Below are positions 1 to 64,000 of a DNA stretch of 64,000 nt, one piece after another (the first letter of the stretch is position 1; the number at the start of each line of letters is the position of its first letter). Source of the DNA: Chiloscyllium plagiosum (Eukaryota); NCBI RefSeq assembly GCF_004010195.1, contig NC_057749.1:5745339-5809338 (forward strand), written 5' to 3'. The notes beneath the pieces are model-generated. The model did no database searches. It was not told the origin of the DNA and worked only from the letters and a program-made list of their open reading frames with translations. Both the position numbers and the translations under genes were made by a program.

Positions 1-462
1 GTCTGTAATAATAAACAAAGAACTGGGATTGCTGGAGATCTGAAACAAAAACGGAAATTGCTGGAGAAACTCAGCAGGTTTGGTAGTATCTGTGGAGACC
101 AAGAATAGTTATTATTTCAAGGTCAGTAATCCTTCTTCAGAACTGTTAGCAACTAGAAAAAGATGATGTAAATGCTGACCAGATAGTGAGAGGAGAAATA
201 AAGATAGAGCCCAGAGAGACAGAACAACAGACAGACAGAGGAAGGGCTGAATGATGGTAAGCCAGTCAGAAAGAAAAGCTGGTGATAGGGACCATAAATC
301 AGCGAAGATGAGTTGGATGTGCCTGTAATATGTCTAAATAGGTAGATTAAATATCTTCAATGTTGCTTGCACTTGTGTGACTGCTCCACAACCTTCGGGG
401 GAGCTAGTAAACAACATGAAAATGCAGGACTTTTTTCTCAGTGATCCGGATGGAGGAGAAGG

Positions 463-554
463 GCTGAAGAAGGGCTTATGCCCGAAATGTCGATTCTCCT
501 GCTCCTTTGATGCTGCCTGACCTGCAGCGCTTTTCCAGCAACACATTTTTAAGC
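463..554 (+). mobile_element. 92-bp Penelope pLTR fragment starting at the hammerhead core
   Basis: CTGAAGAAGGGCTTATGCCCGAAATGTCG. 18-bp TSD TCCGGATGGAGGAGAAGG at 445 and 555. Confidence 0.8.
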
Positions 555-761
555 TCCGGATGGAGGAGAAGGTTTGCCAACACATGAAAGTTAAGGGCTA
601 CTCTCAACACTGAAGTCGGGTAGTGAGATTTCCGAATGGGAGATCGATCAGTGATTTTCCTGAGAATGTGTCTGATGTGGTGAGCTACACTGTGATGGAA
701 AACCCGATGCCACAGATTATGCTTTATGCTACGGCTGGAATTCTAAACAATAGTCTTATAA

Positions 762-2345
762 AGTCATCGAGTCATACAGCACAGAGACACCACTTCGGTC
801 AAACCAGTCTATGCCGAACATAATCTCAAACTAATCCCACCTGCCTGCTCCTGGCCCATATCCCTCCAAACCTTTCCCATTCATGTATCCATCCAAATGT
901 CTTTTAAACGTTGTAATTGTACCCGGATCCATCACTTCATCAGGTAGTTCGTTACACACTTGAACTACCCTCTGTGTAAAATAATTTGCCTCATCACTTT
1001 TTAAAATCTCTCTCCTCTCACCTTAAAAATGTGCCCTCTAGTCTTGAAATTCCCCATCTGAGGGAAAAGACAACTACCATCAACTCTATCTATACCTCTC
1101 CTTATTTTATAAACTTCTTTCAAGTCACCTCTCAACCTCCTGCGCTCCAGTAAGAAAAGTCCCAGCCTATCCAGCCTTTCTTTATTACTCCAACCTTGCA
1201 CACCTGGCAACATCCTGGTAAATCTCTTCTGAACCATCTCGACCTTAATAATATCCTTCCTGTAACTGGGCAACCAGAACTGGACACTGTATTCCAGAAC
1301 AGGCCTCACCAACATCCTGTACAACCTCAACATAATGTCCCAACTCTCATAATCAAAGGACTGAGCAATGAAGGCAAGCATGTCAAATATCTTTTTAACC
1401 ACCCTGTCTATATGTGATACAAACTTTAGAGAATTATGTACCTACACCCCTAGGTTCCTCTGTGCTAATACACGACCTAAGGCCCAACCATGAACTGTAT
1501 AAGCCCTACCCTTGCTTGTTATACCAAAATCCAATACCTTGCATTTATCCATCTGTCATTTTTCAGCCTGCTGATCCACTTGATTGAGATCCTTTTGTAA
1601 TCTTAGTAACCTTCTTTACTGTATATTATGCCACTAATGTTGGTGCCATCCACAAACTTACTAATGATGCCTTCTATATTCTCATCCAAATCACTTATAC
1701 AAATGAAAAACAGAAGAGGATCCAGAACCAAACCCTGTGGAACACTGCTGGTCACAGGCCTCCATTCGGAAAAGCAACGCGCCACCAGTCCTCTCTGTCT
1801 CCTGCCATTAAGCCAATTATGTATCCAATTGGCAAGCTCGCCCTGAATCCCATGTGACCTAACTTTACCAATTAGTCTACCATGCAGAACCTTGTCAAAG
1901 ACTTTATGAAAATCCAAACTCTGCCATCATCAATCTTTTTGGTAACTTCCTCAAAAAACTGAATCAAGCTTGTGAGACACGAATTTCCTAGCACAAAACC
2001 ATGCTGACTATTCCTAATTGATTTTTGCCTTGCTAAACGTCCATAAATCCGATCTTTTATTATCACCTCCAACAATTTACCGATAACCGAAGTCAGACTC
2101 ACAGGTCAAAAGTTCTCTGGTTTCTCCTTACAAACTTTCTTAAACAAAGATATAACATTAATCACCCTCCAGTCATCAGGCATCTCACTCCTAGTTACAG
2201 AAGATGCAAATATTTCTACAAGGGGTCTCATAATTTCTTCCCTTACTTCCCAAAGCATTCTGCATACATTAGATCAGGTCCCAGAGATTTATTCTTTAAG
2301 ACCTCCCAAACTTCTTTTTTCTGTAATGTGAACTGTTTCTAAAAC
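762..2345 (-). mobile_element. CR1/HER1 LINE, decayed RT fragment
   Basis: MDFHKVFDKVLHGRL, SVPQGLVLDPLLF, LVRPVLEYSVQFW; frameshifted. Confidence 0.93.
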
Positions 2346-2760
2346 ATTAAAGTTTATTTATCTCCCAAAACATTTTTTTTTGGCAACCTTGCACATTCTG
2401 TTCATGCTCAGCAAGCACGCAGTGTGAGAAGATTTGGGTATTTGCAGCATTACCCATTCGTGCCAGATACTGCACTCCACGCAGCAAGTTCCATGGAAGA
2501 AGAGACATGACTTAAATTCTAAGAATGGAATCTTTATTACAGGCAGGAGATTAAAATCACACTCAACAAAATGGCAGAGTCGAGAAAGGAAATGTGCATT
2601 TTCATCAGGAATAAGCAAGGCTTTGTGATTCTTTTTTTATGCATAGCACAAGTCAGTGTCACAAAACTTTATTAATGGCAAGCCAACATTTTCCAGTGAG
2701 CAAGCAAACCTATAAAACTGAGCAGCAGCAACAACGATTTGAGGTATTCCATTGAAAAAT

Positions 2761-3072
2761 GGGGCAGCACAGTGGTTAGTACTGCTGCCTCACAGCTCCA
2801 GGGACCCAGGTTCAATTCCAGCCTCGGGCAACTGTCTGTGTGGAGTTTGCACATTCTCCCTGTGCCTGCGTGGGTTTCCTCCGAGTGCTCCGGTTTCCTC
2901 CCACAGTCCAAAGATGTGCAGGTCAGGTGAATTGGCCATGCTAAATTGCCCATAGTGTTAGGTGCATTAGTCAGAGGGAAATGGGTCTGGGTGGGTTGCT
3001 CTTCGGAGGGTTGGTGTGGACTGGTTGGGCCAAAGGGCCTGTTTCCACACTGTAGGGAATCTAATCTAATCT
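2761..3072 (+). mobile_element. HE1 (V-SINE superfamily) SINE
   Basis: tRNA-like head with A/B boxes, V-domain gtgtggagtttgcacattctcc, CR1-like tail with (tctaa)n. Confidence 0.9.
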
Positions 3073-3403
3073 TAAATACGGTTTGCTTTTGTAGCTGTGC
3101 TCCTGTCATAAATGTAAACAGCAAAATAAATTTTCAAATATGCTGTGAAGGGCTCCTTATTTATTACATTTGATGTTGTTGCTATTGTGTACAATAGGTG
3201 AGGTACAACTAAAACAAGCCAAAAACAGCAGCATTGTCAACGAGAGGATCAAATGGAAAAGCAAGTCATTTGTTTATAAATAGAATTCAAAAGCAGCTTT
3301 CAGCTGAGTAAAACTATGTGGGAGAAGGTGGATTTTGCATAAGAGTAGTATCCCACTTCTTTGTGTATCTGCACCACTGCAGGTCCAAGTGTGAAAGACA
3401 CAG

Positions 3404-3911
3404 TCTCATAATAGAGATGTACAGCACAGAAACAGACCTTACAATTGACCTCATCCATGCCGGCCAGTTATCCTACATTAATCTACTCCCATTTGCCAGC
3501 ATTCGGCCCATATTCCTCCAAACCCTTCCTATTCATACACCCATTCTTTGAAATGTTCTAATTGTACACCCCTCTACCACTTTCCCTGGCAGTTCATTCC
3601 ATACATGCACCGCCTTCTGCATGAAAAAGTTGACCCTCAGGTCTTTCCCATCACCTTAAACCTACGCCCTCTAGTTTTGGACTCCACTACTCTTGGGGAA
3701 AAGGTCTTGGCTCCCACCCTATCCATGCCTCTCACAATTTTATAAACCTCTGTAAAGGTCACCCTTCAATCTCCGACACTTCAGGGAAAACAGCCCTGGC
3801 CTATTCGGCCTCTCCTTATAGCTCAAACCCTCCAACCCTGGCAACATCCTTCTAAATCTTTTCTGAACCCTTTCAAGTTTCACAACATCTGTCCTTTAGC
3901 AGGGAGACCAG
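3404..3911 (-). mobile_element. CR1 LINE 3' fragment
   Basis: CR1 3' UTR (gatgtacagcacagaaacag) and ORF2 tail. Confidence 0.85.
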
Positions 3912-4968
3912 CTGGTATTAAAGAGGGACAATGTGAGTTCCAGATGCTGCTGTGAGGAGACAGTGGAGTGAAATATAGTCAGCTGGATGTTGTGATGGGC
4001 AGCTACTAGTTCCATAAGAGAAGTAGGCCATTCAGCCCATCGAATGCCCATTCAAAATCACGCTAAGTCATTGATCTCACCACCAGAGTTCCATGCTATT
4101 CAACCTTGTTTTTGAAATCTATCAGTCTCCACCTTGAACACACTAGTGATTGTTTCCACCACTTTTTCAGGTACAGAATTCCAAAGATTCACCTCCCTCA
4201 GGAAAGAAGTCCCACCTCATGCTCAACGGCCTGGTGTTTATTCGGAGATTTTATCTCCCTGGTTTTGGAACCCCAGCCTTGCGTCATCTACTCTATTTGA
4301 ATTTTCAAGAATTTTTGAAGTTTCTGAGACTGCCTCATCCTCAGAAACTCGTGAGAACCTCTCAACTAAGATAGTGCTGCTATCCCGAGAATCTCCGCTG
4401 TGCTCCCTCCAGATATATACAAGTACAGCCTTCCTTAGATAAGGGGAGTAGGACTACACACAACACTGCAGTTGCATTCTCTCCAGATTTTAGATGCAGG
4501 GGCCCTGATTAACATAGGTCTCACGTAATGAAAACTCATACTTACAAACACAATCTCTTATAGGGGTGTAATTTTAAAGATCTGACCACATGGACATTTC
4601 CTGTACTTGTGAATGGCTGCTTTATGTTGTCTTGCACTATTTTGTGACTTACATACAAATCGACTTGCAAACAGATTCAAGAGTGGAACTCGTTCTAAAT
4701 ATGCAGACGGCCTATAGTGCCCATTCACAGAAGGACCTGCCACAGGATTACACCCGAGAAGGGCACAACAGCCCACAGCAGCCTGGCCCACTTTGTCTCT
4801 GCACCTATTGGTGCTGCAAGGAGGCAGACGGGATCAGTTCCAGTATACATGGAAAGCAAAGCAACAATAACCTGGCAATGGTCACCAGCCACTGAGCCCA
4901 TCAACCGGGAGGGAGCTGATGGATCATAGATATCGTAGATTATTGTCAATCATCCTGTTATAATTTCA

Positions 4969-5280
4969 AATCATAAAATCATAGAATCCCTACAGTGTGG
5001 AAACATGCCCTATGGCCCAACAAGTCCACACCGACCCTTCCAAACTGTAATGCGCCTAGCCTACATACCCCTGAACACTATGGGCAATTTAGCATGGCCA
5101 ATCCACCTAACCCGCCCATCTCTGGACTATGGGGGGAAACCAGAGCACCTAGAGGAAACACACGCAGACACGGGGAGAATGCGCAAACTCCACACAGACA
5201 GTTGGCCGAGGGCGGAGTCGAACCTGGATCCCTGGCGCTGTGAGGCAGCAGTGCTAACCACCGACACAGCGTGCCACCCC
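4969..5280 (-). mobile_element. HE1 SINE
   Basis: Reverse complement of the same consensus. Confidence 0.88.
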
Positions 5281-5985
5281 TGAGTAATCCTGAGTTGAGC
5301 TGATAACCTCCCAGTGGGACAGATGTCTACCCCATTGTATTGGAGACCAGGACACATGTTCCGCTGGTCACTTATCTTTGTCAGATCACTCAGACTGCCT
5401 GTAGTGCTTTCATGGTGTGGAAATATAGTACAGAAGGAGGTCATTCAGCCCATCAATTCCATTTCAGGTATCCTCCATTCTGTAATGGTGAGCTCAACAG
5501 CCCAGCTCTGCGCCCATAGCTCATCATGTTTCGTTCACTCCACTGCTCATCCGATATTCTTTTGAAATGGTTGATTGCAACAGCTTCCATTGCTCTCGTG
5601 TCCCTGTTTTGCTAAAAGACTAATGGGTGCATCTTGCACTAAGACAGGAGAAGCTGAGGTCTGGGTAGGCTGCTGGTGGAAGGAGCAGGAAATCTGAGCA
5701 TAATCTAGTGCCCCTCATCCCACATCTTCGCAGTGCCATACAGAGAGAAGAGCTGATATGATGCTTGCTACCCCCACCCAAAACTTAGCCTTCAGCTGGC
5801 TATAACCCTCATCCCTGATTACCACATTCCCTAACCCCACCCACCATTCTTTCTCCTCCTGTTCCCTGATCAGTGCCTGCTCCTGGCCTCTCACCTGCTC
5901 TTGGATTGCTGTAGACCCTGCTGAAAGAGAGGGTACTATATTTCAACACACTCTCCACACAGTACCATCTTCATTAATTATCTTG

Positions 5986-6271
5986 CATAATAAGGGGCAA
6001 GGCATTCAGGACTGAGATGAGGAAGAATTTCTTCACTCAGAGAGTTGTGAATCTGTGAAATTCTCTCCCACAGGAAGTCGTTAGGGGCCAGTTCATTCCC
6101 TATATTCAAGAGGGAGTTGGACCAAGCCCTTCTGGCTAAAGGGATCAAGAGGTAGGGAGAGCAAGCAGGAGTGGGTTACTGAGATTGCATGATCAGATGA
6201 TCAAAATGAATGGTGGTGCAGCTTCAAAGGGCTGAATGGCCTACTCCTGCACCTCTTTTCTATGTTTCTAT
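5986..6271 (+). mobile_element. CR1 LINE 3' end
   Basis: RTEMRKNFFTQRVV frame and tail gctgaatggcctactcctgcacct. Confidence 0.85.
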
Positions 6272-7147
6272 AGCCACCAATGCATTAGATGTGCAATAGC
6301 ATAAAACTAACCACCCCAAACAATAATAAGAACTTTGGTATATATCTGTCCTCTCCCCGCACCACCCTACAATCACAAAAATGGTTCACAAATCTCCCTC
6401 CCATCTGCTTCATATCTAAGTGAGTCCAGGCTGGGATTTTATGCATGTATTTGACACCTTCTCAGGTCAACCTGACTTCAAACATTGCAGTGGCCAATGC
6501 CCTGGACCCATCCTTTGCTCTCTCCAATACAGAAACATGCTCATCAGAATTTTGAAATTTGCTTAAAAAGTTTTCTTTTTTAAAAAAATTAATAACCTTA
6601 TAAATTTAAGGTATTTTGTAAAGGTTGCAATTCCTCACCTCTCTCAATGTCCCCTTTGAGTTGGGTTATGGAATCAGTTTTCAGCATTTTATAATAACTA
6701 TAAGAACGAGGAGCAGGAGTAGACAAGACAATTCAGCCCCAAGTCTGCTTCACTATTTGATACAATTCTGGCTAATCTCACCTCTGCCTCAACTCTTCTT
6801 TCCTGCTCACTCTTCATAATCCTTCAAGCCAGTGCTAATTACCTATCTCTTCCTTAATATCTGAGAAAGCAAATTTCACAGATTCATGACACATTGAGAG
6901 AATTAATTTCTCCTTAAATCTGTTTTAAATCTGCTACCCCTCATCATAAAACTTTGGCCTCTCGTTCCAGATTGCCCCACATGAAGAGACATCTTTTCTA
7001 CATCAGTGAAACAAAGAACTGCAGATGCTGGAAATCAAACAAAAACATAACTTTCTGGAGGAACGCAGCAGGTCTGGCAGCATTTCTGATGAGAAAGTTC
7101 AGTAATCATTGACCCTTCTTCTGCTTTCTCTCCACAGATGTTGCCAG

Positions 7148-8830
7148 AGGAAAAATGAGGTACGAAGGTAAACTGGCCAAGAATATTAAGGAGGATAGTA
7201 AAAGCTTTTTTAGGTATGTGCAAGGCAAAAAAATGGTTAGGACAAAGATTGGGCCCTCGAAGACAGAAACAGGGGAATATATTACTAGGAACAAAGAAAT
7301 GGCAGAGGAATTAAATGGGTACTTCAGATCTGTGTTCACTTGGGAAGACACAAGCAATCTCCCTGAGGTAACAGTGGCTGAAGGACCTGAACTTAAGGGA
7401 ATTTATATTTGCCAGGATTTGGTGTTGGAGAGGCTGTTAGGTCTGAAGATTGATAAGTCTCCGGGGCCTGATGGCCTGCATCCCAGGGTACTGAAGGAGG
7501 TGGCTCGAGAAATCGTGGATGCGTTGGTGATTATCTGCCAGAGTTCAATAGATTCGGGGTCGATTCCTGAGGATTGGAGGGTGGCTAATGCTATACCACT
7601 TTTTAAGAAAGGTGGGCGAAAGAAAGCAGGAAATTATAGACCAGCTAGTCTGACCNNNNNNNNNNNNNNNNNNNNNNNNNNNNNNNNNNNNNNNNNNNNN
7701 NNNNNNNNNNNNNNNNNNNNNNNNNNNNNNNNNNNNNNNNNNNNNNNNNNNNNNNNNNNNNNNNNNNNNNNNNNNNNNNNNNNNNNNNNNNNNNNNNNNN
7801 NNNNNNNNNNNNNNNNNNNNNNNNNNNNNNNNNNNNNNNNNNNNNNNNNNNNNNNNNNNNNNNNNNNNNNNNNNNNNNNNNNNNNNNNNNNNNNNNNNNN
7901 NNNNNNNNNNNNNNNNNNNNNNNNNNNNNNNNNNNNNNNNNNNNNNNNNNNNNNNNNNNNNNNNNNNNNNNNNNNNNNNNNNGTGAGTGGGCAGGTGCAT
8001 GGCAGATGCAGTTTAATGTGGGTAAATGTATGGTTATCCACTTTGGTGGCCAGAACAGGAAGGCAGATTACTACCTAAATGGAGTCAAGTTAGGTAAAGG
8101 GGCAATACAACAAGATCTAGGTGTTCTTTTACACCAGTCAATGAAGGCAAGCATGCAGGTACATCAGGTAGTGAAGAAGGCTAATAGCATGCTGGCCTTC
8201 ATAACAAGAGGAATTGAGTATAGAAGCAAAGAGGTGTTTCTGCAGCTGTACAGGGCCCTGGTGAGACCACAATTGGAGTACTGTGTGCAGTTCTGGTCTC
8301 CAAATTTGAGGAAAGACATTCTGGCTATTGAGGGAGTGCAGCGTAGGTTCACGAGGTCTATTCCTGGAATGGCAGGATTACCTTACACTGAAAGACTGAA
8401 GTGACTGGGCTTGTATACCCTTGAGTTTCGAAGATTGAGAGGGGATCTGATTGAGACGTATAAGATTATGAAAGGATTGGACCCTCTGGCAGTAGGAAAC
8501 ATATTTCCACTGATGGGTGAGTGTCGAACCAGAGGACACAGCTTAAAAATACGGGGTAAACCATTTAGGACAGAGCTCAGGAGAAACTTCTTCACCCAGA
8601 GAGTGGTGGCTGTGTAGAATGCTCTGCCCCAGAGGGCAGTGGAGGCCACTCTCTGGATTCATTTAAGAAGGAGTTGGATAGAGCTCTCAAAGATAGTGGA
8701 ATCAAGGGTTATGGAGATAAGGCAGGAACAGGATACTGATTAGGAATGATCAGCCATGATTATATTGAATGGCGGTGCAGACTCGAAGGGCTGAATGGCC
8801 TACTCCTGCACCTATTGTCTATTGTCTATC
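7148..8830 (+). mobile_element. Relatively young CR1 LINE ORF2 fragment (N gap at 7656-7982)
   Basis: [53 protein letters not shown]. Confidence 0.95.
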
Positions 8831-10516
8831 TGATTTGTCAATCTCCCTGTACCTGGACAGGGAGACGGACTGCTAGACGCATCATGCATCAGATTACAAT
8901 TTTAGCATCCTAGTAATTTGCAGCTAAGGTTGAAAGCCCAATTAATGTCAATAACCACAGGCTGCACCTCTCCAGTACTTTCTGATGCTGTAATATCTTA
9001 CTTTTGGCATTTCAGCACTCCTTTAATATTGCACAGTACTTACCGAATGGAAATTTAAATTAACACCATCCACCATTATTGCAGTGGCTTCAGATTCAGT
9101 ACCTGTCAGCCATGAATGAAGCAAGGCCTGTTTGACAACTTGTCTTTGTTTGTCCAAAACTGGTACACATTTGTTTTCCCTCACATGGAGCAGTAGAATA
9201 GAGGGACTAAATTCCATAGTAGTTACATTTCCTCATTCTTTTATACTTTCTGCAACCGTTGACTTACTTCCTCATTCACAATTGCTCAGAACTGTTCAAA
9301 GGAAAGGTTTTACTTCAGCGTGTTTTGGTTAATTACAGATGGTTCCCTCCCTTGGGAAAATATTTATTTCCCAATAAAGTGGACTCTGGTGCTCCCATTC
9401 CCTCGCTCCGGCACTTTTCGCTCCTGTTCTCTCAAGCGGACAGGTTGGCTTGACAATGATACGTGACCTTGGGAGTACGGTTCAGCAACTTACTTAACCA
9501 CAGCAGCAGACACTTTCAGGTTCAGAATTTGAAAAGCCTGTTTGCACTGTCTTCCAACACAGCAAGCTCCCAGCATTTGCGTTCAGCGTTCATGATCACT
9601 GACTCACGCAAATCATTCTTTGCACCATATTGCGCAGTGTAGTGTCAATGCCAGCCCCTCTGGGGTTTACAGACCACAAGCGTGGACAACATGGGAAAGG
9701 GATTTGAAAATTTGCATGCGAAATTGGAGCTGCACACACAAAACAAAAATGACAAAATACAGCTCTTAAAGCCATAGTATTGTCACGCCAGCAGTATGGT
9801 TCACAGATTATTTTATAGCTACTGAGGCAATTTGTTCCAACTTTTATAAAAGGAATTGATGGAAGATGCTCAGGCAAGAAAGTGGAGAAGCCCTGATCCT
9901 GGCTAAAAGCGAGGAGTGAAAGGCAGATGGTGACAAGGTTTGCCAGTGGGCTGGAATATGGGCCGTTGATGAAGTAATGGTTTGATTCAACATCACAGAC
10001 TTGCTGAGGCTGTGAACAGCCAATGAAAGGGATCATTTTTTAGAGCAGCTAAGCACATCAGGCTTTTGTCTCTTCAACAAATGATTAGTTGTTCCACTGG
10101 GAAATTTTCATAGCAGATTAAAAAGTGTGATTTTCAAATATCCCATTGGTTCCTATTCTAAAACTTGGTGATATTCCTCTGCTCGGCATTCCATGTGAAC
10201 ACCTGGATTTTATTTTTCTGACACAATGAGAGCGGTGACAATATCCCAAACGAGCAACACAAGGTCAAGATATTGAGTGTTCAACTAAGCACGGTCTGCG
10301 AAATGCATTTCCAACCTTGTAGCCTGCACAGGTTCATGTTAAATGAGGTGGTGTGTCTATCTGCTGGATAGCCAACTGCATGAAACAGAAATGAAAATTA
10401 CAGCCTGGATTAAGGTTAGAAACATCCATTAAGAACTTATTCTATTTTAAGAATGGGTACAAATTCAGTGAATTTGACTTAGTGAAATTAAACAAAAGCT
10501 CAAGTTGACTGAAAAA

Positions 10517-10532
10517 TTTATTATTGTTTAAT
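10517..10532 (-). terminator. Candidate REC114 polyadenylation signals (ATTAAA 10532-10527, AATAAA 10522-10517)
   Basis: Hexamers about 200 nt downstream of the stop codon on the coding strand. Confidence 0.5.
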
Positions 10533-10723
10533 GATGGAACAAACTAATGATAAGAAATGAGAACATCGAAGATACATTGACATTGTACTGCAATGGATAT
10601 GTTTGTCAGAAGAAATCCAGACATGAGGTGAGTTAATGAAGATTAATGCAATTAGTAGCAATTCCCTTCAAGTAGCAATCTGGTTATTGTCAACTGGGGA
10701 AAGGCCAAAATTGTTCTGAGTCA

Positions 10724-10885
10724 TTAGTCAATCAGCTTTTTAAGTTCCTGCTCCACCTGTTCCACAAACGCCGGGAAGCTCTGATCCAGCAGACAGAGTC
10801 GCAGGAATGGACCCAGCTCTTCAGTGGTCAAGGCTGACTGCTGGTAGGCCACTGGCAGCTGAGGTGAAGTTGCTCCCAGCATGGA
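10724..10885 (-). CDS. REC114: REC114 last coding exon (SMLGATSPQLPVAYQQSALTTEELGPFLRLCLLDQSFPAFVEQVEQELKKLID*), C-terminal dimerisation/MEI4-binding helices
   Basis: ttcttccctag acceptor and TAA at 10726-10724. Near identity with human EELGPFLRLCLMDQNFPAFVEEVEKELKKL. Confidence 0.96.
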   Translation of the reverse strand, partial: SMLGATSPQLPVAYQQSALTTEELGPFLRLCLLDQSFPAFVEQVEQELKKLID

Positions 10886-10950
10886 CTAGGGAAGAAAAAC
10901 TCATGACAGATTCAAAGTGGTTTTCAAAAGACCCGTCACTGAAGTATGTT

Positions 10951-10973
10951 CTCTCTCTCTCTCTCTCTCTCTC
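10951..10973. repeat. (CT)n microsatellite in REC114 intron 5
   Basis: Seen directly. Confidence 0.9.
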
Positions 10974-11119
10974 GAGCTTCAACGTAAGCTTTGACCAGCA
11001 TGCATATAATATCAAATTAACAAAACCCGAAGTTGAAAAATCAGAAATCAATTTCAAGTTAAAGGAAGGTCAACTGTTAACCTCTTTGTAGGTCAGGCAA
11101 CACCGATTGAGAGAGAAAC

Positions 11120-11325
11120 AGAGTGTTGGTGCTGGAGAATCACAGCCGGTCAGGCAGCATTCGAGGAGCAGGAGAGTCGACGCTTCAGGAATAAGCCCTT
11201 CATCACATTCTTGATGCTCAAAACATCCATTCTCCTGCTCTTCAGATGCTGCCTGGCCGGCTGTGGTTTTCCAGCACCAAAACTCTTCGAGTCTGATCTC
11301 CAATGTCTGCAGTCCTCACTTTTTA
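11120..11325. mobile_element. Inverted (palindromic) Penelope pLTR remnant
   Basis: Arms gtgctggagaatcacagccggtcaggcagcat and atgctgcctggccggctgtggttttccagcac. Confidence 0.72.
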
Positions 11326-11579
11326 TGCAAGAGAAACAGAGTTGATATTGCGTGAACTGAAGGAAGATAGAAATGTTTTAGGTTTTGTACAAGTAAAAGT
11401 GTAAAGAACAAAAAGGAGGAATCCGCCTTTGAGCAGCAGGCAACAGGTTTCAGGGCTCAAAAGGGAAAGAAAGTAATAATGGTTTTGGGAAAGAAATAAA
11501 AGATATATCCAACAAACACAGAATGCTGGGGAAACTCAGCAGGTCGCTCAGCATCTTCAGAAAGAGAAACAAACTTAAG

Positions 11580-11866
11580 ACTCGGGCTACTGTCTCTATG
11601 GAGTTTACACATTGTCCCAGTGTCTGTGTGGGTTTCCTTTGGGTGCTCCAGTTTCCTCCCAAACTCCAAAGACGTGCAAATCAGGTGAACTGGCCATGCT
11701 CAACTGCCCATAGTGCCCAGGGATGTGAAAGGTCATGCACATTAGTCAGGGGTAAATGTAGAGTAATAGGGTAGGGGAGTGGGTCTGAATGGGTTCCTCT
11801 TCAGAAGGTCGGTGTGGACTTGTTGGGCCAAATGGCCTGTTTCCACACTGTAGGGATTCTTCTATT
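11580..11866 (+). mobile_element. HE1 SINE (5'-truncated)
   Basis: V-domain and tail. Confidence 0.85.
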
Positions 11867-13037
11867 CCACGCTTCAAGTCCAGTATGAGTGTTCTTCAGA
11901 AAAGATTTGTCTAAAATTAGTCTGAATGACAGAATTATAAACAGCTGCGTCAGAGAAAAAAAAAGTTGTGAGGAACCAGATTAAGATGACACATGCAAGA
12001 AACAAAATGGGGGAGGGGTGGGTTTACAATCTGAAATTGTTTAATTCAATACTACAGTATGGAAGGCTCAAAAATGCCGAATTGGAAGAGGTGTTGTTCT
12101 TTGAGAGTATGTTAACACTTCATCGGAACACTGTAACAGGCTAAGGACTAAGATGTCCATGTGAGCACATGGACCAGAATTAAAATGGTATGCAACTGGA
12201 AGTTCACATTTTCAGACTGAGTGGGGTGACGCACAAAGCAGTCACCTTAACCTCTGCCTTTGGTCTCCCAACGTGGAGCAAGACATGTGAGCAGCGAATA
12301 CAGTTCAAAAATCGTTAATCAAAACAAGTCCACATAAATTGCTGTTGCATCTGGGATGGCTTGGACAAGGAGAAGGGATGTGGTGAAAGGACTGGTGTTA
12401 CCCCCTCCTTCGCCTGCACAGGAAGGTGCTGTGGGAAAGGAAGTTCTGCTCAGTTCAGCTCCAAAGGAAAGCCTTCAATCTAAAACATTAGCTCTGTTTG
12501 TCTCACCACAGAATCTGAGTTTGAACAGCACGGAAAGTGGTCCTTCAGCCCTGTGCTAGTCATCAAACACCTATCTATTCTAACCCATTTTCCAACACTT
12601 GTCCCGTAGCCTTATATGCTATGGCATTTCAAGTGTTCATCTAAATGCTTCTTAAATGACTAGAGGACTTACCCCCTCTGAAACACTTTTAGATAGTGAG
12701 TTCAAGATATCTACAACCCTCTGGGTGAAAATGAAATCCCTCAAATTCCCTCTAAACTGCCTGCTCCCAATCCTCCTTATCTCCCAATTCATGAATCCAG
12801 ACACATTTATCACTAGATGAAGTCTCAACAGAAGTCACAGATGTGTAGAAATTCTCTCCTTAATGTCATTGAGACAACCCGCTGCAAGTGAACTGCAATG
12901 GATCAAGACAGCAGCTCACCACAACCTTCGAGGGCAACTAGGGATGGGGCAATAAATGCTGGCCAGCCAGCAATGCCCACATCCCACAAAATGAATTTTA
13001 AAAAGGCTCAATTTCATCAATTACTACCAACATTGTA

Positions 13038-13300
13038 AAAATCACACAACACCAGGTCACAATCCAACAGGTTTAATTGGAAGCACGGGCTTTCAGAGCG
13101 CTGCACCTTCATCACGTGGTTGTGGAGTGTAAGGTCGTAAGACACAGAATTTATAGTCCACTTATACTCCACAACCACCTGATGAAGGAGCAGTGCTCCG
13201 AAAGATAGTGCTTCCAAATAAACCTGTTGGACTATAACCTGGTGATGTGTGATTTTTAACTTTGTCAATCCCAGTCCAACACCGGCATCTCCAAATCATG
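13038..13300. mobile_element. Inverted Penelope pLTR (second family) with a hammerhead motif at 13176-13210
   Basis: Long inverted arms; CAC-CTGATGA-A-GGAGC(AGT)GCTCC-GAAA-GA-TA-GTG. 15-bp TSD ACTACCAACATTGTA at 13023 and 13301. Confidence 0.8.
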
Positions 13301-13514
13301 ACTACCAACATTGTACACTTTCCTAGAATACCTGATCTTCAGTCTCCCTCTGTGAATGCATAGCTTCCCAATGGGAGCTAAGGGAAACAACTAACTCTCA
13401 TCCAAATTGAGAAGAATAATACTTCTATTGAATACCTTGCCACATCTCGACTTTTAACAGACAAAGAGTACAAATTTGTGGTAACTAGTTGTGATACAGT
13501 CAAATAATATTTAT

Positions 13515-14015
13515 TAGGAGAAAATGAGGACTGCAGGTGCTGGAGATCAGAGTCGAGAGCGTGGTGCTGGAAAAGCACAGCAGGTCAGGCAGCATCTGTG
13601 GAGCAAGAGAATCCATGTTTCGGGCATAAGCTCTTCATCAGGAATGAGGCTTGTGGGTCAGGGCTGAAAGATAAATGGGAGGGGGGTGAGTTTGGAGAGA
13701 GGTAGCTGGGAAAGCGATAGGTTGATGAAGGTGAGGGAGAAGGTGGTAGGTCAGAGGGGGCAGTGATGGATGGGTCCAGAGGGCAGTGCTGAGTTGGAGT
13801 CAAAATTAGAGTGGTGCTGGAAAAGCACAGCAGGTCAGGCAGCTTCCGAGGAGCAGGAAAACCGATGTTTCGAGCAAAAGCCCTTCATCAGGAAGGGTTT
13901 TTGCCCAAAACGTTGATTTTCCTGCTCCTCGGATGCTGCCTGACCGGCTGTGCTTTTCAAGCGCCACTTTAATCTTGACTCTAATCTCCAGCATCTGCAG
14001 CACCCACTTCCGCCC
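13515..14015. mobile_element. Penelope pLTR fragment (minus) followed by a palindromic pLTR (13808-13970)
   Basis: Same family as 463-554 and 27040-27170. Degenerate CTGATGA...GAAA cores on the minus strand near 13610-13645 and 13861-13894. Confidence 0.78.
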
Positions 14016-14728
14016 AGTGCCAAGTTAGAGGCTTGCGACTATCTGCATGAAACAAAATAGAAATAAGTTTTTCTTTTCCCCCTTCTTCATCATTCCCTAC
14101 TTTCGTACCCTTTAACAATTGTCCTTAACAAAGGTTAAAAATTTGTTTTTGAAAAAATCTTGAAAGGGCAATAAGTAACAGCATGAAAATAAGCGATAAA
14201 TGTAGGCAAGCTGCATTTGATAGAGACCTTTCACATCCACAGGGTCTCCCAAAATGTTTCAAATCCAATACGTTTTGACTTGTAATCACTGTCATTGTGC
14301 AGTAAAGGGTGACATAAGACTCACTGACACCAAAGTGGTGACCTTTTTTCTCACTTCTGACTGAGTTTCAAATTCAGGTCTTTAAGCTCTCATGCACCAG
14401 ATTTTAGCCAATCTTTGCTGTCCTCAGACTGAGCCAAGGCCTATGGACCAAAATCTATTTGTAATTTACTACTTAAAAAGTGTGTGTATCACTCAGAAGC
14501 CATAAGGAAAGCTTCCGGAAATAATTTTAATCACCTTACTGGATTGAGAGATGTCATACTGCTATTAGTGCATTGGAACAATATACAAAGACTTTCACTC
14601 CTTGTGAAATCTACTTGGCATCCTTCCTGGGAGTATCCACTGTCTGTACTGACTGCAAAAATTCAAACAGGATTTGATTCAAGAACGCAGATTTGAAACA
14701 ACGTAAAAAGATGGTTTAGTCTCCCTAC

Positions 14729-14809
14729 CTTTGCGAGTTGCTTGATAGATATCCTACCCTCAGGAAGGGTACCTTCTGCTGATGTTTGACCCTCCTCTGT
14801 GCCATGCCC
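14729..14809 (-). CDS. REC114: REC114 coding exon 5 (GHGTEEGQTSAEGTLPEGRISIKQLAK)
   Basis: gacag acceptor, AAG|GTAGGG donor, 81 bp, phase 0. PEGRISIKQLAK aligns with human PDGRTSLTQLAQ. Confidence 0.82.
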
Positions 14810-15409
14810 CTGTCATTACAAAGCAGGATCTTGAAATACTAAAACTAACGACTGAGGCACCTCAGACATGAGTATCATATGGTACACATTGGGAGTCAAA
14901 CCTTTGTACCAATGCATAGATGGCATCTGCACCGAAGAAAGCTAATCTTGACAGTTCCAGTGTGATATACATTTCTACAGTATACATCGGAATGTATACA
15001 TCAGAATGTATACAGTATACATCGGAATGCAAACATATTCGAGCTAACACAAATGCCCAAATTGTCACATCTTTGAATAATTCATATCTCTAGGGAATTC
15101 CTTGACTATAACTGATGGCAGAATTGCTAGCGATAATTACCCAATCATGGGAAGGCTCTGGGAACCTTTCCATCTCTGCTGATACACATCCGATTCAATG
15201 GGAAATGATTTTCTTTTTTGATTTCCCGGAGGTTTAAAGCAGCTGCGATGAATGAGTTAAATAATACATTTGCATTTTGGGGGAATTTCAGCATCTAGTT
15301 ATTTAACATATTATAATTCATGGTCGTATTCTGGATCAAGCAAGGATTATTCACTCCTTCCACTAGATACTCCTCCAGAACAGATACAAAAGTTAAAGAC
15401 CAGTTAGAA

Positions 15410-15700
15410 TAGAAGAATCATAGAATGCCTACATTGTGGAAGCAGACCATTCAGTCCACACTGATGCTGTGAAGCACATCCTACCCACATGCACCCCCCT
15501 ACCCTATTCTTGCAACACTGCATTCCCGTGGCCAATCCACCTAACCTTCACATCTTTGGACTGTGAGAGGAAACCAGAGCACAAAGAGGGAACCCATACC
15601 AACACAGGAAAAATGTGCAAACTCCACAAAGACAGTTACCTGAGGGTAGAATTGAAGCCAGGTCCCTGGCACTGTGAGGAAGCCGGGCTAACCAGTTCAA
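15410..15700 (-). mobile_element. HE1 SINE
   Basis: V-domain on the minus strand. Confidence 0.82.
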
Positions 15701-15779
15701 AGAAGTAACATGTTGCAACACAGAAAAATGAGACCAGGCTGGTTTACCAACTTGCTTACATCTGTCCTCCCCTCCCACC

Positions 15780-15990
15780 TCCGGGTGTCCCAGAGGTGTT
15801 CTCTGAAACGTTCCACAAGTAGGCAGCCTGTCTCCCCAATGTAGAGGAGGCTACATCGGGTGCAGCGGATGCGGTAAATGATGTGTGTGGAGGTGCAGGT
15901 GAACTTGTGGCGGATATGGAAGGATCCCTTGGGGCCTTGGAGGGAAGTGAGGGGGGAGGTGTGGGCGCAAGTTTTTCATTTCTTGCGGAG
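15780..15990 (-). mobile_element. Penelope-like GIY-YIG fragment (Cys-linker, Neptune-like)
   Basis: Frame KTCAHTSPLTSLQGPKGSFHIRHKFTCTSTHIIYRIRCTRCSLLYIGETGCLLVERFREHL. Confidence 0.8.
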
Positions 15991-16367
15991 ATAGGCCATG
16001 ATTGAAACCAATAAGGAAAACCATCTATTAAAAGCATAGGGATTGCCGTTCTAAAGAGTGACCACCAACAACAATCGATTCTACTTTGAGTCAAGTTTTT
16101 CCTCAGTGAGAAGGACAACTGGAATGCCAGCAGTTGATTAAACTGTAGAAAAACAATAGGGCAAAACAGAAAATAAAAGTGTGAATGTTGAATAAGTTGT
16201 GCGGAGGAAGTTGGTGAAAAGAAAAAAAAAATTCACGACACTGAATTGCGTTTTCTTCAGGACCCATGTCAAATTCCTTTCATAAATGCATTTTGACTGG
16301 AAATTTCATATGCTGGACCTTGGGTAGTGTTGTAGAACAGAGGGACCTGGGGTGCAAGCACATAGGA

Positions 16368-17250
16368 CATAAAACATAGAACAATACAGCACAGAACAAA
16401 CCCTTCGGCCCACGATGTTGTGCCGAACATTTGTCCTAGCTTAAGCACCCATCCATGTACCTATCCAATTGCCGCTTAAAGATCACTAAAGATTCTGACT
16501 CTACCACTCCCACAGGCAGCGCATTCCATGCCCCCACCACTCTCTGGGTAAAGAACCCACCCCTGACATCTCCCCTATACCTTCCACCCTTCACCTTAAA
16601 TTTATGTCCCCTTGTAACACTCTGTTGCACCCGAAGAAAAAGTTTCTGACTGTCGACTCAATCTATTCCTCTGATCATCTCATAAACCTCTATCAAGTCA
16701 CCCCTCATCCTTCGCCGTTCCAACGAGAAAAAGTCTAGCACTCTCAACCTATCCTCGTACGACCTATGCTCCATTCCAGGCAACATCCTGGTAAATCTTC
16801 TCTGCACCCTCTCCAAAGCTTCCACATCTCTCCTAAAGTGAGGCGACCAGAACTGCACACAGTACTCCAACTGTGGCCTAACCAAAGTCCTGTACAGCTG
16901 CAACATCACTTCACGACTCTTGAATTCAATCCATCTGTCCACCTATCTTCGTATCATCTGCAAATTTACTGACCCACCCTTTGACTCCCTCATCCAAGTC
17001 ATTAATAAAAATTACGAACAGCAGAGGACCCAGAACTGATCCCTGCGATACTCCACTTGTAACTGGGCTCCAGGGTGAATATTTACCATCTACCACCACT
17101 CTCTGCCTTCGGCCGGTTAGCCAGTTTTCTATCCAATTGGCCAAATTTCCCTCTATCCCCTGCCTCCTGACTTTCCGCATAAGCCTACCATGGGGAACCT
17201 TATCAAATGCCTTTCTAAAATCCATGTATACTACATCCACTGCTCTACCC
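16368..17250 (-). mobile_element. CR1 LINE fragment with an internal deletion
   Basis: [36 protein letters not shown] joined directly to [10 protein letters not shown]. Confidence 0.93.
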
Positions 17251-17289
17251 TCTGAACTACCCACATAGTTCTTTGAAGTTTACGTCGTT

Positions 17290-17845
17290 GGCCGCTTGCT
17301 TTCACTGCGCAGTCCTTTGAGTATAAGAGTTGGGAAGTCATACTGAAGAGTGTACAGGTGAGGCTGCTTCTGGAATACTGTGTCCAGTTCTGGTCACCCA
17401 GTTATAGGAAGGATATTATCAAACTGGAGAAGGCTCAGAAGAGATTTACTAGGATTGTTGCGGTGTCTGGAAGGTTTGAGTTATAAAAAAAGGCTGGACA
17501 GGCTTGGACTTTTTTCACTGGAGCTTAGGAGATTGAGAGGTGACCTGATAGAAATTTATAAAATAACGAGGGTATCGATAGAGTTAATGGTAGTTTCTTT
17601 TCCCTTTGATGGGGATTTTCAAGTCAAGGGGTCACATTTTTAAGGTGAGAGAGCGAGTGGAATGAACTTCATGAGAAAGTGGTGGATGTGGATACAATTA
17701 TAACTTTTAAAAGACATTTGGACAAGTACATGAATAGGAAAGGATGTGGAGGGACACAGGCCAGGAGCAGGCTGGTGGAACTAGTTTAGTTTGGGATTAT
17801 GTTTAGCATGAAATGGTTGAACCGAAGGGTCTGTCTGAATCTATG
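17290..17845 (+). mobile_element. CR1 LINE 3' fragment
   Basis: RLGLFSLELRRLRGDLIEIYKI and CR1 3' UTR. Confidence 0.88.
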
Positions 17846-18208
17846 TAGGATTTATCCAACATCGACAGCTTCTTAAGCAAGTCAAACTCAAGCTCACTGT
17901 AATAAAAACAATATGCTGGAAATCTGGAACAAACACAATGCTGGGGAAACTCAGAAGTCCTGGAAACATTTGTGAAGAGAAGGAGAATTAACTATTAAAA
18001 TCTGATATGACTTCTACAGAACTAGTGTAAATAACGTCCACTTTCAGTACTGACCCAAATACCCGGTGTCGAATGCTTGTTCCAAATATTCCACAGTAGC
18101 TGGGCTTTAAGTATGGTAATGGTATGGAAAACCTGGCAGGTTCCAGCAGTGATGAGTACTTTTGCTGCTGGCAAGTACAGGTTAGACCTAGAGCTGCATT
18201 AATAACGA

Positions 18209-18851
18209 GGGGTGGCACAGTGGTTAGCACTGCTGCCTCACAGCACCAGAGACTCGGGTTCGATTCCAGTCTTAGCTGACGGTCTGTGTGGCATTTGCAC
18301 ATTCTCCCCTTGTCTGTGCAGGTTTCCTCCCACAATCCAAAGATGTGCAGGTTTGGTGCAATTGGTGAATTGGCCAAGCTAAATTGTCAATAGTGTTCAG
18401 GGATGTATGCTTAGATGTATTAGTCTGGCGTAAATGTAGTGGAATGGGGAATAGGTTTGGGTGGGATAGTCTTCAGCGGGTCCATGTTGACTTGTTAGAC
18501 TGCAGGGCCTGTTTCACACACTGTAGGGGTTCTATTCTATGGGCGGCACAGTGGTTAGCACTGCTGCCTCACAGCGCCAGAGACCTGGGTTCAATTCCTG
18601 CCTCAGGCAACTGTCTGTGTGGAGTTTGCACATTCTCCCCGTGTTTGCATGGGTTTCCTCCGGGCGCTCCGGTTTCTTCCCACAGTACAAAGAAGTGCAG
18701 GTTAGGTGAATGCTAAACTGCTCGTAGTGTTAGGTGAGGAATAAATGCAGGGGAACAGGTCTGGGTGGGTTGCTCTTCGGAGGGTCAATGTGGACTTGTT
18801 GGGCTGAAGGGCCTGTTTCCACACTGTAAGTAATCTAACCTAATCTAATCT
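18209..18851 (+). mobile_element. Two head-to-tail HE1 SINEs (18209-18540, 18541-18851)
   Basis: Two consecutive ggcacagtggttagcactgctgcctcacag heads. Confidence 0.9.
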
Positions 18852-19111
18852 AAACAGCAGAGAATTGTGTGAGATCGCTCAATAGAGCTGAAGGATGGAA
18901 AGCCTCCATGAAACTCCTCAAGACTGATACTTCGCTGCCTTTTGGTAACATTCAACCCAAAAGAAGCGCTGAGGTTAGCCAAAGTCAGGACGGCCATGAC
19001 TTGAGTTGGAAATGTGCAGAGATGTTCCAAAACCATTGCTGCCCATTTTCTACTCAGCGACAGAGGTTGCAGGGAAAGGCAAGCAGTCAACCCAACGTTA
19101 AGCAAGTTTTA

Positions 19112-20440
19112 GAGTCATAGAGTCATACAGCACAGAAACAGGCCCTTCGGACCAACCAGTCCATGCCGACTATAATCTTAAACTAAACTAATCCCACCTG
19201 CTTGGGCTCAACCCATATCCCTCCAAACACTTCTTATTCATGAACTTATCCAAATATCTTTTAAACATTGTAACTGCATCCACATCCACTACTTCTTTTG
19301 GAAATTTATTCCACACCCAAACCACTCTGTAAAAAAAAAATTGCCCCTTTAAAATCTTTCTCCTCTCACCTTAAAAATATGCCCCCTAGTCTTGAAATCC
19401 TGCACCACAAGGAAAAAACACCTGTCAATCACCTTATCTGTACCCCTCATTATTTTATAAACTTCTATAAAGGTCACCCCACAACCTTCTCTGCTTCAGT
19501 GAAAGGGTTACACCTGAAATGTCGACTTCTTCAACTCCTGATGCTGCCTGGCTTTCTGTATTCTTCCAGCCTCCTGCCTGTCTATTTTGGATTCCAACAT
19601 CTGCAGTTTTTTTGTCTCTAACCAAATTTGTTCCTCAGTGAAAGAAGTCCCAGCCTATCCAGCCTCTCCTTATAACTCAAACCCTTCATTCCCTAAAATA
19701 TTCTAGTAAATCTGCTTTGAACCCTCTCCAGCTTAATAATATCCTTCGTATAACAGGGAGACCAGAACTGCACACAGTAGTCCAGAAGAGGCCTCACCAA
19801 CATCTTGTACAACCCCAACTCCAATGCTGAAAAGGTCTGACCAATAAAGGCAAGCATGATAAATGCCTTCTTAACCACCCTATCTACATGTGATTCAAAG
19901 TTCAAAGAATTATGTTCCTGAACCTCTAGATCTCTCCGTTCCACAACACTACACAAGGCCCTATCATTAACTGTACAAGTTCTGCCCTTGTTTATTGTAC
20001 CAAAATACAATAGCTTGCATTTATCCAAATTAAACTCCATCTGCCATTCTTCAGCCCATTGACCCAATAATCAAGATCTCTTTGTAATCTTAGATAACCT
20101 TCTTCACTGTCCACTGTACTACCAATTTTGGTGTCATCCGCAAATTTAACCATGCCTTCTATATTCTCAGCTAAATCATTTATATAAATAACAAAAGTGG
20201 ACACAGCACCAATCCTTGTGGAACACCGTTTTTCACAGGCCTCCACTATGAAAAACTACCTCCAGCACCCTCTGTCTCCTGCCATTAAGCCAGTTTTATA
20301 TCCAATTGGCAAGTTCACCCTGAATTTCATGTGGTCTAACTTTACTAATTAGTTTACCATGCAGAACCTTGATAAAGGCTTTACTAAAGTCCAAGTAAAC
20401 AATGTCTATCACTCTGTCCTCATCAATCTTCCTGGTCATT
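19112..20440 (-). mobile_element. CR1 LINE fragment interrupted by a pLTR-like insert (19504-19634)
   Basis: [40 protein letters not shown] duplicated at 19496 and 19635. Confidence 0.9.
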
Positions 20441-21537
20441 TTCTTACTTGCTTATCGTACACACACAGCACTGGTAGGGGAAGGAGATGAATACTATGGT
20501 GAGTTGGCACCAATTACGTTAACCGCTCCATCCTGAATGGAGTTGAGCTACTTGAATGTTCAGCGCTGTTGCACCTGCACATTAGTGGTGTGCATTCCAC
20601 TTTGCTTCAGACCCGAGCACTGTAAATAGTGAAGAGAGGTGAGGAGCTGAAATTTCCTTGCTTCAAGAGCACCATTATGTCATGCCAATGTTATCTGTCA
20701 CTTGTCAATTGAAATCTCAAAGTCTTGATGGCACCAAGTCATGTCGCTGGGGATTGACATGGACTACTTCATTATCAGAGGAACTTTGAATGAAACGGAG
20801 CCACTGTAGAAAGATTGTTAAACAGCTGTATTTCTAGTTTTATGATTGGCAGATCAACAAAAAAGCTGAAGACTCCCAAGGAACTCTTGTGGTGAAATAC
20901 CAATGCTGCAATAATTGGCCTCCAACAATCACGCCATCTTTTGTTGCTTCAGGCATTACTCCAGTGACTGAAGAGTTTGCCATCTGACCCTTACTGACTT
21001 CATCATTGCTATTCGTGGTAATCAATTCAGACATGACGAATAGTTTTGTTCAAAGCTAATGAAGGGAAAAGTAATCTGAATAACCTCAACAGATTCTACG
21101 ACACCACTAGCAAGCCCTTTAAAGATGAGGAAATGGATGGGGATTGATCAATATCGATGCGGAGAATTGCCAGCAATTCAGCACTCTGAACTCCTGAGGT
21201 ATAAGCTTAAAAAACAAGTGAGGAAACATAACAGCTGGGATTGCTCACCAACACTAACACGAATAGCAATGCTTTTGACACAGTACAGCTTTTAGTAGTG
21301 ACTCTGTAACACCCATACAGATAATCGCCTGTCAGTGCTTTAAGAGATTTCACAGGTACAGGGCATTCATGTTATTGCCAGCGACCATTGTGAATACTTT
21401 GATCCCACGTTAATATTACAATCCTATACATACTCTTAACAGGAGCTTTAGGTAGATTCAGTTCAACATTTAACATTAAATCACATCAAAATAAACTGGT
21501 TGCAAAGAAAGGATTATTTCACCTCTTGATGGCCTAC

Positions 21538-21729
21538 CTCTGGCTCCAAACTTCCAGAGTAGCCAATGTTCGTTGCCTGGCTCAACTGTAGAGCTTGGTT
21601 CAGATTTTGTCCATTGGGATTCTGCACATTGATATACTGAAGGAGCTTCTGCACACAGTTAGTACAATGTTCTAGTGCTTGCTCATGGGAATTTCCACTG
21701 AACTGCACTCGAAACATACGACTTTCATT
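21538..21729 (-). CDS. REC114: REC114 coding exon 4 (NESRMFRVQFSGNSHEQALEHCTNCVQKLLQYINVQ...SLEPE)
   Basis: ttttacag acceptor. Matches human SRLFRVQFSGESKEQALEHCCSCVQKLAQYITVQ. Donor GAG|GTAGGC at 21537; an alternative in-frame GAG|GTGAAA lies at 21522. Confidence 0.92.
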
Positions 21730-23156
21730 CTGTAAAAGAAGAGGTTTGAATAATTATGACACGGGGAGCTTTAACTATTTGCATGTACTGAGATCAAATT
21801 TATTCATTTACTCTAAAACTTGAAGGTCTTGTCGAACAGAGGGTAGTATCCCAGCCTCAGAGTTGAAAGCTCATGTTTCAAGTCCCACTCCAGGACTTGA
21901 TGGCCAAGGAAGGTGCTTTCATTATGTAGCTGAACAAGTTGAGAATCAACTGTCCAACACACACGAATGGCAGGCAGTAGGAGCTGGTCAGCTTTGTGAT
22001 GGAAAGAAGCCGAGAATCTCTTTTATTGTTATCCATAGCTAGTCTCCAACATGAATGTACACGTGTTTGCTGCCCCAGCAACTCATTCACTCTAAGTTAG
22101 TCAACAGCATAAATTGAAAGGACTGAGTTTTAAAGAAAAAATCTTTACAAATTTTAGATATCACACCTTGAACTCTCAATAATTTCAAATCACATCAAGT
22201 CGACATTTTTTCAAAGTAGAAAAAAATGAGAAGCAGATATCATTTATTTTCTGCAGTACAAAGGTACTTTAGGCAAATTTCTTTGCCACCAGTGATAAGC
22301 GCTCAGCCATTATTAACTGTGTTCAAAAAACAAGTTTAGAAGTAGTTTACTGATGCAGTGGTTTGTTGGATCAGGGAATGCTTTGCCAGGGGATATGGCT
22401 GAAGTAGAGATTATTGCATCTTTTAAACAAAATGCTTGAATCTCAGGATCGTTAAAAAATGGGATTGGTTTTGGTTTTCTCAGAGTTGCAACAACTAAAT
22501 CAGTGTGAAAGTCGAGTTTGACGGGAACACAACATGTACATCCTGTGGGATACACTGCCTGATTTTCAATTGAGTGGAAAATGAGTTATAACAAGGAGAT
22601 ATAACAGGCAGCTAATCCATTATCGAATTTTGCAAACTACTGTGACATCAAGGTATATGGGGACAGTGTAGGAAAGTGGTATGAACGTAGGTGATCAGCC
22701 ATGATCCAATTAAACGGCAAAGCAGACTCAATAGGCTGAATAGCCTACTCCTCCTCCTACTTTCCTATGTTCCAGAGTTGAATCTCTATCCCAATAGAAC
22801 AAATTATCATGTCCCATGCCTTAAATCTCCTATGACTACAGCTAAACATATATGATATTTATGTGATACACTATTTTAATCAAATATTTATTAGCTGATG
22901 AAGCTTAAAATAAAACTTTCCACAAAACTGAATTCAAAACACATTACAGTCAAGGAAAACTGAGTCACTATTTACGGATGTTGCTTTTTGCTCTACGGAA
23001 CTATTGTTAAAAAAAAAGAATCCTTAAAAGGACATTAAATTAATAAAACATTAAGTTCTAACACGATCTGCTACTTAAAAAAGCAAAAAAAACCACTAAT
23101 TGCAGGAGATCTAAAACAAAAAAAACACACACAACTTTAGAACTGAGAAAATAGAG

Positions 23157-23298
23157 TTAAAAATCACACAACACCAGGTTATAGTCCAACAGGTTTAATT
23201 GGAAGCACACTTGCTTTTAAACCTGTTGGACTATAACCTGGTGTTGTGTGATTTTAAACATTGTACACCCCAGTCCAACACCGGCATCTCCAAATCAT
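23157..23298. mobile_element. Short palindromic Penelope pLTR (same family as 13038-13300, centre deleted)
   Basis: aaaatcacacaacaccaggttatagtccaacaggttt and its inverse. TSD TGAGAAAATAGAG at 23144 and 23298. Confidence 0.78.
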
Positions 23299-23509
23299 GA
23301 GAAAATAGAGGACTGTAATAGAATCAGAGAAAAGACGAGGTGACAGAAAAGACAAAAAAATCCGCATGTAAAACCCGGTGAGAAAGACTTGTACTAGACA
23401 ATGGAGTTTCAAAAGGCATGACAATGCAAAGAATGTGAAAAAAGCTACATTTGTGACAGGCAACTCAGGAAACGATGAGATGGATTAGAAATTAATAATT
23501 AAAACAAGA

Positions 23510-24020
23510 GAAATGGATGTGGCTACTGCTCCAGGGAAGTGTCCGGGGCTCGATCACTCTGTTCGCTTTCTTTTTCTTTTCTCGTCTCTTTCTCTTCTTG
23601 GTTTTTGCTTCCACTGACCTTCTGAGGTGAGCTTGGTCATGGCGACATCGACAAGGAAGGCGTTGTGAAGGCGATTTTGTCAGAATCTGGAGTGTGGCGA
23701 CAGCTGGTGAGCCCAGAACGGGGCCCTGGCGGCAACATCGAGGCGATGGTTGGGCAAGCACGGGACCTGGCACTGGCTGCTACATCAATGGAGGTGGTGG
23801 CGACAAGGTAGGCCCAGCAGTCAAAGATGGCACTCAAGGAGTAGCATCTTAGATGTTGGTTGGTTGGTGGTGGCACAAGGGTTATGGACTCGCTTTAAAC
23901 TTTTTAAAACATTATTCCCAAACTATTCAAAATGGTGTCGGAATCATGGCGACAGTGAAAGCTTTTCACTGTATTTTACAGTTGTTTTTGCACTGTAAAA
24001 TACACCTGACAATAAAATGA
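23510..24020 (+). mobile_element. Unclassified GC-rich non-coding repeat with a stem-loop/GACAATAAA 3' tail
   Basis: Composition differs from the flanks; terminal hairpins; a similar tail occurs at 41580-41720. Confidence 0.45.
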
Positions 24021-24061
24021 TTAATTTATGTTCCTGTAAAAATTGATTTACAACTTCCTAC

Positions 24062-24145
24062 CTTAACTTTCGACCCAAAGAGCAGACAATCTGCTCTGCG
24101 GACTGCTTTCCACCATTTGTGAGCTTCAATCAAGGAAAATCCTTC
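24062..24145 (-). CDS. REC114: REC114 coding exon 3 (EGFSLIEAHKWWKAVRRADCLLFGSKVK)
   Basis: tttttcag acceptor, AAG|GTAGGA donor, 84 bp. Matches human EGFSLIGSKDWLKIVRRVDCLLFGTTIK. Confidence 0.95.
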
Positions 24146-26418
24146 CTGAAAAATCAAGGGCATTAGGTCAATCACCGGTGAACCTCCTGAAACAGAATAA
24201 AACAGAAGAATACTTCTTCAACTCTGGTTCCAAGAAAGCCTGTATAGTGCCTGGGAAAACCCCTCTAGTATTCATGGTTAAAATGTTTTCAATGTTTAAC
24301 TTCAAAACATTCCAGAGTTCAGTTCGGAACATTCCTTTGTTGAGAAACACTGCTGTATCAGGGGAGTTCAGAGCAAACCAGTTGCTACATAAGTTATTTC
24401 TCATTTGTGGAGCTTCTAAGCCAGGAAAGTTTGGATAGGAATCTTCACAGAAAGTTCAGTTCTAACTATCAGAACTGAGCAAACTTCCATGTTAGCGCGG
24501 GCTATGAAAGTAACTGTAAAATTAGCTCACAGCTCATGATAAAGAAATTAGGGAAAGTCAATTAAAAGGATAGATGTGAAATTTCTCTGGGACAGAGTCT
24601 CTGTAAAGGATGATGTTGGGAAACAAGTTAATATTTATTTAATACCTACATTGTTTGATTATTTTGTTTGTGTAATAAGCTTAGTTCTGCTATTAATAAC
24701 ATCTGTAGACACAGTTAATATGTTTCAGCGATTAACCAACTGCAAAAGTTAAAAAAACTGCAGATCCTAGAAATCAGAAACAAAAACAAATGGTTGGGGA
24801 AAGTTCAGCAGGTCTGGCAAAATAAAGTCAGAGATGTACAGCACGGAAACACACCCTTCACTCCAACTCATCCATGCCGACCAGATTATCCTAAATTAAT
24901 CTAGTTCCATTTGTCAGCATTTGACCTCAATCCCTTTAAACCCTTCCTATTCACGTACCCATCCAGATGTCTTTAAATGGTGTAATTGTACCATCTGGCG
25001 GGAGAAATCAGAGTTAACATTTCAGGTCCAGAGCTGCAAGTTCTGAGGACTTTGATTAACTTTGTTAACTTTGATTTGTCCCCACAGATGCTGACAGACC
25101 TGCTGAGCCTTTCCACCAATTTTTTGTACCAAAAGTTAATTGCAAAAAGCTAAAAGTACACTTTTTGAAATCAGGTTTCATTCTGGGATCCAACTTGCCC
25201 AGTATCATCATCAGTTGCACATGCCTTCATATAAATCACTGGTTAGCCCTCAGTTGAACAGTTATATCCAATTTAGGACATCAATCTGGGAATCACATTA
25301 AGGTTTTAGAAGCGACCTAGAGAACTCTACAGAAATTGTGCAGTGCCGAAAAGTTCAAATGCTGGAATATTCCTATAGGTTCAACTGTAGATTGCTGCAA
25401 TTAGAAGTTTGAGATTGTCCTGTAAATTGCCAATCTCTATGTATATTGTATGTATACATAATATATAGATACGTTCCATATGGGATTTCACTATTTGCAT
25501 TCATCGTTGCAAAGTTAAAACTTACTTCACCTATCCTTTGGGTGGGAATATGCATCTAAAGTATAGTTTAGAATGAAACAGCATTAACTATTTGAAACTT
25601 GGGTTCAGCGTTAAATTTATTTCTACTTTCATTGTTACTTTAATGCTGTAAACAAGAGACATGACAAAGAATGCAATAATAGTTTTTGAATGTTTTTGTT
25701 CAATTTATTTAGTCTTTCAAAAAGCTACTCTAGAAATGGAGCAGTATCTGGAAGATGTCTTCAGGTGATATGCGAGTCATCTGAAAGGCTATAGGTATGA
25801 AAGAAGTCCAAGTTTCTCAGCGAGTTGCACAATCCTACAATTCAGTCATGTAGCTGTACATTAGGGTGTTGCCTGACTACACAATGCTTTTGGCATTTTA
25901 AAATGCATTGATAACGCAAGTTACCTTCTCAACTGTGTCCTTGAGAAATGCAAAGTGTTGAGGGGTCAGTATCAGTTTGTGGAACTATGTGCCCACCAGA
26001 GGTGCTCCAGGTTGTGTGGGGTTGAGTTTTGGAAATTCCAACCACAGGCTTTGCAGCATAGTTCAATAGTTGAATCACAGGACAACAATGCTCCAAACTC
26101 AGTACCCTTATTCCCACCCCCACCCCCACCCCCTTCTAAATCCCCAATGCTGTTATTGCTAGGCTATTAAACTGAAAGCCCCAGGTAATGTTCTGGTGAC
26201 TACAAACCTACCGACTCCCACAGCTACCTGGACTACACCTCCTCCCATCCTGCCCCCTGTAAAAACGCCATCCCATTCTCCCAACTCCTTCGTCTCCGCC
26301 GCATCTGCTCCCAGGAGGACCAGTCCAAAATACGTACAACACAGATGGCCCCCTTCTTCAAGGACCGCAATTTCCCCCCCGACGCGGTCGACGGTGCCCT
26401 CCACCGCACCTCCTCCAC

Positions 26419-26789
26419 NNNNNNNNNNNNNNNNNNNNNNNNNNNNNNNNNNNNNNNNNNNNNNNNNNNNNNNNNNNNNNNNNNNNNNNNNNNNNNNNNN
26501 NNNNNNNNNNNNNNNNNNNNNNNNNNNNNNNNNNNNNNNNNNNNNNNNNNNNNNNNNNNNNNNNNNNNNNNNNNNNNNNNNNNNNNNNNNNNNNNNNNNN
26601 NNNNNNNNNNNNNNNNNNNNNNNNNNNNNNNNNNNNNNNNNNNNNNNNNNNNNNNNNNNNNNNNNNNNNNNNNNNNNNNNNNNNNNNNNNNNNNNNNNNN
26701 NNNNNNNNNNNNNNNNNNNNNNNNNNNNNNNNNNNNNNNNNNNNNNNNNNNNNNNNNNNNNNNNNNNNNNNNNNNNNNNNNNNNNNNNN
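26419..26789. other. Assembly gap (others at 7656-7982 and 63750-63796)
   Basis: Runs of N. Confidence 1.
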
Positions 26790-27039
26790 CTTTTCCAGCA
26801 ATAAAGTTTCAACTTTGATCTCCAGCATCTGCAGATCTCACTTTCTCCTCGAAGATTTCAACCTACTGCGAATCCTCTTACAAGGATGCCTTCCTTGAAG
26901 AAGCTCTCTGCCTCTCTCTACAAAGATTTCAGTGAGTCCCTCTCTCACTGCACACCCCAGGTCATCTCCTCTGCCAACTCCCCTCCTCCAAGTCCCTCCT
27001 CCCTACCTTTTATCTTCTCCTGCTGAACACTCTCTGCTC

Positions 27040-27075
27040 ATTCCTGAAGAAGGGCCTGTGCCCGAAACGTCGAAT
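27040..27075 (+). ncRNA. Minimal type I hammerhead ribozyme motif in the pLTR
   Basis: AUUC-CUGAAGA-A-GGGC(CUGU)GCCC-GAAA-CG-UC^GAAU: stem I AUUC/GAAU, stem II, palindromic ACGU in place of stem III. Confidence 0.75.
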
Positions 27076-28479
27076 CTCCTGTTCCCTGGATGCTGCCTGA
27101 CCTGCTGTGCTGTTCCAGCAATAAAGTTTCAACTTTGATCTCCAGCATCTGCAGACCTCACTTTCTCCTCAATGTTCTGGTGACCCAGGTTTGAGTCCTG
27201 CCATGGCAGATGGTGGAAACTCAATAAAACCTGGAACTAATCATGACCGAAAAACCATTGCTGATTAACATGGAAATCCATCTGGTTCACTAACGTTCTT
27301 GAGGGAAGGAAATCTGCCAGCCTTATCTGGTCTGGCCTACATGCGACTCCAGCAATGGGTTGTCTCTGAATGGCCATCTGGGGTAGTTAGGGACAGGAAA
27401 TAAATGCTGGCCTGACCAGTGATGCCCATATTTCATGAACGAAAATAAAATTGAATTGTGGAAGAATTTTCTGTGCAGTGCTAAAAGAATGCTTTCATTA
27501 ACTGATATGTTATGCATGAACTGACTTCTTCTCTACAGCAAAGCTGATCAGAGAAAGAATAATTAATTTATTTACTTCAAGTATGGCACATAGATATGAA
27601 TACAGATTATCTATGTGATATGCTCAATTTCACTTGTTATTATGCAAGATTTCATGAATATTCAAAGGCTGCTATTATTTCCTACTGATGAATAACACTA
27701 AATGTACTGCACATACTACTGAGCAGAACTTGGATTAACAAAAACAAGTTGGCTCCCTTGCTTAATTTATAAAGGAATCAGTCCTTTCACCTGACTAATT
27801 GACTATCTCTGTCTCATTGTGTCCACTGCAGAGTTGGTGCAACCACTTTGGACGTTATACTTAGCCAGATACCAAATACTGTCAAGCTTCCCATTGTCTC
27901 AGGTTTTTGGAATTATTACATTCTTATATTTCTATCACGTGTGGTTTTAAGGTTCAAAAATACACTCTGATTCGAAGTTTTTAAAAAAAAACAGTGGCTT
28001 CCACCAGAAATTTCTTTCACTATGTGTTTCAACATTTTGTAATATCCCAGATTTCACGCAGTCAGAATAGAGTCAGAGATTCATTTACATTTATAATGGA
28101 TTGCACCATCTCCCTTTTTGAACAATACACTTGAACAACTTCAGCCAATTGTTAACTGGATATTTTAATTAGCTACTATGGTAATCGATTAAAGATGACA
28201 AGATAGCTACGAATGGAGGAACATCATTTTTCCTATTTTAGATGAACCAGTTGAAAGCTGTTTTAAAGAAAAATCCACATTTATATAGCACCCGTTCTGA
28301 CTTCAGACCACCCAGAAATGCTTTACAGCCAGTGGCGAGCACTTGAAGTGTAGCCACTGTTGTGATATGGCAAGCACAATAGAATAACTAATAACAACTT
28401 ATAATTATATCAAACAGTGTAGGTGCTGGAAATACTTAGATCTGGCAGCTACTATACAGAAAGAAAGTGAGATAACTTG

Positions 28480-29000
28480 GATATAGTTTTGCTCGCTGAG
28501 CTGAAAGGTTCATTTCCAGACGTTTCATTACCTTACTAGGTAACATCTTCAGTGGACCTCATGTGAACCAATGCTGAAAATTCCTGCTTTCTATTTATAT
28601 GTTTGGGTTTCTTTGGGTTGGTGATGTCATTTCCTGTGCTGATGTTATTTCCTGTGGTGAAGTCACATCCTGTTCCTTTTCTCAGGGGGTGATAGATGGG
28701 GTCTAACTCGATGTGTTTGTTGATAGACCTCCGGTTGGAATGCCATACTTCTAGGAATTCTTGTGCGTGTCTTTGTTTGGCTTGTCTTAGGATGAATGTA
28801 TTGTCCCAGTCGAAGCGCTGTCCTTCCTCATCCATATGTCAGGATACTAGTGAGAGAGGGTCATGTCTTTTTGTGGCTAGTTGGTGTTCATGTATCCTGG
28901 TGGCTAGTTTTCTGCCTGTTTATCCAATGTAGTGTTTGTTACAGTCCTTGCATGGTATTTTGTAAATGACGTCAGTTTTGCTCATTGTCTGTTTAGGGTC
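28480..29000 (-). mobile_element. Penelope-like element 3' fragment (GIY-YIG endonuclease C-terminus plus pLTR)
   Basis: Frame with YKIPCKDCNKHYIG..GRKLATRIHEHQLA and FDWDNTFILRQAKQRHAQEFLEVWHS. Confidence 0.88.
28515..28556 (-). ncRNA. Minimal hammerhead ribozyme motif on the REC114 sense strand (intron 2)
   Basis: UCCA-CUGAAGA-U-GUUACCU(AGUA)AGGUAAU-GAAA-CG-UC^UGGA. Confidence 0.72.
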
Positions 29001-29089
29001 TGTATACTGAGTTAATCTTTCAGGTGAATGATCTTTCTTCAGAGCTTCCAAACTGAAACACTGACGCCAGAAACACCAGAGAAACTTAG

Positions 29090-30240
29090 ACTTAATCAGT
29101 GCCTATAATAGAATGAAATATCCCAAAGCACTTCACAGGAGTGTTCTGAGACAGACTGTCTCTACCACATTCACGAGATATTAGACAAGATCACAGAGCA
29201 CTGAGTCAAAGAGGTACATTGTAAGGAGTGTCTTACAAGGAGGAAAGTGAGCACAGAGAGTAAATTCTAGAGCTAGGGACTGAGGCAACAGAAGGCACAG
29301 CCTCAAGTGGTGGACCAACTATGACTGATAGACGCTAGAATTAGTGGAGTACAGTTATCATGGAGGGTTGTGGGACTGAAGGAGAAAGATTAGGGATCTG
29401 AAAACAAGAATTTTAATCAGAAAAACATGACACTGTTTAACCAGGAGCCTATGTATGTCATAGAGCACAGGAATCACAGGGGAGCAGGACTTAGCTTCAG
29501 AATGAGGAGGTCAAGTTTCTGGACGAGAGAGTCTGGAGGTCCAACAAGAACTCCATTGGAATAGTCAGATCTGTAGGTAATGTAGACATGGACAAGGGTT
29601 TGCACAGCAGTTGAGTTGAGATGGAATGAAGTGAAAGATGTCACAGATTTGGAAAAGGTGAGTTTCGGGATGAGGAGTGAGAGGTCAGAAGCTCATCTCA
29701 GGAATAAATGCCATACCAGGTCTGTGTACAGACTGACTTCATCACAGACTGTTGGCAGGGAGAGAAATGGAGTTGATAGTTAGGGTATGGAATTTGGAGC
29801 GGGGGCTCAAATCAGTGGCTTCAGTCTTCTGAATATTTAATCTGGAAGACGTTTCAGCTCATCCACAACTGTACATCAGATGAGCAGTCTTAGAATTTAA
29901 CATGACAGAAACTGGGAGGGGCAGTAGCGAGATTGAGCTGGGTCAGCCCACGTGTAACAACTAACTCCATGCCTTCAGATTATGTGGTTAAGGGGTGCAA
30001 TGCAGTGAGAATTAGGAGGGGGCAAAGAATTGGGGACAGGAGGTAATTGCACAGAAACAAGAACTGAAGCCACTGCAAGTCATTTTCTAGCTATTATGAG
30101 GTAGATATTAATGGATCCATGATAGAGTAGCCCCATTCAGCTGAATGATGGAGAGGCTGCGGAGATAGATGGCGGTGCGGTCAACGGCATTGAAGGCTGT
30201 AGACAGTCAAGGTGGAGGAAGGACAGCTTCCCTTTGTCGC
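29090..30240 (-). mobile_element. Old L2-type LINE fragment
   Basis: L2-like 3' end (cccaaagcacttcaca) and an antisense LDYSNGVLVGPP-like frame. Confidence 0.6.
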
Positions 30241-31239
30241 AGACTGGAAACCTGGAGTGTCATGGTACAAAACCAACTTTCCCTTTGCCTCTGCACAGGA
30301 AAAGATCTCGTCTTGTAGATACCGTTTTTGCACAGAAGAGGGCATAAGAGGAACACAGATACAATCATTTCTGCAATACCTTAGTTGTATTAAAAGTTTG
30401 GTTTTGTAATTACTGTGTTGTAACAATAGTCATCATGGTTCCAATTTGTGAAGGTCAACATAATTCCTTTGACAGGCAACGGTTTGTTTCAGGGGAGGAC
30501 TGCTCTACATCTAAGCACATTGAGACATTTCTTCCCCCACCTCCCCACCCCCCAAACCCCATTTTCAGTAATTACAAATTGTATACAAGAGTCTTTAAGA
30601 CCATACCTCAGAAAGATAAACTATAAGAAGGTTTACAATAATACCTGCAGATGGTTATCTCCAAACACAGAATTGCACATTTCTCAGAAGTAGGCCAATT
30701 CGGTTAATATCTCTCATGTGGCAAATGCTGTGCCAGAGTCCATCTGTCTCCAAATATTCCATGTACTCCAAAGAATATTTTAAAACATCTTATTTTTTTT
30801 TCCCCATCCACCTCCCAAACATTTGCCTCCCGCTCTTCATGAAAATATTAACTCCCTGCTGGAATACAGTTGCAAGAGGGATTCAGTAAAATAGCTCTGC
30901 TTCACATCCAAGGAAGATATTTTACATGGCAGTATAGTGTCACTAAACCAAACCCTAACATTATCCGAAGCAACACACATGCAATTTTCCTACAAAACCT
31001 ACCAGTGGTGACCATCATGGATATTTTCCTCTCCCCAACTTAAGATAGTTAGAAAACCTTTCAGCTAACCTAATCATCACAGTCAAAAATGGAACATGCC
31101 CAGTTTTGATAATACAGTTGTTCACTACTTTAACTTCCTCAGTCAGGAAGCCTGATGTCTCACTTTTAATGTGTTCTTATTCCAACTTTAACTGCACTAG
31201 ACCTCATTGAAAATATACAAAACTGAGCTCATGAATCCT

Positions 31240-32000
31240 AGCTAGCCAATTACTGTCCCAACAGTCAATTCTCGATCAATAACAGAAGAGAATAGAACGG
31301 GTCATCAAGCCACTCAGCTCCTGACCTCACTACAGCCTTGGTTCAAACATGGACAAAAGAGCTGAATTCCAGAGTGGAGAATGACAGCCCTTGACATCAA
31401 GGCCACTTTTGACTGACTCTGGCATCAAGGAGCCCCAGCACTGGAATCAGTGCATCAGGGGCCAACTCTCCCTTGGTTATGGTCATACCTGGTGTGTGGG
31501 AAGATGGTTGTGGTTGTTGGAAGTCAGTCATCTCAGCTTCAGGACCTCTTTGCAGGAGTTCCTCAGGATAGTGTCCTCGCCCCAACCATCTTCAGTTGCT
31601 TCATCAATGACCTTCCCTCCATCAAAAGGTCAAAAGTGGGGATGTTCTCCAATGACTGCACAATGTTCAGTACCAGTTGCGACTCTTCACATTCACAGCA
31701 ATCTCTGTTCAAATGCAACAAGACTTCAATCCAGGCAAGTGGCAAATAACATTCGCACCACACAAATGCCAGGCAATGACCATCTCCAATAAAACACAAT
31801 CTAACCACTGCCCCTTGACATTCAATGGTGTCACTATCCCTGATTCCCCTGCTATCAACATTCTGCCATTGAGCAAAAACACAACTCATGTCAGTACAGT
31901 AGCTACAAGAGCAGGTCAGCGACTAGGAATTCTGCAGCAAATAACGCACTTCCTGACTCCTCAAAGCCTGCCCACCACCTACAAGGCACGAGTCGAACCC
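31240..32000 (+). mobile_element. CR1/L2-group (Crack-like) LINE RT fragment
   Basis: LDIKATFD, AGVPQDSVLAPTIFSCFINDLPS, WQITFAPHKCQAMTISNK. Confidence 0.85.
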
Positions 32001-33009
32001 TAATCTGTTCAACTATGCATCAAGACAATCGCTCATCCAAATAATCAACTGAACATTCTCTGAACTGCTTCCAATGTAAGCATGACCCTCCTGAAGTGAC
32101 GTGATCAAAACTGTACACACTTCTGCAGATGGGGCCACACCAAGGTCCTGTGGCAAGGCTTCCCTATTTTAGGCCTTCTTCCTTCTTGCAAGGCCCAACA
32201 TTCTATTAGCCTTGTTGTATCTGTATGCTGAAGTTTTGCAAATCAAGTACAAGGACAGCCACATTCCTCTGTACCGCAGTTTTCTGCAGTCTGTCGCATA
32301 AAGTCAGATTACATAACCTTCAGTAAGCAGAGCTGCAGAATGCTAGCATGAAATGAGCACAAAATGATTCCACATTAACAGGTGTGTAAATGTTATACAG
32401 ACTGGATTCAGTCCAGTTTGCTCATCAGCAATCTTCCTCTCTGCTGACCCCATTTCCCACCTTGGTAATGATTTAGCTTGCTTCATCTTTAATCACAAAC
32501 CCTTCAAAACCACTGGCAGCAGAGACATTCAGCTGTCTAGGTTTCCCGCTCTGGAACTCCATCAACTGTACTTTCTGCTCAGCCTCTCTCTTCACCTTGA
32601 AAGTTGGTGCTTAAAAAACCGCCTCAACTAAAGCTTCTGGTAGATTCAGTGTCAATCATTTCTCATCTGATTTCAGATTAAGGATCCTTGAAACTGCAAA
32701 GTACCAGGTAATCCGACAGAACAGAAACACTTGCCCTTGACATTTGATGGCATTACTGTTGGCAACCTGTCCACAATCCACAGCCTGAGGATTATCGTTG
32801 GCTAGAAACCAGACTGGCCAAGATACACAAATACAAGAGCAAGTCAGAGGCTGATTATTCTGTTTTGAAGTGTCGAGATGTAAATTACTCCCAGCAAAAT
32901 AAACATCTATTCAGCACAGAATCAGGAGTGTGATAGAGTACTCTCCAATTGCCTGGATTAGGGCTCAACATTCTTCATCCTCCATGAAACAAAGCTGTCC
33001 TTTTTTTTA

Positions 33010-33335
33010 GAAGAAGAATCTCTACAGTGCAGAAAAAGGCCATTCGGCCCAACAAGTCCACACCAACCCTCCGAGGGGCAACCCACCCAGAACAATTCCC
33101 TCACCTTATCACTCCACATTTACCCCTGACTAATGCACTTAATCTACACAACCCGGCACACTATGGGCAATTTAGTATGACCAGTTCACCTAAGCTACAC
33201 ATCTTTGGACTGTGGGAGGAAACCTACACAGACACAGGGAGAATGTGCAAACAGTGGCCCAAGGCTGGAATGAAACCCAGATCTCTGGTACTGTGAGGCA
33301 GCAGTGCTATCCACTGAGCCACCATGCAGCCCCAG
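33010..33335 (-). mobile_element. HE1 SINE
   Basis: Consensus match on the minus strand. Confidence 0.85.
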
Positions 33336-33694
33336 TTCTTCTGTACTGGCACTCAGTCCACATCCTATGCTTTACAGACAGACAATAAATACTGGCCTTG
33401 CTAACAAAAGATCTACATATAAAAATTGCATTGCATTCCTAGGGTAAAGGTACTAAGTAATTGCAAGTTATTGTTCATTCAGTTCTGGACTCTAACCCAG
33501 ATTTATTTTTTTTAAAACGGGGATATTTGAACACAACTAATTTAGGAATTAAATGCCCAGATCCCCTGAATAATTTTAAAACCATGATTTTTTTTTTGAC
33601 AGGGGAAATCTCATTTCTGAATTAAAATGTATTTATTGTCTTCTGATCTGCATAATCCTTTCCAAGAAGAGAATACAGTAGGACAAGGGTATTT

Positions 33695-34024
33695 GATTAG
33701 ATTGCTTACAGTGTGGAACCAGGCCCTTCGGCTCAACAAGTCCACACCTCACAGCGCCAGAGACCCGGGCTCAATTCCCGCCTCAGGTAACTGTCTGTGT
33801 GGAGTTTGCACATTCTCCCCGTGTCTGCGTGGATGTACTCCGGTTTCTTCCCACAGTCCAAAAATGCACAGGTTAGGTGAATTGGCTGTGCTAAGTTGCC
33901 TGTAGTGTTAGGTGAAGGGGTAAATGTAGAGGAATGGGTCTGGTTGGGTTGCTCTTTGCAGGGTCGGTGTGAACTTGTTGGGCCGAAGGGCCTGTTTCCA
34001 CACTGTAAGTAACCTTATCTAATC
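33695..34024 (+). mobile_element. HE1 SINE whose 5' end is replaced by an inverted copy of its tail
   Basis: 33695-33748 is approximately the reverse complement of 33967-34024. Confidence 0.82.
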
Positions 34025-34174
34025 TCACTGCACAATTCAAAACAGTAAAAGGGGAGCCCAGCAGGTTTCCAAGCCAATTGTTATCCTTCAGTTGATACAA
34101 AAACAGATGCTCTGGTCACTATCTCAATGCTGTGTGCAAACTGACTACTGCTTTTTGCGACATTAACTATGCTT

Positions 34175-36640
34175 TTTTTAAAATTCATTCACGGGACGCC
34201 AGCATTGTTGACTGGCCAGCATTTATTGCCTGTTTCCTCGTTGCCCTTGAGAAGGTGGGGTGAGCTGCCTTCTAGGACCATAGCAGTCCATGTGCTGTAG
34301 GTTGACCCACAATGCCCTTAGAGAGAAAATTGCAGGATTTTGACCTTGTGATGGTGAAGGAGCAGTGATATATTTTCACGTCAGGATGGTGAGTGGCTTG
34401 CAGGTGATGGTGCTCCCATGCATCTGCTGCCCTCGACCTTCTAGATAGAAGTGGTCATGGTTTGGAAAGTGCTGTCTAAGGATTTTTGCTGAATTTCTGC
34501 AGTGCACCTTGTAGACAATACACACTGAACCCATTCAAGCGAGTGGGGAGTATTCCATCAAACTCCTGACTTGTGCTTTGTAGGTGGTGGGCAAGTTTTG
34601 GGGAGTCAGGAGGTGAGTTACTTGCTACAGGATTAATTGCCTCTGATTTGCTTCTGTAAACAGTGTTTATGTGGCAAGTCCAGTTGAGTTTCTGGTCAAT
34701 GGTAACACCAAGGATGTTGATAGTGGGCGATTCAGTGATGGTAACATTATTCAATGCAAAGGGGCTATACTTAGATTTTCTCTTATTGGAGATGGTTATT
34801 ACCTGGCATTTGTGTGTAGCAAATCTATATCACAGTAGAGGTGGTGTTGGATGTATTGGAATGTATGAAGATAGATAAATCTTCTGATCCTGACCAGATA
34901 CATCCAGGAACACTGCAAGAGGTTTAAAGAAAAAAAGTTGTGGGGGCCCTTGTTGATATTTTTGTATCATTATTAGCCACAGGTCCCAGAAGATTGGAGG
35001 GTAGCAAATGTTATGCCCTTATTCAAGGAGGGCTACAAAAATAAAAACTGGGAATTATAGACCAGTAAGCTTAACATATGTGATAGGCAAGTTACTTGAG
35101 AAGATTCTGAGTTAAGATATAGATACATTTGGAAAGACAGGGTTTGATTAGGAATAGTAAGAATGGCTTTATGCATGGAAGATCATGCCTCACAAATTTG
35201 TTAGAGTTCTTTGGTGAAGTGACCAGGATGGTTGAGAAGGGCAGGGCGGTAGACATAGTCTATATGAATGTCAGTAACGCCTTTGATAAGGGTCCACATA
35301 GTAGGCTGCTCTGGAAGGTTAGGTCGCATGGAATCCAGGGAGAGCTGGCAAATTGGACACACAATTGGCTTGACAGTAGGAAGCAGGGGGTAATAGTGGA
35401 AGGATGCTTGTCAGACTGGAGGCCTGTGACCAGTGGAGTGCCTCAGGGGTCGGTCTTGGTCCCATTATTGTTGTTTTCTATGCCAAAGATTTGGATTAAA
35501 ATGTACAAGGCATGATTAGTAAGTTTGCAAATGATACAAATTGGTGGTATCATGGAGAGTGAGGAAGGTTATCAGAAATTGCACCTTGATCAGCTGGGGA
35601 AGTGGGCCAAGAAATGGCAGAGTTTAACATAGATAAGTGTGAGGTCTTGCATTTTGGATAATCAAATCAGAGTAGGAATTTCATGTTGAATAGTTGGGCC
35701 TTACGGAGTGCAATAAAACAGAGGGACCTTAGAGCTTAGGTGCACGATTCACTGAAAGTGGAGTCAAAGGTAGACACGGCAGTGAAAAAGCTTTTGGCAC
35801 ACTGGCCTTCAGCACTGAGTATAGAAGTTGGGAAGTTATCTTGCAGATGTACAAGGCGTTGGTGAGGCCACACTTGGAGTATTGTGTTCAGTTTTGGTCA
35901 CCTTGCTATAGGAAGTTATCAAACTGGGAAGTGTGCAGAAAAAATTTACAAGGATGTTGCCAAGACTCAATGGTCTGAGTTACAGGGAGACGTTGGACAA
36001 GCTAAGGCTTTTTTTTCTTTAGAGCGTAGGAAACTGAGGGGGGACTTATAGAAGTGTATAAGATCATGACAGACATGGATGGGGTGAATGCACTCAATCT
36101 TTTTCACAGGGTTGGGAAGTCAAGGACTAGATGGCATCAGTTTAAGGTTAGAGAGGAAAGAATGAGTGAACCTGAAGGGCAGATTTTATACACAGAGTGT
36201 GGTACTCATATGGAATGAGGTGCCAAAAGAAGTGGTTGAGACTGGTATATTTACAACATTTAAAAGGCTTTTGGACAAATAAATGAAGGATATGGGCCAA
36301 GTTCAGGGAAATGAGGTTAGCATGGTTGGACATTTCGATCAGCATGGACTAGTTTGGGCCAAAAGGCCTGTCTCCGTGCTGTAGGACTCTGACTAAATGT
36401 TACTTGTCACTTGTCAGCCCAAGTCTGAATATTGCCCAGATCTTGCTGCATTTGAATATCAACTGCTTCAGTATCTAAGGAAGCACAAACGATGCTCAAC
36501 ATTGTGAAATCATCAAACATCCCCACTTCTGACTTTATGACAGTTGGAAGGTAACTAATTAAGCAGCTGAATGGTTGGGCTTAGGGCATTACCCTGAGGA
36601 ACTCCTGAAGCTGAGATGACTGACCTCCAATAACCTAGTG
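34175..36640 (-). mobile_element. Crack-like LINE (minus) split by a CR1 insertion (plus, about 34826-36393)
   Basis: ITESPTINILGVTIDQKLNW on minus resumes after 36395. Inner CR1 reads AFDKGPHSRLL...GVPQGSVL. Confidence 0.85.
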
Positions 36641-36961
36641 CAAGGTGCTATATAAATCCAAGTTATTTCTAAAATCCTAGTTTACCTGAGTTTCTTACAT
36701 TAACCTCACTTCTGTTCCTACTATATAACAGACAGTATTCTCATTTAATGCATTTGATGTAGACGCAATAAAAAGGTAAGCATTATGGTCCTGAACAGTC
36801 AACACACAAAGGGCAAAACCAATTTCTGCCCCACCACAAGCACCATTCTGATTCTCACCAATCTGTTTTATTACATTGGTGTTGAATCTTTCTAGGGTTT
36901 CCTTCTTTAGAAAGAGAAGACAACACAATTACAGAACTCTACAGTTGTTTTTCATCAACCA

Positions 36962-37230
36962 GGGCTCAGTGGTTAGCACTGCTGCCTCACAGCACCAGGG
37001 TCCCAGGTTCAATTCCAGCCTCGGGCGACTCTCTCTTTCTGGAGTTTGCATATTCTCCCCGTGTCTGTGTGGATTTCCTCCTGCAGGCCAGGTGAATTGG
37101 CCATGCTAAACTGCTAATAGTAGTAGGTGCATTCTTATAGGGAAATGGGTCTGGGTGGGTTACTCTACGGAGGGTCGGTGTGGACTGGTTGGGCCGAAGG
37201 GCCTGTTTCCACACTGTAGGGAATCTAAAT
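36962..37230 (+). mobile_element. HE1 SINE
   Basis: Head, V-domain and tail. Confidence 0.85.
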
Positions 37231-38139
37231 AAAAAAAAAACCTGTTCAGATGTATTATAACAAACCTCTGGACCAGGTAAGACTTGAACCAGGGCCTTCA
37301 GGCCCAGAGATCAGGACACTACCATTGCAACAAGCAGCCTTACAAAAGTTTACGTACAGAGGTATGTTTAAAAAGGTGGCATTCACAAATGGTTATTGTT
37401 ACATTATTTAGAGGTAAATATCCTTAATGATACCCAGTATTCCTCTCAACCCCACTCACTCAGCAGCCATGGGATTTATTGTTGCCACCTCCCACACAAA
37501 ATAAACTATAACATTGTTATTTACCAGGTTAAATATCAGGTTTCCTTTATACTTGACAGGACTTTTTAAGCCTGTGCATGATCAATAAACAGCATTAACA
37601 TTGTGAGAAGGCAAAGCAAAATTAAGAAAGAAAATCTGATCTGAATCCTGAGGTTATAGCCTCAAGGAAACGAGAGATGCAAATATGTTTTTCCGCTAGC
37701 ATACACAGGTTGCGTATATGCAATGTCATTATAGTTCTGACTGTTCCAGGCACTATTTTCAGGCTCCCCCATGTTTACATGCCAAAAAAAAAACAAATAA
37801 TGCATTCACTCGCATCTCAACAGCAAAATTCAAACTAGCACTAGGTGGAAGGATGGCAGGAAAGCTCGCAGCTCTAGAAGCAACACCGCTACACCATGAG
37901 CCCCGATTGTCTGAAACTCAAACTCAGCAATACCCCTATCCAACCAGCAATACAAGCAACAGGACAGAATCGTAATCAGTGATTGAAGATGCAGTTCCTC
38001 ACTGATTCTCTCGCACTCATATACAGGGGCAGCATTTTTCTGTCTGGTCACCCTCATTCTGGGTGTGGATTTGAACACATTTGTCACATTGAGCATAGGA
38101 ACTTTGTCATTCCCTGTTATTGAAAGAAAACAGGTGAAA

Positions 38140-38755
38140 GAAAACAGGTGCACCACCACATGCTGCCCTTGAAGCGGCTGTGAAGATTGAAACGGTCACA
38201 CATCTCCTTGAGGAACATGCCTTTGGAAAGGAAGCCTGGAGAAAGATGCAGTGGTTGTTGTCAAGATTTGACCCAGGCATTTCCGTGCTCTACGGTCTGT
38301 TCCCTGGAACGCACACCGAGACAAACATCAGCTCCACCGAGAGGACCATCAACTCGGTGAAAGATGCTCTTTGGTCTGCCTGAAATCTGTTGGTCTTCCA
38401 GCGTTAATCCCAAACTAGTGTTGCAGACTGGCACATTCCAAGCTCAAGGACTATGTGCTGAGGGAGGCACTAAAGCTTGGGGCAGCTGTCACCAAGGCAC
38501 GGTGGGGAAAGACCACTGTCTGAGGTCTTGCTGAAATGAAATGGAGGTCTGTTCAGTTGTTGGACCCTCCTGGTGCCTCAAATGCATGTAAGTATAATCT
38601 GGTTCATGGTAGGAGTGCCCTTGGTTTGTTTGGATGGAGTCAAACTCTAATGATTGTTTGCTTTCTTCATATGCTACCATACAGAATCGAACTGTGTTTA
38701 TGACTGTACAAAGATTTTTTTTAAGAATAAAGTACATTTTTTGAAATTAAAAGAA
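38140..38755 (+). mobile_element. L1/Tx1-type LINE 3' end
   Basis: CCP*SGC..ETVTHLL zinc-knuckle remnant, VLYGLFPG, INSVKDALWSA; AATAAA and A-rich tail. Confidence 0.7.
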
Positions 38756-39179
38756 AGAGGGGCAAAGCGATCAAGACTTGCACTTAAATTGCTGACTTGT
38801 CTGCTGCCTCCACTATCACACTGAGTTCTTTAGCAATTTCTGTTTTAGTTTCAGATTTTCAATGACTGAAGTTATTGTTTTAGTTTGTATTCCTCAGTTT
38901 GGTACGATGCTTTAAGAGTGTCAAAGGTAACTTTTTTCACTACTCACACAGATGTGTATGACTTAAAGAAATGCTCATATTATCGATGAAGCAAGTTTAG
39001 TACGTGAAACACAGAAAAAGCCTTGGCTCCATTTATCCATTGACTATATTTAAGGAGAGGCTAGTTTTTAAAAAAATCATCCTGACTTGCAACTATACTG
39101 CCGCTCCTTTACTGGCACTGAGTCAAAAACCTGGATCTCCCTTCATAATAACACTGTGGGTGTTAAATAAAGTCGCAGG

Positions 39180-39786
39180 TAGGTAAGATAGTGAAGCAGG
39201 CATTTGGTATGCTTTCCTTTATTGGTCAGAGTATTGAGTACAGGAGTTGGGAGGTCATGTTGCGGCTGTACAGGACATTGGTTAAGCCACTGTTGGAATA
39301 TTTCATGCGATTCTGGTCTCCTTCCTTTCGGAGAGGATTTGAGCTATAGGGAGAGGCTGAACAGGCTGGGGCTTTTTTCCCTGGAGCGTCAGAGGCTGAG
39401 GGGTGACCTTATAGAGGTTTATAAAATCATGAGGGGCATGGATAGGATAAATAGACAAAGTCTTTTCCCTGGGGTCAGGGAGTACAGAATTAGAGGGCAT
39501 AGGTTAAGGGTGAGAGGGGAAAGATATAAAAGAGACTTAAGGGGCAACTTTTTCATGCAGAGGGTGGTACGTGTATGGAATGAGCTGCCAGAGGAAGTGG
39601 TGGAGGCTGGTACAATTGCAATATTTAAGAGGCATTTGGATGGGTATATGAATAGGAAGGGTTTGGAGGGATATGGGCCGGGTGCTGGCAGGTGGGACTA
39701 GATTGGGTTGGGATATCTGGTCGGCATGGACGGGTTGGACCGAAGGGTTTGTTTCCATGCTGTACATCTCTATGACTGTATGACTG
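39180..39786 (+). mobile_element. CR1 LINE 3' fragment
   Basis: LSYRERLNRLGLFSLERQRLRGDLIEVYKIMRG...NFFMQRVVRVWNELP. Confidence 0.93.
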
Positions 39787-40909
39787 CAGTATTTCAGGGA
39801 AGAAAAAAAGAACGAACTCTGGATGTTGGAAATCAGAAAAAAGAAGAACAAAACAGAAATTGCTTGGAAAACTCAGCAGCTCTGCCTGCATTTGTGGAGA
39901 AAAATCAGAGTTAACGTTTCAGGTCCAGTTTCCCTTCTTTCAAAAGAGATGCACTATTTCAGGAAAATGGCTCACCATCACCTTCTCAAAAGGTGTTTAT
40001 GGTGTTTAAGGAATGGTGACAGGGTGATCATATGACTATAATAAGCTTACTTTAGTTGCTATGTAATGTAAAGATTGAAGTTGCTCGGTAAGAGTTGGTT
40101 GCTTTTAACCAATATTGTAATTAGATATGCTTTCAGAGGCTGAATGGCCTACATCTGCTATCAAGTCAACGTGGTCAATGAGATCGTGGCTGATTTGATA
40201 ATCCTCAACATCTGCCTTTTCCCCACAACCCTATTCCCTTAACTAAAAAAAAGTCTTTAGCAGCCTTGAATACACTTAATGACCCACAGCTCTCTGTGAG
40301 GAAAAAATACTTCTAATTGACTACCTTCAAAGGGAGGGAATTCCTCCTCTTCTCTGCTCATAAACGGGCAGCTCCAAATTCTATGAGTATACCCTCTCCT
40401 TCTGGACTCTCCTGCAAGCCGAAAACAGCCTCTTTGTATCTAACCTGTCAAGACCCATAAGCCAGTTGAATGTTTCAATGAGGTCACCTCTCATCTTTCT
40501 AAATTCCAAAGAGTACAATCCCAAAGCTCAAGCTCTCCTCATTAGAAATTCCTACCGTACCTGGAATCAAACAAAGGAACCTTCTCTGTGCTGTCTCTAT
40601 GTCTTTCCCTAGATAAGGGAACCAAAACTGATCACAGTATTTGAGCTGTGGTCTGACTAGTGGCTTGTATGATTTTAGCAAGTGATGAAGAAGATGGAGA
40701 GAGGTGGGAGGAGACTGGTGAGGAGCACAAGGATAGAAGCAGCTGGTCTGAATATTATGTTTGAGGCACACGTTCGATTTAATAAGTTTAAAACTAAAAA
40801 TTGGATAAAACATTTATGGATATGAAGGTATGTTCATTAAATAAACCTATTGATAAAAGTAAATCAATGCTAATTGAGCTACTTCAATTCACCTCCGTGA
40901 TCTCTTTAA

Positions 40910-41176
40910 GTTAAGCATCAAGCACATCATTGCTGTGGGTCTGGAGTCACATGTAGGCCAGACCAGGTAAGGATGGCAGATTTCTTCACTAAAAGGACAT
41001 TAGTGAACCGGGTGGATTTTACTGACAATGAATTCATGGTCATCATTAGATTCTTAATTCCAGATATTTAAATTTCCATCATCTGCCATGGTAGGATTCA
41101 AACGCAGGTCCCCGGAATGTTATCTGGATCTTTAGATTAACAGTTCAGCGATAATACCACTTGGCCACTGTCTCCT
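40910..41176 (-). mobile_element. Second SINE family (other copies at 26150-27450, split by Penelope, and 60020-60335)
   Basis: Shared core ctggagtcacatgtaggccagaccaggtaaggatggc. The 3' tail of the 27400 copy resembles the Crack-like LINE tail aataaatgctggcc. Confidence 0.65.
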
Positions 41177-42894
41177 GATAGAATGTAAATTTGCTTTCTT
41201 GATTGAAACTAAAGCTTGTCTTCACAACGTAGGGAGAAATTATACTTTTTATTTCCAAAAAACAAAGTAGCCTTTAACCCTCTACTGCTCCAACCTGCAC
41301 ACTGCCTTGGGAAAATAAGAAATCTGACCAATCCCCTATCGCCCTAATCTGTATATTTTTCCAGAACTGCTGTCTGATAAGGAACATGAACCGGAGGAAG
41401 CCATTTGGCCCTTCAAGTCAGCTCTGCCATTCAAAAATAAACTGAGGCTGGCCTTCCACCAAAATGTCACCTTTCCACACTCTCCCCTAATCCCTTAATT
41501 TCCTTCATGCTCCAAACAAAGCTTCTCAGAATCCTCGCAACTGTATTAGACAAGAAACAACTGAAGAGTGTTATTCAGAATTTTTATTTCTTTATTTATC
41601 CCCCTAACAATTTGTACTTAAGGATCTGTACCGTGGTGCTGTTGTACTTAAGATGGCACTATGAGTGGCGATTTGTAAACTTTGCACTCTACTCATTTGA
41701 GAACATGACAATAAAGCTAATGAAGATGGGGAAACAAAAAGGTCCAACAATTTCTCACCTAAAAACAGCAAGAACGGCGATAGTTTTTCATTTTCAGATC
41801 TGTCGTTGTGCCAGAAATCCACAGCCAGTGTGAAACTAACCAAGCTGGGTTTCAGACACCCAAGGCAGTCATCACACAAGCTGCTGTGTTCAGACAAAGG
41901 GAGTTTGTAGGGAAGCCTAGCTGTCACTGCACCATAGAGAGTCCGGAGGCTTGGCAGCAATGAGAGAGAAAAGGGAGGTTCACTTCCTAGGAGAGTGGTG
42001 GGAAGAGGGTACGTCACCACACAGCAGGGGCGTCTCTCAGTTCAGCGGCATCGCACTCTGCCTCCAATTCTCCCTGCAGGGTCTCACCACTGTTGAGGTC
42101 CACACCTAGGTGCAGGCTCAGGTTATTGGAATGCAGAAGGCCACCACAGTAACAGAGTCCCACGCAGAAAAAGGTTTACAGGGGATAAACCGATTGGTCT
42201 AGGACTTGGACTCGGCCCGGTCCAGCCCAGCGATGCCCCCTCAGTTGTGAATCTGATGTGTTTTGCCCAGGCTCAGTGAGGAAGGCATCCTGGGTGAAGT
42301 GCCAGGCTGCTGAGGGGAGATGCTGCAAAGGATCCCCCATGACAAGGTGATAGATGTTTCCAAACATCTGCCTGGACAGCAGCAGCTTCCTTGGACATTT
42401 CTTCTCAGGCATCGACAGGTATTTTCACCTCTCCCTATAGACATTGTGTTCAGGGTAGGGTCTTCATGTTCTGGACTAATATCCAATGCCCCACTTTTCC
42501 TATTTGTCTTCAAATCATCTCCAGCTGCATCTGACTTGATGCTCACCTGACATCCAACACTTTTGCTCTCGCAATGCCAAAAGGGTGGCAAGTTGTGCAT
42601 GCTGGCTAACCGATGATGAGCTACTGCAACTTTGAAGGGGTCAGCCTTACGGAAATCACAAACTCTTATTTTATTTAAACTCCTCTTGTCTCCATGACGT
42701 TACTGCTTCTCCCCCACCCCCCCCCCCCCAACACAGTCCTCGCCTGTCCGCAATTGGTCCAAGTCAGAAAGTTACAGAATGCCCAACACCCTTAGAGATT
42801 CAGAGCACTTGGAGCTCAGTGTTTTAAAGAAGCCATTTGAAACTTATGATGTGGTTTTGGAACCCTGCAGCTCCCAATCCTGCAGCTCTTGGGA

Positions 42895-43150
42895 AGAATG
42901 AAGAGACCTAAGGGGCAACGTTTTCACTCAGAGGATGGCATGTGAATGGAATGAGCTGCCAAAGGAAGTGTTGGAGGTTAGTACAATTACAGCATTTAAA
43001 AGGCATCTGGATGAGTATATGAATAGGAAGGGTTTGGAGGGATATGGGCCAAGTGCTGACAGGTGGGACTAGATTGGGTTGGGATATCTGGTCAGCATGG
43101 ACGAGTTGGACCGAAGGGTCTGTTTCCGTGCTGTACATCTCTATGACTCT
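42895..43150 (+). mobile_element. CR1 3' end
   Basis: Same tail as 39540-39786. Confidence 0.85.
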
Positions 43151-44029
43151 ACGATGCTGGTTGCAGAGTGGTGGGCCCAAGTCAGGTCACAAAATGTCAG
43201 CCAATAGCACGCTGGACATAGCAAGGTAACTGGGGTAAAAGGGACTGCCGAGAGGTTTACAATGTAAACATGTACACAGTCAAATTTTAAATGCCCAACG
43301 CTTCACTGCACAGTTTCATACAATTATTAATCAGCTGAAATTATCCAAGGTACAGCTCTGTCATAAGGGAAGAGGCTCTTGACTTATGCAAATGTACATG
43401 GCTTACAGCTCTCTGGCAGTAAAGGGCATAACACAGCGATGAAAGTCAAGATGTTTTCTTCTATTGTGGTTGTTTAAGAAAGCAATGCAACAACTTCAAA
43501 CATTTATTAACATAAAAAAAAAGGGGAGCGGCAAAACAGCAGAAACAAACAGAAGACCTAGATCGTTATTGCTTGAAAATTGAACAATTTACTCAAGTCA
43601 CAACATGTAGAAAGGACTCCACAAACCATGAATAACTTAAAACACAGGGTCAAACTTGAATAATACATTTTAAAATAGTAGTCTCCAAGAAATTAACTTA
43701 TATAAAAAAAAACTGTTGAGGGAAAAGAAGCGGACATCTTGAGTAAGAGGTTGGTAAGCAAGGTTCTTTGTCTTCTGTTTTGCATTTTCTGTTTTAAGGT
43801 CCAGTGAGGAATATCGCTGCAATCGAGTACTCTGCAGTAGGACTGCATGCCAATGTCTGAGTTATTTGTTTCTTTAATTGCAACAATCACGATGCAAAGA
43901 GCAGATAATTATATTCGCTTAAGTAACAGGATTTTCCTCCTCTGCAATTAACTGGTTTATTCAATGGTGAGGAAATGCTGTCAATTAATGGAGAAAACTA
44001 CTTAAAATCACAGAATGGTACTGCACTGT

Positions 44030-47000
44030 AAAAGGCCATTTGGCCCAGTATCTGTGCTGGTCCTCTGAAGGAACAATTCACCTAATGCTATGCCTCCATA
44101 TTTTGTCCTTGTCCTTGCACATTTTTCCTTCTCTGATAACGATTCAATTCCCACCTCAGAACTTCAACTGAACCGGTTTCCACCATATAAAAGTACAGCG
44201 TATCCTGGATCCTAACCACTTGCCGTGTTGTAGTTTTGCATCACGTCATTACTATTTCTTTTACCCACCGCTTCAAACAATGGGAACAGTTTCTCTTTAC
44301 CTACTCTGTGTTCAGACTACTCACGATTATGAGCACCTTAATCAAATCTCCTCTCTACCTTCTCTTTTTGAGGAGAATAGATCCAAATTTTCCAATCTCT
44401 CTATGTAACTAAAAGGTTTTTCATTCCCGGAATTTTTTTTTTTTTTTTTACACAAACATTCTCTTATGCCTTCACATTTGTGTTAATGTGTGATGCTCAG
44501 AACTGGACACAACCCTCCAGTTGAGGGTGAACTTCTGCTTTACACATTGCTTTCAATGTAACTTCCATTCTGCTGTGCTCTATGCCCAGTGATGATGACC
44601 AGGATGCAGTGAGCTTTATTAAACACTGTCCCAATCTCTACTAGCTTCAAATAATTGGGCAGATATAGATCCTGATCCCAAACCCACTTCAGAATTGCAT
44701 CCCTTATTTCAATATCTTTGTTAAAATGAATCACTTGACATCTCTGCATTAAATTTCACCTGCCACTTCTCCCACCAACCTACATATGCACTTTTGTACT
44801 TCTACATTATCCTCCTCACAATAATCCCAAGATTCAAGTCATCCATGAATTTGGGAAATGTGTCCTGCACAAGAGCAGGGGTCATAACAATGATCCCTGG
44901 GGAACTCCACCATAAACCATCCTCCAGTCTACAAACTACAACCATTCACCACTTCTGTTTCCTGACAATATATCCACACTGCTTTGATCCCTTTTATACT
45001 AGGAGCTCTCAATGCATTTGAAAGTCTGTTGTAGTGTGTGAGATCTTATCAAATGTCTTTTGGAAGTTTATGCACACCATACATACAATGTTACCCTCAT
45101 CAACTCTGTCTCTCAACCAAACAAGTTGGTTGAACATAATTTGCCTTTATCAAATCCAAGCTACTTTTCCTTAACTGCCCCATATGTATGCAAGTGACTA
45201 TTAATTTTGTCCTAAGCTATTGATTCTAAAAGCTTCTCCACCACGCAGGTTAAAGAAACTGACCTTCAGTTGCCTTTGCACACTTTTGCAAACAAGTTTG
45301 CACTATCTGTAATTCTCTAGCTCTCCCAACACTAAGCAAGATTGGAAAATTATGGCGAGAGTCTCCGATATTTCCTCTTTTACTTCCTTCAGTATGTTCA
45401 GATGAATCCGATCTGGTTCTGGTGCCTCACCATCTTTAAGTACAGACAGCAGAATAAACACTTCCTCCTTGTCAATTTGAAAACCTTCAAGTGCCTGAAC
45501 TGTCTCCTCCTTCATGACTTGAGAGCACCTTCTTCCGTGATAAAGACAGGTGTAAAGTATTAGTTTAGTACCTCAGCAATTCTCTCTCACTCCTCATGTT
45601 GCTGCCCTATTTACATGGCCATGCAAAATATTTGGATTCATCTTCATGTTAGCTGCCAGTCTCTTCCCATATTCTCTCTCTGGCTCTTTCTAGTTCTATC
45701 TATTCCCCTCTGAACCTCCTATATTCAACTTGATTCTCAATTGAATGATCCACATTTTTTTCTGCTTCATCTTAATTTCCATACATATCATCCAGGTAGC
45801 TCTCAATTCATTTATCCAACCTTTCCTCTTTAGATGAATATGTATTGCCCATATTCTATCACACTTTGGATTTGTGCCTTGGAGATGATCGAAAAATATT
45901 GAGAGAATTACAGGAGGAGTGTTACCCGCCCCCAATCATTCTTCTCTTGCTACTGCATGATTTATACAGCCACTTGAACATCAAAGAAACATGGTATTTC
46001 TCTCTTGCAGAGGGGTCATTTCCTGGCACGTGTTACTCCTCAGCCAAAGCCTGGATTTTATAAAGGTCTTGGTACATATAGATACTGAGGAGTTGCAAAT
46101 GGTGCTGATCACTTCAGCAGCCATTACTTCTTCTGAGGATGTGATGGTAGGAAGGTCATTGATGATGGAGTTGAAGATTGTGCCTTGAATTCTATCCGGA
46201 GGAAAATTCCATTGGTGAAGTGGTAGCATCCACACCCCAAGGCCAGGAGGCCTGGGTTTAAGTCTACTTTCTCCAGAGATTTGTCATATCAACCTTGAAT
46301 AGATTGATTAAAAAATATTTGTCTTGAGGAGCTTGGCAATAATATCTAGCTTCTGACAACCTCTACCATCTTCCCTTGTGCAATGCATGAGTCCAACTAG
46401 TGAAGGGCTTTCCCTGAATGGCCATGAACTTCAGTTATGCTAGTCCCATTCAATCAAATATTACTTTAATGTCAAGGGCAGTCACTCTCATTTCACCCCT
46501 CGAATTCAGCGCTTTTGGACCAAGGTTGTAATGAGGTCTAGAATCAAGTGGTCCTGACAGAACCTAAACTAGGCATCAGTGAGCAGTTTATTACTGCTTA
46601 AGTGCCACTTGACAGCACGATTGACAACAGCAATCCATTACTTTGCTGGCAATCAGAAGCACTGATGGAGCGGTAATTGTAATAGGGGGGCCAGAGTGTT
46701 AACAAAAACAAAAGACGTAAGGACTCATAGGCTTTACAAACAGAGGCACAGATCATAGAAGCCACAAAGTTAAGCACTCGCTTGACCCTGGTTGGAATAT
46801 GGGGTCACAGAAAGCACATGAAGATTTTGGAGAGGGTATTTACGAGATTTACCAGAATGGATGGGAGATCAGTTATTTCGAAAGACTGTTGTCCTTGGAA
46901 TAGAAATGGCTAACATGAGATTTAATAAAAGAAAATCATGAAAGATTGAGAAGGAGTAACTAAAGAGAGGCTATTTCCAATAGCTAAAGTATTGACAAGC

Positions 47001-47260
47001 CAAATGCCACAGATTTAAAGGTGATTTGCAAGCAAGACTTTGAGCAAAAATGACTTGGGAATAAACTTCCTAAGGGAGTAATGGAAATAGATTTAATGGA
47101 GGACTTCAAAAAGGAAACTGGATGAACATTTGAAGAAAGAAAGAAAAATGGCATGGATGTGGGGAAAGAGCAGGAGGGATCTAATTAGATTACACTTTGA
47201 AAATGCCTGCATGGACGTTATGGACTGAGTGGCCTCAGCTTCAGCTGAATTATTGTTGAT
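44030..47260. mobile_element. Cluster of highly decayed LINE fragments (CR1 minus 44030-45850; Crack-like minus 45930-46680; CR1 plus 46740-47250)
   Basis: APEPDRIHLNILKEVKEEISETLAIIFQ and IFNSIINDLPT remnants. Confidence 0.65.
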
Positions 47261-48179
47261 TCTATCATCTTTGGAGTTTGTTGTACAAGCTTATAGGATT
47301 AATCCAACATCGTAGGTAAGTAACCGATAACTCATAATATGCTTTGAAGTACACTGGCAAAGGACAAATGACTTTTTTGCCAAAGCACTCAAAACATCCA
47401 TGGCACAGGGTACATCACGAACAACCAAAGTTGCCAAAGAATGGCATAATCATACAAAATATTTTGCAATTTATAACTTCACAGCTAATGCACCTGGACG
47501 TCTATGCATTTTATAAATTCACTGCCCAAGTGAGACCATGACAAATGTCATCTTGGCAATAAGAGCAAGTTAAGCGTCTGCCAAAGTGACATGTTCAATC
47601 ACGAGCGTCACCTATCAATGTAAATCTAGAATTGCCAAGTGACAGGATTCCTAAATGAGACAACCTGGAGAAGGTCGAAGAATGCAGTGCTAGAAAAGCA
47701 CAGATCAGGCAGCATCCGAGGAGCAGGAAAGTCAACCTTTCGGGCATAACCCGCAGCTGATGAAGATCTCCAGCATCTGCAGCCCTCACTTTCACATCAC
47801 TTCAGCGTGTCACTGCATTAAGTATGAATTCAGTAGTTAAAACCAGTTTGTGAAAAGTATTTAAATGTACGTTCTGCAAACATACCTGACTCCAACTTTG
47901 TTTAGATACAACTCCTGTCCAGTCTCTTCACAATGAAATCTCTAACACTGTGCACTGATACAAACATGCACAGAGCCTTCTCTTAAGCAGAATGGATGGA
48001 GATCTAATCAGCCAACAATCTTGCCATGTAAGCAAAGTTCTGCGTAGCTGCAATTCAAATTACCAGTCTTGTTCTGGGAGATCTCACGTGCACTCTTTAC
48101 ATGGCACACCAGGAACATGTTATTCAGGTTCCTCTGGAAAATAGCATTCAGTTCCTCTGAACTTCTGTTCCCATGGAGG

Positions 48180-48475
48180 GTTAGTATCCCTACAGTGCAG
48201 AAAGAGGACATTCAATCCATCAAGTCTGCAGCGACCCTCTGAGAAAACATCCCACCTAGATCCAACCCCCATGGATAACCCATTTATCCTTCACAGCTCT
48301 GGACACGATGGGACAATTTAGCATGGCCAATCCAGCTAACCTGCACATTTTTGGGCTGTGGGAGGAAACCCACACTGATACAGGGAAATTATGCAAATGC
48401 CACACAGTTGCCAGAGGCTGAACTTGAACCAGTTTCTCGCAATGAGACAGCAATGCTAACCACCCAGCTGCCCAT
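48180..48475 (-). mobile_element. HE1 SINE
   Basis: Consensus match on the minus strand. Confidence 0.8.
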
Positions 48476-48523
48476 AAAAGCATGCCCTAACCTGTGCACA
48501 GACCAGCTCAGATAGGGCAGGTA

Positions 48524-48595
48524 CTCCCCATTGGGGAACTGAACCTTGGTCTCCCGCGCAGCAGGTGGCTATACTAGCCACTACACTCACGAGGA
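48524..48595 (-). pseudogene. tRNA-Asp(GTC) pseudogene
   Basis: 72 nt TCCTCGTGAGTGTAGTGGCTAGTATAGCCACCTGCTGCGCGGGAGACCAAGGTTCAGTTCCCCAATGGGGAG, colinear with vertebrate tRNA-Asp. Anticodon and T-loop are mutated. Confidence 0.85.
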
Positions 48596-49903
48596 GCTGC
48601 TGGCTGGAAATTCTCTTATTTTTAACGTAAAAGTCATCACCGTCCCAGGAGGGTTGTTCTTTCACTTTGGAGAGACGACACGCGATGAGTTTAACCTGGG
48701 GGTCACCTCAGGCAAGGAGCAAGGTTGAGAAAGCAGGATCCAGCTGTCTGTCACAGTGTGGCAAACCAGCCATTCAACTAACTTAGGTTTAGGTGACTGA
48801 CTAGACAGAGTTCTTCTACAATCAAACTAAACATTAGTTACATCTAGAAATACAATAACGTTATGTTTGTAAGGCAGCATGCTTTTATCTGCTCATGCTT
48901 ACGTATATTTAAAATGGAAAACCAAACTATTTTGTCTGCAAGATTTTCTTTTTTTTTCATTTGTTAAACTTAATAAATCCAGTGTTCTTGGTTTTTGTTT
49001 TGCAATACACAAATGTCTATTTTCAAAATTTGGTATAGTTATTATTTTTATTTCTTCTCAATACAATGATTTATTTTCTCTTCCGTGTGAATTCCTGGCA
49101 GCAGTTTCTGCAATGAAGCCACAGGGAACCATTTGTACAATCTCACCCAAGCCAATCACTGGCTTGTGGAAATATTCTTTTTCTTTCGAGGCCCCATGTA
49201 CTAAAACACCTCAAAGCAGATCCTTTCCTGTCACTTCCTAGGTCGGAAACAAACTACATAACAAAAAGAAGAAATAGGAAGAGTCGTAGGCCATTTGGCC
49301 CTTCAAGCCTGCCCTGTCATGCGACAAGATCAAGGCTGATCTGTCCCAGGTCTCAACCCTTCCCTTTATGCCAGCTCAACATAGCTGTCAACTTCCTGAG
49401 TTACAGGAGAGTACCTGGCATGTCTCAGCTGGACTGCACACAAGTTAGGACATGATTTTATGGGTGGCACAGCAGCTCAGTGGTTATGACTGTCACTTCA
49501 CAATGCCAGGGATCTAGGTTTAATTCCAGCCTCAGGCGACTGTGTGTGTGGAATTCGCACTTTTTACCTGTTTCCTCTGGGTGCTCCGGTTTCAAAATGG
49601 CTGTATTCATGAGTTATACTCTCAGACAGCACAGGGAAGGGAAAGTGTCACACTAAAGCAATCAAAACAACTTTGTCCTTGTGAATTCTCTCCAGCATGA
49701 GACAGACAGCTGGATGCACTTTTACGATCTTAAGGAGTTATTTCACATCCCCAACAACAAAAATTATCTCTGGGATCTGCAGCTCACTTCATTATCACTT
49801 CTCAAGCCAAAGGCATTAGGTGGGATTTTGACAACAAGGCTTCTGCACTTTGTAGAATACATCAAGGAGTGGAAAAACACCTCAAAACCATTCGGCCACT
49901 TAC

Positions 49904-49996
49904 TAGTAGGGTTGTCCCACCTCGAGAGATTAGGAAATGACCTGACTGCACAATCGTTAGCAAAAGAAGGCCCTTTTCCGGATCAGACTCAAAAAC
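49904..49996 (-). CDS. REC114: REC114 coding exon 2 (VFESDPEKGLLLLTIVQSGHFLISRGGTTLL)
   Basis: ttccttgtag acceptor, CTA|GTAAGT donor, 93 bp, phase 0/0. Matches human VFDSNEESGYLVLTIVISGHFFIFQGQTLL. Confidence 0.93.
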
Positions 49997-50914
49997 CTAC
50001 AAGGAAAAACAAAACTGGTTTGTGGCATCAACAGTTAATATTATCAAAGTTATTTTCGCAGCATTTAGCAATACACATCCTTTCAGGAGATTCATCAATG
50101 TGCCTGATTTATGTCGCACTTTTGAAACCATGAGCCAGATTGGAAATTTGTAAACCAACAAGCACTTACAGACTCCACAAATACTATAAGCACCGATCTG
50201 CTTCCTGTGATCTCACACCCCTTCACAATCCAGCCATCACATCCCACTCCAAAACATTCCATTTTATACCAGCCACATAAAGCAGACATAATCTCGCACC
50301 CCAGTGTCTGCTATTTCACAGTTCCTTCAGATGCCACTCATAATCTCACACTCCGCACATACCATCTGGCCTGATTAACATCATAAGAATCTTTTTTTTT
50401 TGTGGTTGCTTACGTAAGCTGGGGAGGTTACCTTCTGCGCACTTTAACCTGGTGGAAGGCAAGCAGTTTAGGTAAAATGGACATACTATCCACAGCAGAA
50501 ATCCAAAATCAGTGCCTTAAAGTATATATTGGTTTTGTTTGTTCAAGGTGCCAATGTGAATTACATTTGAGGAAACAAGTGAAGATCTAGAGCTGGCAGG
50601 GTGAGGGCATCGCTGGAGATAGAAGATACTAAACTTAACAGTTTCACAAGAGAGAGCTCACACCCTGGTAACATGATGGAAGTAATTCATATAGATCACC
50701 ATTCTATAGATTTCTAGCGTCAGAGAATACTCAAGACAAACAAAAACGCTGTTTCAAAGGGTGACTTTGACCACCAGACTGAATAAAAAACATTTTCGGA
50801 AAAGCTTTTGAGGGGATTACCTTTGAAGTTTAAAGCAAACAGAAACAGAATGCTCCAGAGCTTTGTCGAGAGTTAAAGTTTTAAGACGGAGCCAGAAAAA
50901 ATTAGATGCACAAC

Positions 50915-51233
50915 CACGGTGGCTCAGTGGTTAGCACTGATGTCTCACAGCGCCAGCAGCCTGGGTTCGATTCCCGCCTTGGGCGACTGTGTGGAGTTTG
51001 CACATTCTCCCCGGGTCTGCGTGGGTTTCCTCCGGGTGCTCCAGTTTCCTCCCACAATCCAAAGATGTGCAAGTCAGGTGACTTGGCCATGCTAAGTTGC
51101 CCATAGTTATAGGTGCATTAGTCAGGGTAAATATAGGCTAGGGGAATGGGTCTGGGTGGGTTACTCTTTGGAGGGTTGCTGTGGACTCATTGGGCTGAAG
51201 GGCCTGTTTCCCTACTGTAGAGAATCTAATCTA
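50915..51233 (+). mobile_element. HE1 SINE
   Basis: Head, V-domain and tail. Confidence 0.9.
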
Positions 51234-53318
51234 TGTAACCAGCATCAAGAACAGAAGCAGAGATAGTATCAGGAGGGTAGCAGAAAGCAACAGGGGAAGA
51301 CGTAATAGAGTGGAAGCTGGATAGATTAAACAACTCAAGATGATGAGTGGAGGGCAAAAGCAGATGGCAAGTGGACAAGTAAAGAAACACAAGTTAGATG
51401 ATAAGAAACAGGAACATGATGTAGGCCATTCAAATCCCATGAGCCTGTTCCGCCATTCAAAAGGATTCTGGCTAATCCAACACTCCTCATCTCTACTTCC
51501 CTAGCCTTCCCCCGTCACCTTTGATTCCCCGACTGATCAAGAATCAACCTACTTTAGCCTTAAATAGACTGAAGGACTGCATCCACAGCTCTCTGTGGCA
51601 AAAAGTTCCAAAGTTGCTCAACCCTCAGAAAAAGTTCTTCCTCATCTCAGTGTTAAATTGGAGCCTCTTAACTCTGAGACTGTGCCCTCGCGTCCTAGAC
51701 TCTCCCACATGGGGAAACATCCTCTCAAGCCCAGGGTTTAGGAGGTAAAATCTGGAAAAGAATCACCATCAAATTCTTTCTAAAAGAGAAAGACACAAAA
51801 AAAAAAAGGAACCTTTCCTTCTGAAATCATTGAACTCCACATTTGAGTTCTCAGGAATATAAAGTGCTGAATCAAAAGAGAAAGTGCTGACTGTCAAGTT
51901 TACCAGATCAGGGTGGGAGACAGGGGTCAGAGTGGGATTGGAGCTGACAATGAAAAAATTCATCAGAAATAAAAGGAGTAGACCATTCAGCCCTTCAAGC
52001 CTGTCCTTCCATTCAAAAAGGTCATAGCTGTCTGTCCTAGGCTGCATTTGTCTTCACATCAGCACAGCACAGCCATTAACCACTTCAAATTTCAGGAAAT
52101 GCGTTGAGTGATCTAGCACACACAACTCTGCGGGAGAAAAGTTTTTCACATCATAGTTTTAAATGAACGCTCTTTACCTTGCGATTATATTCCAAGTCCA
52201 ACATTCCTCTACACGCTGAATCATAGAATCCATACAGTGTAGACGGAGGCCATTTGGCCCATCAAATCCACACTGATCGTCCAAAGACCAGATCCACACT
52301 AATCCATCTGGCCTGCACACTATGGGCAACCATAAGAGAACATGCCATCTTAAGACTATTCTGTATATTTTTTTTTAAAAAATAGGCCCTGTCATGAGCT
52401 ACTGCAAAATTACCAACGGAATGTTTGGTGTCGCACTTGCAAACTTACAAGTGTTCTGCAAAAAGACTACCTTTTCACCGTTTTGTCACAGAGTCTTTAT
52501 AGTATGGAAAAAGGTCCTCAGCCCATCATATCCATACCAGTCATCAAGCATCCATCTATTATAAGCCCATTTCCCAGCACTTAGCCCATACCCTTGCATG
52601 TTGCGGCTTTCAAGGCACTCATTTAAATACATCTTAAAATCTCTTGGGAGCGGTTTTCCTCTGATGGTGATGGCTAGCACAAGGAGACAGCTTTAAATTG
52701 AGGGGTGATAGATATGGGACACATGTCAGAGATAGTTTCTTTACTCAGAAAGTAGTAGGGGCATGGAACACACTGCCTGCAACAGTAGACTTGCCAACTT
52801 TAAGGGCATTAAATGGTCATTGGATAAACATATGGATGATAATGGAATATTGTAGCATAGATAGGCTTACTGCACTGTAATGTTTTATGTTCATGTTCCT
52901 GCCTGTTGTGCCATGGGTAGTTTCCAGAGACCACTACCTTTGGATGAAACAAAAACTTCGAGTTCCCGATGAAACCTCCTGGGTTCCTTATAACCCTAAT
53001 TACTGACCTCTCTACCAAGGCGAAATGTTTTGCCCTATCTTCGCTCCTTATGAGTTTGTATACCTCTTATCAGGTTCTCCCCTCAGCCTTCTCTCCTATA
53101 AAAGAAGCAACCCTAGCCTATCTAGTCTCACTTCATAACGGAACTGCTCCAGCCCAGGCAATATCCTGGTGAATCTCCCCACGCATTCTCTAATGCTATC
53201 CCATTCTTCTTTCACATAGCAACAAGAATTGCATCTCGCTGTAACCTAACTAATGTTATATCCAGCTGCATCATAACCTTCTTGCTGTTGTATTCTATGC
53301 CTTGATTAATAAAAACAA

Positions 53319-53994
53319 AGTTTGTGAGAAGATTTGTAACTCGGGTGCTCGTTGTTGTGGTTCTGTTCGCCGAGCTGGGAATTTGTGTTGCAGACGTTTC
53401 GTCCCCTGTCTAGGTGACATCCTCAAGTGCTTGGGAGCCTCCTGTAAAGCGCTTCTGTGATGTTTCCTCTGGCATGTATCGTGGTTTGTCTCTGCTGCTT
53501 CCGGTTGTCAGTTCCAGCTCTCCGCTGCAGTGGCCGGTATATTGGGTCCAGGTCAATGTGTTTGTTGATAGAATCTGTGGATGAGTGCCATGCCTCTAGG
53601 AATTCCCTGGCTGTTCTGTTTGGCTTGTCCTATAATAGTAGTGTTGTCCCAGTCGAACTCACGTTGCTCGTCCTCCGCATGTGTGGCTACTAAGGATAGC
53701 TGGTCTGTCGTTTCGTGGCTAGTTGGTGTTCATGGATATGGATTGTTAGCTGTCTTCCTGTTTCCCCTATGTAGTGTTTTGTGCAGTACTTGCATGGGAT
53801 TTTGTACATGTTTTTGCTCATGCTGGGTATCGGGTCCTTTGTCCTGGTGAGTTGTTGTCTGAGAGTGGCTGTTGGTTTGTGTGCTGTTATGAGTCCTAGT
53901 GGTCACAGTAGTCTGGCTGTCAGTTCAGAAATGTTCTTGATGTATGGTAACGTGGCTAGTCCTTTGGGTTGTGGCATGTCCTCATTCCGTTGTC
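53319..53994 (-). mobile_element. Penelope-like element fragment (GIY-YIG plus pLTR) nested in a CR1
   Basis: LPYIKNISELTARLL...YKIPCKYCTKHYIGETGRQL...FDWDNTTII. 13-bp TSD TTAATAAAAACAA at 53306 and 53995. Confidence 0.88.
53390..53430 (-). ncRNA. Hammerhead-like motif with a 1-nt core insertion, REC114 sense strand (intron 1)
   Basis: GCA-CUUGAGGA-U-GUCACCU(AGAC)AGGGGAC-GAAA-CG-UC^UGC. Confidence 0.6.
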
Positions 53995-54914
53995 TTAATA
54001 AAAACAAGTATCCCATATGCATTCTTTACCACTATCTACTTGTCCTGCTGCCTTCAAAGATCTAGGGACATACTTAACAAGGTCCTTCTGATCCTCTATA
54101 CTTCCAAACTTCTACTATTCATCGTGTACTCCCTTGGCCTGATAGTCCTCACACGTCACAGAGTTAAACTTGCCACTGTTCAGTCCGTCTAAATCAGCTT
54201 TCCTCATAGTTATTTACCACATCGATTTTCATATTATCTGTGAACTTATTAATCATACCTCCTACATTTACGTCCAGATCGTTCATGTAGACTATAAGCA
54301 GCAAGGACCCAAATACAGAACCCTGTGGCAAGCCACTGGACACAGACTTCCAATTAAAAATAACACCTTTCAACCATAAGTCTATGTTTCCTGCTCCTAA
54401 GCCAATTTGGAATCCAATTTGACAATTTGCCTGGGATACCATGGTCTCAGTTTCTTAACGGGCATCATCGACCCAGAAAATACTGTATCCACAACAGAAG
54501 ATTAAACAGAAATCAATAGAAATCATCACTTCACTGGAAGAAGAGCTGTGAAATCTATTTTGATTGACACATCTGTCATTGGAAATTCAACGTAAGGTTT
54601 TGTTTGTTCATTACTGTCATTCTTTCTTTGTTTAATGCAGTGCTTTTGTTCAAATTCACATTGAAATTCAGACACCCAATCCAAATAGCGCACTTTGTGA
54701 TCAAGAACAGGATAACAAGGAATATTATTGAGGGCTGAAAAATAAAATGGGGAATTAAGAATGAACAGATGAGCACACTTTTACATATAGAAACAACACA
54801 CCAGAAACTGAGTGACCAGTGAAGTACAACTTGTTGCCTCAGATCACATCCTCACTTATCACTTCCTTCCCCTCAAATAGTACAACCTGTTTATATCAGC
54901 ACTCCTTCCTAAAA

Positions 54915-55147
54915 TAAAACCAGAAAGAACTGGAGATGCTAGAAATCAGAAACAAAAATAGAAATTGCTCAAAACCTTCTGCAGGCCTGGCAGTATTGGT
55001 AGAGAGAATTCAGACTTAACATTTCAGGTCCAGTGACTCTTCTTCAAAACTGACAGTAGCTGGGACAGGATCCTAAACGTTAACTGTGATTTCTCTCCAC
55101 AGATACTGCCAGACTGAATTTGTCCAGAAATTTTTGTTTTTGTTTCC
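54915..55147. mobile_element. Degenerate palindromic pLTR-like repeat (third family; related copies near 20-145, 7010-7147, 24755-25125, 39810-39945)
   Basis: gatgctagaaatcagaaacaaaa...gcaggcctggcagtat and its inverse arm; decayed hammerhead-like centre. Confidence 0.6.
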
Positions 55148-55279
55148 GTACACAAGTTAGCTGACATGCATCCCCAATTCATTCTACATTTTCCAAACAA
55201 TCCCTTCCATATTTCCCAAATGATACACATCCAAACCTTATGCCCCAGCTCAGAGTACACGACTCCGAACTCAACCCCC

Positions 55280-58200
55280 ACCTTGCCCAGGGTGCGCACC
55301 ACCCCCTCTCCCCGTAGCCAAGTCGCTCAGGGTGTGCATTAACCCACTCTCCCCTTATCCAATCGCTCAGGGTGCACACCACCCCCTCTCCCCTTACCCA
55401 ATCGCTCAGGGTGCACACCACCCCCTATCGCTCAGGGTACACACCACACCCTCTCCCCTTACCCAATCGCTCAGGGTACACACCACACCCTCTCCCCTTA
55501 CCCAATCGCTCAGGGTACACACCACACCCTCTCCCCTTACCCAATCGCTCAGGGTACACACCACACCCTCTCCCCTTACCCAATCGCTCAGGGTACACAC
55601 CACACCCTCTCCCCTTACCCAATCGCTCAGGGTACACACCACACCCTCTCCCCTTACCCAATCGCTCAGGGTACACACCACACCCTCTCCCCTTACCCAA
55701 TCGCTCAGGGTACACACCACACCCTCTCCCCTTACCCAATCGCTCAGGGTACACACCACACCCTCTCCCCTTACCCAATCGCTCAGGGTACACACCACAC
55801 CCTCTCCCCTTACCCAATCGCTCAGGGTACACACCACACCCTCTCCCCTTACCCAATCGCTCAGGGTACACACCACACCCTCTCCCCTTACCCAATCGCT
55901 CAGGGTACACACCACACCCTCTCCCCTTACCCAATCGCTCAGGGTACACACCACACCCTCTCCCCTTACCCAATCGCTCAGGGTACACACCACACCCTCT
56001 CCCCTTACCCAATCGCTCAGGGTACACACCACACCCTCTCCCCTTACCCAATCGCTCAGGGTACACACCACACCCTCTCCCCTTACCCAATCGCTCAGGG
56101 TACACACCACACCCTCTCCCCTTACCCAATCGCTCAGGGTACACACCACACCCTCTCCCCTTACCCAATCGCTCAGGGTACACACCACACCCTCTCCCCT
56201 TACCCAATCGCTCAGGGTACACACCACACCCTCTCCCCTTACCCAATCGCTCAGGGTACACACCACACCCTCTCCCCTTACCCAATCGCTCAGGGTACAC
56301 ACCACACCCTCTCCCCTTACCCAATCGCTCAGGGTACACACCACACCCTCTCCCCTTACCCAATCGCTCAGGGTACACACCACACCCTCTCCCCTTACCC
56401 AATCGCTCAGGGTACACACCACACCCTCTCCCCTTACCCAATCGCTCAGGGTACACACCACACCCTCTCCCCTTACCCAATCGCTCAGGGTACACACCAC
56501 ACCCTCTCCCCTTACCCAATCGCTCAGGGTACACACCACACCCTCTCCCCTTACCCAATCGCTCAGGGTACACACCACACCCTCTCCCCTTACCCAATCG
56601 CTCAGGGTACACACCACACCCTCTCCCCTTACCCAATCGCTCAGGGTACACACCACACCCTCTCCCCTTACCCAATCGCTCAGGGTACACACCACACCCT
56701 CTCCCCTTACCCAATCGCTCAGGGTACACACCACACCCTCTCCCCTTACCCAATCGCTCAGGGTACACACCACACCCTCTCCCCTTACCCAATCGCTCAG
56801 GGTACACACCACACCCTCTCCCCTTACCCAATCGCTCAGGGTACACACCACACCCTCTCCCCTTACCCAATCGCTCAGGGTACACACCACACCCTCTCCC
56901 CTTACCCAATCGCTCAGGGTACACACCACACCCTCTCCCCTTACCCAATCGCTCAGGGTACACACCACACCCTCTCCCCTTACCCAATCGCTCAGGGTAC
57001 ACACCACACCCTCTCCCCTTACCCAATCGCTCAGGGTACACACCACACCCTCTCCCCTTACCCAATCGCTCAGGGTACACACCACACCCTCTCCCCTTAC
57101 CCAATCGCTCAGGGTACACACCACACCCTCTCCCCTTACCCAATCGCTCAGGGTACACACCACACCCTCTCCCCTTACCCAATCGCTCAGGGTACACACC
57201 ACACCCTCTCCCCTTACCCAATCGCTCAGGGTACACACCACACCCTCTCCCCTTACCCAATCGCTCAGGGTACACACCACACCCTCTCCCCTTACCCAAT
57301 CGCTCAGGGTACACACCACACCCTCTCCCCTTACCCAATCGCTCAGGGTACACACCACACCCTCTCCCCTTACCCAATCGCTCAGGGTACACACCACACC
57401 CTCTCCCCTTACCCAATCGCTCAGGGTACACACCACACCCTCTCCCCTTACCCAATCGCTCAGGGTACACACCACACCCTCTCCCCTTACCCAATCGCTC
57501 AGGGTACACACCACACCCTCTCCCCTTACCCAATCGCTCAGGGTACACACCACACCCTCTCCCCTTACCCAATCGCTCAGGGTACACACCACACCCTCTC
57601 CCCTTACCCAATCGCTCAGGGTACACACCACACCCTCTCCCCTTACCCAATCGCTCAGGGTACACACCACACCCTCTCCCCTTACCCAATCGCTCAGGGT
57701 ACACACCACACCCTCTCCCCTTACCCAATCGCTCAGGGTACACACCACACCCTCTCCCCTTACCCAATCGCTCAGGGTACACACCACACCCTCTCCCCTT
57801 ACCCAATCGCTCAGGGTACACACCACACCCTCTCCCCTTACCCAATCGCTCAGGGTACACACCACACCCTCTCCCCTTACCCAATCGCTCAGGGTACACA
57901 CCACACCCTCTCCCCTTACCCAATCGCTCAGGGTACACACCACACCCTCTCCCCTTACCCAATCGCTCAGGGTACACACCACACCCTCTCCCCTTACCCA
58001 ATCGCTCAGGGTACACACCACACCCTCTCCCCTTACCCAATCGCTCAGGGTACACACCACACCCTCTCCCCTTACCCAATCGCTCAGGGTACACACCACA
58101 CCCTCTCCCCTTACCCAATCGCTCAGGGTACACACCACACCCTCTCCCCTTACCCAATCGCTCAGGGTACACACCACACCCTCTCCCCTTACCCAATCGC

Positions 58201-58580
58201 TCAGGGTACACACCACACCCTCTCCCCTTACCCAATCGCTCAGGGTACACACCACACCCTCTCCCCTTACCCAATCGCTCAGGGTACACACCACACCCTC
58301 TCCCCTTACCCAATCGCTCAGGGTACACACCACACCCTCTCCCCTTACCCAATCGCTCAGGGTACACACCACACCCTCTCCCCTTACCCAATCGCTCAGG
58401 GTACACACCACACCCTCTCCCCTTACCCAATCGCTCAGGGTACACACCACACCCTCTCCCCTTACCCAATCGCTCAGGGTACACACCACACCCTCTCCCC
58501 TTACCCAATCGCTCAGGGTACACATCACACCCTCTCCCCTTACCCAATTACTCAGGGTACACACCACCCCACATTACCCT
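55280..58580. repeat. 39-bp minisatellite (ATCGCTCAGGGTACACACCACACCCTCTCCCCTTACCCA)n; 79 identical units at 55427-58507 with degenerate flanking units
   Basis: Seen directly; the 13-aa periodic ORFs confirm a period of 39. Confidence 0.98.
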
Positions 58581-58619
58581 AGCCCCTCCCCGAAGGTCCA
58601 TTCTCACCCTCCACCCCTC

Positions 58620-59045
58620 ACCTCCCAGGTTTTCTGGCCTCCCCCGGGCGGCAGGAACCGCCCATACCGCTTCAGCGGCCACTGGGTGTGAGGCAGGTCC
58701 GCCTGAGGCTGGCTGTGGGCCGGCGGCTGCTCCCGCTCAAGCCCGGGGCCGCCTCCGCGACCACACTCGGATTCCAGCAGCAGCCCCGCGGGCCGAGCGG
58801 CCGCCATCACTGATGAAGATTGGTGGGTGGGGGGGGGGGGGGAGTGCTAACGATGTAAATCAACCAATCAACAGTGGCAGGTGACCCGCCAATCACACTG
58901 AAGAATCAACGGACCCTGACCAATTAGATTGCAGCTCGATTTCTATTGGTTTACTGAAAGGCGGGAATCACAGTGTCCTACTGCGACGGTGCACTTTAGA
59001 CCAATCAGATTTAGAGGCGGGAAACGGGCTACCCAATGACCGTGC
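58620..59045 (-). promoter_or_regulatory. REC114 CpG island and TATA-less promoter with CCAAT boxes, E2F-type and MYB-type motifs
   Basis: CpG-dense. CCAAT at 58864, 58889, 58920, 59001, 59033; ATTGG at 58819, 58945; GGCGGGAA at 58960; GGCGGGAAA at 59016; CAACGG at 58907. Confidence 0.75.
58622..58807 (-). CDS. REC114: REC114 coding exon 1 (62 codons, MAAARPAG...QWPLKRYGRFLPPGGGQKTWE)
   Basis: ATG at 58807 in a CpG island. WPLKRYGRF and TWE match the vertebrate REC114 N-terminal PH-domain motifs (human WPLQRYARC...TWK, from memory). Ends at a GAG|GTGAGG donor, phase 0. Confidence 0.9.
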
Positions 59046-59091
59046 TGCCTTTTACTGCTGAAGGATTCCATTGTGTGATCTTCCTGGGCCA

Positions 59092-59620
59092 TTCCTACAG
59101 TGTGGAATCAGGCCATTCGTCCCATTGAGTCCACACTGACCCTATGAAGATTATCCCCATCTCCCTACTTTATCCCTGTAACCTTGCATTCCCCATGGCT
59201 AATTCACCTAGCGTACATATCCCTGGACACTAAGGGCAACTTAGGAGAAAGTGAAGACTGCGGATGCTGGAGGTCAGAGTCAAGAGTATGGTGCTGGAAA
59301 AGCACAGCCGGTCAGACAGCATCCGAGGAGCAGTAGAGCAAGAATGAGGTCTGATGAAGGGCTTATGGCCAAAACATCAATTCTCCTGCACCTCGGATAC
59401 TGCCTGACTGGCTGCACTTTTCCAGCACCACACTCTTCGACTGTGGGCAACTTAGCATGGCCAATCCAGCTAACCTTTGGACTATGGAAGGAAATTGGAG
59501 CACCCAGAGGATACCCACACCGACACAGGAAGAATGTTCAAACTCCACACAGTCACCCGAGGGTGGAATTGAAGCCAGGTCCTCAGCACTGTAAGGCAAC
59601 AGTGTTAACCACTGATCCAA
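59092..59620 (-). mobile_element. HE1 SINE directly upstream of the REC114 promoter, interrupted by a pLTR
   Basis: Consensus match on both sides of 59245-59444. Confidence 0.82.
59245..59444. mobile_element. Palindromic Penelope pLTR nested in an HE1 SINE
   Basis: Inverted arms; GGGCAACTTAG duplicated at 59234 and 59445; dead hammerhead core (GAAA changed to AAAA). Confidence 0.75.
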
Positions 59621-59681
59621 CATTATGCCCTTATTCTTAGTAATGTGCACATTCTTCGTGAAGAGGGCTGTGCTTGGAGTT

Positions 59682-59760
59682 CTGAAGAATCAATGGACCC
59701 TGACCGATTACATTGCAGCTTGATTTCTATTGGTTTACTGAAAGTCGGAAATCACAGTAT
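59682..59760 (+). repeat. 79-bp direct duplicate of promoter segment 58898-58976
   Basis: Ungapped manual alignment with 7 mismatches. Confidence 0.92.
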
Positions 59761-60589
59761 CAACAGCAAACCTCCTGGTCCTTTGCTCATTAAGGTCTTC
59801 CGCTCTTAAAACGGCAACTCAGCAAAGATAAGGCATGATCATAGTGAAAGGTGAAGCAGGCTCGAGGAACTGGCAACTGTATAGTCTACTCCTGATCCTA
59901 TTTCTTATGTTCTTAATTGCAAGTAAGCTGTTGCTGAAGGTCACTTTCTCAGATCTCCAGAGAAAGAGTAATCCAGAATTAAGTTTTAGGCTAACCAGGA
60001 TATCACAAACAAAAGTTTTTTTTAAATTGATTCATAGGATGAGGGAATTACTGGCCAGGCCATCATTTATTGTCCAAAGGGCAGTTAAAAGGCCACCACA
60101 TTGGTTCTGGAGTCACATGTTGGCCAGACCAGGTAAGAATGGCTGTTTCTTTCCCTAAAGGGCTTTAATGAACCAGATGAGTTTTCCCTGACAATCATAA
60201 TTACCCATAAACTCTTCATTCCAGGGATTTTTGAATTCAAATTTCATTATTTGCCAACATGGGATTTGAACCCAAGTCCCAGAACATTGCATTGGTCTCT
60301 GGATGAGGAATCCAATCATAATACCACTTGGCCAAACACTCAGCTGCACTGTCATTTTAGCAGGATGGATTATTCACAGAATAACAGCATTCTTAAGGTG
60401 CAGAAGGAAGCCGTTTGGCCCATCATGCCTGCATCAGCTGCTCAGACCAATTCGCCATAGACATTTCTCTCCATGAGACAATGACAATTGATTATATTGC
60501 TTCAGGGTCACTACTCCACGCCAAGCATAGACAAGTCATGGAGTCCAAGAGTCATAGTCATATAGCCATACTGCACAGAAGTAAACCCT

Positions 60590-63585
60590 TTAGAACACAG
60601 AACGTTACAGTGCAGTACAGGCCCTTCAGCCCTTGATGTTGCACCGCCCTGCGAAACCAATCTGAAGCCCATCTAACCTACACTATTCCGTTCTGGTCCA
60701 TGTACCAATCCAATGACCAATTAAATGCCCGTAAAGCTGGTGAGTCTACAACTGTCGCAGGCAGTGCATTCCATACCCCGACTACTCTCTGAGTAAAGAA
60801 ATGTCCTCTAACATCTGTCCTTTGTCTATCACCCCTCAATGTAAAGTTATGTCCCCTCATGCTAGCCATCACCATCTGAGGAAAATGGTTCTCACTGTCC
60901 ACCCAATCTAACCTTCTGATTATCTTATATGTTTCAACCTTCTTCTCTCTAATGAAAACAGCCTCAAGTCCCTCAACCCTTGTAAGACCTTCCTTCCATG
61001 CCAAGCAACATCCCTGTAAATCTCCTCTAATCCTTTCCAAAGCTTCCACATCCTTCCTATTATGCGATGACCAGAACTGCACACAATACTCCAGTGCAGC
61101 TGAACCAGAGTTTTCTACAGCTGCAACATGACCTCATGGTTCCAAGATCCAATCCCTCTATTAATAAATGCTTACACACCGTATGTCTTCTTAACAGCCC
61201 TATCAACCTGGGTGGCAACTTTAAGGGATCTATGTACAAGGGCACCAAGATCTCTCTACTCATCTACACAACCAAAAATCTTACCATTCACCCAGTACTC
61301 TGCATTCCTGTTACTCCTTCCAAAGTGAATCACCTCACACTTTTCTGCATTAAACTCCATTTGCCACCTTTCAGTCCAGCTCTGCAACTTATCTGTGTCG
61401 CTCTGTAACCTACAGCATCCTTTGGCGCTATCCACTACTGACCTTAGTGTTGTCCGTAAATTTACTAAGCCATCCTTCTATGCCCTCACCCAGGTCGTTT
61501 ATAAAAATGACAAACAGCAGTGGACCTGAAACAGATCCTTGCATTACACCACTAGTAACTGAACTCCAGGATAAACATTTCCCATCAACTACCACCCTCT
61601 GTTTTCTTTCAGCTAGCCAATTTCTGATCCAAACCGCTAAATCACCCTCAATCCCATGCCTCTGTATTTTGTGCAGTAGCCTACCATGGGGAACCTTATC
61701 AAACGCCTTGCTGAAATCCATATATACCACGTCAACCACTTTACCCTCATCCACCTGTTTGGTCACCTTCTTAAAGAACTCACTTAGGTTGGTGAGGCAC
61801 GACCTACCCTTCCCAACATCGTGTTGACTATCCCTAATCAACTTATTCCTTTCTAGATGATTATAGATCCTATCTCTTATAACCTTTTCCAACACTTTAC
61901 CCACATCGAAGTAAGGCTCAGTGGTCAATAATTATTAAGGTTGTCTCTACTCCCCTTCTTAAACAAGGGGACAACATTTGCTATCCTCCAGTCTTCTGGT
62001 ACTATTCTTGGAGACACTGATGACATGAAGATCAAAGCCAAAGACTTGGCAATCTTTTCCCTGGCTTCCTAGAGAAACCGAGGATAAATCTCATCCAGCC
62101 CAGGGGATTTATCTATTTTCACACTTCGCAGAGTTTTGAACACCTCCTGCTTGTGAACCTCAATCCCATTTCGTCTAGTAGTCTGTTTCTCAGTATTCTC
62201 CTCAACAACATTGTCTTTTTCCAGTTTTTTTCATTGAGCACTTCCCGTTTCTCCTCTGATTCCACACACAACTTCCCACTGCTGTTTTTGATTGGCCCTG
62301 ATATTAATCTAGTCATTTTATTATCCCTTATATACCTATAGAAAGCCTTCAGGTTTTCCCTGAACCTATCTATCAACAACCTCTCATGTCCCCTCCTCAC
62401 TTGTCATAGCTCTCTCTTTAGGTCTTTCCTGGCTACCTTATAACTCACAATTGCCCTAACTGAGCCTTCACATCTTATCCTAATGTAAATCTTCTTCTTC
62501 CTCTTGACAAGAGATTCAACTTCCTTCATAAACCAAGGCTCCTGTGCTCGACAACTTCCTCCCTGCCTGACAGTTACATACTTAGCAGGGACACGCAGTA
62601 GCTGTTCCTTGAATAAACGCGGCACGGTGGCACAGTGGTTCTCACCGCGCCACAGACCTGGGTTCAATTCCTGCCTCAGGCAACTGTCTGCGTAGAGTTT
62701 ACACATTCTCCTTGTGTCTGTGTGGGTGTGCTTTGGTTTCCTCCCAAAATCCAAAAATGTGCAGGCTAGGTGAATTGGCCATGTTAAATTGCCTGTAGTG
62801 TTAGGTGTAGGGGAATGGGTCTGGGTGGGTTGCTCTTCAGATGGTCGGTGTGGACTTGTTGGGCCGAAGGGCCTGTTTCCACACTGTAAGTAATCTAATT
62901 TCTATTGAGCCGTTTCCTTCCCCATCCTATGCATCCTAAATCTTGTCTAATCACATTGTAATTGTCTTTCCCCCAGCTGTAACTCTTGCCCTCAGGTGTA
63001 TACCTATCCCTTTCCATTGCTAAAGTAAACAAAGTGAATTATGGTCACTATCAGCAAAATGCTCACCTACCTCCATATCTAATACCTGGCCAGGTTCATT
63101 TCCTAGTACCAGATCCAATGTGGCCTTCCCCTTGGTTGGCCTATATACATACTGGACAAAAACTGACCCAACTAAAGTACTTGAACTATAGTATTCCCAG
63201 TCAATATTTGGGAAGTTGAAGGCCCCCATAACAACTACACTGTCATTCTTGCTCCTATCGAGAATCATCTTTGTTATCCTTTCCTCTAAATCTCTGGAAC
63301 TATTCAGACGCCTATAGAAAATTCCCAGCAGGGTGATCTCTCTTTTCCTGTTTCTAATCTCAGTCCATATTACCTCAGTTAATGAGTCCTCAAACATCCT
63401 TGTTGCAGCTATCATACTGTCCTTGACTAACAATGCCACACCCCCATCTCTTTTACCATCTTCTCTGTTCTTACTGCAGCATCTAAATCCTGGAACATGC
63501 AAGAACCATTCCTGTCCCTGCTCTACCCATGTCTCTGAAATGGCCACAACATTGAAATCCCAGGTACCGACCCATGCTGCAAGTT
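60590..63585 (-). mobile_element. Long decayed CR1 LINE ORF2 (APE endonuclease plus RT) with a nested HE1 SINE at 62620-62900
   Basis: AISETW...GGVALLVK...GAFNFPNIDW...LDLVLGNE...SDHNSL (APE); [26 protein letters not shown] (RT). Confidence 0.95.
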
Positions 63586-64000
63586 CAAAGACCTTATTCT
63601 GGATTGTTGAAGAAAACTCTCAGACTCAGACCTTGCGAACTGATTAGTTTATTACATGATATGTCATGGGGAATTCTCCGTCCTAACTGTGGCTCGGTGT
63701 TATTCCAAAGTACATCAGGATACTACAGGATTATATAGAGAAAACAGCTNNNNNNNNNNNNNNNNNNNNNNNNNNNNNNNNNNNNNNNNNNNNNNNAAAG
63801 GGAGGAGACACTATCTTGAGAAGGAAGATAAGGACAACCTTTCATATTACCTCATAGTAAGGAATGCATAGCCAGCAAAGTTCTGGCTGGGGACACAAAA
63901 TGAAACTCTCAGCCGAATCAGGAAAATGGCTTCCAGACAAATAATGTTAACTTTTCCCCAATATGAATGTTCCTGGCATTGAACTAGACACACTTCAAAC

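What the first reader, a model, noticed from the sequence alone, without database searches (positions are those of the whole stretch)
26201..27170. Apparently intact minimal hammerhead ribozyme in a young tandem-pLTR Penelope insertion; predicts a ~320-nt self-excised RNA
Seen: 27040-27075 folds as AUUC-CUGAAGA-A-GGGC/GCCC-GAAA-CG-UC^GAAU with an intact core and retained CpGs. The pLTR end repeats at exactly 320 bp, and a 14-bp TSD bounds the insertion. Known: Penelope-like pLTRs carry minimal hammerheads whose palindromic stem III (here ACGU) allows cleavage as dimers. Inference: a second hammerhead should lie at about 26720-26755, inside the N gap, so one transcript could form a double hammerhead and release a ~320-nt retrozyme-like monomer. 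It is antisense to REC114.
Basis: partly seen in the sequence, partly recalled or inferred. Interest (0 to 1): 0.7.

Follow-up and report, generated by a model that had tools for sequence, protein, structure and literature searches.

The report
Shark Penelope insertion with minimal hammerhead
This is a broken, two-piece copy of a very common shark jumping gene that carries the small self-cutting RNA motif typical of its class, so the motif is real but ordinary, and the predicted 320-base RNA looks like an accident of how this one copy landed.

Summary
The sequence observations hold. There is a minimal type I hammerhead with every core base at 27040-27075, an exact 14-bp target duplication, and a 61-nt pLTR end repeated at 320 bp. 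It lies in REC114 intron 2, antisense to the gene. The element is a 5'-truncated Neptune-type Penelope-like retrotransposon of a shark.

The 320 bp is not a pLTR monomer. It is a 35-nt leader plus the first 30 ORF codons (the Penelope 'tail'), joined at a 2-nt microhomology to a second copy truncated in its 3' UTR. Other loci of this very abundant family join at other points (at least 104-264 nt), so 320 looks locus-specific.

A second hammerhead in the gap is likely (about 0.8) but unseen. The 371-N gap cannot hold the 760+ nt a colinear copy needs. In context the motif's stem I is predicted at about 1%. Published assays show low, mostly dimer- or protein-dependent cleavage for this class.

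Minimal hammerheads in pLTRs have been known since 2014, and this scan noted the same kind before, in this genome and others. Verdict: new member of a known kind, low interest.

The parts
26187..26200 (+). Left target-site duplication (14 bp), inside an older SINE-like repeat
   Evidence: Identical to 27171-27184. Flanks contiguous on uninterrupted repeat copies near 41 kb and 60 kb.
26201..26418 (+). Copy A, 5'-truncated: RT thumb codons of a Neptune-type Penelope-like ORF
   Evidence: 38 homologues among 52 candidates; best are shark proteins at 74-76% identity, E 2e-27. Relatives carry RVT_1 and GIY-YIG and the C-x2-5-C-xx-C linker.
26419..26789 (.). Assembly gap, 371 N; probably under-sized, or copy A has an internal deletion
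   Evidence: Relatives have 208-221 aa (624-663 nt) left after this point in P0010, P0015 and P0032, and at least 136 nt of 3' UTR must also fit.
26720..26755 (+). Inferred hammerhead of copy A (nominal coordinates; under Ns, not seen)
   Evidence: Inference: needs copy A's pLTR to extend 70 nt left of 26790.
26790..26850 (+). 3' end of copy A's pLTR
   Evidence: 59 of 61 identical to 27110-27170. 82 contigs of run X1 leave the reference at 26849 into unrelated sequence.
26851..26975 (+). 'Tail': 35-nt leader plus ORF codons 1-30 (ATG at 26886) of the next tandem unit
   Evidence: 97% identical over 30 aa to the first residues of shark protein P0039. Residues 25-145 of P0039 match the N-termini of full-length RT+GIY-YIG proteins (E 2e-9, 5e-7). 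36 contigs of run X9 run on from 26975 with a consensus that continues the ORF.
26974..27170 (+). Copy B: 5'-truncated 3' UTR/pLTR, joined to the tail at a 2-nt CC overlap (26974-26975)
   Evidence: 17 (X1) and 30 (X9) contigs enter at 26974 from a different shared upstream sequence. 245, 112 and 240 contigs and 237 reads leave at 27169.
27040..27075 (+). Minimal type I hammerhead: stem I 27040-43/27072-75, core CUGAAGA, extra A 27051, stem II 27052-55/27060-63, GAAA, palindromic ACGU 27067-70, predicted cut after C27071
27013..27017 (+). UCUUC predicted to pair with core bases 27046-27050 and block the active fold
   Evidence: Pair probability 0.69-0.94 in the 4 folds that include it; computed only.
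27171..27184 (+). Right target-site duplication
27185..27450 (+). Rest of the older repeat that the insertion split
   Evidence: 70-74% identical to copies at 40941-41117 and 60020-60197.
49922..49996 (-). REC114-like exon 2 (upstream boundary of the host intron)
   Evidence: PF15165 positions 34-58, E 6e-7.
24062..24145 (-). REC114-like exon 3 (downstream boundary of the host intron)
   Evidence: PF15165 positions 64-91, E 3e-9.

Best explanation
This is one partial-tandem insertion of an abundant shark Neptune-type Penelope-like element (PLE), and the hammerhead is the family's standard pLTR passenger. SHOWN: the order TSD - RT thumb - gap - pLTR end - leader and ORF codons 1-30 - 2-nt overlap - truncated 3' UTR with hammerhead - pLTR end - TSD. 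INFERRED: the element's endonuclease nicked the target. RT began at the pLTR end (27170), copied about 197 nt through the hammerhead, then jumped at the CC overlap. It restarted about 90 nt into the ORF of an uncut tandem read-through (or circular) RNA and copied back through tail, pLTR and endonuclease region, stopping in the RT thumb. Repair left the 14-bp duplication. The 320-nt spacing is therefore the sum of two chance truncation lengths. The motif could cut only as a dimer through ACGU/ACGU, probably slowly or with protein help. At this locus it is most likely inert: no ORF, antisense to the host gene, core predicted to be sequestered.
For: Protein identity of both coding pieces. Family contigs part from the reference on both sides of 26974/26975. 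Among the 15 joints shown (of 243), 4 link tail ends at 26919-26921 or 26975 to pLTR restarts at 27006, 27037, 27040 and 27138. These give units of at least 234, 203, 264 and 104 nt. Partial tandems, tails and assembly trouble are described as typical of PLEs (PMC8557442 and PMC3846280 passages). RT starts inside the 5' ORF, uncut RNA is the main template and the hammerhead needs protein in an Anolis PLE (PMC11167929). Stem I about 0.01 in context. Double hammerhead -13.1 vs dimer MFE -18.3 kcal/mol. 12 older pieces of the pLTR end at 8 other places in this window.
Against: The gap content is unseen, and no listed contig spans it. Only 15 of 243 joints and 24 of 1771 loose ends were shown, so I could not count how many loci share the exact 26975|26976 junction. 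The four supporting joints have sides of 26-28 nt, and for three the letters between are not known. A deletion inside a full second unit gives the same sequence. The 125-nt tail is longer than the 30-40 nt described. Nearest-neighbour energies ignore tertiary contacts and co-transcriptional folding. Without the 27013-27017 segment stem I reaches 0.12-0.52.
Confidence: 0.75

Rival explanations
1. Same parts, different origin: 26851-27170 is a full second unit that lost ORF +91 to the 3' UTR by a microhomology deletion, in the donor or after landing. The hammerhead is again a passenger.
For: The 2-nt CC overlap at the junction. Microhomology-mediated internal deletions are described in PLE copies (PMC3846280 passage). 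The gap may also hide a deletion.
Against: Other loci end their tails at the same two zones (26919-26921; 26973-26975) with different restart points. That fits fixed RT start sites better than random deletions.
Confidence: 0.15
2. One reading: both hammerheads are intact, a plus-strand transcript covers both, they fold as a double hammerhead and release a 320-nt RNA that circularises like a non-LTR retrozyme.
For: Intact core and perfect 4-bp stems. Spacing is 320 if copy A's motif exists, within the 150-450 bp of animal retrozyme repeats (PMC7229834 passage). Axolotl dimers cut far better than monomers. Retrozymes are proposed to derive from pLTRs, mean 363 bp in one chondrichthyan (bioRxiv 10.64898/2026.07.22.740005).
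Against: The motif is the minimal PLE type, not the canonical type with loop 1-loop 2 contacts found in retrozymes. Minimal dimers cut weakly (PMC4209133). Only 1 of 9 predicted Xenopus dimers cut in vitro. Stem I about 0.01 in context. Unit length varies between loci. No plus-strand promoter upstream of both motifs is shown.
Confidence: 0.08
3. The left and right contigs around the gap are mis-joined, or belong to two separate insertions, so the tandem picture is partly an assembly artefact.
For: The gap is too small for a colinear copy. The RT piece has five near-private T-to-C changes close to the gap, and no perfectly matching contig for it is among the pieces listed.
Against: One exact TSD pair encloses everything, and the flanks rejoin into one older repeat. 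Both sides are the same family, in the same orientation and the expected order.
Confidence: 0.05

Closest known systems
Minimal hammerheads (min-HHR) in pLTRs of metazoan Penelope-like elements, including fish Neptune, Poseidon and Xena (Cervera and De la Pena 2014, PMC4209133; parts 1-2 of 4 read)
   Same: Type I, short helix I, extra base between positions 9 and 10.1, G10.1-C11.1 pair, palindromic 15.2-16.2, no helix III, sited in the pLTR, many dispersed truncated copies.
   Different: Helix II is 4 bp (7-8 bp in the schistosome families). Shark families were not named in the parts I read.
Partial-tandem EN+ PLE insertions with 'tail' (Craig et al. 2021, PMC8557442, passages; Arkhipova et al. 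2013, PMC3846280, passages)
   Same: 5' truncation, partial tandem, tail running into the first ORF codons, TSD, assembly gap; relatives have the Neptune/Nematis C-x2-5-C-xx-C linker.
   Different: The tail is about 125 nt and internal, against 30-40 nt. Both copies are truncated. The TSD is 14 bp against 8-10 bp in the rotifer examples.
Anolis Poseidon element PAc (Frangieh et al. 2024, PMC11167929; parts 1-2 of 4 read)
   Same: Insertion ends map to RT start sites near the ORF start; hammerhead in the pLTR.
   Different: In PAc the hammerhead overlaps the start codon and RT starts at +111-118. Here the cut site is about 135 nt upstream of the ATG, and ends fall at -36, about +35 and about +90 (inferred). 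Different clade.
Animal non-LTR retrozymes (Cervera and De la Pena 2020, PMC7229834, passages; Li et al. 2026 bioRxiv, parts 1-3 of 5 read)
   Same: About 300-nt spacing of type I hammerheads, long TSD, PLE ancestry.
   Different: Minimal rather than canonical motif. No array and no fixed monomer. Embedded in a coding PLE fragment. No RNA shown.

Membership tests
EN+ Penelope-like element (Neptune type) | PLE-type RT | tested here: met
   73-aa thumb fragment hits 38 proteins, several with RVT_1. On its own it had no Pfam match.
EN+ Penelope-like element (Neptune type) | C-terminal GIY-YIG endonuclease with C-x2-5-C-xx-C linker | tested here: inconclusive
   Present in close relatives: linker in 5 of 6 proteins checked; GIY-YIG in P0005, P0015 and weakly P0001. 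In this copy the region would lie in the gap. Neptune versus Nematis was not tested with a tree.
EN+ Penelope-like element (Neptune type) | pLTR from partial tandem, optional tail, TSD | tested here: met
PLE minimal hammerhead | Core CUGANGA...GAAA...UH with helices I and II | tested here: met
PLE minimal hammerhead | Extra base 9/10.1, G10.1-C11.1, palindromic 15.2-16.2 | tested here: met
   A27051; G27052-C27063; C27068-G27069, against the list in PMC4209133.
PLE minimal hammerhead | Covariation of helices across copies | tested here: inconclusive
   8 window copies (7 decayed): 77.6% of cells paired, above all 6 slid controls (14-50%), but not above shuffles (135 of 500 reach the covariation score).
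PLE minimal hammerhead | Self-cleavage as a dimer | not testable with these tools
   Needs an in vitro assay; energies only.
Rfam hammerhead families | Match to a curated covariance model | tested here: not met
   No hammerhead hit at E<=10 in 25500-28000.
Non-LTR retrozyme | At least two consecutive repeat units, each with a complete hammerhead | tested here: inconclusive
   One motif seen; only 61 nt of repeat visible; the second motif is under Ns.
Non-LTR retrozyme | Non-coding monomer of a defined family length | tested here: not met
   The unit holds ORF codons 1-30 and sits behind an RT fragment. Other loci give at least 104-264 nt.
Non-LTR retrozyme | Canonical type I motif with helix III and loop-loop contacts | tested here: not met
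   No helix III in the monomer. Loop contacts not assessed. Li et al. also admitted minimal motifs in their search.
Non-LTR retrozyme | Abundant monomeric linear and circular RNA | tested here: inconclusive
   Only about 2% of one poly(A) single-cell run was laid, a library type that cannot show such an RNA.

The most novel reading that the evidence does not exclude
This locus is a retrozyme at birth. A PLE template jump put two intact minimal hammerheads 320 nt apart around a piece that also holds the ORF-start sequence where the PLE protein is thought to bind and begin reverse transcription. A dimer-cut, ligated 320-nt circle could then be mobilised in trans. That would give a one-step molecular route for the proposed origin of animal retrozymes from pLTRs, and the many junction variants in this shark family would be the pool from which such elements are selected.
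Probability: 0.1. Interest if true: 0.55.

Novelty: new member of a known kind. Interest (0 to 1): 0.2.

Why it matters
As it stands, little: it adds a shark example of an arrangement described in 2014, and earlier notes of this scan report the same kind. Its modest value is as a compact, natural two-hammerhead test construct. It also hints that this Neptune family starts reverse transcription at about three fixed sites, which has been measured only for a Poseidon element. It would matter more if the 320-nt circle were found, because that would link PLE partial tandems directly to the birth of retrozymes. No effect on REC114 is expected, since its pre-mRNA carries the reverse complement.

Tried and rejected
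Whole-genome search: no genome is held for this window, so copy numbers and junction counts could not be made directly. Rfam scan: no hammerhead. Pfam on the two coding pieces alone: nothing significant. Direct BLASTP of the 30-aa piece to full-length invertebrate PLE proteins did not align the N-termini; the link rests on P0039. The first descriptor scan returned nothing because of a pattern fault and was redone. Metagenome scan with the hammerhead pattern: 0 matches. Sequencing-run search: no RNA holder listed. RNA run X21 (poly(A) single-cell, about 2 in 100 read, 1697 records laid): no place where many molecules begin or end, no reads in the 15 joints shown, no depth over the unique intron, 95% of laid reads run on into other sequence. 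This library type cannot show a non-polyadenylated circle, so I treat it as uninformative. The gap could not be closed, and presence or absence of the insertion in other individuals could not be read from the rows shown. Covariation on window copies was not above shuffles. Lunse et al. (PMC5785218) is not held; I saw only its title in a reference list. PMC6155905 passages held nothing on sharks. Five paper searches listed no title on shark PLE hammerheads. The supplements of the Li et al. preprint, which I could not see, may list shark retrozyme families like this one. A look-up of earlier findings by sequence gave nothing. Rejected: a chance motif; a chance TSD; an effect through REC114 pre-mRNA (wrong strand).
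Full report
1. Observation. The stated motif is there. 27040-27075 has the core CUGAAGA, an extra A, a 4-bp stem II with a CUGU loop, GAAA, CG, UC and a 4-bp stem I; the predicted cut follows C27071. Folded alone it gives exactly stems I and II (-7.1 kcal/mol), although 45 of 200 shuffles fold as well. The exact pattern occurs once in the window and in 0 of 100 shuffles, which says little because the pattern was taken from the site. A relaxed descriptor is the fairer test: 4 sites in the window (464+, 13179+, 27044+, 28552-) against 1 in 20 simulated windows. Rfam has no hammerhead hit at E<=10. The TSD is 14 of 14 identical and the pLTR end repeats 59 of 61 at 320 bp. The TSD is real: each flank aligned separately to two uninterrupted copies of an older repeat, and the flanks meet and overlap at the 14-mer on both. 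Four REC114-like exons run down the minus strand in profile order, and the insert is in intron 2, antisense.

2. What the element is. 26201-26418 encodes the thumb region of a Penelope-like RT. The best of 38 homologues are bamboo-shark proteins at 74-76% identity. Relatives go on through a C-x2-5-C-xx-C linker into GIY-YIG, the Neptune/Nematis signature (PMC8557442 passages). That it is Neptune rather than Nematis is my inference from the vertebrate host; no tree was built. After this point three complete relatives have 624-663 nt of ORF left, and copy B shows at least 136 nt of 3' UTR upstream of the repeat. A colinear copy needs 760 nt or more where the assembly has 371 N. The gap is under-sized or hides a deletion.

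3. The 320-bp unit. It is not a second pLTR. 26886-26975 translates to 30 residues that are 97% identical to the start of an epaulette-shark protein, P0039 (1 hit among 6 candidates). Residues 25-145 of P0039 match the N-termini of two full-length RT+GIY-YIG proteins (E 2e-9 and 5e-7). Contigs of public runs confirm the break (reads counted from 90% likeness). In run X9, 36 contigs continue past 26975 with a consensus that extends this frame. In X1 and X9, 17 and 30 contigs enter at 26974 from another shared upstream sequence. So 26851-26975 is a leader plus ORF start, the Penelope tail, and 26974-27170 is a second copy truncated in its 3' UTR, with a 2-nt overlap. The main 3' end of the family is 27169/27170 (245, 112 and 240 contigs; 237 reads). 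Summed contig depth over the element is 10^4 to 10^5 times that of the unique flank; the tool warns this is no copy number, but the family is clearly very abundant. Of the 15 joints shown (243 in all), four join tail ends at 26919, 26919, 26921 and 26975 to restarts at 27006, 27037, 27138 and 27040. These correspond to units of at least 234, 203, 104 and 264 nt. They have short sides (26-28 nt) and I read them as other loci. I could not count loci with this locus's own junction, since most rows were not shown.

4. Age. For youth: a perfect TSD, three CpGs in the motif, and CpG o/e 0.9 in the RT piece against 0.19-0.24 in flanks. In the related organism B (flanks 3-4% different) the left-flank contig stops matching at 26187 with 54 letters left over; I infer, without proof, that the insertion is absent there. 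Against extreme youth: 2 of 61 differences between the twin ends, and five near-private substitutions in the RT piece. The older pLTR pieces in the window (12 pieces at 8 places) are 75-91% identical to it.

5. How it works. The inferred history is one target-primed event with two starts: at the pLTR end, then, after a jump at CC, about 90 nt into the ORF of a tandem read-through or circular template. This follows the Anolis result that RT starts inside the 5' ORF, that insertion ends mark these sites, that uncut RNA is the main template and that the hammerhead cuts only with protein (PMC11167929). A deletion within a full second unit would give the same letters and is the main rival. A second hammerhead in the gap needs only 70 more bases of copy A's pLTR; I put it at about 0.8, and the cut sites would then be 320 nt apart whatever the gap size. 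Activity is another matter. ACGU can form the 4-bp helix III in trans, but the full double hammerhead scores -13.1 against -18.3 kcal/mol for the dimer MFE. In the four folds that include 27013-27017, that UCUUC pairs with core bases 27046-27050 (0.69-0.94) and stem I falls to about 0.01 or less; without it stem I is 0.12-0.52. These are nearest-neighbour estimates only. Published tests agree: no cut as a monomer and low cut as dimers or trimers (PMC4209133); 1 of 9 predicted Xenopus dimers cut (Li et al.). On the other side, axolotl dimers with canonical motifs cut well (PMC7229834). A review passage puts PLE transcription starts in the upstream pLTR (PMC6765202); whether a transcript here would include both motifs is unknown. 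The one RNA run laid was uninformative.

6. Comparison. It meets the sequence features listed for PLE minimal hammerheads and the structural features of partial-tandem PLE insertions. It works, if at all, like a dimer-dependent PLE hammerhead. It resembles a non-LTR retrozyme in spacing only; the tests for a fixed non-coding monomer and a canonical motif were not met, and the rest are open. Earlier notes of this scan describe the same kind in this genome (e1-7858806, e1-7789271) and in others (e1-7814458, e1-7857333, e1-7808612). They are unchecked and are not counted as support; one gave the lead to PMC3846280.

7. Verdict. Observation largely right; interpretation right for the motif, wrong for the unit, unproven for the RNA. 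New member of a known kind, interest 0.2. The bold reading, a retrozyme caught at birth, has probability about 0.1 and would deserve about 0.55.

Noticed in passing
window 26285-26409: All 5 difference rows shown for the RT piece are places where the window has C and at least 99.2% of family contig depth in each DNA run reads T (26285, 26325, 26351, 26385, 26409, with 83 rows not shown). All change an amino acid. They read as A-to-G on the element's antisense strand, and an antisense template has been hypothesised for PLEs (PMC3846280). But 3 of 5 have a 5' G on that strand, which from recall is disfavoured for A-to-I editing and fits sequencing error beside a gap. Unresolved.
   Followed up: partly
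window 28515-28556, minus strand: A second, different minimal hammerhead (7-bp stem II with a G-U closing pair, ACGU palindrome, 4-bp stem I) lies in the sense direction of REC114 intron 2, probably the end of another PLE family. If any motif here could touch REC114 pre-mRNA it is this one.
   Followed up: partly
window 13175-13212, plus strand: A third hammerhead-like motif (CUGAUGA core, 5-bp stem II) of yet another sequence type.
   Followed up: no
window 11130-11322, 13815-14009, 47688-47799, 59243-59427: Older pLTR ends of the same family lie as inverted, head-to-head pairs that meet near the hammerhead, the known inverted-pLTR pattern.
   Followed up: partly
window 27037-27045 (family coordinate): 6 of 12 older pieces in the window and three junctions from other loci begin at the 5' edge of the hammerhead rather than at its cut site; 1 of 12 begins near the cut site (27075). 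This may be an RT stall at the structure, or only loss of similarity upstream in older subfamilies.
   Followed up: partly
window 55285-58570: A 78-bp tandem array of about 42 near-identical units starts right after the REC114-like first exon (58622-58807, minus strand).
   Followed up: no
protein P0039: A shark protein named 'mucin-2-like' by its source begins with the N-terminal domain of this Penelope-like ORF, so the name is probably a mis-annotation.
   Followed up: yes
window 7656-7982 and 63750-63796: Two more N gaps (327 and 47 bases).
   Followed up: no
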